Assembly: GCA_038213745.1 (NCBI GenBank)
Contig: JBBQSQ010000001.1
Location: 18,464-82,463 of the forward strand
From: Cytophagales bacterium
GTDB lineage: Bacteria > Bacteroidota > Bacteroidia > Cytophagales > Hymenobacteraceae
DNA: 64,000 bases
Reading direction: 5' to 3'
This document shows positions 1 to 64,000 of this stretch, one piece after another; within the stretch, counting starts at the first letter, position 1; the number at the start of each line of letters is the position of its first letter. A model generated the notes under the pieces. It was not told where the DNA came from, made no database searches, and saw nothing but the letters and a program-made list of their open reading frames with translations. The position numbers were made by a program, and so were the translations under genes.

Positions 1-328
1 GGAGCAGCTCATTGCCCTGTTGGGCAAGTACCTCGACCATGTGCCCGGCTTGGCCTACGCCGACCGCACCGACCTGTTGTTTCAGACCGAAGTGGCCCGC
101 CTTAAGGCCCGGCCACAGGCGCAGCAGCAGCTCACGCGCAAGGAAATGGCCCTGCGCAAGGAAATCAACGAGCTGGAAAACGACCACGCCACGCTCCAAA
201 CCAACCTCGATTTTTTCGCTCGCTCCAAGAATGCCTCCCAGCTCCGCGAGGAATACCAGGGCCGCATCGCCGAAGGCCAGAAGCGCATCGACGTGTTGAA
301 AAAGCAGCTTAAAATGGTTCGCAGTTAA
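1..328 (+). CDS. DUF349-like coiled-coil protein, C-terminal part (5' truncated by window edge)
   Basis: Open frame to TAA at 326-328; C-terminal 'LENDHATLQTNLDFFARSKNA..L' motif resembles Bacteroidota DUF349 proteins. Confidence 0.65.
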   Translation, partial: EQLIALLGKYLDHVPGLAYADRTDLLFQTEVARLKARPQAQQQLTRKEMALRKEINELENDHATLQTNLDFFARSKNASQLREEYQGRIAEGQKRIDVLKKQLKMVRS

Positions 329-354
329 AAATCTTGCGGACTGATAATCAAGCC

Positions 355-391
355 AAAGAAACCCGGTACGCCTGATGCCGGGTTTCTTTTT
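355..391 (+). terminator. Intrinsic terminator
   Basis: aaagaaacccgg...ccgggtttctttt stem followed by T tract. Confidence 0.75.
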
Positions 392-435
392 GCCTAAAAA
401 GCGCCTTGGGAGCTGGTAAAAACGTTCGCGCTCCG

Positions 436-443
436 TACTTTTG
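436..443 (+). promoter_or_regulatory. Bacteroidota -7 promoter element for tRNA-Thr
   Basis: TACTTTTG (TAnnTTTG consensus) 9 nt upstream of the tRNA. Confidence 0.7.
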
Positions 444-452
444 TGCCACTAA

Positions 453-528
453 GCCGCCTTAGCTCAGTTGGTAGAGCTTCTGACTTGTAATCAGAGGGTC
501 GTTGGTTCGAGTCCGACAGGCGGCTCCA
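453..528 (+). tRNA. tRNA-Thr(TGT)
   Basis: GCCGCC/GGCGGC acceptor stem, AGCTCAGTTGGTAGAGC D-arm, anticodon arm TCTGA-CTTGTAA-TCAGA, GGTTCGAGTCC T-arm, encoded CCA. Confidence 0.97.
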
Positions 529-535
529 AAAAGTT

Positions 536-574
536 AAAGCCCGTTGTAATCCTGAGATTACAACGGGCTTTTTT
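536..574 (+). terminator. Intrinsic terminator after tRNA-Thr
   Basis: aaagcccgttgtaatc/gattacaacgggcttt stem plus T tract. Confidence 0.85.
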
Positions 575-631
575 GCGTTAACGCCTCCGAGTCCTTTTAG
601 TACTTCTATACAAGGAATCCAGTAAAGCCTG

Positions 632-690
632 CCCGAACGCTAAGCGGCCCACCGGAATTAAGGGTTCCGGCTGGCCGCTTAGCGTTCGGG
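632..690. repeat. Long inverted repeat, probably the terminator hairpin of the PAP2 gene
   Basis: cccgaacgctaagcggcc ... ggccgcttagcgttcggg (18-bp arms plus inner stem). Confidence 0.7.
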
Positions 691-707
691 TAGCGTATTT
701 TCTGTAA

Positions 708-1532
708 CTACTTCGGCCGCCAGGTCAGGTACAGGCCCGTGCCGCCTGCCGGGGTCCACATGGGCATGAAGCTGGTGTCGCCGATGCCCCGGCCGGTTGG
801 CTTGTGGCCCCAGCGGTTGCGGTGGGTGAGGTACGCCAGGTGCGCCGAGAGAATCCCGAAGCCCGCTCCGGCTACCACGTCCGACTCCCAGTGCTTGTTG
901 TTTATCATCCGAAACGCTGCCACGCTGGTCGCAAGCGTGTACGCCCCGATGCCGTACCACTGGCTCTTATCCCGAAACTCGGTGTGCACGATGCTAGCCG
1001 CCAAAAAGGCCTGCGCCGTGTGCCCCGACGGAAACGACAGATTGTTGGAGCCATCGGGCCGCTCAACGTGGGTAAGCGTTTTTACGACATACACGGAGGA
1101 AAGCATAATGAGCTCACTTTTTACGATGACGAGCCCGAGGTTCAGCCGGTCACTGCGCGACTCAACCCCGGCCAGCAGCACCATGGGGATTTCCAGGTAG
1201 GGTGCCCATTGCAGGAAGTCGTCGATGTGGTTAGTATAGTCCCCAAACGTGTGGCGGATGTCATTCTTGGCATCGTAGGAGCTGTAGAAGCCATGCCCGT
1301 TAATGGTGCTGACACCGTAGCCAATCAGCACTGCCGGAATAATGCTGGCCCGAAACCCTTTGCTTTTGAAGAAAGACTTTTTGACCGGCGAAGGCCCCCC
1401 GGCGGGGTTCTGATACTTGTGAATGGTATCGGCCGGCGCGGGAGTGGCCAGGGGCACCTGCGCCGCCACCAGCTGCGGTGCCGAAGCCAGTGGCAAGAGC
1501 AGGGCCACTGAAAATAGGTAACGGGATATCAT
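708..1532 (-). CDS. PAP2 family phosphatase
   Basis: K..RP (KTLTHVERPD), SFPSGH and R....HW.SDV..G motifs; signal peptide. Confidence 0.9.
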   Translation of the reverse strand: MISRYLFSVALLLPLASAPQLVAAQVPLATPAPADTIHKYQNPAGGPSPVKKSFFKSKGFRASIIPAVLIGYGVSTINGHGFYSSYDAKNDIRHTFGDYTNHIDDFLQWAPYLEIPMVLLAGVESRSDRLNLGLVIVKSELIMLSSVYVVKTLTHVERPDGSNNLSFPSGHTAQAFLAASIVHTEFRDKSQWYGIGAYTLATSVAAFRMINNKHWESDVVAGAGFGILSAHLAYLTHRNRWGHKPTGRGIGDTSFMPMWTPAGGTGLYLTWRPK

Positions 1533-1964
1533 GGGAGAGGAGATTTAAAAGGCGAAGGAACGGCAGCTAGCTGAAATATTAGTGAATTTTTCCGTTTGGG
1601 CCCATCGGGCTCTAGCCTGTTGACCGCGCGCCGGCCCGGTACCCCAGTCGCGTACCAGAAACGGTAAATGAAGCAGCTTATTCTGATTTTTTCTCGGTCT
1701 TCACCGTTTTAATGCCACCTGGCTTTTCACTCAATGGGGTTTTGTCACGTGTCATTTTGAGTTCCCGAGAGTCCTCCTTACGCTTGCCAAAGGTGATTTC
1801 TGGCCAATAGTTTAAGCGCGGTCAGTTCCTTTACGGGCTAAGGATAGCGGATTGATTTGAATTTTTAAATGGGCCATGAAACCGCCCAAATTGGAGTTAC
1901 TTGCGTACCTGCCTTGTGTCAGGTCAACAGCCGCCCCTCCATAAAACTTTTACGATACTGCTTC

Positions 1965-2768
1965 ATGCGTTCTATTCCCCGTTTCACCTTCCTCTGCCTC
2001 TTGGCGCTGGCTTCGCTTTTCACCAGTGGTTGCGGCTACATCCGCTACTTGATTCCGCTCGACCCCACGGCCAAAACGGCTACAACGCCACCCACCCACG
2101 CGGCGTGGGATAGCCAGTTGAAAAAATACGTCAGTAACCAGGGATTGGTCGATTACAAAGCGTGGCAGGGCGACAGCCTCGTCCTCAATGCCTATTTGCA
2201 GGACTTGTCCACGCACCTGCCCAGCCAGGGCTGGAGTTCCACCGACCGGCTGGCCTACTGGATAAACGCCTACAATGCGTTCACCGTGCAGCGCATTCTG
2301 CGCGCATATCCCGTTAAGAGTATCAAGGACCTGGGTGGTACCAAAATCTTTGTCGATACGCCTTGGGACCAGCATTTTATTAAGCTCGACGGCAAAGATT
2401 ATTCCCTCAATGATATCGAGCACCGCATCATCCGCACGCAGTTTAAGGACAACCGCATTCACGTGGCGCTGGTGTGCGCGGCCATGTCGTGCCCCCGGCT
2501 GCGTAACGAGGCCTACACCGGCCCGCGCCTGAACGAGCAGCTTGACGACCAGGGCCGCGATTTTGTGAACAACCCCGTCAAAAACAAGCTGACGCCCGCC
2601 GATAAGCCGCAGCTTCCTTCCATTTTCAACTTCTATCCCAAGGACTTCACCAAAAACGGCAGCACTTCCATTCAGGGTTTTGTGAACCGCTACGCCACGC
2701 AGAAAATTAAGTCCGATGCGCCCCTGACCTACCTGACTTACAATTGGGCCCTCAACGAGCAGAAATAA
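1965..2768 (+). CDS. DUF547 domain lipoprotein
   Basis: AYWINAYNA, RIHVALVCAAMSCPRL motifs; lipobox-like TSGC; start moved to ATG 1965. Confidence 0.85.
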   Translation: MRSIPRFTFLCLLALASLFTSGCGYIRYLIPLDPTAKTATTPPTHAAWDSQLKKYVSNQGLVDYKAWQGDSLVLNAYLQDLSTHLPSQGWSSTDRLAYWINAYNAFTVQRILRAYPVKSIKDLGGTKIFVDTPWDQHFIKLDGKDYSLNDIEHRIIRTQFKDNRIHVALVCAAMSCPRLRNEAYTGPRLNEQLDDQGRDFVNNPVKNKLTPADKPQLPSIFNFYPKDFTKNGSTSIQGFVNRYATQKIKSDAPLTYLTYNWALNEQK

Positions 2769-2846
2769 GCCCGTACTTTTGGCCAACTCCCTGGCGGCCG
2801 CTACCCTGGGTAGCGGCCGTTTTTTTATCACTTTATTTCAGCTTTC

Positions 2847-3494
2847 TTGGACGTAATAGCCACCACCGCCCGCTTTATTGAAGACAAGTTTGCCAACGAA
2901 GGCAGCGGGCACGATTGGGCGCACATCCGCCGGGTGTGGCTGATGGCCCGCCGCCTCGCTGCTGCCCATCCCGAAGCCGATGCGCTGGTGACCGAGCTGG
3001 CCGCGCTGCTGCACGACATTGCCGACTGGAAGTTTCACGGCGGCGATTACGAAGCTGGGCCCCGCGCCGCCCGGGCCTGGCTGCATGGCCAGCAGGTGCC
3101 CGAAGCAGTTATTGGGCGCGTTGAAACCATCATTCGGGAGGTTTCTTTTAAAGGCGCAGGTGTGGCCACGCCGGTTTCGAGCATCGAAGCGGCCCTGGTG
3201 CAGGATGCCGACCGCCTCGATGCCATCGGGGCCATCGGCATTGCGCGGGCGTTTGCCTACGGCGGGCACGCCGGCCGGCCGCTGCACGACCCGGCCATTG
3301 CGCCCGTGGTGCACGAGAGCTTCGCCAGCTACCAGAAGAACACGGCCCCCACGCTCAACCACTTCTACGAAAAGCTCTTCCATCTTCAGGACCGGCTGAA
3401 TACGGACAGCGCCCGCGCCGTGGCTCAGGAGCGGCACGCGTTTATGGAAACCTACGTGGCGCGCTTCCTGGCCGAATGGGACGGGGTTGCATAG
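2847..3494 (+). CDS. HD domain phosphohydrolase (YedJ-like)
   Basis: GHDWAHIRRV, ALLHD, VQDADRLDAIGAIGIARAF, NHFYEKL motifs; TTG start. Confidence 0.9.
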   Translation: MDVIATTARFIEDKFANEGSGHDWAHIRRVWLMARRLAAAHPEADALVTELAALLHDIADWKFHGGDYEAGPRAARAWLHGQQVPEAVIGRVETIIREVSFKGAGVATPVSSIEAALVQDADRLDAIGAIGIARAFAYGGHAGRPLHDPAIAPVVHESFASYQKNTAPTLNHFYEKLFHLQDRLNTDSARAVAQERHAFMETYVARFLAEWDGVA

Positions 3495-3557
3495 AAAGGG
3501 GAGGAGCCCAGCGCCAAATCGGCGCTCCTGCGCACGAGTATCCGTTACCTTTGCCCC

Positions 3558-3788
3558 ATGAAGCTGCTTTTTCGTGTTGTTCCGCTGTTGCTGTTGCTGA
3601 TGATGGCCAGTTGCCGCTCGTGTCCTATCGAGTCCTGCCACACGCGCAAGGTGCACATGCACAGCGGCGTCAGGTACCGGGGCCAGCCCCTTTGGAAAAA
3701 GCAAAACCCAGCCATTGGCGAAAAAATCAAGACGCTCGACACCAGAGCCGGTAAGCATTCCAACGACCGCAGCAAGACGCTGCGCTAG
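3558..3788 (+). CDS. Small hypothetical lipoprotein
   Basis: Hydrophobic signal ending MASC; TACCTTTG promoter at 3546-3553; terminator at about 3805-3840. Confidence 0.65.
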   Translation: MKLLFRVVPLLLLLMMASCRSCPIESCHTRKVHMHSGVRYRGQPLWKKQNPAIGEKIKTLDTRAGKHSNDRSKTLR

Positions 3789-3932
3789 CCGCCCCGAAAC
3801 GCCTAAAAAAGGCCGCAGCGCTTGCCGTTGCGGCCTTTTTGTTGTATCTTCGCACGTACATAAAGAACCATTCACCCCGCGGCTTAAACAACCCTTTTAG
3901 AGGATTCTATAAGCCGCCTATCAACCCCCTCA

Positions 3933-6542
3933 ATGGCGGAAGGCGAAAAAATCATTCCGATTAACATCGAAGACGAGATGCGGGGCGCCTACATCGACTA
4001 CTCGATGTCGGTTATCATCTCCCGGGCCCTGCCCGATGTGCGTGACGGCCTGAAGCCCGTGCACCGGCGCGTGCTCTACGGCATGAGCGAATTGGGCGTG
4101 GGCTACAACAAATCCTACAAGAAGTCGGCCCGTATTGTGGGTGAGGTGTTGGGTAAGTACCACCCGCACGGCGACAGCTCGGTGTATGACACCATGGTGC
4201 GCATGGCCCAGGACTGGAGCCTGCGCTATCCATTGGTGGACGGCCAGGGCAACTTCGGCTCCGTCGATGGCGACTCTCCGGCGGCCATGCGCTACACCGA
4301 GGCCCGGCTCAAGCGCATTGCCGACGAGATGCTCAACGACCTGGACAAGGACACCGTTGACTTCCAGCCCAATTTCGACGACTCGCTGGAGGAGCCCAGC
4401 GTGATGCCCGCCAAGTTTCCCAACCTGCTGGTAAACGGCACGTCGGGCATTGCCGTGGGCATGGCCACCAACATGGCCCCGCATAATCTAACGGAAGTCG
4501 TGAACGGCATCATCGCCTACCTCGCCAACCCTGAAATCACGGTGGCCGAGCTCATGCAGTACGTGACTGCCCCGGACTTTCCCACCGGCGGCATTATCTA
4601 CGGTTACGAAGGCGTGAAGCAGGCGTTCGAAACCGGCCGCGGCCGCGTGGTGATGCGCGCCAAAGCCAATTTCGAAACCAGCAAAACGGGCAAAGAGCAA
4701 ATCGTCGTCACCGAGATTCCCTACATGGTGAACAAGGCGTCGATGATTGAAAAGACCGCCGCGCTCATCAACGACAAGAAGATTGATGGCATTTCGGACA
4801 TGCGCGATGAGTCGGACCGCGACGGCATGCGCATTGTGTACGACCTGAAGCGCGACGCCATGCCCAGCGTGGTGCTCAACAACCTGTACAAGTACACGCA
4901 GCTGCAAAGCTCCTTCGGCGTCAACAACGTGTGCCTGGTAAAGGGCCGCCCCATGACGCTGAACTTGCAGCAGCTCATTCAGTATTTCGTTGAGCACCGG
5001 GCCGAGGTAATCGTTCGTCGTACCAAGTACGAGTTGGCCGAAGCTCAAAAGCGGGCCCATATCCTCGAAGGGCTGCTCATCGCCCTTGACCATTTGGACG
5101 AAGTCATCCAGCTTATTCGGGGCTCGCGTGACCCGGAGGTAGCTCGTGGCCAGCTCATCGAGCGCTTCTCCCTGAGCGAAGTGCAGGCCCGAGCCATTCT
5201 CGACATGCGCTTGCAGCGCCTCACGGGTCTGGAGCGCGATAAAATCGTGGCCGAGTACAACGAATTGATGAAGTTGATTGACCACCTGAACGCCGTTCTG
5301 GCGTCGGCTGAGTTGCAGCGCGGCATCATCAAAACTGAGCTCGAAGACATTCGGGAGCGGTACGGCGATGCCCGCCGCACGGAAATCAACTACATCGGCG
5401 GGGACTTCTCCACCGAAGACATGATTGCCGACGAGGCGATGGTCATCACCATTAGCCGCGAAGGTTACATCAAGCGCACCAATCTTGACGAGTACCGGGC
5501 CCAGGGTCGGGGCGGGGCGGGTTCGCGCGGGGCAATCTCCAAAAAGGACGACTTCACGGAGCACTTGTTCGTGGCTACGACGCACGAATACCTGTTATTC
5601 TTCACGGAGCTGGGCCGGGTATTCTGGCTGAAAGTGTATGAGGTGCCGGAAGGAGGGAAGGCCACCAAAGGCTTGCCCATCCAGAACCTCATCGAGATTC
5701 CGCGCGAAGACAAGGTCCGTTCCGTACTGAACGTGCGCGGTTTGAAAGACCCTGATTACCTCGAAAACACCTTCTTGATGTTTTGCACCGAGCAGGGCAC
5801 GGTGAAGAAAACTCCGCTTGAAGCATATTCGCGTCCCCGTACGGCTGGCATCAACGCCATTACCATTAACGAGGGCGACCGTATTCTCGACGTGCAATTG
5901 CTTGCCCCGAACTCGGAAGTAGTGTTGGCGTCGCGTTCCGGCCGCGCCGTGCGCTTTAATGAATCAAAGGTCCGCTCCATGGGCCGGGCTGCCGCTGGGG
6001 TACGCGGCATCAGCCTTTCCGAAAGCCCCGGTGACCGGGTTGTGGGCATGGTTTGCTTGGCCGACCCATCGCAGGAATTGCTGGTGGTGAGTGAAAACGG
6101 CTTTGGTAAGCGCAGCTCGTTGGACGAGTACCGCGTCACGAACCGAGGTGGCAAGGGCGTACGCGCCATGAAGCTCACGGACAAGACCGGTAACCTAGTG
6201 GCTATTAAGGACGTGAACGATACCGACGACCTGATGATTATCAACAAGTCGGGTATTACCATTCGTCTGCGAATGAGTGACTTGCGCACCATTGGACGAG
6301 CTACTCAGGGAGTTCGGCTTATCAAAATCGGCAGCAACGATGAGATTTCTTCCGTTGCCAAAGTGGCAGCTGAAGAGGAAAAAGATGAAACGGATGCCGC
6401 TTTGGTCGTAAGCGAAGGACCCGATTCGGAGGGGTTGGCGCTTGCGGAAAGTAGTTTTGGAGCAACTGCCGGTTTTACCGACGATGCGAGCGAGGATGCC
6501 GAACCGACGGACGACGAAGCGGAAGAAGCGGATTTGGCATAA
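3933..6542 (+). CDS. gyrA: DNA gyrase subunit A
   Basis: [33 protein letters not shown] catalytic Tyr, GyrA-box QGRGGAG, beta-pinwheel repeats, acidic tail. Confidence 0.98.
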
Positions 6543-6734
6543 TTGCTGAATAGGAGCGGGGCGGTCCATTTGGGCCGCCCCGTTTATTTTTGGCGAACTC
6601 TATGCCAAAAGTCTTCGTTTGACGGCAGGATAAATTTGTTGTTTCATTAATTTTTCTCACCTTTTCCTCTTAATCAAGGTTGCCGTGGCACCTACACGCT
6701 TGCAGGCCTTGCACAACACACTTTCCCAAACATT

Positions 6735-7895
6735 ATGAAGAAGACTTTTTTGACGCTTGCCGTTGCCGCCACGCTGGCCGCCGGCCGGCCGGCCCCGGTT
6801 TTGGCCCAAACATCGGCCGTCACCAATGCCATTCTTAATCAACGCACTGGTTTGCTCGACAAAGCGCGGGCTGATATTGATAAAGCCATTGTGAATGAGA
6901 AGACCAGTGGCAAAGCCAAAACCTGGTTTACGCGTGGCGAAGTCTATCAATCGATGCTGGAGAGCCCGATTTATGTTAAACAGTTGCAGCCAGGGGAAGG
7001 TCTGCAAAAAGCTTATGAGTCGTATGCCAAAACGGTTGAATTGGACACCAAAGACGGCGAATTCGGCAAGCAGGCAGTGTCTCACATGGATAATCTGTAT
7101 GGCCGCGCCTTTAATGATGCCGTGAACAGCTACAATGCGAAGGAATACGACAAGGCGATTGCCAGCTATAAATTAGCTTCTCAGATTAAGCCCCAGGACA
7201 CTACGGCCGTTTTGTACTCGGCGTATGCTTCAGAGGCAAAGCAGGATTACGCCGGTGCAAAAGCCAGCTACAATCAGTTGCTTGGTATGAACTACAAATC
7301 GGTGGTGCTTTATTCCCGTATGCTTCAGATAGCACGTCAGGAAAAGAATGATGCCGAAGCTGCAAAAGTTGTGCAACAAGCGTTGGCTGCTTATCCGGGC
7401 AATAAAACTTTCTTACTTGAAGATTTGAACATGTCATTGGCCAGTGGTAAAGGCGAGGATGCGTTGGGTAAAATCAACAAGTCTATCGCCGCTGACCCTA
7501 CCAATTCCAATCTTTATGCTGTGCGGGGTTCTATGTATGATTCGCAAAAGAAGCAGGATTTGGCGTTGGCTGACTATAAGAAGGCTGTTGAGCTAGACCC
7601 AAATAATTTTGACGCTCAGTTCAATTTGGGTGTTTACAATTACAATAAAGCTGCCGATGCATACACAAAGGCCAGTAAAATGGATTTGAAAACGTACCAA
7701 GCGTCTGGCAAAAAGTTTGAAGTAGAGGGAAAAAAGTACTTTGAGGCTTCGGTTCCCTATTTTGAAAAGTCATTGCAGCTACAGCCTGATGACCGCAATA
7801 CGTTAACTTCTTTGCAGAAAGTGTATTTTCGCTTGGGGCGTACGGCGGATTCCGAGCGCTTGAATGCAAAGTTGCAATCGTTGAATAAGAAGTAG
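6735..7895 (+). CDS. Exported tetratricopeptide repeat protein
   Basis: Signal peptide; TPR motifs (ALADYKKAVELDPNNFDAQFNLG). Confidence 0.85.
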   Translation: MKKTFLTLAVAATLAAGRPAPVLAQTSAVTNAILNQRTGLLDKARADIDKAIVNEKTSGKAKTWFTRGEVYQSMLESPIYVKQLQPGEGLQKAYESYAKTVELDTKDGEFGKQAVSHMDNLYGRAFNDAVNSYNAKEYDKAIASYKLASQIKPQDTTAVLYSAYASEAKQDYAGAKASYNQLLGMNYKSVVLYSRMLQIARQEKNDAEAAKVVQQALAAYPGNKTFLLEDLNMSLASGKGEDALGKINKSIAADPTNSNLYAVRGSMYDSQKKQDLALADYKKAVELDPNNFDAQFNLGVYNYNKAADAYTKASKMDLKTYQASGKKFEVEGKKYFEASVPYFEKSLQLQPDDRNTLTSLQKVYFRLGRTADSERLNAKLQSLNKK

Positions 7896-7930
7896 ATATC
7901 GTGTAGTTAGTGCTTGGGTTCTACTAGTGG

Positions 7931-7963
7931 GAGAGTCTGTTCGTATGAACGGGCTCTCTTTTT
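7931..7963 (+). terminator. Intrinsic terminator
   Basis: gagagtctgttc-gtat-gaacgggctctc followed by ttttt. Confidence 0.75.
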
Positions 7964-7991
7964 CATTTGCTACACTTAGAACGCAGATACA

Positions 7992-8019
7992 ACTTAACAT
8001 AATATAAATTATAAGACAA
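7992..8019 (-). other. dif: dif site (XerC/XerD chromosome dimer resolution site)
   Basis: Minus strand reads TTGTCTTATAA-TTTATA-TTATGTTAAGT: 11-6-11 layout; XerD arm differs by 1 nt from E. coli TTATGTTAAAT; intergenic; genes converge on it. Confidence 0.88.
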
Positions 8020-8695
8020 GAAATTGCAAATTCTTACCTAGCGATAGTTAGACTTACGTCCTGCACTGTATTCGACTAAATGCAGGTCCATCTCCAGTAG
8101 CTATGTCGCCATTACAACGATACTTCTTGCATGTTTGGAGCGTAGTTATCGCCCACGCGTTTCTTTCGCTTAAATAACTGTATTCATTCATGACACCATA
8201 AGTGGCTTTAGAGCATTATCATGCCTTTTTTATGTAGGTTTAGTGGTACTGTGCTGTTTTCAAGTAATTTCGGCGTCCCTCTCTTTGTTGGTATTTATAA
8301 ATTGAAACAGTTAATCGAGTTTAAAAAAGTAAAAAAATTGGGATAAATATTTACTTTTTGTGCTTAAATATATCACTATATACTTAACAATCATTCGCAC
8401 GTGCCAAATGGTATTTCATAAACGTAACTATTCTCACAAAGCTTGTGCAACTTAAGTATCTAAAAGTACTTTATTAATAAATTTCTTAGCATATAAATAG
8501 AAATGAGAATTGTAAAGTATTATCAAGAGATTGTTCTGAGCAGCATATTGGTTCACTAAGAACAGCATACTTAATAAAGACAGTATATAAAAGTATTAAA
8601 AAATCAGACTTCGTGTACTTTTATTTACCATTTTTTTAACTTTATTTCATCACGAACGTTATACCTTCAAAGTTCAAACTAATAAATAGGAGTAG

Positions 8696-9688
8696 ATGCC
8701 TAAATTAATAGACTATCCAAGAACATCCTATGCAGGAGCGTGGGAACTGGCAGAAATTACGGATGATACTGGCGGGAAGTGCACCGTAGAAACGGCTGCG
8801 CGGAAATTAAACCGGAAAGTCAGTGGGTCATTTAAAGCCATTATTGGGTCCGCTGTAAAGTTCGGCTTAATAACTAGCAAGAGGGAACTGCTAACTACCA
8901 CGACCCTTTTTAAACGAATAAAGCACGCATATGACAAGCAGGAAGAACTACTTTTCCACCGGGAAGCTTTCCTAACTCCACCCCTGTTTACTCAAATTTG
9001 CAGGAAATTTCGGTCAAGGGAACTACCAGTGCAAATGCTGGACATTATGCTAATCCGGGAATTTGGCGTCGAGGAAATAAATGCGCCTGGAGTAGCCAAA
9101 GCATTTGTGGATGGCTGCCGAATGGTCGGTGTCCTAGATGGGAGAAACATAATAGCCGATATCGATGCGTTTAAGACTACACATCCTATCAAACGTGAAC
9201 TGGCCAGTCCCCCGCCCTCTTCCAACGTTTTTCGGACTGTTCAGCCGAACATCAGTTCAACCCAACTTACGGATTCAAACGACAAAAGCACCGAATTCCC
9301 ATCGGATGAAACAAACGAATCATTATCCCCGAACGATGAGAGTCCTAGGAAAGTGGTAAAGACTCTGGTCGGCGCTAAAAAGCCCAACGGTGAAGACACG
9401 GATGCAATCGCAAGTTTATTTGGCTTCTTCGAAACCCCAAAGAGCGTATCCACACTTAGAACGACTGAGGCGGAAGACAAACCTGAACCAACAAGTGACC
9501 AACAGTATTACTCCCAAGAAAGACAATCAGTCGGGCCAGCCAGTCCTTTCCCGAGCACCGAACAAAAGGACTACCAGTTACAATTAAGTGGCCCTGGAGT
9601 GAATACGAACCTACTAATCACAGAAGAAGAAGACATAACAATTGCCATTGCTTTATTAGAGAAAATAAGGCGACAGTTGAAAAGCTAA
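8696..9688 (+). CDS. Hypothetical protein: N-terminal putative tandem winged-helix region, S/T/P/E-rich linker, small C-terminal domain
   Basis: 330-aa ORF with AGGAG upstream; HTH-like 'TVETAARKLNRKVSGSFKAIIGSAVKFGLI'; strong hairpin at the stop. Domain call is inference. Confidence 0.7.
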   Translation: MPKLIDYPRTSYAGAWELAEITDDTGGKCTVETAARKLNRKVSGSFKAIIGSAVKFGLITSKRELLTTTTLFKRIKHAYDKQEELLFHREAFLTPPLFTQICRKFRSRELPVQMLDIMLIREFGVEEINAPGVAKAFVDGCRMVGVLDGRNIIADIDAFKTTHPIKRELASPPPSSNVFRTVQPNISSTQLTDSNDKSTEFPSDETNESLSPNDESPRKVVKTLVGAKKPNGEDTDAIASLFGFFETPKSVSTLRTTEAEDKPEPTSDQQYYSQERQSVGPASPFPSTEQKDYQLQLSGPGVNTNLLITEEEDITIAIALLEKIRRQLKS

Positions 9689-9740
9689 CCGAATCCGGGC
9701 CGCATTGCAAGTGATGCAATGCGGCCCGGATTCGGTTAGC
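9684..9740. terminator. 26-bp perfect inverted repeat between convergent genes
   Basis: GCTAACCGAATCCGGGCCGCATTGCA-AGTGA-TGCAATGCGGCCCGGATTCGGTTAGC. Confidence 0.8.
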
Positions 9741-9769
9741 CGACCAAAAAACAAGTGCAAAAATGCCTA

Positions 9770-10450
9770 TTACTGCTCAGTTAAATGCCTGGTATTGGGC
9801 AATCGGTGGCGTTCCTGCAACACCTCAACAACATCTGCCATGGAAACACTAGATGCAACAAGCAGCACGAGTAAGTGATAAAGTAAATCAGCAACTTCTC
9901 CTGGCAACGTTTCGCGATGGCCTGCAACCGCATCAATAACCGTCTCGACGGCCTCCTCTCCTACTTTTTGAGCAATTTTAGGTAAGCCTTTCTTAAATAA
10001 TGAAACGGTGTAGGACGTGGGCGCGCGCTCCGGAAACTGGTGCCGCTCCACAATCAATCGTTCCAACGCAGCTAGGAAGCCAATTGGGGCGGCCGGGGCC
10101 TGTAGTTGTTCTGACTGCTCAAAGCAGCTCACCGTGCCCCGGTGACAAGTTGGCCCCGCCGGTAAGGCTCTAATCAGTACCGTGTCGGCGTCGCAATCGA
10201 TATGCAGACTAACGACCGTAAGAAAATTTCCGCTGCTCTCACCTTTCGTCCAGAGGCGGCCCTTGGAGCGGGAAAAAAACGTTACGCGTCCCTCCTGCTG
10301 CGTTTTGGTCCACGCTTCTTCATTTACATACCCTAACATGAGCACCTGCCCGGTGTCGGCGTCCTGAACAATTGCGGGTAGTAAACCGGTGACGGGGTCG
10401 AAGCGCAAGGCAGCAGGCCCCGTGGCTATTGCAGTGAATAAAGTAGTCAT
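9770..10450 (-). CDS. hisIE: Bifunctional phosphoribosyl-AMP cyclohydrolase / phosphoribosyl-ATP pyrophosphatase
   Basis: LWTKGESSGN, DCDADT, PTCH..CF, QKVGEEAVE, ADLLYH. Confidence 0.95.
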   Translation of the reverse strand: MTTLFTAIATGPAALRFDPVTGLLPAIVQDADTGQVLMLGYVNEEAWTKTQQEGRVTFFSRSKGRLWTKGESSGNFLTVVSLHIDCDADTVLIRALPAGPTCHRGTVSCFEQSEQLQAPAAPIGFLAALERLIVERHQFPERAPTSYTVSLFKKGLPKIAQKVGEEAVETVIDAVAGHRETLPGEVADLLYHLLVLLVASSVSMADVVEVLQERHRLPNTRHLTEQ

Positions 10451-10504
10451 AACATTAGAGAAAGAAGCCGGCGGGCACCAAATACCGGAAGCCAAACCAC
10501 ACGA

Positions 10505-11260
10505 TTAAAGCCGGACCGGAATTCCAGCGGCGTGCAGGTATTGTTTGAGCGCTGGAATGGCAGTTTCATTAAAATGGAAAATACTGGCGGCCAAAGCAGC
10601 ATCCGCCCCGCCGGCTTGGAAAACCGCCGTGAAATCAGCCAACTGGCCCGCCCCGCCCGAGGCGATTACTGGAACCGGCACGGCATCGGATACGGCCCGG
10701 GTGAGAGCTAGGGCAAAGCCTGATTTAGTGCCGTCGTGGCTCATTGAGGTAAGCAGCAGTTCGCCGGCTCCGCGCTCGGCTGCTTCACGGCACCAGGCCA
10801 CGGCTTCCCGGCCAGTAGCCGTAGTACCAGCGCGCGTCATCACCTGCCATTGGCCATCTATTAAACGGGCATCAACGGCCACAACTACGCACTGGGAACC
10901 AAAGCGCTGGGCCAAATCCGTAATAAACTCCGGACGGGCCAATGCCGCCGAATTAATGGAAACCTTGTCGGCACCGCTCAGCAACAACGCTTCCACATCG
11001 GCCACGTCCCCAATGCCACCGCCCACGGTGAAGGGGATATCAAGCACCCGGGCCACATCGCGCACCAACTCGGTGAGGGGCTGCCGACGCTGGTTCGTGG
11101 CCGTGATGTCGAGAAACACCAGTTCATCGGCACCCTCACGGGCGTAGCGGGCCGCAAGGGCCACGGGGTCGCCGGCGTCGCGGAGGCCTTCGAACTGAAT
11201 GCCCTTGACCGTGCGGCCATCGCGGACATCGAGACAGGGAATAAGTCGTTTCTTGACCAC
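10505..11260 (-). CDS. hisF: Imidazole glycerol phosphate synthase, cyclase subunit
   Basis: [30 protein letters not shown]; GTG start at 11260. Confidence 0.95.
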
Positions 11261-11312
11261 TGCTTGAGGTATTATTAGTTCACTAATTGGTAGTTCAAAG
11301 ACAGGTGCCCCC

Positions 11313-12029
11313 CTACAAAAAGCGGCGCAGGTCCGAAAGGGCAATGGTTCCTTCATAAATCGCCTTGCCGATGATGGCTCCGTGCAGGCCAGCTTCGGCC
11401 AGGAATTCCAAATCCGCAACGGTTGTGACACCCCCGCTCGCAATGAAACGGGCGGCCGGAAACTGTTGCACCAAGCGGCGGTAGGTGGCGAGTGAAGGGC
11501 CTTGCAACAGCCCATCTTTGCTCACATCGGTACAAATAAACGTGGTGGCCCCGGCCGCAAGGTAGTTCGTTAGGAAATCGGTTAGCGTCAGCAGGCTTTG
11601 CTCGGCCCAGGCGTTTATCAGAATATGCTCCCCCTTAAAGTCAGCCCCGAGAAAAATAGTATCGGCTCCATGCCGGGCCAGCCACGCCTGCACCGTGGCT
11701 GGCTGGCGCACAGCCAAACTACCTGCGGTGGCGTGCCTGGCACCAGCACTTAACACCTGGGTTAGGGCTTCGTCGGTCTGGATTCCACCGCCCGCATCAA
11801 TGTCAAGCGTCGTACGGCTGGCAATAGCTTCAAGCACCGCTAAATTGACCGGCTGACCCGCCCGGGCCCCGTCAAGGTCGACGAGGTGCAAACGCCGCAC
11901 GCCAGCATCAGCGAAACGTTGGGCGACGGCCACGGGGTCGGCATCGTAAGTGGTCTGGCGTGCGAAATCACCTTCGCTAAGCCGGACGCACTGACCGTTC
12001 ATTAAGTCAATGGCAGGAATTATATCCAC
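11313..12029 (-). CDS. hisA: ProFAR isomerase
   Basis: [37 protein letters not shown]. Confidence 0.95.
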
Positions 12030-12069
12030 AGGAAGGAAAGAGCTTGGCTTAAAAAAGAGTGGGAGCGCC

Positions 12070-12657
12070 TCACAAGGCTAAGAAATTGGCTAGGATGCGC
12101 GTGCCTACGTCGCCGCTTTTCTCCGTGTGAAACTGCACACCGTGAAAGTTTTCGTGCTGCACAGCCGCACTAAATGGCATGGGATGAGACGATTGGGCCG
12201 TGGTGTAGCTGCCCACCGGCGCATAATAGCTATGCACGAAATAAACGTGGTCGGCTTCGGTAAGACCGGCAAACAGTGGACCTTGTAAGGCGTGCAGGTT
12301 ATTCCAACCCATGTGCGGCACTTTGCGCGCCGCATCGGGCACAAAGCGCTGCACGTTGAACGGAAGCAACCCCAGCATGGGCGTATCGTTCTCTTCGCTG
12401 TGCTGGCCCAGCAGCTGCATACCCAAACATATGCCTAGGAAAGGCTGCGTCAGCGTGGGCAGCACCTTATCCAAGCCAGCGGCTCGCAGGGCCTGCATGG
12501 CCGAAGATGCTTCGCCTTCGCCTGGGAACAGCACTTTATCAGCCCGCCGCAGTACCTCAGGGTCGGCCGTGAGCGTGGGAATTGCGCCCAGCCGTTCCAA
12601 CGCAAAAAGCACTGACTGCACATTACCACCTTTATAGTCTACTACTGCAATTTCCAT
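12070..12657 (-). CDS. hisH: Imidazole glycerol phosphate synthase, glutaminase subunit
   Basis: GICLGMQ, VPHMGWN, YFVHSY, QFHTEKS. Confidence 0.95.
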   Translation of the reverse strand: MEIAVVDYKGGNVQSVLFALERLGAIPTLTADPEVLRRADKVLFPGEGEASSAMQALRAAGLDKVLPTLTQPFLGICLGMQLLGQHSEENDTPMLGLLPFNVQRFVPDAARKVPHMGWNNLHALQGPLFAGLTEADHVYFVHSYYAPVGSYTTAQSSHPMPFSAAVQHENFHGVQFHTEKSGDVGTRILANFLAL

Positions 12658-12731
12658 TACAAATTATTCATTTGAACAATGAACATCTTGACAATATTTA
12701 CTCGCTTACTTATTTAACAAATGAGTAAACC

Positions 12732-13838
12732 TTACAAAACGCCTTTTGTACTGGGAATCGCTGCCGATTCATCCCGTTGCAAGGCCATCTTAATAGCCTT
12801 GGCTACGGCTTTGAAAATAGCTTCAATCTTGTGATGCTCGTTGTCCCCCGTGCAGGAAATGTTGAGTGTCGCCCGCGAGTTGTCTGTAAAGGACTTGAAA
12901 AAGTGGAAGAACAGCTCAGTTGGCAAATCGCCAACCCGCTCCCGCTTGAATTCGGCGTCCCATACGAGCCAAGGACGACCAGAAAAGTCGATTGCCGCCT
13001 GAGCCAAGGCCTCATCCATGGGCAATAAAAAGCCGTATCGGGCCAAGCCCCGCTTGTCGCCGAGGGCTTGCGAAAAGGCGGTCCCAAGGGCAAGGGCCGT
13101 ATCTTCTACCGTATGATGTTCATCAATGTGCAGGTCACCTTTTACACTTATGTGTAAATCAACACCGCTGTGGCGCCCCAATTGCTCCAGCATGTGGTCG
13201 AAGAAACCAAGCCCGGTGTGAATATCCGTTTGGCCAGTACCGTCCAGGTTCAGGCGAATGGCAATCTGGGTTTCGTTGGTGTTGCGCTCGATAACGGCAA
13301 CACGGGCGGGGTAGCGCAGAAACTGGTAGATAGCTTCCCAGTTGGTGGTCGTTAGGGCGGCGTGGGAGTCGGGCTCCTCTCCTATCAGGATGGCTTGGCT
13401 GCCGAGGTTGACGGCCAGTTGCACATCAGAAAGGCGGTCACCGATAACATAAGAATTGGCCAGGTCGTAGTCGTTGGCGGGGTCGAGGTAATGACCCAGC
13501 AGGCCCAGACCGGGCTTGCGGGTTGACAGGCCTTCGTGCGGAAAGCTCCGGTCCACAAGCTCGGCGGCAAAATGCACGCCCTCGGTCGCTAAAATGTCAC
13601 GCATGAGCTGGTGCGCCGGCCAGAACGTTTCTTCCGGAAAGCTGGCGGTGCCCAGGCCATCCTGATTGGTAACCAGCACGAGCTCATACTCAGGCAGGTC
13701 GCGGGCAATACGCGCCAGGCCGCTGATGGCTCCCGGCAGAAACTGAAACTTGTCGGGCGTGAGGCCGTCGATTTGTTGGCTGGGCTGGGGCTCCACGAGA
13801 ATGGTGCCGTCACGGTCGATGAAAAGCGCCTTTTTCAA
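12732..13838 (-). CDS. hisB: Bifunctional histidinol-phosphatase / imidazoleglycerol-phosphate dehydratase (HisNB)
   Basis: N-terminal HAD FIDRDGT; C-terminal FFDHML, DEHHTVED, NEHHKIEA. Confidence 0.95.
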   Translation of the reverse strand: MKKALFIDRDGTILVEPQPSQQIDGLTPDKFQFLPGAISGLARIARDLPEYELVLVTNQDGLGTASFPEETFWPAHQLMRDILATEGVHFAAELVDRSFPHEGLSTRKPGLGLLGHYLDPANDYDLANSYVIGDRLSDVQLAVNLGSQAILIGEEPDSHAALTTTNWEAIYQFLRYPARVAVIERNTNETQIAIRLNLDGTGQTDIHTGLGFFDHMLEQLGRHSGVDLHISVKGDLHIDEHHTVEDTALALGTAFSQALGDKRGLARYGFLLPMDEALAQAAIDFSGRPWLVWDAEFKRERVGDLPTELFFHFFKSFTDNSRATLNISCTGDNEHHKIEAIFKAVAKAIKMALQRDESAAIPSTKGVL

Positions 13839-13890
13839 ATCAATGTACTGTTATGATGAGCAATGAGTTCTCGATGGTATTAGCACCGCC

Positions 13891-16320
13891 TTAGTTTACG
13901 GCGGCTGGGAGGAAGGCCTGCCCCACTCCTATCGTATTACCGATTTCAGTCAGCGTGTGGAGCAGTTGGGCGTTTTCGGCGGGAGTGCCCACGGTCAGGC
14001 GCAGGCAACCGGCGCAGCCGGGCTGGGTGGTACGGTTTCGAACTACAATGCCTTGGGCACGCAAATGGTCGTAAACCATCGTAGCATCTGCATTAAAGCG
14101 CACTAGGAGGAAATTGGCATCCGATGTAAAAACATGTTCCACGATGGATACCTGCGGCAACCGCTCGGCCAGCCAGGTACGGCCGGCCAGCAAAGCGGCC
14201 CGCATTTCAGGTAAGCGCGGCGCAGCAGCCAGGGCCGCCAAAGCGTGCTGCTGGGTAGCGGCGGAAATATTATAGGGCGGCTTAATTTTATCAAGGTAAG
14301 CAATGAGCGCCGGAGCGGTATACGCCACGCCCAGACGCAGGCCGGCCAAGCCCCAGGCTTTGGAGAAGGTCTGGAGCACGACAAGGCGGGGGAATTCTGC
14401 CAGACGCGTGGTCCAGCTCGGACCGTCGGCAAAATCTGCGTACGCTTCATCAACCACAACCAAGCCTTTGAAGGTCCGAAGAATGGTTTCTACCGCTTCC
14501 TGGGCCAGCAGATTGCCAGTGGGGTTATTCGGCGAACACAAGAAAACCAGCTTGGCCGAGGAATGGGCCAGCTTTTCGGCGGCAGCGGGCAACTGGAAGT
14601 CGGGCGTGAGCGGCAGGCGCTCGACGCGCACGTCATTGAGATTAGCGGCCACCTCATACATGCCGTAAGTAGGCGGGCAAATTACGATGCTGTCCTGGCC
14701 CGGCGTGCAGGTGAGGCGAACAAGCAAGTCAATGGCTTCATCGGAGCCGTTGCCGAGAAAAATCTGGTTCGGGGCCACGGCTTTCAATTGGCCCAAATCG
14801 ACCTTGATGGCCCGCTGGTGCGGGTCGGGGTAGCGGCTAAAATCGTCGGGGCCCACGGAGCCGAGGCTGTTTTCGTTGGCGTCGAGCATGACCGGGGCCA
14901 TGCCTTCAAACTCATCGCGGGCCGAAGAGTAGGGCTGCATCCGCTCCACGCTGGGCCGGATGAGTCCGGCGTACGGATTGGTGGGGCTCGAAACTTCAAC
15001 CGCTACCGAACCTTCCGTTTTTGAAGAATCAGTAGCCAGCGACGCCAGTCGTAGGGTTACGGCGCGGGCGTGGGCGGTCAGGCCTTCGGCTTCGGCCATG
15101 GTTTCCACTACCGGGCCAATGGCTTGCAGGCCGGCGGCCGAAAGGCGCTGGAACGTGATTTTCTTAACGAACGAGTCGAGCGACACGCCGCTGTACTGGC
15201 GGGCGTAGCCGCTGGTGGGCAGCGTGTGGTTCGTGCCCGAGGCGTAGTCGCCCACGGCTTCGGGCGTAAGGTGGCCCAGGAATACCGAGCCCGCGTTGGT
15301 CACCTGCGCCGCCAGCGCTTCGGCATTGTCTGTGGCCAGAATGAGGTGTTCGGGCGCGTACTGATTCGAAAATTCCAACATGCTGGCGGCATCCGACAGC
15401 ACGATGGCGCGGCTGTTGTCCAACGCCAGCGTGGCTACTTCGCGCCGGGGCAAGGTGGCCAGCTGGCGCGCTACTTCGGCCTGGACCTGCTCAAGCATCG
15501 TTGTGGAATCACTCAGTACCACCACCTGCGAATCGGGTCCGTGCTCGGCCTGCGACAGCAAATCGGCGGCCACGAAGGCAGGGTTGGCCGTGGCATCGGC
15601 AATGACCAAGACTTCCGAAGGGCCGGCGGGCATATCGATGGCTACTCCGTATTCGGCGGCGGCCAGCTGCTTGGCGGCCGTCACGTAGCGGTTGCCGGGG
15701 CCAAAGATTTTGTCAACGGCCGGTACGCTGTCGGTGCCCAGGGCCAGGGCGGCGACGGCTTGCGCGCCGCCGGATTTCACCACTTTACTGATGCCCAACA
15801 GTTGCGCCACAAATAGAATAATCGGGCTCACCGAGCCATCGGCCTGCGGCGGCGTGCACACCACCACTTCCGGACAGCCCGCCAGCCGGGCCGGAACGCC
15901 CAGCATGAGCAAGGTGCTGAACAGCGGAGCCGAACCGCCGGGCACGTACAACCCCACGCGCTGCACGGGCACCGCCCGCCGCGAACACGCCACCCCGGGC
16001 ATGGTTTCGACCCGGAGTTCGGGCTCCCGCTGGGCGGTATGAAAGGTTTCGATGTTGGCTTGGGCCTGCCGGATGGCCGCTTGTAATTCGGCGGGGACCT
16101 GCGCGGCCGCAGCGGCAAATTCTGCGTCAGAAACCAGCAGGCTGGTCAGTTTGGCTTTGTCGAGCTCCGCGGCCAGGGCGAGCAGGGCGGCATCGCCTCC
16201 GGCGCGCACCTGGTCGAAAATGGCCCGAACGCGGGCGGCTACCTGGGGAGCTTCGGCGGCGGCGGGACGCTGCTGGAGCGCGGGCCACGTACTGGGGTCG
16301 GGATAAGAATAGAGCTGCAT
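13891..16320 (-). CDS. hisD-hisC: Fused histidinol dehydrogenase (N-terminal) and histidinol-phosphate aminotransferase (C-terminal)
   Basis: HisD motifs DMPAGPSE, SQAEHG, APEHL, GDYASGTNH; HisC motifs PYSSARDEF, NGSDEAID, SPNNPTG, DEAY, TFSKAWGLAGLRLG, all in one 809-aa frame. Confidence 0.92.
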   Translation of the reverse strand: MQLYSYPDPSTWPALQQRPAAAEAPQVAARVRAIFDQVRAGGDAALLALAAELDKAKLTSLLVSDAEFAAAAAQVPAELQAAIRQAQANIETFHTAQREPELRVETMPGVACSRRAVPVQRVGLYVPGGSAPLFSTLLMLGVPARLAGCPEVVVCTPPQADGSVSPIILFVAQLLGISKVVKSGGAQAVAALALGTDSVPAVDKIFGPGNRYVTAAKQLAAAEYGVAIDMPAGPSEVLVIADATANPAFVAADLLSQAEHGPDSQVVVLSDSTTMLEQVQAEVARQLATLPRREVATLALDNSRAIVLSDAASMLEFSNQYAPEHLILATDNAEALAAQVTNAGSVFLGHLTPEAVGDYASGTNHTLPTSGYARQYSGVSLDSFVKKITFQRLSAAGLQAIGPVVETMAEAEGLTAHARAVTLRLASLATDSSKTEGSVAVEVSSPTNPYAGLIRPSVERMQPYSSARDEFEGMAPVMLDANENSLGSVGPDDFSRYPDPHQRAIKVDLGQLKAVAPNQIFLGNGSDEAIDLLVRLTCTPGQDSIVICPPTYGMYEVAANLNDVRVERLPLTPDFQLPAAAEKLAHSSAKLVFLCSPNNPTGNLLAQEAVETILRTFKGLVVVDEAYADFADGPSWTTRLAEFPRLVVLQTFSKAWGLAGLRLGVAYTAPALIAYLDKIKPPYNISAATQQHALAALAAAPRLPEMRAALLAGRTWLAERLPQVSIVEHVFTSDANFLLVRFNADATMVYDHLRAQGIVVRNRTTQPGCAGCLRLTVGTPAENAQLLHTLTEIGNTIGVGQAFLPAAVN

Positions 16321-16332
16321 GACGGGTTCGGA

Positions 16333-17184
16333 CTAGGCAATCATCTTTTCAATGGGCAGCACGAGGATACCCTCCGCGCCTACGGCTTTGAGCTGGCTGG
16401 TGATGTGCCAGAACTCATCTTCCTGCACCACCGATTGCACCGACACCCAGCCGGCCTCGGCCAGCGGGGTGATGGTGGGCGACTTGATGCCCGGCAACAA
16501 CCGGCGCACTTCATCGAGGGCCGACACCGGGGCATTCAGCACGATGTATTTGCTGCGCTTGGCGCGGCGAACGGCCTGCATCCGGAAACGGAGCTGGTCG
16601 AGCAAGTCGGTTTGCTCGGCGGTGAGGTTGGGCTGGGCAATGAGCACGGCCTCGGAGCGAAACACGGTTTCAACTTCGCGCAGGCCATTACCGAGCAAGG
16701 TGGAACCGCTGCTCACAATGTCGCAGATGGCCTCAGCCAGCCCGATGCTGGGCGCAATCTCAACCGAGCCGCTGATGGTGTGCAGGTTGGCCTGCACGCC
16801 GTGCTCGGCCAGGTAACGGCCGAGGATGTTGGGATACGAAGTAGCAATGTTCTTGCCCTTGAGCGCATCAATCGACGGGTAGGCATCGGCCCGGGGCACG
16901 GCCAGGCTCAGACGGCACTTGCTGAAACCCAGGGTCTCGACTTCCAGATTTGGGTAGCCGGCTTCCACCAGCACGTTTTGGCCTACGATGCCGAGGTCGG
17001 CTACCCCGTCCTTCACGTAGCCCGGAATGTCATCGTCGCGCAAAAACAGAATTTCAAGCGGGAAATTGGTGGCTTCCGTCTTGAGCTTATAAGATGTGCT
17101 CAGGAAGTTGATGCCGCATTCGCGAATAAGAGCAAGGGAATCTTCGCTCAGGCGACCGGACTTTTGAATGGCTAAACGTAGCAT
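16333..17184 (-). CDS. hisG: ATP phosphoribosyltransferase (long form)
   Basis: LRLAIQKSGRL, RDDDIP, GSVEIAP, DIVSSGSTL; start ATG at 17184. Confidence 0.96.
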   Translation of the reverse strand: MLRLAIQKSGRLSEDSLALIRECGINFLSTSYKLKTEATNFPLEILFLRDDDIPGYVKDGVADLGIVGQNVLVEAGYPNLEVETLGFSKCRLSLAVPRADAYPSIDALKGKNIATSYPNILGRYLAEHGVQANLHTISGSVEIAPSIGLAEAICDIVSSGSTLLGNGLREVETVFRSEAVLIAQPNLTAEQTDLLDQLRFRMQAVRRAKRSKYIVLNAPVSALDEVRRLLPGIKSPTITPLAEAGWVSVQSVVQEDEFWHITSQLKAVGAEGILVLPIEKMIA

Positions 17185-17340
17185 GAAATGGGGTAAACAG
17201 CGGGCGGCGCTCCTGCGAGGGCACAAATTAATTCGTTCCGGCCGCAACGGCTGGGGTAGAATTTCCCAAAATTGAAAAGAAAGCTGCGGCGCAAATCTGG
17301 CCGAAACGCGGCGGTGGAGACACGGGCGGCCGGTGCTAGC

Positions 17341-17466
17341 TTAGCACCCGGCGCACAGCCCGGCCTCCCACAGATGATGATGGTGATGGGCACCCGCAAC
17401 AACGGCAGCGCGCAAAGTGGGCGAAGCCGTGACGTTGAAGCAAAATGGGAAAGCCAAAGGGGTCAT
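17341..17466 (-). CDS. Putative his operon leader peptide (41 aa, five tandem His codons)
   Basis: MTPLAFPFCFNVTASPTLRAAVVAGAHHHHHLWEAGLCAGC; ATG 6 nt after a TACCTTTG promoter (17473-17480); ends 156 nt before hisG. Confidence 0.8.
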   Translation of the reverse strand: MTPLAFPFCFNVTASPTLRAAVVAGAHHHHHLWEAGLCAGC

Positions 17467-17619
17467 CGGGCACAAAGGTAAAACGGAAATCCAAACGCCC
17501 ACTACCGGCCGGACTAATACCGTTTTGCTTTCCATTACCACCAAGCAGCCGGAAAGGTTTGTCGGAACTGAAGTTTGCGTTTCGAGCAAGCCACCGTTCT
17601 TGCGCAAAAAACGCGGAGC

Positions 17620-18186
17620 ATGACCAGCCTACTCACCTTTCTAAATACCATTCAGCCGCTTAGCCCCGAGCTGAGCGATGCCATTCTGGCCGGGACCGTG
17701 CGCCAGGAGCTGCCGGCGCACCACTGCCTGCTGCGGCCGGGCGAGGTGGCACGGCAAGTGTACTTTTTGGAAAGCGGCCTGGTGCGGGGCTACACGCTGT
17801 TGCACGGTCGTGAAATATCGTCGTGGTTTATGCAGGCCGGCGATTTTGTGATTTCCATCGTGAGCTTTTTTTCGCAGCAGCCTTCCGAGGAATACCTCGA
17901 ACTGCTGGAGCCCGCCGTGGTGCACACCATCGGCCACGACCAGCTGCAACGGCTCTACCGCGATTTTCCCGCGTTTAATTTCATTGGCCGGCGGCTGGTG
18001 GAACACTATTACATGCGCAGCGAGCAGCGGGCCCAGCACCTGCGCTCGCGCACCGCGGCCGAGCGCTACGCGCTGCTGCTGCGCAGCTTTCCCACGGTTT
18101 TTCAGCGGGTAGCGGTGCAGCATATTGCCTCGCATTTGGGCATGGCGCCCGAAACCCTGAGCCGGCTGCGGAATAAACTTACCTGA
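17620..18186 (+). CDS. Crp/Fnr family transcriptional regulator
   Basis: cNMP-binding-like N-terminus; C-terminal HTH 'QHIASHLGMAPETLSRLR'. Confidence 0.9.
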   Translation: MTSLLTFLNTIQPLSPELSDAILAGTVRQELPAHHCLLRPGEVARQVYFLESGLVRGYTLLHGREISSWFMQAGDFVISIVSFFSQQPSEEYLELLEPAVVHTIGHDQLQRLYRDFPAFNFIGRRLVEHYYMRSEQRAQHLRSRTAAERYALLLRSFPTVFQRVAVQHIASHLGMAPETLSRLRNKLT

Positions 18187-18279
18187 TTACCAAACCGGGG
18201 CGAAAATGACAATTGTCATGAAAACCGCACAGAGCGGACGGCACCTTTGAGGCATTCAATCACCTCACCCACCACGCCC

Positions 18280-18999
18280 ATGCTTCCCATTATTTTAGCC
18301 GTATTCGCCGGTTGTTTTGTACTCGAACGCCTGATTCCGGGGTGGAAACTACCCGCCGTACCTACCTGGACCGTCCGGGTGCTGGCCGTCAATTTCTTGC
18401 AGCTGGCGGTGGTCATCGCCGCCGGGCTTAGTTGGGAGAAATGGCTTTCCGCGTATTCGCTATTTCATCTATCGCGGCACGTACCCAACTGGGCAGGTGG
18501 TGTGCTGGCGTATTTTGCGGCCACCTTCGTGTTTTACTGGTGGCACCGCTGGCGGCATACCGTAGATTTTCTGTGGCAGCACTTCCACCAGATTCACCAC
18601 AGCCCCCAGCGCATTGAGGTCATCACCTCGTTTTATAAGCACCCACTGGAAATGACCGTTAATTCAATTATCGGCGGGCTGCTGGTCTACACCCTGCTGG
18701 GACTGAATGCCGAGGCCGGAGCCATTTACACGCTTTGCACGGCGCTGGGAGAGTTTTTCTACCATATCAACGTGCGCACGCCGCGCTGGGTGGGCTACGT
18801 ATTCCAACGGCCGGAAATGCACCGCATTCACCACGAATACGAGAAACACGCCAACAATTACGGCGACATTGTGTGGTGGGACATGCTCTTTGGCACCTAT
18901 CACAACCCCGAACAATTCACGACTTCGTGCGGCTTCGACACGCCCAAAGAACTCCGCCTGCTAGATATGCTGCGCTTCCGCGACGTGCATAAGGACTGA
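18280..18999 (+). CDS. Sterol desaturase / fatty acid hydroxylase family membrane protein
   Basis: His boxes YWWHRWRH, HQIHHS, HRIHH; NYG..W.D.LFGT. Confidence 0.88.
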   Translation: MLPIILAVFAGCFVLERLIPGWKLPAVPTWTVRVLAVNFLQLAVVIAAGLSWEKWLSAYSLFHLSRHVPNWAGGVLAYFAATFVFYWWHRWRHTVDFLWQHFHQIHHSPQRIEVITSFYKHPLEMTVNSIIGGLLVYTLLGLNAEAGAIYTLCTALGEFFYHINVRTPRWVGYVFQRPEMHRIHHEYEKHANNYGDIVWWDMLFGTYHNPEQFTTSCGFDTPKELRLLDMLRFRDVHKD

Positions 19000-19121
19000 C
19001 CGCTGGGCCGTAAGTGCTTCGCCGAGCCTGGAAGAAAACACAAGCACGACAGCAATAAAAAAGTGGGCGGACAGCAAGACTCGTCCGCCCGCTCACGGGT
19101 TCAACCGGACCAGTACATTCA

Positions 19122-21674
19122 CTAAAACCGCGCTATCAGCCGCAGGTTCACCACGCGCTGCGAGAGGTAGCTGGGCACGGAGTAGGTGATGCCGTTCACG
19201 TCCTGCAGGTAGCTGTAGCCGGCCACGTTGTTGGCCGCCAGCACGTTGAGAATTTCCAGCCCCAGCCACAGGCTTTCGAAGCTGTAGATGTGCGCTTTGG
19301 GTGCACCGTTATTTTTCAGGCCAATTACCTTCGAGAAGCCCAGGTCCACCCGCTTATAGCTGGTCACCAACGCATTGGTGCCGCGCAGGGTGGGCTCGTT
19401 GGGCGGGCTAAAGGGCAGGCCAGAGCCATACACCAGGTTCACGTAGCCCCGCACCGAGGGGTTGTTGGGCAGGTGGTCCTGAAAGAACACGCCCACATTC
19501 ACGCGCTGGTCCTGCGGGCGACGAATGTAGCCTTTGTTATCGCCGTCCACGTCCTCCCGGGTGCTCAGCACACCCAGGCTAAACCACGATTCGGCCCCTT
19601 TCACAAACTCCCCGCTCAGGCGAGCGTCGAAGCCGGCGGCGTAGGCGCGGGCGCTGTTCCTGGCGAAGTAGCGCAGGCGTACATTGTCCACGTCGTACGG
19701 CACCACGTCGGTCAGGTACTTATAATAGGCTTCGGCCGAAAACTTGAAAGGTCGGCCGTATTGCTGAAAGGTAATTTCCTTACCCACAATGAAATGGTAG
19801 GATTTCTGGGCGCGCAGCTCCGGGTTCAAGTTAGCTTGCTGCACGCCCTGGCTGATGGTGGTCTGGTCGCGCAGCTCGCGGTAAAACGGCGGCTGGTAGT
19901 ACACGCCCACTGCGGCTTTGAATGAGCGGTTGGGATGCTGACGGCTGATTTGGGAAAATTGCACCCGCGGGCTGATAACCAGCTGGCCGTTGGTGGTCCA
20001 GTAGTGCGCTCGCACGCCGTAGGTCACGGTGCGGAGCGAATCCAGGTTCCAGGTATCCTGCACAAAACCCTGGCTGCGGGTGCTGAGCAGGCTCAAATCG
20101 GAGCGCAGGCGCAGGCGGCGGGCATCGGGCACGAAGTCGGCCGAATCGGCAAAGCTATACTCGTCGAGGGTATCGGTGATTTTCTCCCGGCCGATTTTGG
20201 CCCCCCAGCGTACCGTATGGTTATCGCCCGGGTTCCAACGGCCCCGCGTTTCGGCGGTAAAAATCCGGGCCGTCAGAAAATTACGCGAGTGCTTGAACTG
20301 CGAGCCAATGTCGCGCTGACGCACGGCCTGATTAAAGTCAGGCGAGGTCGGGTCGCGGTTGATTTCGGCGAAGGTGTAGGCCGCTTCCACGTCGCGGAAC
20401 TCAAACTCCCGGGATATCAGGGCCGACCCCAGCAGCTCCATTTGCAGACGCGAGGAAAAATCGTGCTTCAGGTTCAGGCCCGACTGGTAAGTATCGAACT
20501 GCATCCGCTCCCGGCCGTCGTAACCAATAAACACCCGCGTAAACTGGTTGGTACCGGTCGAGAACGTGGCCTGCCCGGTTTCGGGCGAAAATCGGTAATC
20601 GTTGTGCGCAATAACTCCGAGCAGGCCCAGCGTGGTGCGCTGCAGGTCCTCTTTCTTGCCCAGGCCGATGTTCACAAAAGCCTGCGCATCATAGAAAGTT
20701 GGGTTGTAGCCGCCCTGTTGCTGCTTGAGCGAGTTGAGCACGTACTGCGCATTTTTATAACGCACCCCGGCCAGATAGCTCACCCGCCCATTGGCCGAGC
20801 GGGCCTCTGCGTGCGCCGCCCCGCCCACCAGGCTCCCGGTCAGGGACGCCGCAAATTTTTCGGGCGTCTTATAATCTACGCTCAGCACCGAGGCCAGCTT
20901 GTCGCCATACTTCGGCTGCCAGCCGCCGCTGCTGAACTCCACCTGCTTAACCAAGTCGGGATTGATAAAGCTCAGCCCCTCCTGCTGCGCCGAGGTGACC
21001 AGAAACGGGCGGTAAATCTCGAAGCCGTTGACGTACACCAGGTTTTCATCGTAGTTGCCGCCGCGAACGTTATAGGTGCTGCTTAGCTCATTGTTGGAAA
21101 CAACGCCCGGCAAAGTTTTCAGAATGGCATTGAAATCGCCAAACGGGGAGGGAATTATCTTGGCCGACTGCGGGTCGATGCGCGTGATGCTTACCTGCTC
21201 GCGAGTATCAGCCTGGTTCGAACGGGCCGTTACCCGCACCCCCCCCAGGGCTTTGGTGTCCAGTCGCATGGTCAGGCGCAGGGGCTTGGCGGCATCGGCC
21301 GGCAGCTTCAGGGGGATTCGCAATTGTAAATAGCCCAGCCGGCGCACCACCAGCACCACCGTCTGGCCCGCCGCCGGTACCCGCACCGGCAACGCAAACG
21401 TGCCTTCCGCCGTGGTATTAGCTCCCCCAGGCTGGCCCTCTACTCCTACCGCCGCAAGCTCCAAAGGCAGCCCATTGGCATCGCGCAACGTCCCCACAAG
21501 GGTAATAACCGTGACATCAGCCGGCTCTGCCGGGGCGGTTGTCTGCGCCAATACGGTAACGGGCACCAGCATTATCGGCCCCGCCGCTACCAGACCGCAC
21601 GCTACTAAACGGGCACCCAAATAATTCCTAAATGCAAGCACAGGCGGCAGACTCGGCGTAGAAGGTTGTTTCAC
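19122..21674 (-). CDS. TonB-dependent receptor-like outer membrane protein with N-terminal carboxypeptidase-regulatory-like domain
   Basis: Plug 'LKTLPGV..NNELSSTYNVRGGNYDENLVYVNG'; beta-barrel; terminal Phe. Confidence 0.85.
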   Translation of the reverse strand: MKQPSTPSLPPVLAFRNYLGARLVACGLVAAGPIMLVPVTVLAQTTAPAEPADVTVITLVGTLRDANGLPLELAAVGVEGQPGGANTTAEGTFALPVRVPAAGQTVVLVVRRLGYLQLRIPLKLPADAAKPLRLTMRLDTKALGGVRVTARSNQADTREQVSITRIDPQSAKIIPSPFGDFNAILKTLPGVVSNNELSSTYNVRGGNYDENLVYVNGFEIYRPFLVTSAQQEGLSFINPDLVKQVEFSSGGWQPKYGDKLASVLSVDYKTPEKFAASLTGSLVGGAAHAEARSANGRVSYLAGVRYKNAQYVLNSLKQQQGGYNPTFYDAQAFVNIGLGKKEDLQRTTLGLLGVIAHNDYRFSPETGQATFSTGTNQFTRVFIGYDGRERMQFDTYQSGLNLKHDFSSRLQMELLGSALISREFEFRDVEAAYTFAEINRDPTSPDFNQAVRQRDIGSQFKHSRNFLTARIFTAETRGRWNPGDNHTVRWGAKIGREKITDTLDEYSFADSADFVPDARRLRLRSDLSLLSTRSQGFVQDTWNLDSLRTVTYGVRAHYWTTNGQLVISPRVQFSQISRQHPNRSFKAAVGVYYQPPFYRELRDQTTISQGVQQANLNPELRAQKSYHFIVGKEITFQQYGRPFKFSAEAYYKYLTDVVPYDVDNVRLRYFARNSARAYAAGFDARLSGEFVKGAESWFSLGVLSTREDVDGDNKGYIRRPQDQRVNVGVFFQDHLPNNPSVRGYVNLVYGSGLPFSPPNEPTLRGTNALVTSYKRVDLGFSKVIGLKNNGAPKAHIYSFESLWLGLEILNVLAANNVAGYSYLQDVNGITYSVPSYLSQRVVNLRLIARF

Positions 21675-21701
21675 GGGGCGAATAACGCGTAAGCGCCACA
21701 G

Positions 21702-22415
21702 CTATTGCCGGCGGCCGGCAGCCAAAGCATCAATTTCCAGGCCCGCGAGGTGGTCGCGCAGGGCTGCCAGCGTGGCCACCGGGCCGGCCGGCGCGCTAAA
21801 CACGAAATTACCGGCCACCAGCACGTCGGCCCCGGCTTCTACCAGCGGGCCGGCATTGTCCATGTTCACCCCGCCGTCCACTTCTATCAACGCCGCCGAA
21901 CCGGTATCAAGCAGCAGTTCTTTCAGCATAGCTACTTTTTTCAGCGTATTCGGGATAAACGCCTGCCCCCCAAAACCGGGGTTTACCGACATCACCAACA
22001 CCACATCGAGGTCGGCGGCAATATCTTCCAGCAGGGAAACTGGCGTAGCTGGGTTCAAGGCTACTCCGGCCCGGCAACCCAACTGCTTGATTTGCTGCAC
22101 TACCCGATGCAGATGTGGGCACGCTTCGTAATGCACCGTGATGCCACTGGCACCCGCGTCGCGGAATGCCGTGAGGTAGTGCTGAGGCTCCTCAATCATA
22201 AGGTGCACGTCGATGGGCTGCTTGGCGTACTTGGCCACGGCCTGTAGCACAGGTAGGCCAAAGGAGATGTTAGGCACGAACCGGCCGTCCATCACATCGA
22301 AGTGAAGCCAGTCGGCGGCGCTGGTCGCCAGCCGCTCGGTTTCGGCTTGCAAGTTGGCCAAATCGGCGGCCAGGAAAGACGGGGCGAGCAGTGGGCTGCG
22401 GCGGGTTGCGTTCAT
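21702..22415 (-). CDS. rpe: Ribulose-phosphate 3-epimerase
   Basis: HFDVMDGRFVPN, DVHLMI, MSVNPGFGGQ, EVDGG. Confidence 0.96.
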   Translation of the reverse strand: MNATRRSPLLAPSFLAADLANLQAETERLATSAADWLHFDVMDGRFVPNISFGLPVLQAVAKYAKQPIDVHLMIEEPQHYLTAFRDAGASGITVHYEACPHLHRVVQQIKQLGCRAGVALNPATPVSLLEDIAADLDVVLVMSVNPGFGGQAFIPNTLKKVAMLKELLLDTGSAALIEVDGGVNMDNAGPLVEAGADVLVAGNFVFSAPAGPVATLAALRDHLAGLEIDALAAGRRQ

Positions 22416-22587
22416 GGGCACGAAGATACAGCTGCCGCGCCCGCGCCCCGAATGCGGCCGGCGGACGCTCCGGTTCTACTTTTGTGGCAAATTGGCCGTA
22501 CCCATTCTATAGGTACACGGCCAGCTGGCACGAAGCAATTCGCAACCGATTGCTCGTTCCCCATTCCTCATTGTTAACTCGTAGAAA

Positions 22588-23184
22588 GTGCCCCACCTCG
22601 TTCCCCTCCTCATCCGCGGCATCAATAACCTCTCCGACGCCCGCTACTGCGCCGGCATGGGTGCCGATAAACTCACCTTTATTCTCGACCCCGCTCTGCC
22701 CGGCCATCTCGATACCAAAGCCGTAAAAGAGTTGGCGGGGTGGATTGCTGGAGTTGAACTGATAGGTGAGTTCGACCAGCTTAGCTCCTTTGAGATTAAC
22801 GCTATAGCAGCGGAGTGTGCACTGGATGCCGTGCTCCTGCGCACTCCCCGCACCACCGAGGAGCTGGCCGAAATAGCGCCGCCCGTATACATCGAGTTAT
22901 CCCTGGAATCGGTAGCCTACGCCCGGAAACAGCCCGCTTCCGTGGTAGGAATAGTAGTGGAATTTCCCGAGGAAATTTCTGTAGAAACCCTAGCGGCACT
23001 GCACAGCATCAGCCATCAGCAGCCGCTTTGGCTGGGCCCCGGCCTAAACCCAGCCCGCGCCCGGGACCTCACCCAGCAGCTCACACTCGCCGGCCTGGTC
23101 TTTCCCTCCGGCGATGAAGTAAAGCCCGGCCTCCGCGATTTCGACCAGCGCGAAGCAGTAGTTGAGGCGCTGGAAACCGAGTAG
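22588..23184 (+). CDS. TrpF-like (phosphoribosylanthranilate isomerase-like) TIM-barrel protein
   Basis: N-terminus 'RGINNLSDARYCAGMGAD.L.F' resembles TrpF 'KICGIT..EDA..A...GAD.LGF' but is divergent. Confidence 0.6.
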   Translation: MPHLVPLLIRGINNLSDARYCAGMGADKLTFILDPALPGHLDTKAVKELAGWIAGVELIGEFDQLSSFEINAIAAECALDAVLLRTPRTTEELAEIAPPVYIELSLESVAYARKQPASVVGIVVEFPEEISVETLAALHSISHQQPLWLGPGLNPARARDLTQQLTLAGLVFPSGDEVKPGLRDFDQREAVVEALETE

Positions 23185-23231
23185 TTTCTCAGGCACGGCA
23201 CAACGCTTCCGCGCCATACTGGGCATTTGGG

Positions 23232-23897
23232 TTAGCTCACCCGGAACTGCACGTACTTAATCGGCACGCCTACCGCCCGGTACTTTCTTTCAAAATTGGT
23301 TTGAATAGCCTGTGCTTCCGTAAATTCCGGAGCAGTTTCCAAATATAAATCCCGCGTAAACCGCTCGACGACAGCCCCCGGACGGGCAGCCAGTATTTCG
23401 AGCGTGTATTCGAACAGGCCCTCATTATCAGTTTTAAGATGCAGCAGCCCCCCGGGAGTTAACAATTGTTCATACAACCCCAGGAAGCGCGGCGACGTGA
23501 GCCGGCGCTTGATGTCGCGGTCGCGCGGCCGGGGGTCGGGAAACGTAATCCAGATTTCGTCCAGCTCGCCAGGGCCGAACTGTGCCGCCAGGGCTTCGGC
23601 GCGCATGCGCACGAAGCCTACGTTGTGCAGACCCATTTCGGCCGCCCGGGTGCTACCCCGCCAAATACGCTCGCCCTTAATGTCGAGGCCCAGAAAATTG
23701 CGACCAGGGTAGCGCTGGGCCAGGCCTACGGTGTATTCGCCTTTGCCACAGCCTACTTCCAGTGTCAGCGGGTGCGGGGCCGGGAAAAAGTCAGTCCGCC
23801 ATCGGCCACCCAGTTGTTCGTATTCAGGTTTGCCCGGCTCAATGATATCGGGACGAATGGCGTTATCGTTGAAACGCTGGAGTTTAACGCGAGACAT
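23232..23897 (-). CDS. trmB: tRNA (guanine-N7)-methyltransferase
   Basis: LEVGCGKGEY, ITFPDP, LHLKTD, TNFERKY. Confidence 0.93.
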   Translation of the reverse strand: MSRVKLQRFNDNAIRPDIIEPGKPEYEQLGGRWRTDFFPAPHPLTLEVGCGKGEYTVGLAQRYPGRNFLGLDIKGERIWRGSTRAAEMGLHNVGFVRMRAEALAAQFGPGELDEIWITFPDPRPRDRDIKRRLTSPRFLGLYEQLLTPGGLLHLKTDNEGLFEYTLEILAARPGAVVERFTRDLYLETAPEFTEAQAIQTNFERKYRAVGVPIKYVQFRVS

Positions 23898-23967
23898 TTA
23901 TAAAAATAGAATTAAAAACTGCAAGTTGAGCATCAAAATAGCCCAGTAGAATTTCGATGTGTAATAC

Positions 23968-25284
23968 TCAACTTTTTACTGAATAAAGCTCTTCCACTTC
24001 GGCCACTACAAATGTGCTCCCGCCAATAAATACCACATCGCTAGTACCAGCGGCGGCGCGCGCAGCAGCCACGGCCTCCACTACGGAGCCATAGGTCTGT
24101 CCGGCTAGTCCCAAAGCAGCCGCCTGCTGCGCTAGGTCAGCTGCTGGTAGCGCTCGCGGAATATTAGCTGCACAAAAGTAATAGGTCCCATCCGCTGGCA
24201 GCAGGGCCAGCATACTGGTCACGTCCTTGTCATTCACCATACCGATTACCAAGTGTAGCCGCTGGTACGCAAGCCGCCGCAGTTGGGCCACTACTAGGCG
24301 CAGGCCAGCGGCATTGTGGCCCGTATCGCACACCACCAGCGGCCGGCGGCCAATAATGCTCCACCGCCCCCGCAGGCCCGTGAGCGGTGCCACCTGGCGC
24401 AACCCGGTGCGCACCGCCGCCTCGGTAATTCGAAAGCCCAGGGCCCGCAGCTCATCCAGGGTGGCCAGCACGCCAGGCAAGTTATGCTGCTGATAGTCGC
24501 CGGGCAGGCCCATCTCAATATTGGGCAGGTAGGGCCGGCCGTGCTGCGTAATGGTCACGGGCCGGAGCCCTGTTTCATCCGATGGCTCTGCGGTAAAAGC
24601 TGCCTCATACACTTGGTCAGCAAACACCAGATGCGCCAGCTTGGCGGTTGCTTCGCGTCGAAACACGTCGGTTACTTCGGGCTGGGTTTGGCTCACCACT
24701 GCTGGCACACCGGGCTTGATAATCCCCGCTTTCTCACCGGCTATTTCGGGCAAAGTATTACCAAGCAGGGCTTGGTGGTCAAAACTGATGTTGGTGATGA
24801 GCGAAACCAACGGGGTAATGATATTAGTGGAATCGAACCGGCCGCCCAAGCCTACTTCGATGATGGCAATATCCACGCGCTGCTCGGCGAAATAGGCAAA
24901 AGCCAAGGCCACGCACATTTCAAAGAATGAGGGCTGGACCGTTTCAAACAGCGGCTGCCAGCGCGCCACCCACTGCACCAGGTATTCCGGGTCCAGCTCC
25001 TGACCATTCACCCGAATTCGCTCGGTGAATTCGCGCAGGTGTGGCGACGTATACAAGCCCACTTTATAACCAGCCGCTTGCAGCACCGCCGCCAGCAGGT
25101 GCGAGCTACTCCCCTTGCCGTTGGTGCCGGCCACGTGCACGCTCCGAAAGGTTCGCTCCGGATTACCCAAGGCTTCAGCCAACGCCACCGTGTTGCCCAG
25201 GCCTTTTTTGTAGCCCGCTGCGCCCACGCGCTGAAACATGGGCAACTGCTCGTAGAGGAAGGCAAGGGTTTCGGAGTAGGTCAC
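23968..25284 (-). CDS. folC: Folylpolyglutamate synthase / dihydrofolate synthase
   Basis: HVAGTNGKGS, YTSPHL, EVGLGGRFDSTN, DTGHN; GTG start at 25284. Confidence 0.95.
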   Translation of the reverse strand: MTYSETLAFLYEQLPMFQRVGAAGYKKGLGNTVALAEALGNPERTFRSVHVAGTNGKGSSSHLLAAVLQAAGYKVGLYTSPHLREFTERIRVNGQELDPEYLVQWVARWQPLFETVQPSFFEMCVALAFAYFAEQRVDIAIIEVGLGGRFDSTNIITPLVSLITNISFDHQALLGNTLPEIAGEKAGIIKPGVPAVVSQTQPEVTDVFRREATAKLAHLVFADQVYEAAFTAEPSDETGLRPVTITQHGRPYLPNIEMGLPGDYQQHNLPGVLATLDELRALGFRITEAAVRTGLRQVAPLTGLRGRWSIIGRRPLVVCDTGHNAAGLRLVVAQLRRLAYQRLHLVIGMVNDKDVTSMLALLPADGTYYFCAANIPRALPAADLAQQAAALGLAGQTYGSVVEAVAAARAAAGTSDVVFIGGSTFVVAEVEELYSVKS

Positions 25285-25402
25285 GGATGCAGGGTCAGAG
25301 CAGGATTGAAACCACAAATTAACGCCGTTTGGGCGGGTACCAAAGAAAAAGTCCCGTCGCCTGCTCAGCAGACAACGGGACGCAACCTGGTTTTCAGCGG
25401 AA

Positions 25403-26308
25403 TTAGCGCACGGTGATTTTAAAGGTGTAAAAGCCGGTAGCCCCACCCGTTCCCCCATTGGTTCGGCGGAAGCTCATATCGTTGAGGGCATCGCGGCAAA
25501 GCTTTTCCTGCGCCGCCGATACGTTTCCCGACACTTTGGTGATGGCCTGGATTTCGCCTTCCTCGTTAATCTTTATCTTGAAGCGCACCACGCCCGAGTT
25601 ATCGTCAATGGCTGGCACACTGGGCTTGGAATCAGGGGCCCAGCCGCTCATTTCCAGGCCCCCGTCGCCAATACCACGGCCGGAACCCCGGCCAGTACCG
25701 TCGCCATCGCCCCCGCCAACACCATACAGGGCCTTGCCATTGAGGGTGCCAGTGGGGCTGCCCTGGTCGCCCACGGTGCCGGGGCGGTCGCCGTTGTTAT
25801 TGCCCGTGGGGGCGCTGCTGGTGCCGCTCACCCCATTCCCGCCACCGTTGGCACTGCCATTGGGCGAGAACGTGACGGCCACCCGACGCGCAGGTTTGGG
25901 GGCCACTTTCACTTCTTCCTTCACCGGTGCCGGTTTTTCAACGGGGGCTTCCGACACGGGGCTCTCCTCCACGTCGCTGGTGATAATCTTTTCCTGCGCG
26001 GGCGGAGTCGGGTCCGGCGTTACGGTTTCGACCGGGCGCGGTTGCGGCTCGGGATTGGACTGGGGCGGGCGGCTGTCTTCGCGGTTACGCGAATTATTGG
26101 CCGGGGCCATGCTCTGCACATCGCCGGAGCCCGCCGGGTCGAGGCCGTAATTCAATTCTACCTCTCCGCCACCACCGCCCAGGGTGGCCAACGGCGGGTT
26201 AGGACCCTTGAAAACCATGAAAATGAACAACAGCAGCAGCACCCCGTGCACCACCAGGGTACCAATCAGGGCCTCGCGGCGATGCGGTTCGGGATAATCA
26301 ATAGCCAT
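25403..26308 (-). CDS. TonB/TolA-like energy transducer
   Basis: Single TM helix with TxxxH, Pro/Glu-rich linker, Gly-rich segment, TonB_C-like C-terminus; follows exbB-exbD. Confidence 0.75.
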   Translation of the reverse strand: MAIDYPEPHRREALIGTLVVHGVLLLLFIFMVFKGPNPPLATLGGGGGEVELNYGLDPAGSGDVQSMAPANNSRNREDSRPPQSNPEPQPRPVETVTPDPTPPAQEKIITSDVEESPVSEAPVEKPAPVKEEVKVAPKPARRVAVTFSPNGSANGGGNGVSGTSSAPTGNNNGDRPGTVGDQGSPTGTLNGKALYGVGGGDGDGTGRGSGRGIGDGGLEMSGWAPDSKPSVPAIDDNSGVVRFKIKINEEGEIQAITKVSGNVSAAQEKLCRDALNDMSFRRTNGGTGGATGFYTFKITVR

Positions 26309-26339
26309 GAGAACAATACACTAAGCCGGCAGATTCGAT

Positions 26340-26762
26340 TTATTTGGCAGCCGCTGCCTGCTGGGCCTGCGTGGCCATCACCATTTTCAGCTTAAGCCGG
26401 TTGCCAATCTCCAGAATGTCAACCAGCTTCTGAACGTTCAACGAGGCGTCGACGCGTAGCACCACCGTCGGCTGCTCTACTGTAGGAGCCGTGCCTATCA
26501 GGGCCACCAGCTCCGTTTCGACCGCTGTGGAGCTAACCGGCTTCTTGTTGACGAAATACTGCCCGGCCGCATCAACCGAAATAGTAATCGGCTGCTTCAT
26601 GACTTGCTTACTGGATTTCGCATTCGGCAGCAAAAGCTTAATAACGTTGGGGTTAACCAACGTGGAAGCAATTAGAAAAAACAACATCAGGAAGAACATG
26701 ATGTCATTCATGGCCCCGGTTTCGACGTGCGAGGTAAGACGATGACGGCGGGAAAGATTCAT
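26340..26762 (-). CDS. exbD: ExbD/TolR family protein
   Basis: MNDIMFFLMLFFLI TM with conserved Asp; VVLRVD periplasmic domain. Confidence 0.88.
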   Translation of the reverse strand: MNLSRRHRLTSHVETGAMNDIMFFLMLFFLIASTLVNPNVIKLLLPNAKSSKQVMKQPITISVDAAGQYFVNKKPVSSTAVETELVALIGTAPTVEQPTVVLRVDASLNVQKLVDILEIGNRLKLKMVMATQAQQAAAAK

Positions 26763-26769
26763 ACTTTTT

Positions 26770-26854
26770 CAATGAAGAATGAAGAATGAGAAATGAGGAA
26801 TTGTGAACAGCCGCTTCGGACAATTCTGCATTCCTCATTCTTCATTCTTCATTG
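26770..26854. repeat. Heptamer-array inverted repeat (AATGAAG)n ... (CTTCATT)n
   Basis: About 5 tandem 7-mers, spacer, reverse-complement array; fills the exbB-exbD gap. Confidence 0.85.
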
Positions 26855-26858
26855 CGTT

Positions 26859-27554
26859 TTAGTTGTCTTGCAGGATGTCCATAAACTCAATAGCCGAGTT
26901 TTCCATCCGGAACACCATGCGCTCCACCAGAATACTGAGCCAATGATAGCCGATGTGGGCGATGATGCCGACAATGAGGCCTGTGGCCGAGGTCACCAGC
27001 TTGACATACAGGCCATCCGCCACTTGCGGAATACCGAATTCCTTGGTAGCCGCAATGGAGTAGAAAATCTTGATAACCCCGATAATGGTACCCACGAAGC
27101 CAATCATGGGCGCAATACCGGCGATAATACCCAGAATGCTGATATTTTTTTCGAGGCGGGCAATCTCAATCTTGCCAATGTTTTCCACGCTGGTTTCGAT
27201 TTCCTTGAGGGGCAGACCAATGCGGCGCAGGCCTTTCTCAACCATGCGGGCCAGCGGTGAGGCGGTTTGGGCGCACAGCAGCTTTGCGCCGGCCAAGTCG
27301 CCCTTCACCATGAGTGAACGAATGCTCAGCATAAAGGCGTCGGGGTTGCCAGCCGCCTTGCGAATGGTGATGTAACGCTCAATGATGATGTAAACCGAGA
27401 GCAGCGAAAGCGCCACCAGCGGTATCATGATTAACCCGCCGCGCATGAGCAGGTCGATAACGGGAACACTGGTGTCGGCGAGGGGAGCGGCCGGGGCGGT
27501 GGTATTGAGTGTATCGGCTGCGGTGGCAGTCACTTGCAAAAGGAATACGGACAT
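26859..27554 (-). CDS. exbB: ExbB/TolQ/MotA proton channel protein
   Basis: IAGIAPMIGFVGTIIG and LVTSATGLIVGI TM motifs. Confidence 0.9.
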   Translation of the reverse strand: MSVFLLQVTATAADTLNTTAPAAPLADTSVPVIDLLMRGGLIMIPLVALSLLSVYIIIERYITIRKAAGNPDAFMLSIRSLMVKGDLAGAKLLCAQTASPLARMVEKGLRRIGLPLKEIETSVENIGKIEIARLEKNISILGIIAGIAPMIGFVGTIIGVIKIFYSIAATKEFGIPQVADGLYVKLVTSATGLIVGIIAHIGYHWLSILVERMVFRMENSAIEFMDILQDN

Positions 27555-27562
27555 GCGGGCGA

Positions 27563-28795
27563 TTAAAATTTCAGGGTATTGTAGTCGCTGTGGGTGGTCA
27601 CGCGCAACCGCTGGGCCTCCCGCTGGGCCGAGGCCAGGTCGGGGTAGTCGGCAGCCGTGAGGCGGAACAAGCGGCTGCCGTAAGGAGGCAGAATGATGTG
27701 AGACGCGTGGCCGGTACGGGCCAATACCCTACGGCCCTGCTCCGCGCCTTTTAGACTGCTGTAGGCTCCGGCGATGACGAAGTAACGGCCGGTACGGGCT
27801 TTAATTGTGGTGGAACTACTAGTAGAAGCGGCTTCTGGAGCCTTAGCAACAGCCGGCGCAACTGGAGTTGCCATCACAGCAACCACCGTCTTCGTCGGTT
27901 TGCTCACCAGCGGCTTGGTAGTGGGCGTGGTAGCGATAGCCGTAGTTTTTAGCGGAGCCTCACTGCTTGCTGCAATAATCGGTTCTGCGGGGGCGTTGGT
28001 CACCGTTTCCATCGTGGCCACGAGGGGCGTTGCCTCAGCTACCGGCGCTGGGGTGGAAGGGGTATTTTCCAGCGGCGTCATGCCTTCCGATTCGATGGGA
28101 CGGCTGGTGAAATCGTGCTGGCCAAGGGTAGCTTGTTGAGGCTCGGCAAGGGTGCTGCTTGTGGCCGGGTGCTGCTGGGCCCACTCCAGGCCGGGCATGG
28201 AGGTGTTCCAGTTGGTGGGCAGGTAGCCCGCGTTGGCGGCAAATTGGTAGTTGGCCAGTAACATCAGCCCGGCAGCCACGGCGATGATGCCTCCGGGCAA
28301 CAGGCGCGCCCAGCGCGTACGGCGGGCAGCGGTGCCCCGCAAGGCCGGTTGCGGACGGTTGGGGCGGGCATCATTGGCCCGCACAGGGCGGGCGGCCAGT
28401 TCGGGCAAGCCGAAGGCCGCCGCCAAGAGGTTGTCAGTGCCCGTGTATTCAAAGGAAAGCCCCCGACCAACAGCCCGGCGGAAAATACCGATGCCCGGCA
28501 ACTCGGTGCGGTTGGTTTCTTCGAGTTCTAGCTGCAGGCTGGCCACGGCAGTGCGCACGGCTTCGCGGGCTTGCGCAATGGGGAGGCCCAGGTGCTGGCT
28601 TAGTGCATCTACTAACAGGCCGTCGTTGCGAGTCAGGGCCTGATTGAAGGCAACCAGCTTGGTGGGAGGACTCAAAGCCTGGCGGCCCGGCTGGGCACGC
28701 GCCGACGAAACATCGGCCACAAGGCCCCCGAAATCCGGAATAATCACGCAGTCGTGGTCGCGGAGCAGGGGGCGGATGTGGTCGGCAAGATGCAT
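27563..28795 (-). CDS. HU-like (HU-CCDC81) N-terminal domain, TM helix and C-terminal SPOR domain protein
   Basis: 'LLRDHDCVIIPDFGG', 'PP...VAFN..L..NDGLL', 'LPGIGIF'; TM 'IIAVAAGLMLLA'; SPOR 'YFVIAGAYSS...A'. Confidence 0.8.
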   Translation of the reverse strand: MHLADHIRPLLRDHDCVIIPDFGGLVADVSSARAQPGRQALSPPTKLVAFNQALTRNDGLLVDALSQHLGLPIAQAREAVRTAVASLQLELEETNRTELPGIGIFRRAVGRGLSFEYTGTDNLLAAAFGLPELAARPVRANDARPNRPQPALRGTAARRTRWARLLPGGIIAVAAGLMLLANYQFAANAGYLPTNWNTSMPGLEWAQQHPATSSTLAEPQQATLGQHDFTSRPIESEGMTPLENTPSTPAPVAEATPLVATMETVTNAPAEPIIAASSEAPLKTTAIATTPTTKPLVSKPTKTVVAVMATPVAPAVAKAPEAASTSSSTTIKARTGRYFVIAGAYSSLKGAEQGRRVLARTGHASHIILPPYGSRLFRLTAADYPDLASAQREAQRLRVTTHSDYNTLKF

Positions 28796-28802
28796 CTTTT
28801 TT

Positions 28803-28901
28803 GAATTACGAGTTTTGAATTATCAATTATGAATTGGTAACATTTTGAATGCCAGCAGCTATGAGCTCAGCTCATAACTTCTAACTCATCATTCATAATT
28901 C
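28803..28901. repeat. Degenerate heptamer-array inverted repeat (GAATTAT-type)
   Basis: gaattac gagtttt gaattat caattat gaatt ... actcatc attcata attc. Confidence 0.65.
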
Positions 28902-28902
28902 T

Positions 28903-30732
28903 TCAAAAGGTGTAAGTCGCCCCGCCCAGCACGTTGATGCCCTTCACGGGATAGCCGTAGAAGCGCTGGTATTGACGGTTGGCGAGGTTATTACCCATTG
29001 CAAAGATGGATATTTTTGGCGTAATACGGTAGTCGGCGCGCAGATTCAGGTCGATAATCGGGTCGGTAGCACGGTAAAAATCAGCAATTCGCGGCACGCC
29101 TTGTCTGGTGGCGGGCAAGTAGCTGATGCCGTAGCTGGCGGCATAGAAATAGCCTTCCACGCCCAGCATCAGCTTGTCGAACACATTGTAGGTCCCGAAA
29201 ACCGAGCCCTGAAATTCGGGGCGGTGGAAAGGATGCGGCAAGTTTTTGAGGGCGTACTTGTTGTAATCAAGCCGGGTGCCAAGGCGAAACTTCTCGGCCG
29301 CGTTATACAGGAGTTCGCCGTGGATGTTGAGCACGCCGGTGGCGTTCTGGTCGTACACGAGGTCAAATCGGGTGGGGTCGGTGGGGTTGTTGAGGTAGAA
29401 ATAGAGGTTGCGGTCGCGGGCATAAGTGGCTTTCACGTTCAGTTCCAGGCCCCGGGCGGGCGTGGAGGTGAAGCCGGCGTAGATGGTGGGGCCGCGGTGG
29501 GTATCGGCCACGTTCAGGTTGCTGTTCAGCCAGGGGTTCTCGGTACTCAGGTCGTAGCGAGTCACGCGCTGCAACGAGCCGCCCAGCCCGGCATACACCA
29601 TAAATTTCTCGGGCTCAATGGTGTAGCCCAACCGCACGGCAGGATAAGCAACGCCCTTGCTCACGCTGGTAGCCGTGTCGGACGAATAGCCCAGCGTAGC
29701 GCCTACCGAGAAAGCAATGTTCTTATTAACAAACTCATAGGCGGGCGTGGCCTGGATGAAGGTCCGGCTGCGCGTTTGGTTGAGTCCGGGACCCGGCACG
29801 GGCAAAATCACCGCTCCCGAGGTGGCCGACTTATCCGAAATAAAGGAAGCATCGGCGGCCACGGTCACGCGGCTGGTTTCGCCCAGCGCGTAGCCCACTT
29901 TGGCGTTCAGGCGCACGTCGTGCTCGGTGGCATCGAAATTGTCAGCCCAGTAGCGGTAGCCGATGCCGGCGTCGTACGTCAGTTGCTGGTCGGGGGCGCG
30001 GTTGTGGGCGTAGGCCTTGACGGCGAAGCGGTCGAATACCTGCTTGATGTCGCCCGCTTCGGGCGTGGCCACGGGGCTGCCGTTGGCGGCTTTTTCGTAG
30101 CCGTAGAAGTTGTAGCGCTCCCGGCCCAGGTCCACGGTGGCCCCGAAGGCCCCGGTGCCCCGGTACAGCTCGCCCATGAGGTGGGCGCTGGTTTCCGACA
30201 TGCGCGAGTTCTTGCCGTCCACCGGCCCATTAACCGAGCTAATGTGCTTGAAATCGGCCCCGTAGGCATGGTCGGTGTTGCGGGTGCTGTGGAAATAGCC
30301 GCGGCCGTAGAACGTGCCGTAATTGCCAATGGCGGCTTTTACGAAGTTGCCGCTAAGCGGCGCAGGTTCCTCGGCCCGGATGGTCAGCACTTTCACCGAC
30401 GGGGCAAGGCGGTCGGCGGGTAGGCGGAAATCGGGGAAGGTGTAGGCTACCTTGCGGTCGGTTTTGGGCGCGGCCGGAAGCTTTATTTTATCAAAGTTGC
30501 GCGTGGATTCGGGCAATTGGTTCACCCGCTCCTTCACAATCTCAATCTCAGCTTCTTCGATATTGCCCTTGTATTTGCCCTTAGTGGGCTGGGTCTGAGC
30601 CGCTACCGTGGACACCACGCCACCCACCAGCACCGCAGCCAACGCCAAGCCAGTGGCCAGGCTCGGCCCGAAATGCGATTTACAATGAGACTTATTTATT
30701 GACAAACGCTTCATCAGCAAGTGGGTATTCAA
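28903..30732 (-). CDS. Outer membrane beta-barrel protein (TBDR-like barrel, no clear plug); start may be ATG 30714
   Basis: Signal peptide, amphipathic strands, 'NNLANRQYQRFYGYP..G...LGGATYTF' C-terminus. Confidence 0.75.
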   Translation of the reverse strand: MNTHLLMKRLSINKSHCKSHFGPSLATGLALAAVLVGGVVSTVAAQTQPTKGKYKGNIEEAEIEIVKERVNQLPESTRNFDKIKLPAAPKTDRKVAYTFPDFRLPADRLAPSVKVLTIRAEEPAPLSGNFVKAAIGNYGTFYGRGYFHSTRNTDHAYGADFKHISSVNGPVDGKNSRMSETSAHLMGELYRGTGAFGATVDLGRERYNFYGYEKAANGSPVATPEAGDIKQVFDRFAVKAYAHNRAPDQQLTYDAGIGYRYWADNFDATEHDVRLNAKVGYALGETSRVTVAADASFISDKSATSGAVILPVPGPGLNQTRSRTFIQATPAYEFVNKNIAFSVGATLGYSSDTATSVSKGVAYPAVRLGYTIEPEKFMVYAGLGGSLQRVTRYDLSTENPWLNSNLNVADTHRGPTIYAGFTSTPARGLELNVKATYARDRNLYFYLNNPTDPTRFDLVYDQNATGVLNIHGELLYNAAEKFRLGTRLDYNKYALKNLPHPFHRPEFQGSVFGTYNVFDKLMLGVEGYFYAASYGISYLPATRQGVPRIADFYRATDPIIDLNLRADYRITPKISIFAMGNNLANRQYQRFYGYPVKGINVLGGATYTF

Positions 30733-30750
30733 TGAAAAGATGCGCCGATG

Positions 30751-33700
30751 TTAGCGCTTGGTGGCCGTATCGGCCGGGGCGGTGGTGGTACCGCGCAAGT
30801 CGGTGCCGGGCACAACGGCTTTTCCTTTGGCCGGGGCCGGCGTGGTAGTTGACGTTTTGGCCGGCGCTTTTAGTGGAGCCTTGGCGGGCGTTTTCGAGGT
30901 CGGGCTTTTAGGCGCAGTGGCTTCATCGGGCTGGTCGGCCCCGAGCGTTTTCAGGCGCTCCTTGGCGGCGGTCAGCACTTCGGGCACCGGGAAGTTATTG
31001 TCAATGAGCGAATTCAGCGTGCCCCGGGCCTGGAAATTATCGCCGTCGGCCGCGTAAATGTCGGCCACCAGGAGAAACGCCCGGCCCTGCCACAGCTGAT
31101 AGCTGCTGAAGTTGGCGTTCACTTTCAGTGCTTCGGCGATAGCCTGCTCGTTTTTCTTTTGCTTAAATAGGGTTTCGGCCAGGTAATACTGGGCTTCGGC
31201 CCCGTTCACATCGGTGGGGGCGGCGGCTACGGCGGCGGCCAGTTCGGTGGCCGCCTGGTCGTAGCTCTCGGTACGGAAACTGGCTTTGCCCAGGTAAAGC
31301 AGGGCAGCATTGGTGGCGTTGGCGGTAGCGCCGGCCTGGGCGCGGAGCTCCTCGGCTACGCGGCGGGTGCCGGGGAAGTCGCCGGTTTCGTATAGGCTGC
31401 GCATCTGGCCTAGGGTGGCGTTGGCCACTTCGCGGCGGTTGGTGCTGGCACCGCGCAGGCGCTCGTAGAGTTTGGCCGCTTCAGCGTAACTTTTGTTCTC
31501 GAACTCAAGGTCGGCGAGGCGGCCCACGGCGCGGTTCAGGAACTCACTTTTGCCTTCGGTGACCACGGCCCGCAGCCGGACCAGTCCCTGCTGCTTATCG
31601 CCGGTTTTCAGGTAGGAGTCGGCAAGAAAGAACCGAGCATTGGCCCCGAGGGCCGACTCGGGGTATTGCTTCAAGTAAGACTCCAGGCGCAGAATGGCAG
31701 GCTGGTATTTTTCAGCCAGATACAACGACTTGGCCGCTTCGAACTCCACGCTTTCCGTGGCTTTGCTATTCGGGTTTTGAACCTTAAACGAGGCCAAAGC
31801 GGCGTCAAATTCTTCCGTCCGGCCCAGGGCCGCCAGGCTTTCCTGCAAGCTGTAGATGGCTTGGGAAGCGGCTTCGCTGCGCGGATAGTCGGTGAGCACG
31901 CGCTGGAAGTCGGCCACGGCTTTGTCCTGCTGCTGGAGGTTAGCGTAAGCCACGCCGCGCTTCTGCAGCGCTAGGGGAATCAGCGCGCTGCTGGGGCGGT
32001 TGTCAATCAGCCGCGAAAAGCCCGTGACGGCCGGCTGGTACTCACCGGCCTCGAAGGAAAGCTGCGCCTGCTGGAACACGGCATCTTCAGCATAGCGTGA
32101 GTTGGGGCTGGTTTTGAGCAACGAAGCCAGGGTGCTATTGGCTTCTTCGCGGCGGCCCATCAGGCCCAGGGTGCGGCCTTTCTGGTAGTAAGCATAGTCT
32201 TTGTCGGCGGCGTTGGCCGTTATCACCTTGTCGTAGAAGGGCAGCGCTTGTTGGTAGCTTTTGGCCACGTAGTAGGTATCGGCCAGGCGCAGGGTGGCAT
32301 CGTAGTAGTTCGGGTCGGCGGGCTTGGCAGCGTCATCGTTTAGGAACGCAGCAAACTGCGGCCGGGCCTTATCGTATTGCTTGGTGTTGTAGTACGCGTA
32401 GCCCAGGCCGTAGCGGGCCTTCTGCTCAAAGTCTTTTTCCTCGGGGCTCACGCCGCCCTGGCGAGCCGAGCGGGCCGCGGCTACGTAGGCCGTGATGGCA
32501 TCGGGATACTGCTGGCCTACGCTGTAAATCTCGCCGCGTAGCACCTGAGCAGCGGCACGCAACGCATCGTCCGAGGGGTATTTCAACGACTTTTCCAGCA
32601 ACGGCAGGGCGGCGCTGTAGTTGCCGTCGTTATACAAAGTGGCCGCCTCCGAATAGGCTACGCGCTGGTAGGTAGCATCCAGTTTAGTGCTCCGGTCCTC
32701 TATGCCTTCGAGGTAGGTAATGGCCTGCGAGTAATCGGTGGATGACAAAAAGCTGTTGCCCAGCAAATCATCCACAATGGGCTGGTTTTTCGAGCGCGGG
32801 AATTTCTTGCGGAAATCCTTCAGCACATTGATAACCTCGGGCAGGTTGCCCTGCTCGTACTGCACCTGGCCCAGCTTAAGCGTGGCATTTTCAGCAATAG
32901 CTTTGTCGAAGGTGCTCTGGCGGGCCGCCTCAAAGGCCGTTACGGCCTGGGGCTTCTGGTTGGCCTGCACGTAGCTCAGGCCGAGGTGGTAGGCGGCATT
33001 TTGGCCCAGCGAATCGCGGCGCACAGCCACGTTCTTCAGATTGGCAATGGCCCCCTTGAAGTCGCCCATCTTATAGTTGGCGTAGCCAATCTTGTATTGC
33101 AGCGCCGGCTCAATCTTATTACCGTGCACGGCGGCGTACTTATCGAAGTACTCGGCCGCCTCTTTATACTGCTCCTTCTGATAAAAGGCATCGCCCACCA
33201 GCAGCTGTATTTCGTCGGAATTCTGGGGCGGCGGGGTATTTTGCAACGCCTTGGTGGCATAGGCAATCAGGCCGTCGTAGTTGCCTTCCTTGTAGTAAAT
33301 CTGGGTGACGATGGCCGGCACCACCGGCTTGTAGGCGTCGTTCTGCTCGGCCACGCCGAGGTCGGCGCGGGCAGCGGCGTAGTCGCCGGCGCGGTAGCCC
33401 AGGTAACCGGCGTAGTACGAGCTGGCGTATTTGTACTGGCTTTGCACCTGCTTGTTGCGGTCGAACAGCAGCCGGGCTTTTTCGTAGTCCTTCTGCTCGA
33501 AGTAGCTGTAGCCGAGCTTAAAGTCAGACTCGGCCCGCTGGTCGTTGCTCAGGTTGTCGGGCGCTACTTTGGTTAAGTATTGGATGGCCGCCTCGTAGTT
33601 CTTCTGGTCGAAGTAGAACTTGCCCAACTCGAAATAGGCCGATGCGGCCTGCGGATGCGCCGGGTGCTTGGCCGCAAAATCCAGAATGAGACCCTCGGCA

Positions 33701-33984
33701 TCGGGGTGCGAAAGGTAGAGGCCGCTCACGGCGTAGTAGTATTCGGCATCGGCGGTGCGGTCGCCGGCGGTGGGGCCGTCCTGGCTGCTGTGCACCGGCG
33801 CAATGGCCAGGTACTGCCGAAACGCCTCCTGCGCCGCGCCGTACTGGCCGCGGTCAAACAACTCCAACCCTTCCTGAAAGTGCCGCTCATCGGCGGCAAA
33901 CACCTGGGTTTGCTGGGCATAGGCGGCCACGGGGGCGGCAGCGCTCAGGGCGGCGGCCAACGCCAGCCGGGGAAATAGCTTCAT
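30751..33984 (-). CDS. Large exported TPR protein (CpoB/BamD-like repeats)
   Basis: Signal peptide; many TPRs with 'YPxS..A..A.Y' units; ATG start at 33984. Confidence 0.85.
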   Translation of the reverse strand: MKLFPRLALAAALSAAAPVAAYAQQTQVFAADERHFQEGLELFDRGQYGAAQEAFRQYLAIAPVHSSQDGPTAGDRTADAEYYYAVSGLYLSHPDAEGLILDFAAKHPAHPQAASAYFELGKFYFDQKNYEAAIQYLTKVAPDNLSNDQRAESDFKLGYSYFEQKDYEKARLLFDRNKQVQSQYKYASSYYAGYLGYRAGDYAAARADLGVAEQNDAYKPVVPAIVTQIYYKEGNYDGLIAYATKALQNTPPPQNSDEIQLLVGDAFYQKEQYKEAAEYFDKYAAVHGNKIEPALQYKIGYANYKMGDFKGAIANLKNVAVRRDSLGQNAAYHLGLSYVQANQKPQAVTAFEAARQSTFDKAIAENATLKLGQVQYEQGNLPEVINVLKDFRKKFPRSKNQPIVDDLLGNSFLSSTDYSQAITYLEGIEDRSTKLDATYQRVAYSEAATLYNDGNYSAALPLLEKSLKYPSDDALRAAAQVLRGEIYSVGQQYPDAITAYVAAARSARQGGVSPEEKDFEQKARYGLGYAYYNTKQYDKARPQFAAFLNDDAAKPADPNYYDATLRLADTYYVAKSYQQALPFYDKVITANAADKDYAYYQKGRTLGLMGRREEANSTLASLLKTSPNSRYAEDAVFQQAQLSFEAGEYQPAVTGFSRLIDNRPSSALIPLALQKRGVAYANLQQQDKAVADFQRVLTDYPRSEAASQAIYSLQESLAALGRTEEFDAALASFKVQNPNSKATESVEFEAAKSLYLAEKYQPAILRLESYLKQYPESALGANARFFLADSYLKTGDKQQGLVRLRAVVTEGKSEFLNRAVGRLADLEFENKSYAEAAKLYERLRGASTNRREVANATLGQMRSLYETGDFPGTRRVAEELRAQAGATANATNAALLYLGKASFRTESYDQAATELAAAVAAAPTDVNGAEAQYYLAETLFKQKKNEQAIAEALKVNANFSSYQLWQGRAFLLVADIYAADGDNFQARGTLNSLIDNNFPVPEVLTAAKERLKTLGADQPDEATAPKSPTSKTPAKAPLKAPAKTSTTTPAPAKGKAVVPGTDLRGTTTAPADTATKR

Positions 33985-34340
33985 GTAAATACCTGTCGTG
34001 GAGGGACCGTATTGGGCCCGGGAACTCGCCAAAAGTAGCGATAAATGCCCGTAGGTTGCCCAGGTAACGCAGAAAGGCGGATTTCATTGCCAGTTGATAA
34101 CTGGCTGGGGTGATAAGAGACTTTCCGCAGCCATGAATGCGTATGCCAGGACCGCCGGATAGCCTACCAGAACCGCCTTACGTGCTAGCAGGCACATCGA
34201 GAACCTCAGCTGATGGCGGTTCTTCTGCCTGTTCCAAGCACACGAGCAAGTGAAGCAAGTGAGGGTAACCCCAAAAAAAGCCCCATCAGCATCTGCCAAC
34301 GGGACCCTTTATAAATTACAAGCCAGCCCAAGCCTCTTGC

Positions 34341-34541
34341 TTACTTCGGCGTGATGTTCGGCACATTCAGGTTTCCGCTCCTGTAGCGCTTGTATAGATA
34401 AGCAGCACCGGCGGCCAGCAAGGTCCCGCCCACTACTTTGCGCGAGGGCGAAACGCCGACTCGCGTCCCCTCTTCATTCGTCCGGCTGCCGAATAGGCCA
34501 GCCAGAAGGCCCCCAAAGGAACCGCTTGGATTATCGCTCAT
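34341..34541 (-). CDS. Small hypothetical protein (66 aa)
   Basis: ATG ORF directly after holA; hydrophobic 'VVGGTLLAAGAAYLY' followed by KRYR. Confidence 0.55.
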   Translation of the reverse strand: MSDNPSGSFGGLLAGLFGSRTNEEGTRVGVSPSRKVVGGTLLAAGAAYLYKRYRSGNLNVPNITPK

Positions 34542-34598
34542 GGGTGAAATCAGGTTAAGGTGAATTACCCGATTTGTACGGCCAGCCGGGCACAGACG

Positions 34599-35657
34599 TT
34601 ACCCCAACACGCCGGCCGGTACGTTGTGCAGAATCAGCCACACCAGCTCCCGCAGAATCTCGGCGTCGTCCATCGAGCCACTTTCGATGCCTTTGCTCTG
34701 CGCATCGGCCCGCCGTATGTTGTGGATGAGGCCCACTACCCGCTCGGGCGGGAACACGCGCAGGGCCTGCTGGTATTCCTTTTGGGCGAAGCTATTCAGA
34801 ATGCCCAGGCTTTTGAACACGCCATCGGGCGGGTTGGGGCCGGCCTGGTGCAGCACCAGCAGCTTGGTGAAGAAGTTGAACAGCAGCGTCAGGTTCGGGA
34901 TGAGCGGGTTGGCCTTGGGGTTGGCCGCAAAATAGGCCAGAATGCGGTTGGCCTTGAGCACGTCGCGCTGCACCAGCGCCTTTTGCAGCTCGAAAATATT
35001 GTAGTCCTTACTGATGCCCACCATGCGCTGCACCAGTTCCTCGTCGATGGGCTGACCGGGCTTAAGGTTCAGAACCAACTTGTCCACTTCATTCGCCAGC
35101 CGGCCCAAATCGGCCCCGATGTACTCGGCTAGCATGGCCGTGGCCTGCCCCGTAATCTGCTGGCCGCGCCCGCGCACATTGGCCGTGAGCCACTGCGGCA
35201 CCTGGTTGTCGTAGAGCTTCTTGCTGGTCATCAGCAATGCCGGCGAGTCTTTGCCCGAGAGCAGCTTGCCCAGCTTCTTACGCGAGTCCAGCGTTTTGTG
35301 CTTGTAGCAAAACACCAGCACGGTGCTCGGCAACGGGTTTTTGAGGTAAGCCTCCAGGAAAGGCCAGCTCCGCTCCTGCTCCAAATCGGCCACGGTCTGG
35401 GCCTCTTTGACGATGACGACCGAACGCTCGGCCATCATCGGAAACCGCTTGGCCTGGCCCAGAATGGCCGTCACGTCCACGTCCTTGCCATACACTATTA
35501 CTTGGTTGAAGCTGCGCTCGTGTTCAGCCAGCACGGTTTTCTCAATTAAATCGGCCACCACATCAATGTAGTACGGCTCTTCGCCCTGCAAAAAATACAC
35601 GGGTTGAAACTGCCGCTGCTGGAGCTGCTTGAGTATGGCGTCGGCTTCCTGTATCAA
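34599..35657 (-). CDS. holA: DNA polymerase III subunit delta
   Basis: PVYFLQGEEPYYID, FN....YGKD, AKRFPMMAER, GISKDYNIFEL. Confidence 0.93.
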   Translation of the reverse strand: MIQEADAILKQLQQRQFQPVYFLQGEEPYYIDVVADLIEKTVLAEHERSFNQVIVYGKDVDVTAILGQAKRFPMMAERSVVIVKEAQTVADLEQERSWPFLEAYLKNPLPSTVLVFCYKHKTLDSRKKLGKLLSGKDSPALLMTSKKLYDNQVPQWLTANVRGRGQQITGQATAMLAEYIGADLGRLANEVDKLVLNLKPGQPIDEELVQRMVGISKDYNIFELQKALVQRDVLKANRILAYFAANPKANPLIPNLTLLFNFFTKLLVLHQAGPNPPDGVFKSLGILNSFAQKEYQQALRVFPPERVVGLIHNIRRADAQSKGIESGSMDDAEILRELVWLILHNVPAGVLG

Positions 35658-35660
35658 GTG

Positions 35661-35841
35661 GTAAATGAGTAAGTGAGTAAGGGAGTAAAGTGACGTGTGC
35701 CGTAGGCACCAACTCCGCTCCTGGCAAAGGTAAAGCTGCCTAGTACCTTTGCGGGCAAGGCCGCTACCACGCTATTTCGGGTTATAGCTCTCGCCTGCCG
35801 AATACGCCACTTTACTCATTTGCTCATTTATTTACTTACTC
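35661..35841. promoter_or_regulatory. Back-to-back -7 promoters for holA and tyrS inside a degenerate repeat-array inverted repeat
   Basis: CAAAGGTA at 35725-35732 and TACCTTTG at 35744-35751; flanks gtaaatgagtaagtgagtaagggagtaaagtg and cactttactcatttgctcatttatttacttactc. Confidence 0.7.
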
Positions 35842-35842
35842 A

Positions 35843-37153
35843 TTGAACCTCATTGAAGAACTGACCTGGCGCGGCATGTTTCACGACGCCATGCCCGGCA
35901 CCGCCGAACACCTCGCCGCTAACGCGCCCATCACCGGCTACATTGGCTTCGACCCCACGGCGGCCTCGCTGCACATCGGCAACCTGGCCACCATCATGCT
36001 ACTCGTGCATTTGCAGCGCGCCGGCCACCGCCCCGTGGCCCTGGTGGGCGGGGCCACCGGCATGATTGGCGACCCCAGCGGCAAATCAGCCGAGCGCAAC
36101 CTGCTCGATGAAGCCACCCTGCGACACAACCAAGCCGGCATTCAGGCCCAGCTGGAGAAATTCCTGGATTTCAGCGCCGGCCCCACCGGCGCGCTGGTCG
36201 TGAACAACTACGACTGGTTCAAAGAAATCGGCTTCCTGGGCTTCCTGCGCGAAGTGGGCAAGCACCTCACCGTGAATTACATGATGGCCAAGGACTCGGT
36301 GAAGCGCCGCATCGGTGGCGGCGAGGAAGGCGACACCAGCGGCATCAGCTACACCGAATTCAGCTACCAGCTGCTGCAAGGCTACGATTTTGTGCACCTC
36401 AACAAAACGCTGAACTGCACCTTGCAAATGGGGGCCAGCGACCAGTGGGGCAACATCACGACCGGCACCGAGCTCATTCGCCGCCTCGCCAACGCCGAGG
36501 ACCGCGAGGCTAAAGCGTACGCCCTCACCGGCCAGCTCATCACCAAGGCCGACGGCACCAAGTACGGCAAGTCCGAAACCGGCACCGTCTGGCTCGACCC
36601 CGCCCTGACCTCGCCTTACCAGTTCTACCAATTCTTCCTCAACGCCGCCGATGCCGACGCCCCGCGCCTCATTCGCGTGTTTACGCTGCTCACCCAGGCC
36701 GAAATTGAAGCCCTAGAAACTGAGCACGCCGCGGCCCCGCACCTGCGCATCCTGCAAAAGGCCCTGGCGGCCGACGTAACCACCCGCGTGCACTCCGCCG
36801 AAGCCACCGAAGCCGCCGTTGCGGCCTCCCAGGTCCTCTTCGGTGGCGGCGACCTCACCTCCCTCGATGAAGCCACGCTCCTCGACGTATTCGCCGGCGT
36901 GCCGCACCTGCGCGTGCTCCGCGCTGAAATGACCGAAATAAACGCCGCCACGTTCCTGAGCGATTTTACGCTGCACAAAATTTTCCCCTCCAAAGGCGAA
37001 GCCAAGAAGATGATTCAGGCGGGCGGCGTGAGCATCAACCGCGAAAAACTGGCCTCGCCCGATGCGCCCATTGCTGCGCTGCAGCATCTGGCCGGCAAAT
37101 ACCTGGTGGTGCAGAAAGGCAAGAAAAATTACTTCCTTGTAGAATTGGTTTGA
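35843..37153 (+). CDS. tyrS: Tyrosine--tRNA ligase
   Basis: [53 protein letters not shown]; S4 domain. Confidence 0.97.
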
Positions 37154-37172
37154 GCACTCTCCCCCGCAATAC

Positions 37173-37205
37173 AAAAAAGGCCCCGCCAATCGGCGGGGCC
37201 TTTTT
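37173..37205. terminator. Bidirectional intrinsic terminator
   Basis: aaaaaaggccccgcc-aatc-ggcggggccttttt. Confidence 0.85.
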
Positions 37206-37240
37206 GTCGTCCACGAAATCCGAAGAATCCGTGACCTGGA

Positions 37241-37516
37241 CTACTTCTTGGCCGGGGCTTTTTTAGCCGGAGCAGCCTTAGCCGGAGCAGCTTTTTTAGC
37301 AGCTGGCGCAGCTTTCTTAGCAGCTGGAGCAGCGGCGGCAGCACCCGTGTTCTTGGTGTTCTGCACCTCCGTGCGGAACGCCTGGGCCATCGTTTTCAGC
37401 TCCTGCATGCCCTTGCGTACGCGCGTGCCGGCAGCAGCATTCTGCTTGTCGTAGAATTTCGAAAAGTCGTCTTCGAGCGACATCACGAGGTCCTTCAGTT
37501 TGCCAAAATTGTTCAT
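37241..37516 (-). CDS. Histone H1-like (Hc1-family) nucleoid protein
   Basis: 'F.KFYDKQNAAAGTRVRKGMQELK' core plus PAAKKA repeat tail; ATG at 37516. Confidence 0.85.
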   Translation of the reverse strand: MNNFGKLKDLVMSLEDDFSKFYDKQNAAAGTRVRKGMQELKTMAQAFRTEVQNTKNTGAAAAAPAAKKAAPAAKKAAPAKAAPAKKAPAKK

Positions 37517-37769
37517 TGGGAATTGGGTTTGGGGTGAAAAATGAGTTTGTAGTGGTGTTAAGCCGGCCCTAATATACAGGGATTTCAAATGCAAGCAAGT
37601 TTTCCACTTTTTTTCTAAAACCCCCTCCCCGCCTTTCAGAGGCTGATTTTGCCAAAAAAAAGGCCGTTTGCGCGAAATGCACTACCCGCCATCTTCTTCG
37701 GATAGTGCAAAAACAAACGCGCCGACCACCCTCTCGGGCAGCCGGCGCGAAGTGCCTTGGCAGGCTGTT

Positions 37770-39017
37770 TTAGGCCAATTGCGCCGGCAACGCGGTTTTG
37801 CTGTAAAGGCCCTTGGCGAGCTTGGCACCCATGGCTTCAAACGCCGCAATCGTTTCCTGAACGTCGGAGAGCGTGTGCTTGGCCGTGGGAATGAGGCGCA
37901 GCATAATCACGCCCTTAGGCACTACCGGATACACCACAATAGAGCAGAAAATGCCGTGATTCTCACGTAAATCGAAGGTTAAGGCCGTCGCTTCCGACAG
38001 TTCGCCGTTCAGCAGCACGGGCGTTACCGGCGACTCGGTGGTGCCAATATTGAAGCCTTTTTCCTTCAGGCCGCTTTGCAGGGCTCGCACTACGGTCCAG
38101 AGCTGGTCGCGGTATTCGGGGTGGTTGCGAATCAACTCCAGGCGCTTAAGCGCCCCGATTACTAACGGCATGGGCAACGATTTAGCGAAAATCTGGCTAC
38201 GCATGTTGTAACGCAAATATTCAATCACGCTTTCCGGCCCGGCCACAAATGCACCGATGCTGGCCATGCTTTTAGCAAAGGTGTAAAAAATTAGGTCTAC
38301 GCCGTCCTGACAGCCCAAATGTTCGGCCGTTCCGGCCCCGGTGGGGCCCAGCGTGCCAAAACCATGAGCATCATCAACAAAAATGCGGAAGTCGAATTTT
38401 TCCTTCAATTTAACAATCTCCGGCAGCTTGCCCAAGTTGCCCGACATGCCAAACATGCCCTCCGTAATCACGAAAATACCCCCGCCGGTTTCGTCGGTCA
38501 GGCGCTTGGCGCGCTCCAACTGCTTTTCGAGGCTGGCCATGTCGTTGTGGTTAAACACGAAGCGCTTCCCCTGATGCAGGCGCACACCGTCAATGATGCA
38601 GGCGTGCGACTCGGCGTCGTACACAATGGCATCGTGGCGATTCACCATGGAGTCGATGATGCTGACCACGCCCTGGTAGCCAAAGTTCAAAAGCAGGGCG
38701 GCGGGCTTGTTCACGAAGTCGGCCAGCTCGTTTTCCAGCTGCTCGTGCAGCGTCGAGTTGCCGCTCATGATGCGGGCCCCCATGGGGTAAGCCATGCCGT
38801 ATTCGGCGGCCCCGTCGATGTCGGCCTGGCGCACTTCGGGGTGGTTGGCGAGGCCGAGGTAGTTGTTCAGGCTCCAGGTGAGCACTTCCTTGCCGCGGAA
38901 CTGCATGCGCGGTTGGATTTGGCCTTCCAGCTTCGGAAAAGCGAAGTAGCCGTGGGCGTAATGCGATTGCGAACCCAAAGGGCCGCGGTTGGCCGAAACC
39001 CGGTCGAAAATATCCAC
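37770..39017 (-). CDS. PLP-dependent alpha-oxoamine synthase, probable cysteate acyltransferase (SulA/CapB type, sulfonolipid synthesis)
   Basis: GYFAFPKLEG, WSLNNYLGLANHPEV, DDAHGFG, TFAKS (PLP Lys), RSQIFAKSLP; GTG start at 39017; promoter CAAAGGTA at 39105-39112. Confidence 0.75.
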   Translation of the reverse strand: MDIFDRVSANRGPLGSQSHYAHGYFAFPKLEGQIQPRMQFRGKEVLTWSLNNYLGLANHPEVRQADIDGAAEYGMAYPMGARIMSGNSTLHEQLENELADFVNKPAALLLNFGYQGVVSIIDSMVNRHDAIVYDAESHACIIDGVRLHQGKRFVFNHNDMASLEKQLERAKRLTDETGGGIFVITEGMFGMSGNLGKLPEIVKLKEKFDFRIFVDDAHGFGTLGPTGAGTAEHLGCQDGVDLIFYTFAKSMASIGAFVAGPESVIEYLRYNMRSQIFAKSLPMPLVIGALKRLELIRNHPEYRDQLWTVVRALQSGLKEKGFNIGTTESPVTPVLLNGELSEATALTFDLRENHGIFCSIVVYPVVPKGVIMLRLIPTAKHTLSDVQETIAAFEAMGAKLAKGLYSKTALPAQLA

Positions 39018-39237
39018 TGAAAAACGGGAATTAGGTGAAGGTAAAAAAGCGGGGCAAAAGCCGCTGGGTAGCGGCAGCACAACAGCCCAAAACAGGGCCA
39101 ACCACAAAGGTAACCCCGGAGCTTTGATGTACATAATTTGGGCTTAATAACCTGGTAACAGCCGAAGGGTTTGGGCCGGTGGTGCAGTTTGCGACTTTCT
39201 TTGTGGGTGAATTAGGTTAGCAAAGTATCCGGGAACA

Positions 39238-39342
39238 TCATGCTGAGCGCAGCGAAGCACTTCGCTCATACCGTTGACCGATTGAATTAATTACTACCAC
39301 GCACGAGATGCTTCGGCTACGCGGACGCCAAATGAGCATGAC
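39238..39342. repeat. REP-like inverted pair (TCATGCTGAGCG..GAAGCA family)
   Basis: tcatgctgagcgcagcgaagca ... gagatgcttcggctacgcggacgccaaatgagcatgac; related partial copy at 53301-53333. Confidence 0.65.
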
Positions 39343-39376
39343 GTGCTTTTTTCCGCCGCCCTTTATTCTCCCTCTC

Positions 39377-40888
<1,512 letters not shown>

Positions 40889-40902
40889 CTGGTATTTCCA
40901 CC

Positions 40903-40984
40903 CTCTATTTTTGAGTGGCCTAGATATCGGGGAAGCTTACCATCCTGTAAGCCTCCCCGATATCTAGGCCACTCAAAAATAGAG
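40903..40984. repeat. 31-bp perfect inverted repeat between convergent accC and the RES toxin gene
   Basis: CTCTATTTTTGAGTGGCCTAGATATCGGGGA ... TCCCCGATATCTAGGCCACTCAAAAATAGAG, with inner GCTTAC/GTAAGC stem. Confidence 0.9.
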
Positions 40985-41437
40985 TTAAACGTCCTTAATC
41001 CGCGGGTCAAATTCAAAATCTTCCCAGCCCACAATCTTCACTTGCGCAAAATCCGGGTGGCGGGTATTGAGCACGTAATTATGCTCGTGGGCGATGATGG
41101 AGGACGGCACCCGTAGGATGGCCGCCGTTTGGCGCTGGTACCATGCGGCACCCAGGGGCTGGCAGCGGGCATAGTGACGCGGCAGCTGCCACTCGGGCGG
41201 CATTTGGGCCAAGGTTAGCTCTTCGATGGGCAGCGCGTCGGGTACGTCGATGCGGATGACTTTGAAGAGGCTGTTGAGGCCTTCGCCGCTGCGGTGCACC
41301 ACGTTTTCGAGGCAGGCCAGGGCCCGGCTGCCGGCGGCGTAGATGACCAGCTGGCCGCGCAGGTTCCAGCGGCCGGGGTTGCCGGAGGCGACGAGCTCAC
41401 CGGCGTATTTGGCCAGGCAGATGCGGTAGATTTCCAC
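40985..41437 (-). CDS. RES domain toxin (NAD+-targeting, MbcT/ParT-like)
   Basis: GRWN, Y...S.ALACLE, VPS...E.NYVLN; downstream of an Xre antitoxin. Confidence 0.9.
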   Translation of the reverse strand: MEIYRICLAKYAGELVASGNPGRWNLRGQLVIYAAGSRALACLENVVHRSGEGLNSLFKVIRIDVPDALPIEELTLAQMPPEWQLPRHYARCQPLGAAWYQRQTAAILRVPSSIIAHEHNYVLNTRHPDFAQVKIVGWEDFEFDPRIKDV

Positions 41438-41446
41438 TTGCGATTA

Positions 41447-41532
41447 GTTGTCAGTTGCTCGTTGTCAGTTGTCACGCGCTGACGTCATCGCGGCCAAAAC
41501 GTGCTGACAACTGACAACGAGCAACTGACAAC
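41447..41532. repeat. Heptamer-array inverted repeat (GTTGTCA)n ... (TGACAAC)n
   Basis: Perfect 28-bp arms of four 7-mers each. Confidence 0.9.
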
Positions 41533-41541
41533 CAAAACCAA

Positions 41542-41985
41542 TCAGGCCAGGTCGCCGTGGGCAATGCGGTCTACTTCGTCGGCCACCAAGTCGATGCCGC
41601 CGCTGGTTTCGAGCAGGGCCAGTGGGAGTTGGTTATCGAGGCCGTAGGCGGGCTTATCGAGCCAGCGGCGGAAGGCCGGGAGCGAGCCAAATACTTCTTC
41701 ACCTTGGCTGGCGAGGGCCAGCAGTTTGAGCACCTGTTCGCTGGCGGCCGGGGCAAGGCGCTTTTTGCTCTCACGGTAGGCGCGCAGAGTTTTGGTGGTC
41801 GTGTGCAGGAGGTCAGCCAACTCGTCGGCGTTCAGCTTTAGGAGTGAGGCAACGTCGAAAGCGGTTTTAGCCGGTACGCCGGTGCGGGCTTCCATCACGA
41901 GGGCGAAGGAATCGGCCACGGTGGCTTGCAGGCCAAGCAAAGCGGGCGAGTAAACGGCAGCGGGTGGAGTGGCGAGGGCAGCCAT
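41542..41985 (-). CDS. Xre/MbcA/ParS antitoxin
   Basis: HTH 'ELADLLHTTTKTLRAY'; C-terminal 'EVFGS...FRRWL.KP..GL....P..LL.T..G..LV'. Confidence 0.9.
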   Translation of the reverse strand: MAALATPPAAVYSPALLGLQATVADSFALVMEARTGVPAKTAFDVASLLKLNADELADLLHTTTKTLRAYRESKKRLAPAASEQVLKLLALASQGEEVFGSLPAFRRWLDKPAYGLDNQLPLALLETSGGIDLVADEVDRIAHGDLA

Positions 41986-42016
41986 GGGTGTGGAGATTTA
42001 TTTATCACCCAAATAT

Positions 42017-42052
42017 GGGAAATATTTCCTGCATCAACGGGAAATATTTCCC
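42017..42052. promoter_or_regulatory. Tandem palindromic operators upstream of the TA operon
   Basis: GGAAATATTTCC at 42018-42029 and 42040-42051 (22-bp period). Confidence 0.7.
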
Positions 42053-42186
42053 TTTTGTTCCAATGACCCATTCCCAGATTACGCAACAAAGCCTGCCTTC
42101 CAAATAGTAGGAGACAGGCTTTCTGATAAAACATGGCACTTCCAAGCACTATAATGCGGCGTCCCAGCCCGGAGAATAGTGGCTGA

Positions 42187-42906
42187 CTACAGCAAATCGC
42201 CTACCTCGCGCACGCCTAATGGCCGTGCCACTGTGAAGCCTTCGCCGAATTCAACCCCGATAATGTGGCCGAATTCCCGCGCCCGCGCTTCCATAAACCG
42301 GCCAAAAGCCTGGCTCGACAGGTAGGTTTGCGGAGCATCCAAATCCGGGTTAAAAAACTGGGTCTTGAAGGCCTGAATAGCTTCCCATTTTTTCTCCCAA
42401 TACGGCGTAATATCCACGACAAACGCTGGCGGCAATTGCCGGTCCTGGATGTAATGGTACACGTTTTTGGGCCGCCAAGCGGCTTGGGGCAGGCCGTCGT
42501 CGCCGAACGTTTCAATCATGCGCAGGCCGGCCAGGAAACAGGCGTTCGTGGCCAATTGCGCAGCGCGGCCGTGGTCAGGATGCCGGTCATTAATGGCATT
42601 GGCCAGCACCACCTCGGGCTGGTAGCGTCGAATGGCGGCAATGAGCGGCAGCTGATGCTCCCGGTCGTTGCGAAAGAACCCATCGGGCAAGCCCAGGTTT
42701 TCGCGGATTGCGATGCCCAGAATCTTATTCGAAGCCGCCGCCTCGGCGGCCCGGATAGCGGGCGTGCCTCTGGTGCCCAACTCGCCCCGGGTGAAATCAA
42801 CGATTCCAACTTTTTTCCCGACGGTCATCGCCGCCAGCAACGTCCCAGTGCAGGACATTTCTACATCGTCGGGGTGGGCCCCGAGGGCCAGAACATCGAG
42901 CTTCAT
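42187..42906 (-). CDS. bshB1: Bacillithiol biosynthesis deacetylase
   Basis: GAHPDDVE, TRGELGTRG, DRHPDH, AF.TQF, GV.FGEGF (PIG-L/LmbE fold). Confidence 0.85.
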   Translation of the reverse strand: MKLDVLALGAHPDDVEMSCTGTLLAAMTVGKKVGIVDFTRGELGTRGTPAIRAAEAAASNKILGIAIRENLGLPDGFFRNDREHQLPLIAAIRRYQPEVVLANAINDRHPDHGRAAQLATNACFLAGLRMIETFGDDGLPQAAWRPKNVYHYIQDRQLPPAFVVDITPYWEKKWEAIQAFKTQFFNPDLDAPQTYLSSQAFGRFMEARAREFGHIIGVEFGEGFTVARPLGVREVGDLL

Positions 42907-43040
42907 CACTGATTTTCGCGGATTAAATTGATTTCGCTGATTACAGCGCCCGAATTAAAATGACCTTTTTTCACACCCAAAATTAGCTACACCGCCAAAA
43001 AAAATCGGCGAAATCACAGTTAATCCGTGAAAATCAGTGA
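42906..43040. repeat. Inverted repeat of the AATCCGTGAAAATCAGTG-type array
   Basis: tcactgattttcgcggattaa..gatttcgctgatt / aatcggcgaaatc..ttaatccgtgaaaatcagtga. Confidence 0.7.
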
Positions 43041-43041
43041 T

Positions 43042-44214
43042 TTATTTGATGCGCAGCTTTTTGCCGGGCTGCAAGGTTCTCACGCCAGGGTTTAGTCTTT
43101 TCAACGCGCTTACGCGCACTCCGTATTTTTCGGCCACTTCCGAAAGCGTATCGCCCGAGCGCACCTTGTGCGTTACAATCTGCCGGGCCCGCGACGGCCG
43201 CCCGCTGCCGCTGCTACGGCTGCTACGGCTGCGCGTTAGGGCCCGACTGTAGTAGTTGAAGAGCGCCGCAGTGATGGTGAAGTTGTCCTTCCGCAGCTTA
43301 TAGCCGGGAAAGTCATACATCAACACCGGGTTGATGGGGTTGCCCTGGTAGCGCACCTCAAAGTGCAGGTGCGAGCCCGTGCTACGCCCCGTGCTGCCGC
43401 CGTAGCCAATGAGCTGGCCGGCTTTCACAAAGGTGCCCACCGTCACCAAGGCCTTGCTCAAGTGGCCGTACACCGTTTCGAGGCCGTTGTAGTGCCGCAC
43501 CAAAATGTAGTTGCCGTAGCCACCACCGTCCCAGGCCTGAATGCGCACTACGCCATCAAACACGGTTTTCACCGAGTCGCCGGTTTCCAGGTCCAGGTCC
43601 ATGCCGTAGTGCCAGCGGTAACCCCGAAAGGCAAAGCCCGACGTAATGGGCGTGGTCAGCAGCGGCATTTTGGCGTAGCGCTGCCGGGTTGGGTCGGTTA
43701 ATTGCAGTTTGAGGGAGTCCCGGTAGCTGCGGCCGTCTACCCGGTAAGGATTAACCCGATGCGTGTCCCAAATGGAGTAGTAGCCCGCCACCTTCACCCA
43801 CGAAGAATCGATGAGCACTTCCTCCGACATCTCCACAATTTCCTGCCCGCCCAAATTCAGCGTCGAGGTATCCTCGCTCACAATGCTGAGCTTTTTGGCC
43901 GGGTTGAAGAAAATAGACTTTGCGGCGTCGGAGTTATCGTCGGGCAGTTCTTCGGTCTCGATGACCGTCGTGGTATCCGGTCGTACGTAGCGCATCTTGG
44001 GCGTTTTGATGCGAAAAAAATCGGACTTGCCGGTCGTGCTGCCGGCTTTGGCTTTGGTGCGCGGCGGCTTTCGGCGCTGCGCCTGCGCCGGGCTTATCCC
44101 CGCCAGAAACAGCAACAGTGCCAGCAGCAACAGCCCCGGACGCTGGTAAATTATTTTCAGAAAAGTCAAAAGCAGGCGGAAAGAGGCCAAAATTGAAGGC
44201 TTTGCAACTTTCAA
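43042..44214 (-). CDS. M23 family peptidoglycan endopeptidase with C-terminal LysM (start uncertain)
   Basis: HYGMD (HxxxD), STGSHLHFE, HKVRSGDTLSEVAEKYGV. Confidence 0.9.
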   Translation of the reverse strand: MKVAKPSILASFRLLLTFLKIIYQRPGLLLLALLLFLAGISPAQAQRRKPPRTKAKAGSTTGKSDFFRIKTPKMRYVRPDTTTVIETEELPDDNSDAAKSIFFNPAKKLSIVSEDTSTLNLGGQEIVEMSEEVLIDSSWVKVAGYYSIWDTHRVNPYRVDGRSYRDSLKLQLTDPTRQRYAKMPLLTTPITSGFAFRGYRWHYGMDLDLETGDSVKTVFDGVVRIQAWDGGGYGNYILVRHYNGLETVYGHLSKALVTVGTFVKAGQLIGYGGSTGRSTGSHLHFEVRYQGNPINPVLMYDFPGYKLRKDNFTITAALFNYYSRALTRSRSSRSSGSGRPSRARQIVTHKVRSGDTLSEVAEKYGVRVSALKRLNPGVRTLQPGKKLRIK

Positions 44215-44298
44215 CTTCGTGCCGTTCGGTCTAAAACAAAACGGTTAGAAAAGACGAACCACAAAGCTCGTCTTTTCTAACACGTTCACGCAACAAAT

Positions 44299-45234
44299 TT
44301 AGTGTATTCCCATGGCGGCCAGGTAGCGCTCGGCATCCAGGGCGGCCATGCAGCCGGTACCAGCGGCCGTCACGGCCTGGCGATAGGTGAAATCCTGCAC
44401 ATCGCCGCAGGCGAAGATGCCATCCACGTTGGTTTTGCTGGTGCCAGGGATGGTTTTCAGGTAGCCCTGCTCATCGTGGTGCAGGTAGGGCTGAAAAATC
44501 TTGGAGTTGGGGTCGTGCCCAATGGCCACAAAGAAGCCTGTCAGGGCAATCTCACGGGTTTCGTGGGTCAGCAAGTTTTTCACCCGCACTCCCTCTACTG
44601 CATGCTCACCCAGAATCTCATCCGTCACCGTGTTGAAAAGCACCTCAATCTTGGGATTGTCGAGCACGCGCTGCTGCATAATCTTTGAGGCTTTCATCTC
44701 ACTCTTGCGCACAATCATGGTCACCTTGCTGCACAGGTTGGCAAGGTAGGTCGCTTCCTCCGCTGCCGTATCGCCCGCGCCCACAATGGCCACTTCTTGC
44801 CCACGGTAGAAAAAGCCGTCGCATACCGCGCAGGCCGAAACGCCCGAGCCGTTCAGCCTTGCTTCCGACGGAATGCCCAGCCACTTGGCCGAAGCCCCAG
44901 TGGCAATAATTACGGAATCGGCTGTCAACTCAAGGGTTTCGTCGATGGTAATTTTGCGTGGATGCACCGAAAAATCAACCGCCGTGGCAATTCCATAGCG
45001 GATATCAGTGCCGAAGCGGGTAGCCTGCTTTTTCAGGTCTTCCATCATTTCAGGACCCATAATCCCGTCTGGATAGCCGGGGAAATTTTCCACGTCATTC
45101 GTGATGGTGAGCTGCCCCCCCGGCTGCAAACCCATGTACATAACGGGGGCCATATTGGCACGAGCGGCATAGATGGCGGCGGTGTAGCCGGCCGGGCCGG
45201 AGCCGATAATCAGACATTTGATGTGTTCAGACAT
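44299..45234 (-). CDS. trxB: Thioredoxin-disulfide reductase
   Basis: IIGSGPAGYTAAIY, CAVCDG, GAGDTA, YRQAVTAAG. Confidence 0.97.
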   Translation of the reverse strand: MSEHIKCLIIGSGPAGYTAAIYAARANMAPVMYMGLQPGGQLTITNDVENFPGYPDGIMGPEMMEDLKKQATRFGTDIRYGIATAVDFSVHPRKITIDETLELTADSVIIATGASAKWLGIPSEARLNGSGVSACAVCDGFFYRGQEVAIVGAGDTAAEEATYLANLCSKVTMIVRKSEMKASKIMQQRVLDNPKIEVLFNTVTDEILGEHAVEGVRVKNLLTHETREIALTGFFVAIGHDPNSKIFQPYLHHDEQGYLKTIPGTSKTNVDGIFACGDVQDFTYRQAVTAAGTGCMAALDAERYLAAMGIH

Positions 45235-45244
45235 TTTGTATGAT

Positions 45245-45267
45245 GTAGCGCGAAGCCAAGCTTCGCG
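45245..45267 (+). repeat. GTAG-type REP element
   Basis: GTAG immediately followed by palindrome CGCGAAGC-CAA-GCTTCGCG. Confidence 0.55.
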
Positions 45268-45443
45268 TATCGTTGAACGATGAAAAATAGAATAGCTGAC
45301 GGCGCAACCGGAACGTGAAGCCAGCCTTGGCTATGCCAAGAACTAGTTTTCAAGTCATTGCCCGGCAGACGCCGACATGCGCGAAACCGTACAAAAAACC
45401 CCAACCTGACGGTCGGGGTTTTCTATTCTGCAAAACTAATTGA

Positions 45444-46307
45444 TTAGCCCAGATAAGGCTTCAGCGCCTTCGAGCGCGACGTGTGCCGCAAACGACGAAT
45501 GGCTTTCTCCTTAATCTGACGAACCCGCTCGCGGGTAAGGTTAAACTTCTCGCCAATTTCCTCCAAGGTCAGCGCAGCTTCGCCGTTCAAACCGAAGTAG
45601 AGCGTAATCACGTCCGCCTCGCGCTTGGTGAGCGTACTCAGGGCGCGTTGCACCTCCTTGCGGAGCGAGTCGTTCATCAGCGCCATGTCCGGCGACTCCT
45701 CGTCCTCGTTTTCGAGCACGTCGAGCAGACGGTTTTCCTCGCCCTGCACAAACGGCGCATCCACCGATACGTGGCGGCCCGAGATTTTTAGGGTGTCCAC
45801 CACTTCTGAGGTGGTTAACTCCAAAACCTCGGCAATTTCTTCGGGTGAAGGCTCGCGCTCGAATTTCTGCTCCAGCTCCGAGAAGGATTTGCTGATTTTG
45901 TTCAGCGAACCCACCCGATTCAAAGGCAGACGCACGATGCGGCTCTGCTCGGCCAAGGCCTGCAGAATCGACTGGCGAATCCACCAAACGGCGTACGAGA
46001 TGAATTTAAAGCCGCGGGTTTCGTCAAAGCGCTTGGCGGCTTTAATGAGACCGAGGTTGCCCTCATTGATGAGGTCACCAAGACTAAGGCCCTGGTTCTG
46101 ATACTGTTTTGCAACCGACACTACAAAACGCAGGTTGGCTTTGGTCAATTTTTCCAGTGCTTGCTGGTCTCCGTCGCGGATACGCTGCGCAAGCGTCACC
46201 TCCTCGTCGGGCGTGAGCAAATCAACCTTGCCAATCTCCTGGAGGTATTTATCCAGCGACTGACTTTCGCGGTTGGTAATCTGCTTACTAATTTTTAGCT
46301 GTCTCAT
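45444..46307 (-). CDS. rpoD: Bacteroidota primary sigma-70 factor (no region 1.1)
   Basis: [54 protein letters not shown]; 287 aa. Confidence 0.9.
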
Positions 46308-46429
46308 TGGGGACTAGGTAAGAACGATATCTGATGGGGTTATACGTAAGAAAAAGCCGTCCGGACAGTCCCCTAAGTCAGAGGTAGCCAACAGGCTTCC
46401 CCCGACATTAGTTCGGACCGTTGGCGTGA

Positions 46430-48601
46430 CTACGCTTGGGCTTCGCCGTTGCTGGCGGCCGCCGTTTCCGGCTTGGGCAGCAACACTTTGCGTGACAAGC
46501 GGTACTTGCCGGTTTTCTTATCGATTTCCACCAGTTTCACGTCAATATCCTGGCCCACTTCCAACAAGCCTTCCAGCGTCTGAATCCGCTCGTGCGTCAC
46601 TTCCGAAATGTGCAGCAGGCCGTCTTTGCCGGGCATAATCTCCACGAAAGCACCGTAGGGCTGAATGCTGCGCACTTTGCCTTTGTAAACCTCGCCCACT
46701 TCGGGCTGCGCCGCAATGGCGCGGATGCGGTCGATGGCACCCTGCATGTCGTCCTGGTTGGCCGCGTAAATGCTCACGTGGCCCTTCTCGTCCTTCTCCT
46801 CGATAATAACCGTGGCGTTGGTATCCTTCTGAATCTGCTGAATCACCTTGCCACCGGGCCCGATGATGGCCCCGATGAATTCTTTGTCAATCAGCATCTT
46901 GTGCGAGCGGGGCGTGTGCGCCTTCAACTCAGCGGCCGGCGCGGCAATGGTCTTGGCCATTTCGGCCAGAATGTGCAGGCGGCCGGCGCGGGCCTGGTGT
47001 AGCGCGGCGGTCAGAATCTCATTGCTCAGGCCCTGGATTTTGATGTCCATCTGGCAGGCGCAAATGCCTTTCTCGGTGCCGGTTACCTTGAAGTCCATGT
47101 CGCCGAGGTGGTCCTCGTCGCCGAGAATATCGCTCAGCACGGCGTATTCGCCGGTTTCCTTATCCTGCACGAGGCCCATGGCGATGCCCGACACGGCACC
47201 CGTGATTTTCACCCCCGCGTCCATCAGCGCCAGCGAGCCGGCGCAAACGGTAGCCATCGAGCTGGAGCCGTTCGACTCCAGAATGTCCGACACGATACGG
47301 ATGGTGTAGGGGTTTTCGTCTTCGGCGGGCAATACCTGCTTCAGCGAGCGCAGGGCCAGGTTGCCGTGGCCGATTTCGCGGCGGCCAGCGCCCCGGTTCG
47401 GCTTCACTTCACCAGTCGAGAAACCGGGGAAGTTGTAGTGCAGCATAAATTTCGAGTAGCCCTTAGTTAGCGGCTGGTCCACAATCTGCTCATCGAGCTT
47501 AGTACCGAGCGTGGCCGTGGTCAGGCTTTGCGTCTCACCGCGGGTGAAAATAGCCGAACCGTGGGCTCCAGGCAAATAGTTAATTTCCGACCAGATAGGG
47601 CGGATTTCGGTGAGCTGACGACCATCGAGGCGCACCCGCTCCTTCACCATCATGTCCCGGATAGCTTTCTTCTCGGCCGAGCCATAGTAGCGGCTGAACA
47701 TCTTCATGTTCAACTCCGCATCTACGGCCAGCAAATGTTCCAGCACTTGCTTTTTCACCTTACCAAAGCCTTCCTTGCGGCCGCCTTTGCTAGTATTGCC
47801 GCTACGGGCCACGTCATAAGCGCCCTGGTACACCGCGTCGAGAATCGTCTTTTTCAAATCCTCGTTCTCCTCGTACTTGGGGTACTCGCGAGTCGGCGAG
47901 TCGGCAGTGCGGCCCACGGCTTCAGCCAGGTCCTTCTGCAGCTGGCATTGGGACTTAATGGCTTCGTGGCCGAAGGCAATAGCGGCCACCATCTCCTCTT
48001 CGCTCACTTCCTTCATGGCACCTTCCACCATGGCCACGGAGTCGGCGGTGGCACCTACCATCAGGTCCATGTCGGCGCGGGCCAGGTCGGAAGTCTTTGG
48101 GTTAATCTGGAACTGGCCGTCGATGCGCGCCACGCGCACTTCGGAAATCGGGCCAGCAAACGGAATATCGGAAATCGACAGTGCAGCCGAGGCGGCCAGG
48201 GCGGCCAGAGCGTCGGGCTGAACTTCTTTATCGGCCGAGATGAGGGTAATCATTACCTGCACCTCGTAGTGGTAGTCTTTGGGGAACATCGGCCGCAGGA
48301 TGCGGTCGACAAGGCGGCACACCAGGATTTCGTAGTCGCTCAAGCGGCCTTCGCGGCGCTGGAACGAGCCGGGAATCTTGCCGGCCGAGCCGAATTTCTC
48401 CTGGTAGTCCACCGACAGCGGCAGAAAGTCAACGCCGTCGCGCTGGCTCGGGGCCGATACCACCGTGGCAAGCAGCATGGTATCACCGAGGCGAACCACG
48501 ACGGCACCGTCGGCAAATTTGGCCAGCTTGCCGGTTTCGATGGAGATAACGCGGCCGTCGGGCAGCGCCAGGGTTTTGGTAATGGCGTGGGGTTGGGACA
48601 T
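46430..48601 (-). CDS. pnp: Polyribonucleotide nucleotidyltransferase
   Basis: [35 protein letters not shown] and S1 domains; ATG at 48601. Confidence 0.97.
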
Positions 48602-48703
48602 CAGCGGGATTTGCTTGGAAAAGCGACAGCGGGCGAGCAGCCAAAAACGAGCACCACGCACGGCTCTCGTTACTCAGGTAAATACAACAGCGACGATGGG
48701 TTA

Positions 48704-48777
48704 GTTGTCAGTTGCTAGTTGTCCGTTGTCAGAACTGTTATGAAACGGCCTGACAACGGACAACTAGCAGCTAATCA
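48704..48777. repeat. Heptamer-array inverted repeat (GTTGTCA family)
   Basis: gttgtca gttgcta gttgtcc gttgtca ... tgacaac ggacaac tagcagc; same family as 41447-41532. Confidence 0.85.
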
Positions 48778-48812
48778 TTTCGGGCCGGCCTCGGGGCCAA
48801 ACCAACCCAAAC

Positions 48813-48855
48813 AAAAAAAGAGTAGGGAACCCTCGTTGGAAGGCTCCCTACTCTC
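48813..48855 (-). terminator. Terminator after rpsO
   Basis: gagtaggga / tccctactc stem with A tract on + strand (U tract on -). Confidence 0.75.
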
Positions 48856-48866
48856 AGATTCTGGAC

Positions 48867-49142
48867 TTACTTACGGATGCCCAGTTCCTTGATAATGGCA
48901 CGGTAGCGGTTGATTTCGCGGTGCTGCAGGTAATCCAGCATGCTGCGACGCTTACCCACCAGCTTCAGCAGGCCCAGACGGGTGCTGTGGTCCTTCTTGT
49001 TCACCTTGAGGTGCTCGGTTAGGTGCGTGATGCGGTGCGTGAAGAGGGCAATTTGTGCCTCGGCCGAACCAGTATCGGTTTTCACTTTTTGCAGGCTGTT
49101 CTTCTCGAAGATGGCTTGCTTAATTTCGGTGGTGAGTTTCAT
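48867..49142 (-). CDS. rpsO: 30S ribosomal protein S15
   Basis: [37 protein letters not shown]. Confidence 0.98.
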
Positions 49143-49299
49143 CGGCTGATAGGTGTAACCCCGTCTTTAGATTTAAAGATGAAAAAAGAAAATTAAAAAC
49201 CCCATACATCGGGGTGCCGCAAAGGTACGGAATTTTAAAACAGGATAAAAGCGCAGCCGAGAGATTTTAGCATAAGCGTTAGCTTGTGACGAACCCCGT

Positions 49300-50754
49300 C
49301 TACGCGGCGACTTCTTCTTCCGGCTCGGTGATTTTGCGCAGCGAAGGAATGCCCAAGCGCTGCGGGAGTCGTCGCCAAAAATCCATTTCTAGCAAGCCCG
49401 AGTCATTGTAGGCCTGATAGAGGAAGAATAGCCCTGCAGGTAGTAGCACCAGATTCGACATCCACATCCCCACGCCCACTGGCATCACGAACTCGCGGCC
49501 GTATTTCTCGCCCATAATGCTAAGGACGTAATACACAATGAAAAAGAGGATGGAAATTAGAATCGGCACACCCAAACCGCCTTTCTTAATAATGGAACCC
49601 AATGGCGCACCAATCAAAAACATGAGCAGCACTGCCACCGACTGTGAATACTTGCGGTATACCTCAATGCGGAACAGCGCCGAATTGCGGGCGTAATCAT
49701 CCAGCTTATCGGCCGAGGAACTTGCAAACGACTGCAAATTGCGCGCCCGGCTAATGGACTGCTGCATAATGGGGGCCGTAAGTGCGGCCAGCTTGGCCAC
49801 AGGCACTTGCAGTTTTTCCACGCGGCGGTTGGCCGCCCGTCCAGTGGTATCGAACCGCACGAACGTGTAGTAGGAATTCATCTGCCGCGGCAATTGATGC
49901 TGCTCCATTTGCAGCTTCTTCTGCACTGAATCCGTGGCGGTACGGAGCTGAGGAATGTTGAGCATCATCCGATTGGTCTGGAAAAGCTCTTCTTTGGTTC
50001 GTCCTAAGTCGAACGAAGCCAGCGAAAACGTGACAATGTTGTGGTCGAACCCCTGGCGCACGAAACTGGCCCCGGCACGGTCCCGCGCATCGGGCTGCTC
50101 AATGTAATTATGGCCATGAAACAGTTCTAAGCCCAAATAACCGCCATTGAAGCGGGTGAACATGCGGCCTGAGTCGGCCAGCATCACGGTGGCGTTGCCC
50201 GATTTTTGGGTGTGGTCGTAAATCATTACCCCGTGCAGGCGGTCGCCGTTAACCCCCGTTTTCTTATCAACCTTGATGGTGTAGCCGGGGATACCGCTGT
50301 AAAATATGCCTTCGCGAATGTCCAGGGCCAACTTTTGCTGCCGGACGTCCCAAAGCAAGCTGTAGGCCTTTAGGTTGGCGCGCGGTACAATGGTTTCATT
50401 GAACCAGAACGCTCCCACGGCCAGCCCCACCGTTAGCAGCAGCACGGGCCGCAAAATCCGCGTCAGGGCAATCCCCGACGCCTTGATGGCCGTCAGCTCG
50501 TGGTGCTCGCCCAAATTGCCATACGTCATCAACGAAGAGAGTAGCACCGCCAAGGGCAGCGAAACGGGTACAATGAGCACGCTGAAATAGAACAGCAGCT
50601 GCAACAGCACGCCCGTACCCAAATCCTTGCCGATGATGTCATCCAGGTACTTAAGCAGCGTGTGCGTGAGCAGGATAAATTGCACCACGGCGAAGGTGAG
50701 CAGGAACGGGCCAGCGAAAGCCTTCAGGATAAGCTTGTCGAGCTTTTTAAGCAT
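49300..50754 (-). CDS. LptF/LptG family LPS export permease
   Basis: LPLAVLLSSLMTYGNLGEHHELTAIKASGI; IGAPLG.IIKKGG. Confidence 0.9.
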   Translation of the reverse strand: MLKKLDKLILKAFAGPFLLTFAVVQFILLTHTLLKYLDDIIGKDLGTGVLLQLLFYFSVLIVPVSLPLAVLLSSLMTYGNLGEHHELTAIKASGIALTRILRPVLLLTVGLAVGAFWFNETIVPRANLKAYSLLWDVRQQKLALDIREGIFYSGIPGYTIKVDKKTGVNGDRLHGVMIYDHTQKSGNATVMLADSGRMFTRFNGGYLGLELFHGHNYIEQPDARDRAGASFVRQGFDHNIVTFSLASFDLGRTKEELFQTNRMMLNIPQLRTATDSVQKKLQMEQHQLPRQMNSYYTFVRFDTTGRAANRRVEKLQVPVAKLAALTAPIMQQSISRARNLQSFASSSADKLDDYARNSALFRIEVYRKYSQSVAVLLMFLIGAPLGSIIKKGGLGVPILISILFFIVYYVLSIMGEKYGREFVMPVGVGMWMSNLVLLPAGLFFLYQAYNDSGLLEMDFWRRLPQRLGIPSLRKITEPEEEVAA

Positions 50755-50862
50755 AAGGGAGCGACGCTGCGCGATACGTACACGTCGGCGTTGAAACGAA
50801 GATTAAGGGGAAAAAGTACCGCCACCACAGCCGGACGTCATGAACCAGTTGCGGCGGGCTTG

Positions 50863-51276
50863 CTACCCTCCTACTTGTTCCCGGAGCTTAGCCACCAAGC
50901 CTTCCCACATTTCGTTCTGCTCGGCTTCGCTATGGCCCGCAGAGTAGTCCACTACACGCAAGTATACTTCGTCGGTCACCTGCGACGAATCGAGGGTAAA
51001 CTCCATGAAGTTCGCATCTGCTACTGGCTGGCGGTGGTCGTCGAGAAACACAAAGCGCACGGCACGATTCAAGCGTTGGCCCGAAATCTCGGCGTAGTGG
51101 TTTTCCTGGTCCCAGATAAAGTTGAGGCGTTGCCCTTCCACGTAGCGCACATCGTCGCAAAACCACTGGGTGAGTCCCGATGCCGTTGCCAGATAAGGGA
51201 AAAGAATTTTAGGCGACGCGTTGATGGGAAATTCCACCACGAAGCGCGTTTTAGTTTGAGTATCAGGCAAAGCCAT
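50863..51276 (-). CDS. START-like domain protein
   Basis: EFPINASPKILFPYLATASGL.QWFCDDV; ATG at 51276. Confidence 0.8.
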   Translation of the reverse strand: MALPDTQTKTRFVVEFPINASPKILFPYLATASGLTQWFCDDVRYVEGQRLNFIWDQENHYAEISGQRLNRAVRFVFLDDHRQPVADANFMEFTLDSSQVTDEVYLRVVDYSAGHSEAEQNEMWEGLVAKLREQVGG

Positions 51277-51408
51277 AGAAGTAAACGAAGAGACCTGCAG
51301 GACAGTCGGTAATACGCCAACCGCATGCGAGAGAAATACAGTGTTTTTTAGCTCAAAACCTTGTTTCGAGGCTAATTGTAACGTTACCTTTGCACCCACA
51401 AAAAACCC

Positions 51409-51482
51409 GGCGGGGTAGCTCAGCTGGTTAGAGCACAGGATTCATAACCCTGAGGTCGGCGGTTCGAGCCCGCCTCCCGCTA
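51409..51482 (+). tRNA. tRNA-Met(CAT), elongator type
   Basis: GGCGGGG acceptor, anticodon loop TTCATAA, GGTTCGAGCCC T-arm; no C1:A72 mismatch or three G-C anticodon-stem pairs; promoter TACCTTTG at 51385-51392; terminator at 51487-51521. Confidence 0.92.
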
Positions 51483-51676
51483 CGTTAAGGCCGTTTCAGC
51501 AATTGCTGAAACGGCCTTTTTGCGTTACAGCCGTTTAGCGAAGAAGACGGAAGTTGCTACAGAATTTGGCAGCCAATTGGTTACCCTTTACCAAAGCCGG
51601 GCTTAGAATGCCTAAAAACAAGAAAACGCTAAACCCAAGGGCCAGCGTTTTCTTGGTTGATAGTGCGCAGAGACAG

Positions 51677-52021
51677 TTATTTTGCCTTCTCCACGATGCC
51701 TTTGAAGGCCTCAGGATGGTTCAGGGCCAAATCAGCCAGCACTTTGCGGTTGAGTTCAATGCCAGCCTTTTTCAGGCCGCCCATCAACTGCGAGTACGAC
51801 AGGCCGTGCTCACGAGCGCCGGCGTTGATACGCTGAATCCAGAGGGCACGGAATTCGCGCTTCTTTACTTTACGGTCGCGGTAGGCGTAGAGAAGACCTT
51901 TTTCAACAGCATTCTTGGCTACGGTCCAAACGTTTTTGCGACGGCCATAGTAGCCTTTCGCCAAACGCATGATTTTCTTACGGCGGTGGCGCGAGGCCAC
52001 GTGGTTGACACTTCTTGGCAT
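51677..52021 (-). CDS. rplT: 50S ribosomal protein L20
   Basis: [32 protein letters not shown]. Confidence 0.98.
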
Positions 52022-52091
52022 AACCTAGAGAGTTTTTGGCAGCCGGCGACGGGTGAAGGTCTTAAGGCCGGAAGCCTGGTTTAGAAAAATT

Positions 52092-52179
52092 AATTATGAG
52101 TTATAAATTATGAGTTATGAATTAATCTGAATTGGCTGAAACGGCTAACTCATAATTCATAACTTTTAATTCATAATTT
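52092..52179. repeat. Heptamer-array inverted repeat (AATTATG/AGTTATG family)
   Basis: aattatg agttata aattatg agttatg aatt ... aactcat aattcat aactttt aattcat aatt. Confidence 0.85.
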
Positions 52180-52180
52180 C

Positions 52181-52375
52181 TCAGATGTTAAGCATCTGGC
52201 GCACACGGTTCATGTCGGCGCTGCTCACGAGGCCGGTGTGGGTCAGGCCGCGCTTCTGCTTGGTCGTCTTCTTCGTGAGGATGTGTGATTTGAAGGCGTG
52301 CTTCCGCTTCACCTTGCCCGTTCCGGTGAGCGCAAAGCGCTTCTTGGCACCGGATTTCGTCTTTACTTTCGGCAT
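52181..52375 (-). CDS. rpmI: 50S ribosomal protein L35
   Basis: [25 protein letters not shown]. Confidence 0.98.
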
Positions 52376-52459
52376 TGTAGTAAGTGTTGGAGGGTTGGTT
52401 GTTGATTGTTGATTGCTGACTGACCAGTGGTCGGGAAGCCATCTTCAACCGGGTAAAAT

Positions 52460-53146
52460 CTATTCGGCGGCGTCGGCAGCGGGTGCTGGAGCCGTTTCGG
52501 AGGTCTGGTCAATGGTTTCTGCTTTGGGCTCGGCCGGTTTGGGGGCCTTCGGCTTGGCATCAGCGGCAATAGCGGGCTTAGCGACGGGCTTCACCACGGC
52601 AGCCGCTTTCGGGGCCAGGTAGAGGAACATCCGCTTGCCTTCGAGTTTGGGCAGCTGCTCCACTTTGGCGAGGTCCTCAAGGGCCTGGGCAAACTTGAGC
52701 AACAGGATTTCGCCGCGCTCTTTGAACACGATGCTACGACCAACGAAGTGCACGTAGCTCTTGATTTTCGCGCCTTCGCGCAGAAACTCCTGCGCGTGCT
52801 TCACCTTGAAGGCAAAATCGTGCTCGTCGGTGTTGGGGCCGAAGCGGATTTCCTTGAGCACGACCTTGGTCTGCTTGGCTTTTAGCTCGCGGGTTTTCTT
52901 CTTCTGCTCGTACTTGAATTTCGAGTAGTCGATGACGCGACAAACGGGCGGGGTGGCGGTGGGCGAAATCTCAACCAGGTCGAGATTTTGCTCCTGCGCC
53001 ATTTTCCGGGCCTGGTCCGTTGGATAAACACCCTGTTCGACGTTGTCGCCAACGAGTCGTACCTCGCGGGCCAGGATTTTCTGATTGATTTTGAACGGCT
53101 CTTCCACCTGCTGGCGGGGCACGTACCGACGATTCGGAGCTGCTAT
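52460..53146 (-). CDS. infC: Translation initiation factor IF-3 with non-canonical ATA start
   Basis: IN..I...[24 protein letters not shown]; in-frame ATA at 53146 preceded by AGGAGG (53155-53160). Confidence 0.93.
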
Positions 53147-53362
53147 GGTTTGGTCCTCCTGCTAAAAAAGTGGCGGGGAATGAGAGTCTGGGCGGTTTAG
53201 GCTGGGTATGGCCTGGTTATCAAGGGGCAAATATCGGCATTTTTAATTAGAAAGGCAAGTGGATTACCTAATCAATTTGCCTACCAAGGCAAAAAAGACC
53301 GTCCTACTCGTCTGGCGTCCGCGCAGTCGAGCAGGAAGGTATTCTTCCAGTTCCAAGCCTGA

Positions 53363-55297
53363 TTAATACGCTTCTACAATCTGGCTTTGGACGCTTTTCA
53401 CGAACGCATCAATGGGCATGGAGCCGAGGTCGCCTTCGCCATGCTTGCGCACGCTGATAATGTTATCCTGGGCTTCCTTCTCCCCTACTACTAACAGATA
53501 AGGCAGCTTGGCCATCTCCGCGTCGCGGATTTTACGGCCGATGCGCTCGTCGCGGGCATCCACGGTGCCGCGCAAGTCGCGCTGTTCCAGCTGGGCTTTC
53601 ACTTCATTGGCGTAATCGATGTACTTGTCGGAGATGGGCAGCACGATGAACTGCTCGGGGGTGAGCCAGAGTGGAAAATTGCCGGCGCAGTGCTCGATTA
53701 GCACGGCCACGAAACGCTCCAGCGAACCGAAGGGGGCGCGGTGCAGCATCACGGGCCGCTGCTTGGTGTTGTCGGGCGCCACGTATTCGAGGTCGAACCG
53801 CTCGGGCAGGTTGTAATCGACCTGGATGGTGCCAAGCTGCCAGCGGCGGCCCAGGGCGTCGCGCACCATAAAGTCAAGTTTGGGGCCGTAGAATGCGGCT
53901 TCACCAAGCTCGGTGACGGTGGGCAGGCCTTTTTCGGCAGCGGCCTCCTGGATGGCGCTTTCGGCCAGGGCCCAGTTTTCGTCGGAGCCGATGTACTTGG
54001 TTTTGTTCTCGGGGTCGCGCAGGCTGATTTGGGCCGTATAATCTTCAAAACCGAGGTTTTTGAAAACGTAAAGCACCAGGTCAATTACTTTCTTAAACTC
54101 CTCTTTTACCTGGTCGGGGCGGCAGAAGATGTGGGCATCGTCTTGCGTGAAGCCGCGCACGCGGGTGAGGCCGTGCAGCTCGCCCGACTGCTCGTAGCGG
54201 TACACGGTGCCGAATTCGGCGTAGCGCACGGGCAGGTCGCGGTAGCTGCGGGGCTCAGTTTTGTAGATTTCGCAGTGGTGCGGGCAGTTCATCGGCTTGA
54301 GGAAGAATTCCTCGCCGGGGTTGGGCGTTTTGATTGGCTGGAAGGAATCCGCGCCGTATTTTTCGTAGTGGCCGCTGGTCACGTAAAGCTCTTTGGAGCC
54401 GATGTGGGGCGTGACGACGGGCTGGTAACCGGCCTTCACCTGGGCTTTGCGAAGGAATTGCTCCAGGCGTTCGCGCAGGGCGGTGCCTTTGGGCAGCCAC
54501 AGGGGCAGGCCCGCGCCTACTTTCTCAGAGAAAGCGAACAGCTTCAGCTCTTTACCGAGCTTGCGGTGGTCGCGGCGCTTGGCTTCTTCAAGGCGTTCGA
54601 GGTACTCGGTGAGGTCTTTGGCCTTGGGGAAGGTGATGCCGTAGAGGCGCGTGAGCTGCTTGTTCTTCTCGTCGCCGCGCCAGTAGGCTCCGGCCACGTT
54701 CATCAGCTTGGCCGTCTTGATGGTACCAGTATCGGGAATGTGCGGACCGCGGCAGAGGTCGGTGAAGCCGCCTTGGGTGTAGAAGGTGATTTGGCCATCT
54801 TCGAGGCCGTCAATCAGCTCCAGCTTGTAGGGGTCCTGCTTCTCGGTGAAGTAGGCGATGGCATCGGCTTTCGAAACCTCCTTGCGCTCGTAGCGGCTTT
54901 TCGTTTTGGCCAGCTCCAGCATCTTCTTCTCGATTTCGGGGAAGTCTTCGCTGCTGATGCTGCGGCCTTCGCCGAGGTCGACGTCGTAGTAGAAACCGTT
55001 TTCGATGGCCGGGCCGATGGCCAGCTTCACGCCGGGGTACAGCGCTTCGAGGGCTTCGGCCATGAGGTGGGCCGAGGAGTGCCAATACGTTGACTTACCG
55101 GCGGCGTCGTTCCAGGTGAGGATTTCGACAGTAGCATCGTTGGTGAACGGGCGGTGCAAGTCGCGCACTTCGCCGTTGACGCGCACGGCCAAGGCATTGC
55201 GCGCCAGGCCTTCGCTGATGCTGGCAGCCAGGTCGTAGCCAGTCGAACCGGACTCGACCAGGCGAACCGAGCCGTCGGGGAGGGTGATGTTGAGCAT
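53363..55297 (-). CDS. thrS: Threonine--tRNA ligase
   Basis: TGS domain, [34 protein letters not shown]; ATG at 55297. Confidence 0.98.
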
Positions 55298-55640
55298 AGA
55301 ATGGGGTAAAAGGCCCGAAGGGCAAAGCTGGGCGCAAGTTAGCACTTGCCAGGCGAGGCCACCTAGTATTTTGCCGTAACGGGTAGGGGAAGTACTCCTG
55401 AGTCGTCGACCAGCCCGAGGGCACTGGTTATACGCGAACGGTGAGTAGCGGCAAAAGGCGGACGAAGCACTGCTTCTAACCAATGACCTTTAGCAAGACC
55501 AACGTTAAGTATTACTTAATAATTTTTATTATATATACAAGTATTAATATAATTATTATATTTACACGCAACAAAGCCCGCGGCGAGACGCCTCTTGGTC
55601 AAGCTCAGTCGTATTTTTTCACTTCCTCCCATTTTCAGCT

Positions 55641-57692
55641 ATGAACAAAAAATACTTAAGTGTCGTCACTGCCGGTTTGCTGGCACTAGCGGCGCTAACC
55701 GGAATTTCTGCGGCTGCCCAAGGCGTGCCCAAAGGCAAAATATCGGCTAGTTTGCTCAGCCTCACCCAGGCCGGCGCACGCAACCAGGGACCACAAGCCC
55801 CAAAGTCAATTTCTCCGTTTGAAGCCACCAGCGACATCCAGGTTTACGACGGCTACGTGGTGATTGAAGCAGTAGCAACCACGGCCAATGCCAAGAAACT
55901 GCTGGCCGACTTGCAAGCCAAAGGCTTACGCAACGGAGTAGCCTACGGGGCGCTGGTATCCGGCTTGTTTCCGGTGGACAAGCTGGCTACGCTCGAACAA
56001 CTGGCATCGCTGCAACTGGTGCGGCCGGCTTATAAACCCGCCCTCAACGTGGGCCGGACCACCAGCCAAGGCGACCAGGCGCTGCGCGCGGACGTGGCCC
56101 GCGCTAAGTATGGATTGACCGGTAACGGCGTGAAAGTGGGCATTTTATCCGACAGCTACAACAACCTGGGCGGGGCCGCCGCCGGGGTAGCCAGCAACGA
56201 CCTGCCCCCCAACGTACAGGTACTGGCCGACTTGCCTTCTGGTGGCATCGACGAAGGTCGTGGGATGGCCGAAATAGTGCACGACGTGGCACCCCAGTCG
56301 GCTATTGCCTTTCACACCGCTTTTCTGGGCCAGGCCGATTTTGCCCAAGGCATTGAGGACCTGCAAAGTGCCGGCTGCAAAGTAATTGTCGATGACATCA
56401 TTTACTTTGCCGAGCCATTTTTTCAGGATGGCATCATTGCCCAGGCGGCCAACAAGGTAGTGCGCCGGGGCTCGGCTTATTTTTCGTCGGCTGGCAACCA
56501 GGGCCAGCAATCGTACGAAACGTCGTTCAATAACTCGGGTAGTCAGATTCCGGGCATACCGGGCGTGGCACACAACTTTGCGGGCAATGGCGACGTGCAG
56601 CCCGACCTTCGGCAAAGCGTGACGGTAGGGCCGCGCAGACGATTGTCGCTGGCCCTGCAATGGGACGACCCGTTTTTTTCGGCGAGCGGCCTCCGCGGGG
56701 CGAAAACCGACCTGGACTTGTACATCCTCTTCAATGGCCTGCCCATCTTTTCGTCCGCTGACAACAACATCGGCGGCGACCCCTTCGAGTTTATCAGCAT
56801 CACGAACAACGGAGCTGCGGCCGCGACCGTGGAAGTGGTGATTGTGAAATTTGCCGGCCCCGACCCCACCCGAATCAAATACATCAACTACGGCGACCGG
56901 CCCCTGGCTCTCGAGTACGATACGCAAAGCGCAACGCTAACCGGCCATGCCAACGCCGAGCAGGCCGTGGCCGTGGCCGCCGCCCCGTATTTCAACACGC
57001 CCCTGTTCAATCCGAACACCCGCGTGCCGGTCGTGGAAGCCTTCTCTTCGTTGGGCGGCACCCTCATTCTGTTCAGTCCCGATGGCAAGCGCCTCAGCAA
57101 GCCCCGCTTGCAGGAGAAACCGGAAATAACCGGGCCTGATGGGGCCAACACCACCTTCTTCCCGCCCTTTCCCGGAGCTGACTTTGAGGGCGATGGCTTC
57201 CCCAATTTTTTCGGTACGAGTGCTGCGGCACCGCACGTAGCGGCCGTGGCCGCCCTGCTGGTAGAAGCGACTCAAGGCGTCATCGCACCGCTTGCCATCA
57301 CGGAAGCGTTAGAAAAAACTGCTCTTGACATGGACAACCCGCTCACGCCGAGGTTCGACCGAGGGTTTGACTTTAAAACGGGCTTTGGCTTTGTTCAAGC
57401 CGATGCAGCACTGATGCGGGTGCTCAACGACAGCCCGACGCCCCCCGGCGACGCGCTGGTTTCGATGTATCCCAACCCAGCGAGCGACCAGGTTACCTTC
57501 AGGGTAACCGCCCCGGACCATCAGCTAATAAAGCTCACGGTGCTGGACCGCATGGGCCGGGAAGTATTTCACGGCGAAGGCCTCGAACAACTGGCCATCA
57601 CGAAGAACATCAGTGGATTGCTTAAAGGCATGTACGTAGCCAAGGTGCAAACCGGCACCAGTGTCAAAACACAGGTACTGGTGCTTGAGTGA
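55641..57692 (+). CDS. S8-like serine peptidase with T9SS type A C-terminal sorting domain
   Basis: GVKVGILSD, SSAGN, FFGTSAAAPH; C-terminal YPNP...G.Y..KV... Confidence 0.85.
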   Translation: MNKKYLSVVTAGLLALAALTGISAAAQGVPKGKISASLLSLTQAGARNQGPQAPKSISPFEATSDIQVYDGYVVIEAVATTANAKKLLADLQAKGLRNGVAYGALVSGLFPVDKLATLEQLASLQLVRPAYKPALNVGRTTSQGDQALRADVARAKYGLTGNGVKVGILSDSYNNLGGAAAGVASNDLPPNVQVLADLPSGGIDEGRGMAEIVHDVAPQSAIAFHTAFLGQADFAQGIEDLQSAGCKVIVDDIIYFAEPFFQDGIIAQAANKVVRRGSAYFSSAGNQGQQSYETSFNNSGSQIPGIPGVAHNFAGNGDVQPDLRQSVTVGPRRRLSLALQWDDPFFSASGLRGAKTDLDLYILFNGLPIFSSADNNIGGDPFEFISITNNGAAAATVEVVIVKFAGPDPTRIKYINYGDRPLALEYDTQSATLTGHANAEQAVAVAAAPYFNTPLFNPNTRVPVVEAFSSLGGTLILFSPDGKRLSKPRLQEKPEITGPDGANTTFFPPFPGADFEGDGFPNFFGTSAAAPHVAAVAALLVEATQGVIAPLAITEALEKTALDMDNPLTPRFDRGFDFKTGFGFVQADAALMRVLNDSPTPPGDALVSMYPNPASDQVTFRVTAPDHQLIKLTVLDRMGREVFHGEGLEQLAITKNISGLLKGMYVAKVQTGTSVKTQVLVLE

Positions 57693-57774
57693 GCGCAGGA
57701 GGCACAATTGACCGGGTCCGCGCGGCCGGCGCAAGCGTTGCGCCGGCCGCGTGAATCACCACACGCGGCAAAAG

Positions 57775-58935
57775 CTATTCCCTACCGGACTGTAAAGGCG
57801 ATAACGGCGCGATGGGCAACGGCCGCACCAACCGCCGGTAATAGGCGCGCGGGGCGGGCCGCAGGCTGTCGGGTAGCAGGGCCTGCGCGCGGTCACCCAG
57901 TTTCCAGGCCTTGAAAGTCCAGTGCTGATTGCCGGGATTTTCAGCCACTAACAGCCGGTATTGAGTCAGGGCTTCGGGCAGACGGTTTTGGGCTTCGAGC
58001 GCTTCGGCGAGCAGGGCGCGGGCTTCAGGCAGGCGCGGGTTGCGGCGCAGGGCCCGACTCAAGTGCTGAATAACGACAACTGGCTGGCGGGATTTGGCGG
58101 CGGCCAGGCCGAGGCGGTAATCGGCCCGGTAAACCGTTGTGTCGAGAACCAGCGCGCGGCGGTAGTACCAGAGGGCGCTATCGGGGCGGCCCTGGAGTTC
58201 CAACTGACGGCCATAATCGTAGCGCAACAGGCCGGACGTGGTGTCGAGCTTCATCCCCAACGCGGCGTGGCGGGCGGCGTCGGCCGGAATGCGCCAGGCA
58301 TTCAGCAAAAAAGCCAACTGGTGCAGGATTTCGGGCTCGCGCGGGTCACGGGCCAAGGCATCTTGCAAATACTGAACAGCCGTGCTGGTATCGGCAGTGG
58401 CGGCGTAGGCAAGGCCCTTGTAGAAGAGGGCGGCGGGCTGGTCGGGGTCGAGCCGCAGGGTGCGGTCAAGGTTGTCGAGGGCAGCGGGGTAATCGCGGGC
58501 GGCGAGGTGGGTTTCGCCCACCAACAGCGGCAACTCGGGGCCGGAGAAGCCGTGTTCGGCCGCTTGGCGCGCGGCGGCCAGGGCCTCGGCTAATTGCCCC
58601 AACGCTCGGTAGGCCCGTGCCTGAATGAAGTACAGATTGCCGGCAGCGTTGTCGATTTCGAGGGCCGCGGCCACATCAAGCAAAGCAGCCTGGGGCTGGC
58701 CGGCAGCTAGGCGGAGGGTGGCGCGGCGGGCTAGCAGCGCGGAATTGCGGGGCTCGCGGGCAATGGCCCCGTTCAACTCATCGGCCTGCACGCGGGGGCC
58801 ACTCTGCACCGTTTTTAAATTCACGAGGGTATCGGGCCGTTCGGTTGGCGCGGCTTGGCAGCCAGCCAGGGCCAACCCGGCCAAGAGCACCCACCGGCAC
58901 CCGGAAAAGCGAACAAAAAACACAGGTAACGGCAT
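57775..58935 (-). CDS. TPR lipoprotein
   Basis: Lipobox LAGC; multiple TPRs. Confidence 0.8.
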   Translation of the reverse strand: MPLPVFFVRFSGCRWVLLAGLALAGCQAAPTERPDTLVNLKTVQSGPRVQADELNGAIAREPRNSALLARRATLRLAAGQPQAALLDVAAALEIDNAAGNLYFIQARAYRALGQLAEALAAARQAAEHGFSGPELPLLVGETHLAARDYPAALDNLDRTLRLDPDQPAALFYKGLAYAATADTSTAVQYLQDALARDPREPEILHQLAFLLNAWRIPADAARHAALGMKLDTTSGLLRYDYGRQLELQGRPDSALWYYRRALVLDTTVYRADYRLGLAAAKSRQPVVVIQHLSRALRRNPRLPEARALLAEALEAQNRLPEALTQYRLLVAENPGNQHWTFKAWKLGDRAQALLPDSLRPAPRAYYRRLVRPLPIAPLSPLQSGRE

Positions 58936-58973
58936 AGGAGATGCAAAGTACGGACAGGTTGGGCCGTAGGCAC

Positions 58974-59981
58974 CTATTGCTTGCGCCGCACGGTGTCGGC
59001 GGTAGTTCGGCTGGAGTCAGTCCTTAGCAGTACGGGCGAGGCAACGGCGCGCTGCTGCAGCTTTGCCCGGCGCTTTTGGCGGCGGGCATCGGCGCGCAGC
59101 AGTGGCGGCAGCATTTTACGGCACAGGCGGCTCACAACCAGGTCTTCGCTGGTAATGGGGGTTATTTTTTCGGCTTCGCGCAGCACGGCAATGGCCCGGC
59201 GGCGGCTGCCCTGGTAACGGTATACCCGGGCCAGGTCGTAGCAGATTTGCAGGTTTTGCGGTGCTAGTTCGTGGGCCTTGCGCAGGTTTAGCACGGCTTC
59301 GCGGCTGTCGCCGCCCGCGGGCACACCGCCCAGCACGAGCTTGCTGTAGAGCCGTTCAAGCAGGCTGTAATGGGCCACGCGGTACTGCCAGCGCCCCAGC
59401 AACTGCCAGACTTCGGGCAAATCGGGGCGGCGCTCGGTGGCAAGGTACACGTGAGAGCGCAGGTCACGGAAGGCCTCCAGCCGGGCTCCCGAACGGTAGA
59501 GCGTGGCTTGGTTAAATAGCGCCACGGCCACGGCGTAGTTGCTTTCGCCCCCTTCGGGCTGCAGTTGCAGGGCACGGTCAGCGTACTGACGAGCGGCGTC
59601 GAAATAGGCGGACTTGCGGGTGTCGTCGGAATAGCGGCTGCCAATTTTTACGCTGAGCACGGCGGACTGCCACAGGGCGAGGTAATGGTTGGAATTGGTT
59701 TTCAGCACATCCTGATAAACGGCCAGCGCTTCGGAGTCCTTGAAACTATTGGCCAAGATGGCGGCCTGAAACAGCTTTACCCGCACCGCCGGCGGGTCGG
59801 AGGGCGGCGCAGGGGCGGGAGTGCTTGAGGCCGGCCGCACGGCTTTGGGTGGCCGCGCCCGAAATTGCCCAGCAGCCGGCCAAGCTGCTAAGAAGCCGAT
59901 TATCAGCGCACCTGATACCCGAAGCCGCCAAAACCGCAAGGGAAAAATGAAGCAAGCAAGCCGCCGAAATAACAAACGCAT
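58974..59981 (-). CDS. Exported helical-repeat (TPR-like) hypothetical protein
   Basis: Signal-like N-terminus; TPR-like repeats. Confidence 0.65.
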   Translation of the reverse strand: MRLLFRRLACFIFPLRFWRLRVSGALIIGFLAAWPAAGQFRARPPKAVRPASSTPAPAPPSDPPAVRVKLFQAAILANSFKDSEALAVYQDVLKTNSNHYLALWQSAVLSVKIGSRYSDDTRKSAYFDAARQYADRALQLQPEGGESNYAVAVALFNQATLYRSGARLEAFRDLRSHVYLATERRPDLPEVWQLLGRWQYRVAHYSLLERLYSKLVLGGVPAGGDSREAVLNLRKAHELAPQNLQICYDLARVYRYQGSRRRAIAVLREAEKITPITSEDLVVSRLCRKMLPPLLRADARRQKRRAKLQQRAVASPVLLRTDSSRTTADTVRRKQ

Positions 59982-60077
59982 AAGGGCAAATAAACGGCGC
60001 ACAACGCTTGGCTCAGCAAAGCTAGCAAGATTGGTGATGAGGCCACTAGTTCGCCACGGCTTGCTTAAAAGCAACGT

Positions 60078-63038
60078 TTAAAACAGCCCCAATTGGGCTT
60101 TCGGCCGCTTTAGCAACTCCTGTGACCGGGCCACTTCCTCGGCCGTAACGTCTACCGAACCAGTAGCTTCGGGCTGCTCGGCGGGGGTGGCCTCTCCCCC
60201 ATTTCCACCGGCTTTGGGAGCGGCTACGGCCACCCGTTTCCGGGCTACTTCGCGGCGCTGGGGCTCAGGGCCTTCGTCGGTGAGCAAGGCCAAAGCGTGG
60301 ATTTTGTAGTAGTTGAGCTTGTTGCCCATCGCCTTCCAGCCTTTCACATCGATAAACTCATGCAAGGCAATTTTCTCGGTTTCCTTGTCGGCCTTCTTGT
60401 CCCTTTGGATTTTTAGCTCCGCCAACGGCTCGGGGTTAGCCGTCACGGACAGCAGTTTCGAGCCTTTGGTTTCGGAAATGAAGGTAAAACGCTTGTCGAG
60501 GGTGCTGGTTTCGATTTTGAAGCGCTTGACGTAGTGAATTTTCGTTTCGCCTTCGGCATATACCGTGGTGAGCACGGTGCTGGGTTCTAGTTTGCGCAAC
60601 AGCAGGATGTTGGGCACGTCGTAGTGGTTGGCCGGGTCGGCAGTTTTTAGCTCGTAGCTGCCGTCTTTGAACACCACCAACAAATGGTCTTCCGTGTCGA
60701 ACGTGCCTAGGTAGCGGCCGTGGCCAGCAGTGTTAAGGCGGCCCACAACACTGTCGAAGAACATTTCCCGGCCGCCCAACGTCGAGTCGCCCAGGGAGTT
60801 ACGGGTGATTTTTTTGATGGGCTGTTTGGTCACAATATTGCCCATCGAGCCCTTGCCCTTGATGCCCAACTCGGCAAAATCGAAGTCGAACTGCTTCACC
60901 CGCGCCGGCGCTTTATCGCTGAGCTGAATGCTCACGATTTCCGACTCGGAGTTGGGATTGGCGGTCAGGTACAGCGTTTTGGTACCTTTGGTGCCCTTGG
61001 TTAGGTCGTAAGTTTTGTCGCGGGTGATGCCCGAAACCAGGAAGCGCTTGGCAAACGAGATGCCCGACGCGCCATCGAGGTACACCATGTTGTACACCAG
61101 CCGGTCATCGTTCTTATTGTACACGCCAACGTGCAGAATATCACGACCCACAAATGTTTTCTCCGCGATTTTGGTCACCGTGAACGTGCCGTCGCGCTTG
61201 ATGGCGATAATGTCGTCCAAATCGGAACAGTCGCACACGAATTCGTCCTTTTTGAGGCCGTAGCCCACGAAACCGTCGATGCGGTTCACGTAAAGCTTCT
61301 GGTTGGCGATGGCCACTTTTTGGGCCGTCACCACGTCGAAGGTGCGGAGCTGGGTTTTACGCTCCCGGCCCACGCCGTACTTCTTCAGCAAGCCTTCGAA
61401 GTAGTTGATGGCGTAGCGGGTCAAATTGGCCAGGTGGTCGGCCACTTCGGCCAGTTCCGCTTCCAGCTTCTGGATGTACTCATCGGCCTTAAAACCGTCG
61501 AATTTTGAGATGCGCTTAATGCGGATTTCGGTTAGGCGGGTCAAATCCTCTTCCTCAATCGGGCGGCGCAGCACAATGCGCTGGTCGTCAGCCTTGGCCT
61601 TCTCCCCTTCGATGCGCACGAATTTCTTCAGGCCCTTGTCAATCGTTTCGAGGATTTCGGCCCAGGTTTCGCACTCTTCAATCTTGCGATAAATGCGGTT
61701 TTCAATGAAAATCTTCTCCAGCGAAGCGTTGTGCCAACGCTCCCACAGCTCGTCCTGCCGAATCTCCAACTCGCGCTCCAGCAGGCGCACGGTGGCTTTG
61801 GTGCTTTGGCGCAGCACGTCCTCCACGCCCACGAAGCGGGGCTTGTCGTCGATGATGACGCAGGTGTTGGGCGAGATGCTGATTTCGCAGTCGGTGAAGG
61901 CATACAGCGCGTCCATGGTGAGGTCGGGCGAGACGCCGGTGGGCAGCTGCACCTGAATTTCCACGTCGGCCGCCGTATTGTCGACCACTTTCTTAATCTT
62001 AATCTTGTTCGCTTCCGAAGCCTTCACGATGCTCTCCATCAGCGCCGTGGTAGTGGAGCCGTAAGGAATGTCACGAATGATGAGCAGCGTTTTGTCGACC
62101 TTCTCGATGGTGGCGCGCAGCCTGATTTTGGCCCCGCGCATGCCCGAGTTGTAGTTGGTCACGTCGCAGAGGCCGCCGGTCGAGAAGTCTGGAAACAACT
62201 GCACTTCCCGCCCTTTGAGCACGTCGATGCTGGCCTTGCACAACTCCCGGAAGTTATGGGGCATAATCTTGGTGCTCAGGCCCACGGCAATGCCTTCCAC
62301 GCCCTGCGCCAGCAGCAACGGGAATTTTACGGGCAGCGTGGTGGGCTCGCGCTTGCGGCCATCGTAGCTCAGCTGCCACTCGGTGGTGTCGGGGTTGAAC
62401 ACTACGTCGAGGGCGAACTTGCTCAGGCGGGCCTCGATGTAGCGGGGCGCGGCGGCTCCGTCGCCGGTGCGCACGTCGCCCCAGTTGCCCTGGGTTTCGA
62501 TGAGCAGGTCCTTTTGGCCCAGGTTCACCATGGCATCGCCGATGCTGGCGTCGCCGTGGGGGTGGTATTGCATGGTCTGGCCGATAACGTTGGCCACTTT
62601 GTTGAAGCGGCCGTCGTCCATCTCCTTCATGGCGTGCAGGATGCGCCGCTGCACGGGCTTCAGCCCGTCCTCAATGGCCGGCACGGCACGCTCCAGAATC
62701 ACGTAAGAGGCGTAGTCCAAAAACCAGTTCTGGTACATGCCGCGCACGGTGGCCACGTCGTGAATGGTTTCGCCGGGGGCGAATTTGGGTTCTTCTTCGG
62801 TTTCCTCCGCTGGCACGGCTTCGACTATTAGCAGGGCGGCGGGCGTGCCAAACAGGTCCGTGGCCAGGGGCAGCATGGCTCCGGGTTCCGGGGTGGCCTC
62901 GTCCATAAGTTCCGAGGGTTCTTGGGTATCGGCCGCCGCCGCCGGGGAGAAAGCGCCCAAGTCGAAATCTACCGAGTCGCCGGATTGCAAAAAATCTTGG
63001 TCGGGGATGTTAGCGTCAGGGGTATCGAGAGTAGCCAC
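60078..63038 (-). CDS. parC: DNA topoisomerase IV subunit A
   Basis: FLDYASYVILERAVP.IEDGLKPVQRR, YHPHGDAS, AAPRYIEARL; no GyrA-box; acidic N-terminal extension. Confidence 0.92.
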   Translation of the reverse strand: MATLDTPDANIPDQDFLQSGDSVDFDLGAFSPAAAADTQEPSELMDEATPEPGAMLPLATDLFGTPAALLIVEAVPAEETEEEPKFAPGETIHDVATVRGMYQNWFLDYASYVILERAVPAIEDGLKPVQRRILHAMKEMDDGRFNKVANVIGQTMQYHPHGDASIGDAMVNLGQKDLLIETQGNWGDVRTGDGAAAPRYIEARLSKFALDVVFNPDTTEWQLSYDGRKREPTTLPVKFPLLLAQGVEGIAVGLSTKIMPHNFRELCKASIDVLKGREVQLFPDFSTGGLCDVTNYNSGMRGAKIRLRATIEKVDKTLLIIRDIPYGSTTTALMESIVKASEANKIKIKKVVDNTAADVEIQVQLPTGVSPDLTMDALYAFTDCEISISPNTCVIIDDKPRFVGVEDVLRQSTKATVRLLERELEIRQDELWERWHNASLEKIFIENRIYRKIEECETWAEILETIDKGLKKFVRIEGEKAKADDQRIVLRRPIEEEDLTRLTEIRIKRISKFDGFKADEYIQKLEAELAEVADHLANLTRYAINYFEGLLKKYGVGRERKTQLRTFDVVTAQKVAIANQKLYVNRIDGFVGYGLKKDEFVCDCSDLDDIIAIKRDGTFTVTKIAEKTFVGRDILHVGVYNKNDDRLVYNMVYLDGASGISFAKRFLVSGITRDKTYDLTKGTKGTKTLYLTANPNSESEIVSIQLSDKAPARVKQFDFDFAELGIKGKGSMGNIVTKQPIKKITRNSLGDSTLGGREMFFDSVVGRLNTAGHGRYLGTFDTEDHLLVVFKDGSYELKTADPANHYDVPNILLLRKLEPSTVLTTVYAEGETKIHYVKRFKIETSTLDKRFTFISETKGSKLLSVTANPEPLAELKIQRDKKADKETEKIALHEFIDVKGWKAMGNKLNYYKIHALALLTDEGPEPQRREVARKRVAVAAPKAGGNGGEATPAEQPEATGSVDVTAEEVARSQELLKRPKAQLGLF

Positions 63039-63466
63039 AAGGAAATGAATGAGGTCGACGAAGTGCCGTCAAAAATACCGGAATCAGCGCGGTGCGCAAT
63101 AGTTTACAATTCGGACGAGCGCCGGAAAGTTCCCAAAAATATTAGTGAGGCATTGCTGGTATTCGACCAGCAAAAGAATTGAAAACAGGCACTAATGCCT
63201 CAAATTACGGCATTTATCCGGCGATAAGCAAACTAAATAAACTAGCCAGCTTACTTAATTTACTGTGCTTGTCAGGGGCTAAAAACCATGCGCCGGGCCT
63301 GGTACGAAAAAAGCCCGAACCAAGGGCTCGGGCTTTTCCGTGGAATTTGCCGACCAGTCTACCCCTGGCCGGCGGTCCAAACGTACGCAAAAAATTAAAA
63401 ACAATTTCTACGGACGGACATTTTTTTTATCCACCCCCGCTAAGCAGCCCTAAAATCGGGCGGGCG

Positions 63467-64000
63467 TTAGCGGACAATTTCCACCCAGCCCTTCAGGTTG
63501 ATGTTGCAGGAAGGCTGGCTCAGCCAGTAGTAATAGACGCCGGCGGGCTCGTCGGTGGCCGCCCAGTCGTTGTGATAGGCAGTGGTTTCGTACACGAGCC
63601 GGCCCCACCGGTTGAAGACCTTGAGTTGGGGCGTACCATAGGAACCGGGGATTTTTAGCACCGCGTTCAAATTATCACCGTTGACGGTAAGAATGTTGGG
63701 CAGCTGAAATTCCCTGGCCAGCTTCACTTCGTACGCTATTACCTGAGGGCAAAACGGCCCCTGCTCAATCTCGACGCTGTAGCGACCGGGCGTGGTCACG
63801 GACAAGGTGGGCGTTTGGGCCCCGGTATTCCAGCGGTAGGCCGTGCCCGTGGGCCGGGGCGACAACTGCGCCGGGTCGAGGACGCTCAACAGGCCACAAG
63901 CCAGCGAATCGACCACTTTTCGCACGGGCGGAGCCCCCGCCTCCTTGATGTTGAATTCGACCACCGCCGGGCAAGCCTGGCCTTGGTCTACCTCGACGCG
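63467..64000 (-). CDS. Protein with gliding-motility-associated C-terminal (T9SS type B, CHU_C) domain; 5' part outside window
   Basis: LPNILTVNGDNLN..., FNRWGRLVY....Y.NDW, GVYYY, KGWVEIVR. Confidence 0.85.
   Translation of the reverse strand, partial: RVEVDQGQACPAVVEFNIKEAGAPPVRKVVDSLACGLLSVLDPAQLSPRPTGTAYRWNTGAQTPTLSVTTPGRYSVEIEQGPFCPQVIAYEVKLAREFQLPNILTVNGDNLNAVLKIPGSYGTPQLKVFNRWGRLVYETTAYHNDWAATDEPAGVYYYWLSQPSCNINLKGWVEIVR

Follow-up and report, generated by a model that had tools for sequence, protein, structure and literature searches.

The locus beside dif

The window that we analyze here (the whole stretch of 64,000 nucleotides) carries a dif site, the XerC/XerD chromosome dimer resolution site, at positions 7992 to 8019, followed by an AT-rich non-coding spacer (8020 to 8695, plus strand) and an open reading frame (ORF) at 8696 to 9688 on the plus strand that encodes a protein of 330 amino acids. 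The ORF map agrees with the first-pass annotation that this is the sole gene between dif and the his operon, with hisIE coming directly after it, and that it points away from dif, unlike gyrA and a TPR gene (plus strand) and the his genes (minus strand), all of which are oriented towards dif.

Read from the sequence, dif lies on the minus strand in the usual 11-6-11 layout, with the arms TTGTCTTATAA and TTATGTTAAGT on either side of the central TTTATA; TTATGTTAAGT is the XerD arm, and the XerC arm is turned towards the ORF. The site occurs once in the 4.49-Mb assembly, where the runner-up match has 6 mismatches, and it is kept in 40 of the 46 clade loci. Nine of ten other genomes of the order likewise hold one copy each, while the tenth has weaker additional matches. 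The host genome encodes XerD, a second Xer-like recombinase and FtsK-gamma. In the complete genome G092 the sampled GC skew switches from plus to minus at dif, which is the region of the skew maximum; on the window's own 108-kb contig the skew is too weak to interpret. We use sampled skew here since dnaA, tried as an origin marker, lies about 90 degrees from dif in four of five complete genomes and is therefore useless for placing the terminus. The element at 7992 to 8019 is a genuine dif site.

The spacer that separates dif from the gene, and that holds the gene's regulatory region, measures 676 bp (the earlier figure was about 680 bp) and is as AT-rich as described, with 32% GC overall and a minimum of 26% in the composition profile. 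Equivalent spacers in 40 loci range from 538 to 1473 bp and from 31 to 52% GC, and besides dif only two short blocks of them are conserved. An AGGAG is indeed present at 8688 to 8692 on the plus strand, 3 nt ahead of the ATG, but it is species-specific and found at none of the 39 other loci. The perfect, GC-rich 26-bp hairpin reported over the stop codon is also there (9684 to 9740, −60.9 kcal/mol): 9684–9709 pairs with 9715–9740 around a loop of 5 nt and encloses the stop codon at 9686–9688. Its T-rich tail sits on the minus strand, so it is at least equally good as a terminator of hisIE, and its sequence is not kept in orthologous loci; it is probably a terminator shared by the two genes. 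An Rfam search of 7800 to 9900 returned only spurious miRNA models, matching this hairpin.

A core gene of Hymenobacter and its sister genus

The gene was at first described as an orphan, which it is not. A word-index search recovers 686 homologues, a total of 489 cluster representatives are on record, and the gene is present in 98 of 101 Hymenobacter genomes at one locus each (some of these single loci appear as two matches, split by a variable linker), in 84 of the 85 high-quality genomes and in all 11 genomes of the sister genus. The order gyrA-TPR-dif-(AT-rich spacer)-gene is constant throughout the clade, and across the two genera the gene sits 0.5–1.5 kb from dif on its XerC-arm side. 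In the genome G111 a 10.4-kb element, itself flanked in direct orientation by dif and a degenerate dif, parts the gene from the intact dif. The gene belongs, in single copy, to the core genome of the Hymenobacter clade, and its position at the side of dif is invariant there. In other genera of the family, which possess dif and Xer, gyrA-TPR likewise lies near dif, but the opposite side is occupied by ordinary genes and carries no homologue. It is important to note that the clade loci form one inherited synteny block, so the linkage to dif cannot count as separate evidence for a functional connection.

A tandem winged-helix protein

The AlphaFold (AF2) model agrees with the three-part layout that had been read from the sequence, a folded N-terminus, a disordered linker and a C-terminal beta-beta-helix, and the predicted structure has the proposed arrangement of a domain of DNA-binding type, a linker and a small C-terminal module. 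The N-terminal domain (amino acids 1–160, encoded by 8696 to 9175 on the plus strand, pLDDT about 97) is modeled as two winged-helix units in tandem. It is followed by an acidic linker rich in Pro, Thr, Ala and Ser (161–290; 9176 to 9565), predicted to be disordered from 165 to 290 with a pLDDT of about 47–65, and by a mini-domain of a beta-hairpin and a helix with a GPG turn (291–330, then the stop; 9566 to 9688), in which the beta-beta-helix of residues 293–329 is modeled at a pLDDT above 90 (91–95).

In the model the first unit, WH1, is a three-helix bundle plus wing (helices 12–24, 31–37 and 44–55, strands 59–62 and 65–68), and it superposes on the MarR-type winged helix of 7wze with Z 10.1 and an rmsd of 1.7 Å over 67 residues. 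WH1 is basic, with conserved K37, R40, K41, K55, R63, K73 and K76 and Lys/Arg on helix 3 and the wing; WH2 is about neutral, and Ser, Gly and Ala are abundant at recognition-helix positions. The linker carries a net charge of −7 in the window's protein (family median −4) and is 115–159 residues long in orthologues and only 20–60 in the majority of distant relatives. Among 119 orthologues, identity is about 89% in the N-domain, which equals the conservation of housekeeping neighbors, 74% in the C-domain and 21% in the linker, and G299, P300 and D313 are at least 90% conserved family-wide. The N- and C-domains are under strong purifying selection. Searches of the protein against Pfam, NCBIfam, PADLOC and PHROGs gave nothing usable, a profile search of the PDB nothing below E 0.1, and Foldseek against the PDB only weak winged-helix rows.

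From the model and the conserved residues we infer that the N-domain binds DNA and that the C-terminal module drives dimerization or oligomerization. Winged helices can also bind proteins or ligands, and the nearest sequence family, AAA_assoc_C, which is not known to act on DNA, forms the C-terminal part of ABC ATPases. The N-domain could be a regulatory module that binds ligands or proteins, the role assumed for AAA_assoc_C in those ATPases, with the whole protein serving as a scaffold or adaptor. Weak AAA_assoc_C matches in 10 of 62 family members, an AAA_assoc_C-carrying ABC-ATPase cluster that aligns to residues 1–158, the small residues at the recognition-helix positions and the neutral WH2 are all what such a role would predict. 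We nevertheless regard it as improbable: the basic WH1 has its conserved Lys and Arg at the usual DNA-contact positions, the top structural matches are DNA-bound MarR-type regulators, FokI and BrxA, and the gene's own upstream region contains a conserved palindrome.

Operator-like repeats ahead of the gene

The upstream region of the window contains two inverted repeats, to which we assign no strand. The proximal one, O1 (8582 to 8629), consists of AGTATATAAAAGTA, a 20-nt spacer and TACTTTTATTTACC, and its center lies about 90 bp 5′ of the ATG (about 105 bp in typical relatives). The distal one, O2 (8326 to 8357), has the form AAAGTA-N20-TACTTT. By pattern count this form occurs only 14 times in the genome, two of them within the spacer at identical spacing. 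Many relatives also have a second, distal repeat pair at about −300 to −390. In a shuffle test restricted to the 200 nt ahead of the gene, the top inverted repeat outdoes at least 95% of shuffled sequences in 25 of 40 loci, which share both the motif and its position; the conserved 14-nt inverted arms are located at −85 to −150, and ten loci have arms that are a perfect 14/14. The AAGTA/TACTT half-sites are phased at 10 bp. The hexamer occurs 145 times against 36 expected, but near dif the density of the AAAGTA hexamer is lower yet not zero in genera without the gene, and the hexamer count alone is therefore partly an effect of composition. The phased palindrome, rather than the hexamer count, is the specific feature. 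In G111 the inverted repeat travels with the gene and not with the intact dif.

These phased AAGTA/TACTT repeats look like an operator. In six genomes AAAGTA...TACTTT is enriched neither genome-wide nor near dif, and no regulon or Ter-like array of it was found; it is the only candidate binding motif for the protein and appears local to the gene's own promoter. The inverted repeat could instead serve another regulator or form an RNA hairpin.

The same repeats bring to mind a replication-fork barrier. In Bacillus, the rtp gene is preceded by the repeats IRI and IRII, a layout matching that of a winged-helix gene with upstream inverted repeats. Our protein would then be a functional analogue of RTP, and the repeats would be Ter sites as well as an operator. 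A winged-helix protein encoded in the terminus region, with two inverted-repeat sites directly 5′ of its own gene, is what one would expect of such a system. We find this very improbable: the motif is not enriched around the terminus or genome-wide, both sites, being near-palindromic, lack an evident polarity, relatives in other lineages lie away from termini, and comparisons with the PDB, Pfam and known structures give no match to RTP or Tus at the level of sequence or fold.

A second dif-like site and a possible role at dif

In 24 of 46 related loci, including all 11 of the sister genus, the gene is closely followed by a degenerate dif in inverted orientation. Its XerD arm, ATTATGTTAA, is conserved and lies 36–256 bp beyond the stop codon (979 bp in one locus). 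In G029 the 10-mer of this arm has only two copies in 4.4 Mb, one on each side of the gene. The spacer of the downstream site is collapsed in most loci and its XerC arm is degenerate; the site is near-complete in L021 only. The window and its whole subclade are without it. With the site missing there and its spacer mostly collapsed, an origin of the gene as a "module" is a reconstruction.

Could the protein be a terminus- or Xer-associated factor that acts at dif with XerD, XerC or FtsK? It might serve as an accessory on the side of the XerC arm, in the manner of PepA/ArgR at cer, act as an activator or bridge like XafT, protect dif against incoming IMEX (integrative elements exploiting Xer), or assist at the XerD-only sites where SMC is unloaded. 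The invariable closeness of the gene to dif, on the same side in two genera, fits such a factor, as do the two XerD arms that bracket it in about half of the loci, the more so since the downstream arm is conserved although the 3′-3′ intergenic gap needs no promoter. Housekeeping-level conservation of the N-domain is expected of a partner of conserved machinery, and there are precedents in Xer accessory and activating proteins and in XerD-only sites (PMC9226527). Yet the synteny block counts as one observation, the homologues examined outside the clade all lie away from dif, dif and Xer occur without the gene in other genera of the family, the gene of G111 is intact despite its separation from dif, and the second XerD arm is absent from the window's own subclade. 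On balance we consider a role at dif possible but unlikely. A specific version, in which a lineage-specific Bacteroidota terminus factor partners XerD both at dif and at the inverted site, with its XerD arm, that brackets the gene, controlling Xer recombination or IMEX entry or marking an SMC-unloading site as a MatP- or XafT-type counterpart built on a different fold, strikes us as rather doubtful.

Relatives outside the clade

The first-pass annotation had asked whether homologues are core and adjacent to dif or sporadic. In Hymenobacter and its sister genus they are core and dif-adjacent, but none of about 20 loci examined outside the clade is near dif: the homologues are on other contigs or have no dif-like site within 6–8 kb. 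The linkage is thus a clade-specific synteny and not a trait of the family. Dif-like sites near distant homologues amount to 9-mers with one mismatch, at the frequency expected by chance in AT-rich DNA; none was found at L114–L116, and a 12-nt match at L096 is, by our own estimate, not significant once corrected for 16 loci. Relatives, of about 240 amino acids, are rare (3 of about 280 Cytophagales genomes outside the family, and 7 of 398 non-Hymenobacter genomes phylum-wide) and located in low-GC islets. In two other lineages the position is also fixed, beside gcvP and after mutS. Neighbors in other lineages include weak Abi_2, an AAA_15 ATPase, ParE and CcdAB modules. A PMT_2 neighbor in two distant lineages was rejected as a meaningful association: the two PMT_2 proteins are unrelated, so the shared neighborhood is a coincidence.

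The N-domain also occurs fused to a CAP12/Pycsar TIR domain (L107:1100–2179, PF10137, E 3e-19) and to a weak nucleoside-deoxyribosyltransferase-like domain, and a TIR-bearing Atlas cluster is among its matches. These fusions, the rare and patchy family, the low-GC islets and the Abi_2, AAA_15, ParE and CcdAB neighbors would suit a single-gene anti-phage or addiction-type cargo whose N-domain senses foreign nucleic acid. But the protein is without an effector domain and matches no PADLOC family and no PHROG; nearly every genome of the genus has the gene, once and in conserved synteny, and its N-domain is 89% conserved, the opposite of defense-gene turnover; and it has no copies among the plasmids (72,556) or phages (50,697) searched. 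We hold this explanation to be decidedly unlikely. Of the earlier proposal of a cargo captured at dif through Xer, the capture gains from the inverted degenerate dif of the 24 loci, while the anti-phage part gains no support.

Interpretation

The reading that we prefer, and to which we give about an even chance, is an autoregulated DNA-binding protein of an uncharacterized family that was captured at dif in the ancestor of the clade and then fixed. In this reading the tandem winged helices of the N-domain are joined by the acidic, disordered linker to a small beta-beta-alpha module at the C-terminus, through which the protein may dimerize or oligomerize; as a sequence-specific binder it would occupy the phased inverted AAGTA/TACTT repeats ahead of its own start codon and so, we infer, regulate itself. 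The gene and its AT-rich leader would have entered the chromosome at dif in the ancestor that Hymenobacter shares with the sister genus, in the form of a cassette with dif at one end and an inverted dif-like site at the other, comparable to a "C-type dif module", and later been fixed. Capture appears favored by the far side of dif without the gene in other genera, together with the inverted XerD arm and the agreement of this layout with a C module as published; the lack of copies on the plasmids and phages searched speaks against the preferred reading. The fixed positions beside gcvP and after mutS favor a cellular role over one of fast turnover. An acidic linker would be unusual in a nucleoid protein.

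We know of no studies of chromosome dimer resolution or terminus organization in Bacteroidota. The locus pairs a defined dif with a strongly conserved, unnamed protein of DNA-binding type fixed alongside, and many species add a second, XerD-arm-only site beside the gene. A protein that acts with Xer would be a terminus factor of a novel type. Failing that, the locus is still, outside Acinetobacter, the first candidate for a "dif module"-like cassette that became fixed at the dif of a chromosome. Either way it defines a new protein family of about 490 cluster representatives, whose N-domain is shared with TIR-type effector proteins.

Comparison with known systems

The first-pass annotation had proposed a functional analogue of MatP. 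MatP and our protein, a putative DNA binder, are alike in being small, in a separate part for oligomerization (predicted here) and in a proposed action at the terminus. A MatP-like fold is excluded, as the AF2 model has no four-helix bundle, ribbon-helix-helix or coiled coil and there is no Pfam or NCBIfam match, and dispersed cognate sites like those of MatP were not found for the sole candidate motif in six genomes. The matP gene itself is not known to be linked to dif.

XafT of TLC-phi and the accessory proteins of cer and psi act beside an Xer site, have a dimerization part and are encoded by, or act on, elements that exploit Xer (PMC9226527); Pfam and PDB profile searches detect no homology to them. 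In the C module of Acinetobacter, a cassette is enclosed by a pair of XerC/XerD sites in inverse orientation, their XerC arms facing inward (PMC13141974), and in 24 of 46 loci the gene and its leader are likewise placed between inverse Xer sites with the XerC arms inside. Here the arrangement is chromosomal, at the main dif and in Bacteroidota, and the second site is absent from the window. A C module has two complete 11-6-11 sites, whereas our downstream site has a collapsed spacer and a degenerate XerC arm; dif modules move among replicons and positions, whereas this gene always follows gyrA-TPR-dif, has no plasmid or phage match and shows no trace of current mobility. An IMEX, with its directly repeated dif or dif-like flanks, was rejected as an identity for the gene, the flanking sites of which are inverted.

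AAA_assoc_C (PF09821) is the only recurrent Pfam family among the relatives (best E 1e-4, weak), and its Atlas fold match to the N-domain has TM 0.40 by query; the window's own protein does not match the Pfam model even at E 10. The domain is N-terminal and free-standing here, whereas in that family it is the tail of an ABC ATPase. The tandem winged helices of BrxA (DUF1819, BREX) match the N-domain with Z 8.3 over 155 residues (7zge), and among the FokI and N.BspD6I recognition domains 2fok matches the whole of it with Z 8.8 over 160, values that common arrangements also reach; no sequence similarity accompanies them, and the protein here has no nuclease. Nor is there a BREX or restriction context at the locus, whose neighbors are TPR, dif and hisIE, with no PADLOC match.

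MarR-type regulators resemble the protein in that WH1 (residues 11–78) superposes on them (Z 9–10, rmsd 1.6–2.1 Å) and in having a palindromic site upstream. They differ in that there is no membership at the level of sequence and in having one winged helix where two are fused here. Their dimer interface is helical, whereas any dimerization of our protein would run through a remote C-terminal beta-beta-alpha module at the far end of a 130-residue disordered linker.

The locus and its dif site

The dif-adjacent gene (8696-9688, plus strand, 330 aa) is preceded on its left by gyrA (3933-6542, plus strand) and a TPR lipoprotein-like gene (6735-7895, plus strand), and is followed on its right by hisIE (9770-10495, minus strand) and then the rest of the his operon. 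The dif site occupies 7992-8019 in an 11-6-11 arrangement that reads, on the minus strand, TTGTCTTATAA, TTTATA and TTATGTTAAGT. From dif to the ATG runs an AT-rich spacer of 676 bp with 32% GC (minimum 26%), against 55-60% GC in the flanks. An AGGAG lies 3 nt before the ATG (8688-8692) and is present there in none of 39 other loci. A hairpin with a perfect 26-bp stem (9684-9709 paired with 9715-9740) spans the stop codon; since the minus strand carries its T-rich tail, it is no less a terminator of hisIE than of this gene. On a broader scale (5700-10500), GC content declines gradually toward dif through the 3' portion of gyrA and through the TPR gene, from about 58% to about 43%, and rises again through hisIE, and relatives also have a regional AT enrichment centred on dif.

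We accept the site as dif. By our own reading its XerD arm is identical to that of E. coli dif at 9 of 11 positions, and the 26-nt core is single-copy in the 4.49-Mb assembly. The core also occurs once per genome in nine of ten other genomes of the order, the tenth having two weaker, two-mismatch matches in addition, while reversed-pattern controls return 0-2 hits. In the complete genome G092, GC skew measured in 20-kb samples is positive between 0 and 1.33 Mb (near zero in two of them) and negative between 1.52 and 2.85 Mb; over a contiguous 400 kb the cumulative skew climbs up to about 1.43 Mb, reaches a plateau and descends past about 1.50 Mb, with the dif-type site at 1,435,017. Among the gene products of the window's genome are XerD (scoring above the curated cut-off), another Xer-like recombinase and an FtsK with a gamma domain.

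Two side observations concern the chromosome at large. The dnaA gene lies about a quarter of the chromosome (about 0.24-0.30) from dif in four of five complete genomes (G016, G029, G048, G077 and G092) and is thus no guide to the origin here; since the GC-skew minimum of G092 (about 2.9-3.0 Mb) is also some 1.3 Mb from its dnaA (0.53 Mb), the origin is probably not beside dnaA in Hymenobacter. Outside the window, the same assembly (G000) carries extra partial dif-like sequences at C40:23948, C31:3691 and C17:10709: one consists of an XerD arm and spacer with six mismatches overall, two are exact copies of ATTATGTTAA, and the C31 copy resembles the site found downstream of the gene in other species.

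A winged-helix protein and a likely operator

The protein matches no family in Pfam, NCBIfam, PADLOC or PHROG. An AlphaFold2 model built on a 62-sequence alignment has two winged-helix units in residues 1-160 (pLDDT about 97), disorder in residues 165-290 and a beta-hairpin plus helix in residues 293-329 (pLDDT > 90), in agreement with the folded HTH/wing N-terminus, disordered linker and beta-beta-helix C-terminus described in the first-pass annotation. The first winged helix superposes on MarR-type regulators (Z 10.1, rmsd 1.7 A), and its overall charge is positive, conserved Lys/Arg residues being located at helix 3 and the wing. The linker, by charge, is acidic. Identity among 119 orthologues is 89% in the N-domain and 74% in the C-module, and 21% in the linker, whose length ranges from 115 to 159 aa. 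From these features we infer that the protein binds DNA and self-associates. Membership of the MatP family is excluded on fold.

The whole N-domain also aligns with the recognition domains of FokI and N.BspD6I (Z 8.8 and 8.0) and with BrxA (Z 8.3), all in the range of common arrangements. AAA_assoc_C gives weak matches in 10 of the 62 family members, and an Atlas cluster of ABC ATPases bearing this domain aligns to residues 1-158. Set beside the positively charged first winged helix, a non-DNA-binding adaptor is a weaker reading of the protein, and one that we consider quite improbable.

Beyond dif, conservation in the spacer is limited to two short blocks, which together form an inverted repeat centred about 105 bp upstream of the ATG. 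Its arms, of which AAGTATAAAAAAGT and ACTTTTTTATACTT are an example, consist of AAGTA/TACTT half-sites set in 10-bp phase, and in many loci another pair is present near -330. The window's two operator-like repeats lie at 8326-8357 and 8582-8629. In 25 of 40 loci, the strongest 14-nt inverted repeat of the final 200 nt before the ATG outscores no fewer than 95% of shuffles; the arms are perfect in ten loci, and the hexamer of the repeat occurs 145 times where 36 are expected; in six genomes the pattern is not enriched elsewhere. In G111, a genome with an insertion at dif, the repeat travels with the gene and not with the intact dif. The repeat is likely an operator, and its simplest reading would be autoregulation by a dimeric or tetrameric winged-helix protein. 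That the protein acts as an RTP-like fork barrier is a weaker reading that we consider very unlikely indeed.

Distribution of the family and meaning of the dif linkage

The source names of the protein's matches indicate that the window's organism is itself a Hymenobacter. The gene had been called an orphan, which is wrong: it occurs at a single locus in 98 of 101 Hymenobacter genomes (84 of the 85 of high quality) and in all 11 genomes of the sister genus, and the family comprises 489 cluster representatives overall. It is found in 0/52, 0/18, 0/8 and 0/4 genomes of four other genera of the same family, in 3 of about 280 genomes of the order outside its own family, and in 7 of 398 non-Hymenobacter genomes of the phylum. 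The cluster representatives, from an exhaustive search, are mostly about 240 aa long and combine the N- and C-modules seen here with a short linker; nearly all are metagenomic, one named record comes from Desulfatiglandales, and 'hypothetical' is the annotation throughout. No homologue was found on 72,556 plasmids or in 50,697 phage genomes.

Within the clade of Hymenobacter and its sister genus, 40 of 46 loci have dif, then an AT-rich spacer of 538-1473 bp, then the gene oriented away from dif, with gyrA and the TPR gene across dif from it wherever the fetched flank extends far enough; of the other six loci, five are cut by contig ends and the sixth has the G111 insertion. The gyrA-TPR-dif half is common to genera without the gene, where ordinary genes (SDR, aldehyde dehydrogenase, DUF4136, DUF2459) lie across dif, so that the clade counts as one evolutionary observation; its linkage is therefore a single gain beside dif followed by vertical inheritance. 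Outside the clade, homologues in G115, G225, G323 and G334 are on a different contig from dif, the 6-8 kb around the homologue in seven phylum-level loci contain no dif-like site, and the metagenomic loci likewise have none nearby. Dif adjacency is thus not a family property, and it neither supports nor excludes a terminus function in Hymenobacter. A role of the protein in Xer recombination or at the terminus is the most interesting of the remaining readings, albeit an unlikely one.

Distant homologues are located in low-GC islets: two related contigs have one adjoining gcvP, another homologue is beside a weak Abi_2 gene and another beside an AAA_15 ATPase, and no partner gene recurs among these contexts. 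Fixed positions in three lineages, together with a very slowly evolving N-domain, argue for a cellular role over a fast-turnover defence role; we give defence, too, a small chance of being correct.

Some relatives differ in architecture or setting. The tandem winged-helix N-domain is also part of two fusions: in L107:1100-2179 (G619) an acidic linker connects it to a CAP12/Pycsar-type TIR domain (E 3e-19), and in L104:6566-7660 (G837) its partner is a weak nucleoside 2-deoxyribosyltransferase-like domain. Each fusion is likely a defence effector that works as a single protein. In two high-GC metagenomic genomes that are related to each other, a homologue directly follows mutS in a low-GC islet (L114:7156-7682, L115:9094-9674), and the adjoining slot holds ParE with an antitoxin in one and CcdAB in the other, which suggests a small insertion hotspot. 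One Bacteroidota genome (G881:C24) has two paralogues about 12 kb apart (L101:8373-9143, L102:1722-2624), one a full-length short form and one with the N-domain alone recognisable.

Discussion

Apart from the word 'orphan', the original observation was largely right. Our most likely reading, in which we have middling confidence, is that the gene encodes an autoregulated DNA-binding protein of a new, patchy family, and that the ancestor of the Hymenobacter clade acquired it by capture at dif, after which it became fixed.

In G111 a 10.4-kb element (L100:1253-11675; G111:C3, about 1029252-1039675) lies between an intact dif, adjoining the TPR gene and gyrA, and a degenerate dif with a broken XerD arm, adjoining the winged-helix gene. 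This pair of sites is the signature of Xer-mediated integration and counts toward our acceptance of the site as dif. The element encodes a glucosaminidase, an M15 peptidase and several ORFs without a Pfam match, and is probably a small Xer-integrated prophage or IMEX.

On the other side of the gene, 24 of the 46 clade loci (all 11 of the sister genus and the more divergent Hymenobacter; including L021, L023-24, L026, L028-29, L076-L086 and L091-L094, e.g. G029:C1:3220688) have a downstream XerD arm, ATTATGTTAA, that is perfectly conserved; its distance from the stop codon is 36-256 bp in 23 loci and 979 bp in L092. The site is inverted relative to dif, with the XerC arms toward the gene; its remainder is degenerate and its spacer collapsed, although it is nearly complete in L021. 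The 10-mer has 2-6 copies per genome, and the only two in G029 flank the gene. Among the loci compared, the window's subclade lacks the site. The alternative in the first-pass annotation, that the gene is cargo (anti-phage, for example) captured at dif through Xer, gains from this inverted site as regards capture; the site lends nothing to the anti-phage part.

The site falls within the 3'-3' gap adjoining an ArnT-like cluster. In the sister genus and divergent Hymenobacter this cluster (L076:8127-12491, L093:8327-11277 and equivalents) places an ArnT/PMT_2-type glycosyltransferase, an epimerase/dehydratase, a GT2 and a LAB_N protein between the gene and hisIE. The window's assembly (88% complete) yielded neither the cluster nor a PMT_2 homologue, and a deletion in the subclade has therefore probably removed the cluster along with the second dif-like site.

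The downstream site could be what is left of a dif-module boundary, or else a site for XerD only. A gene placed between dif and an inverted dif-like site has the same geometry as the 'C module' of Acinetobacter (PMC13141974), and a conserved XerD-only site recalls the XerD sites of Bacillus, which are reported to unload SMC according to the summary in PMC9226527.
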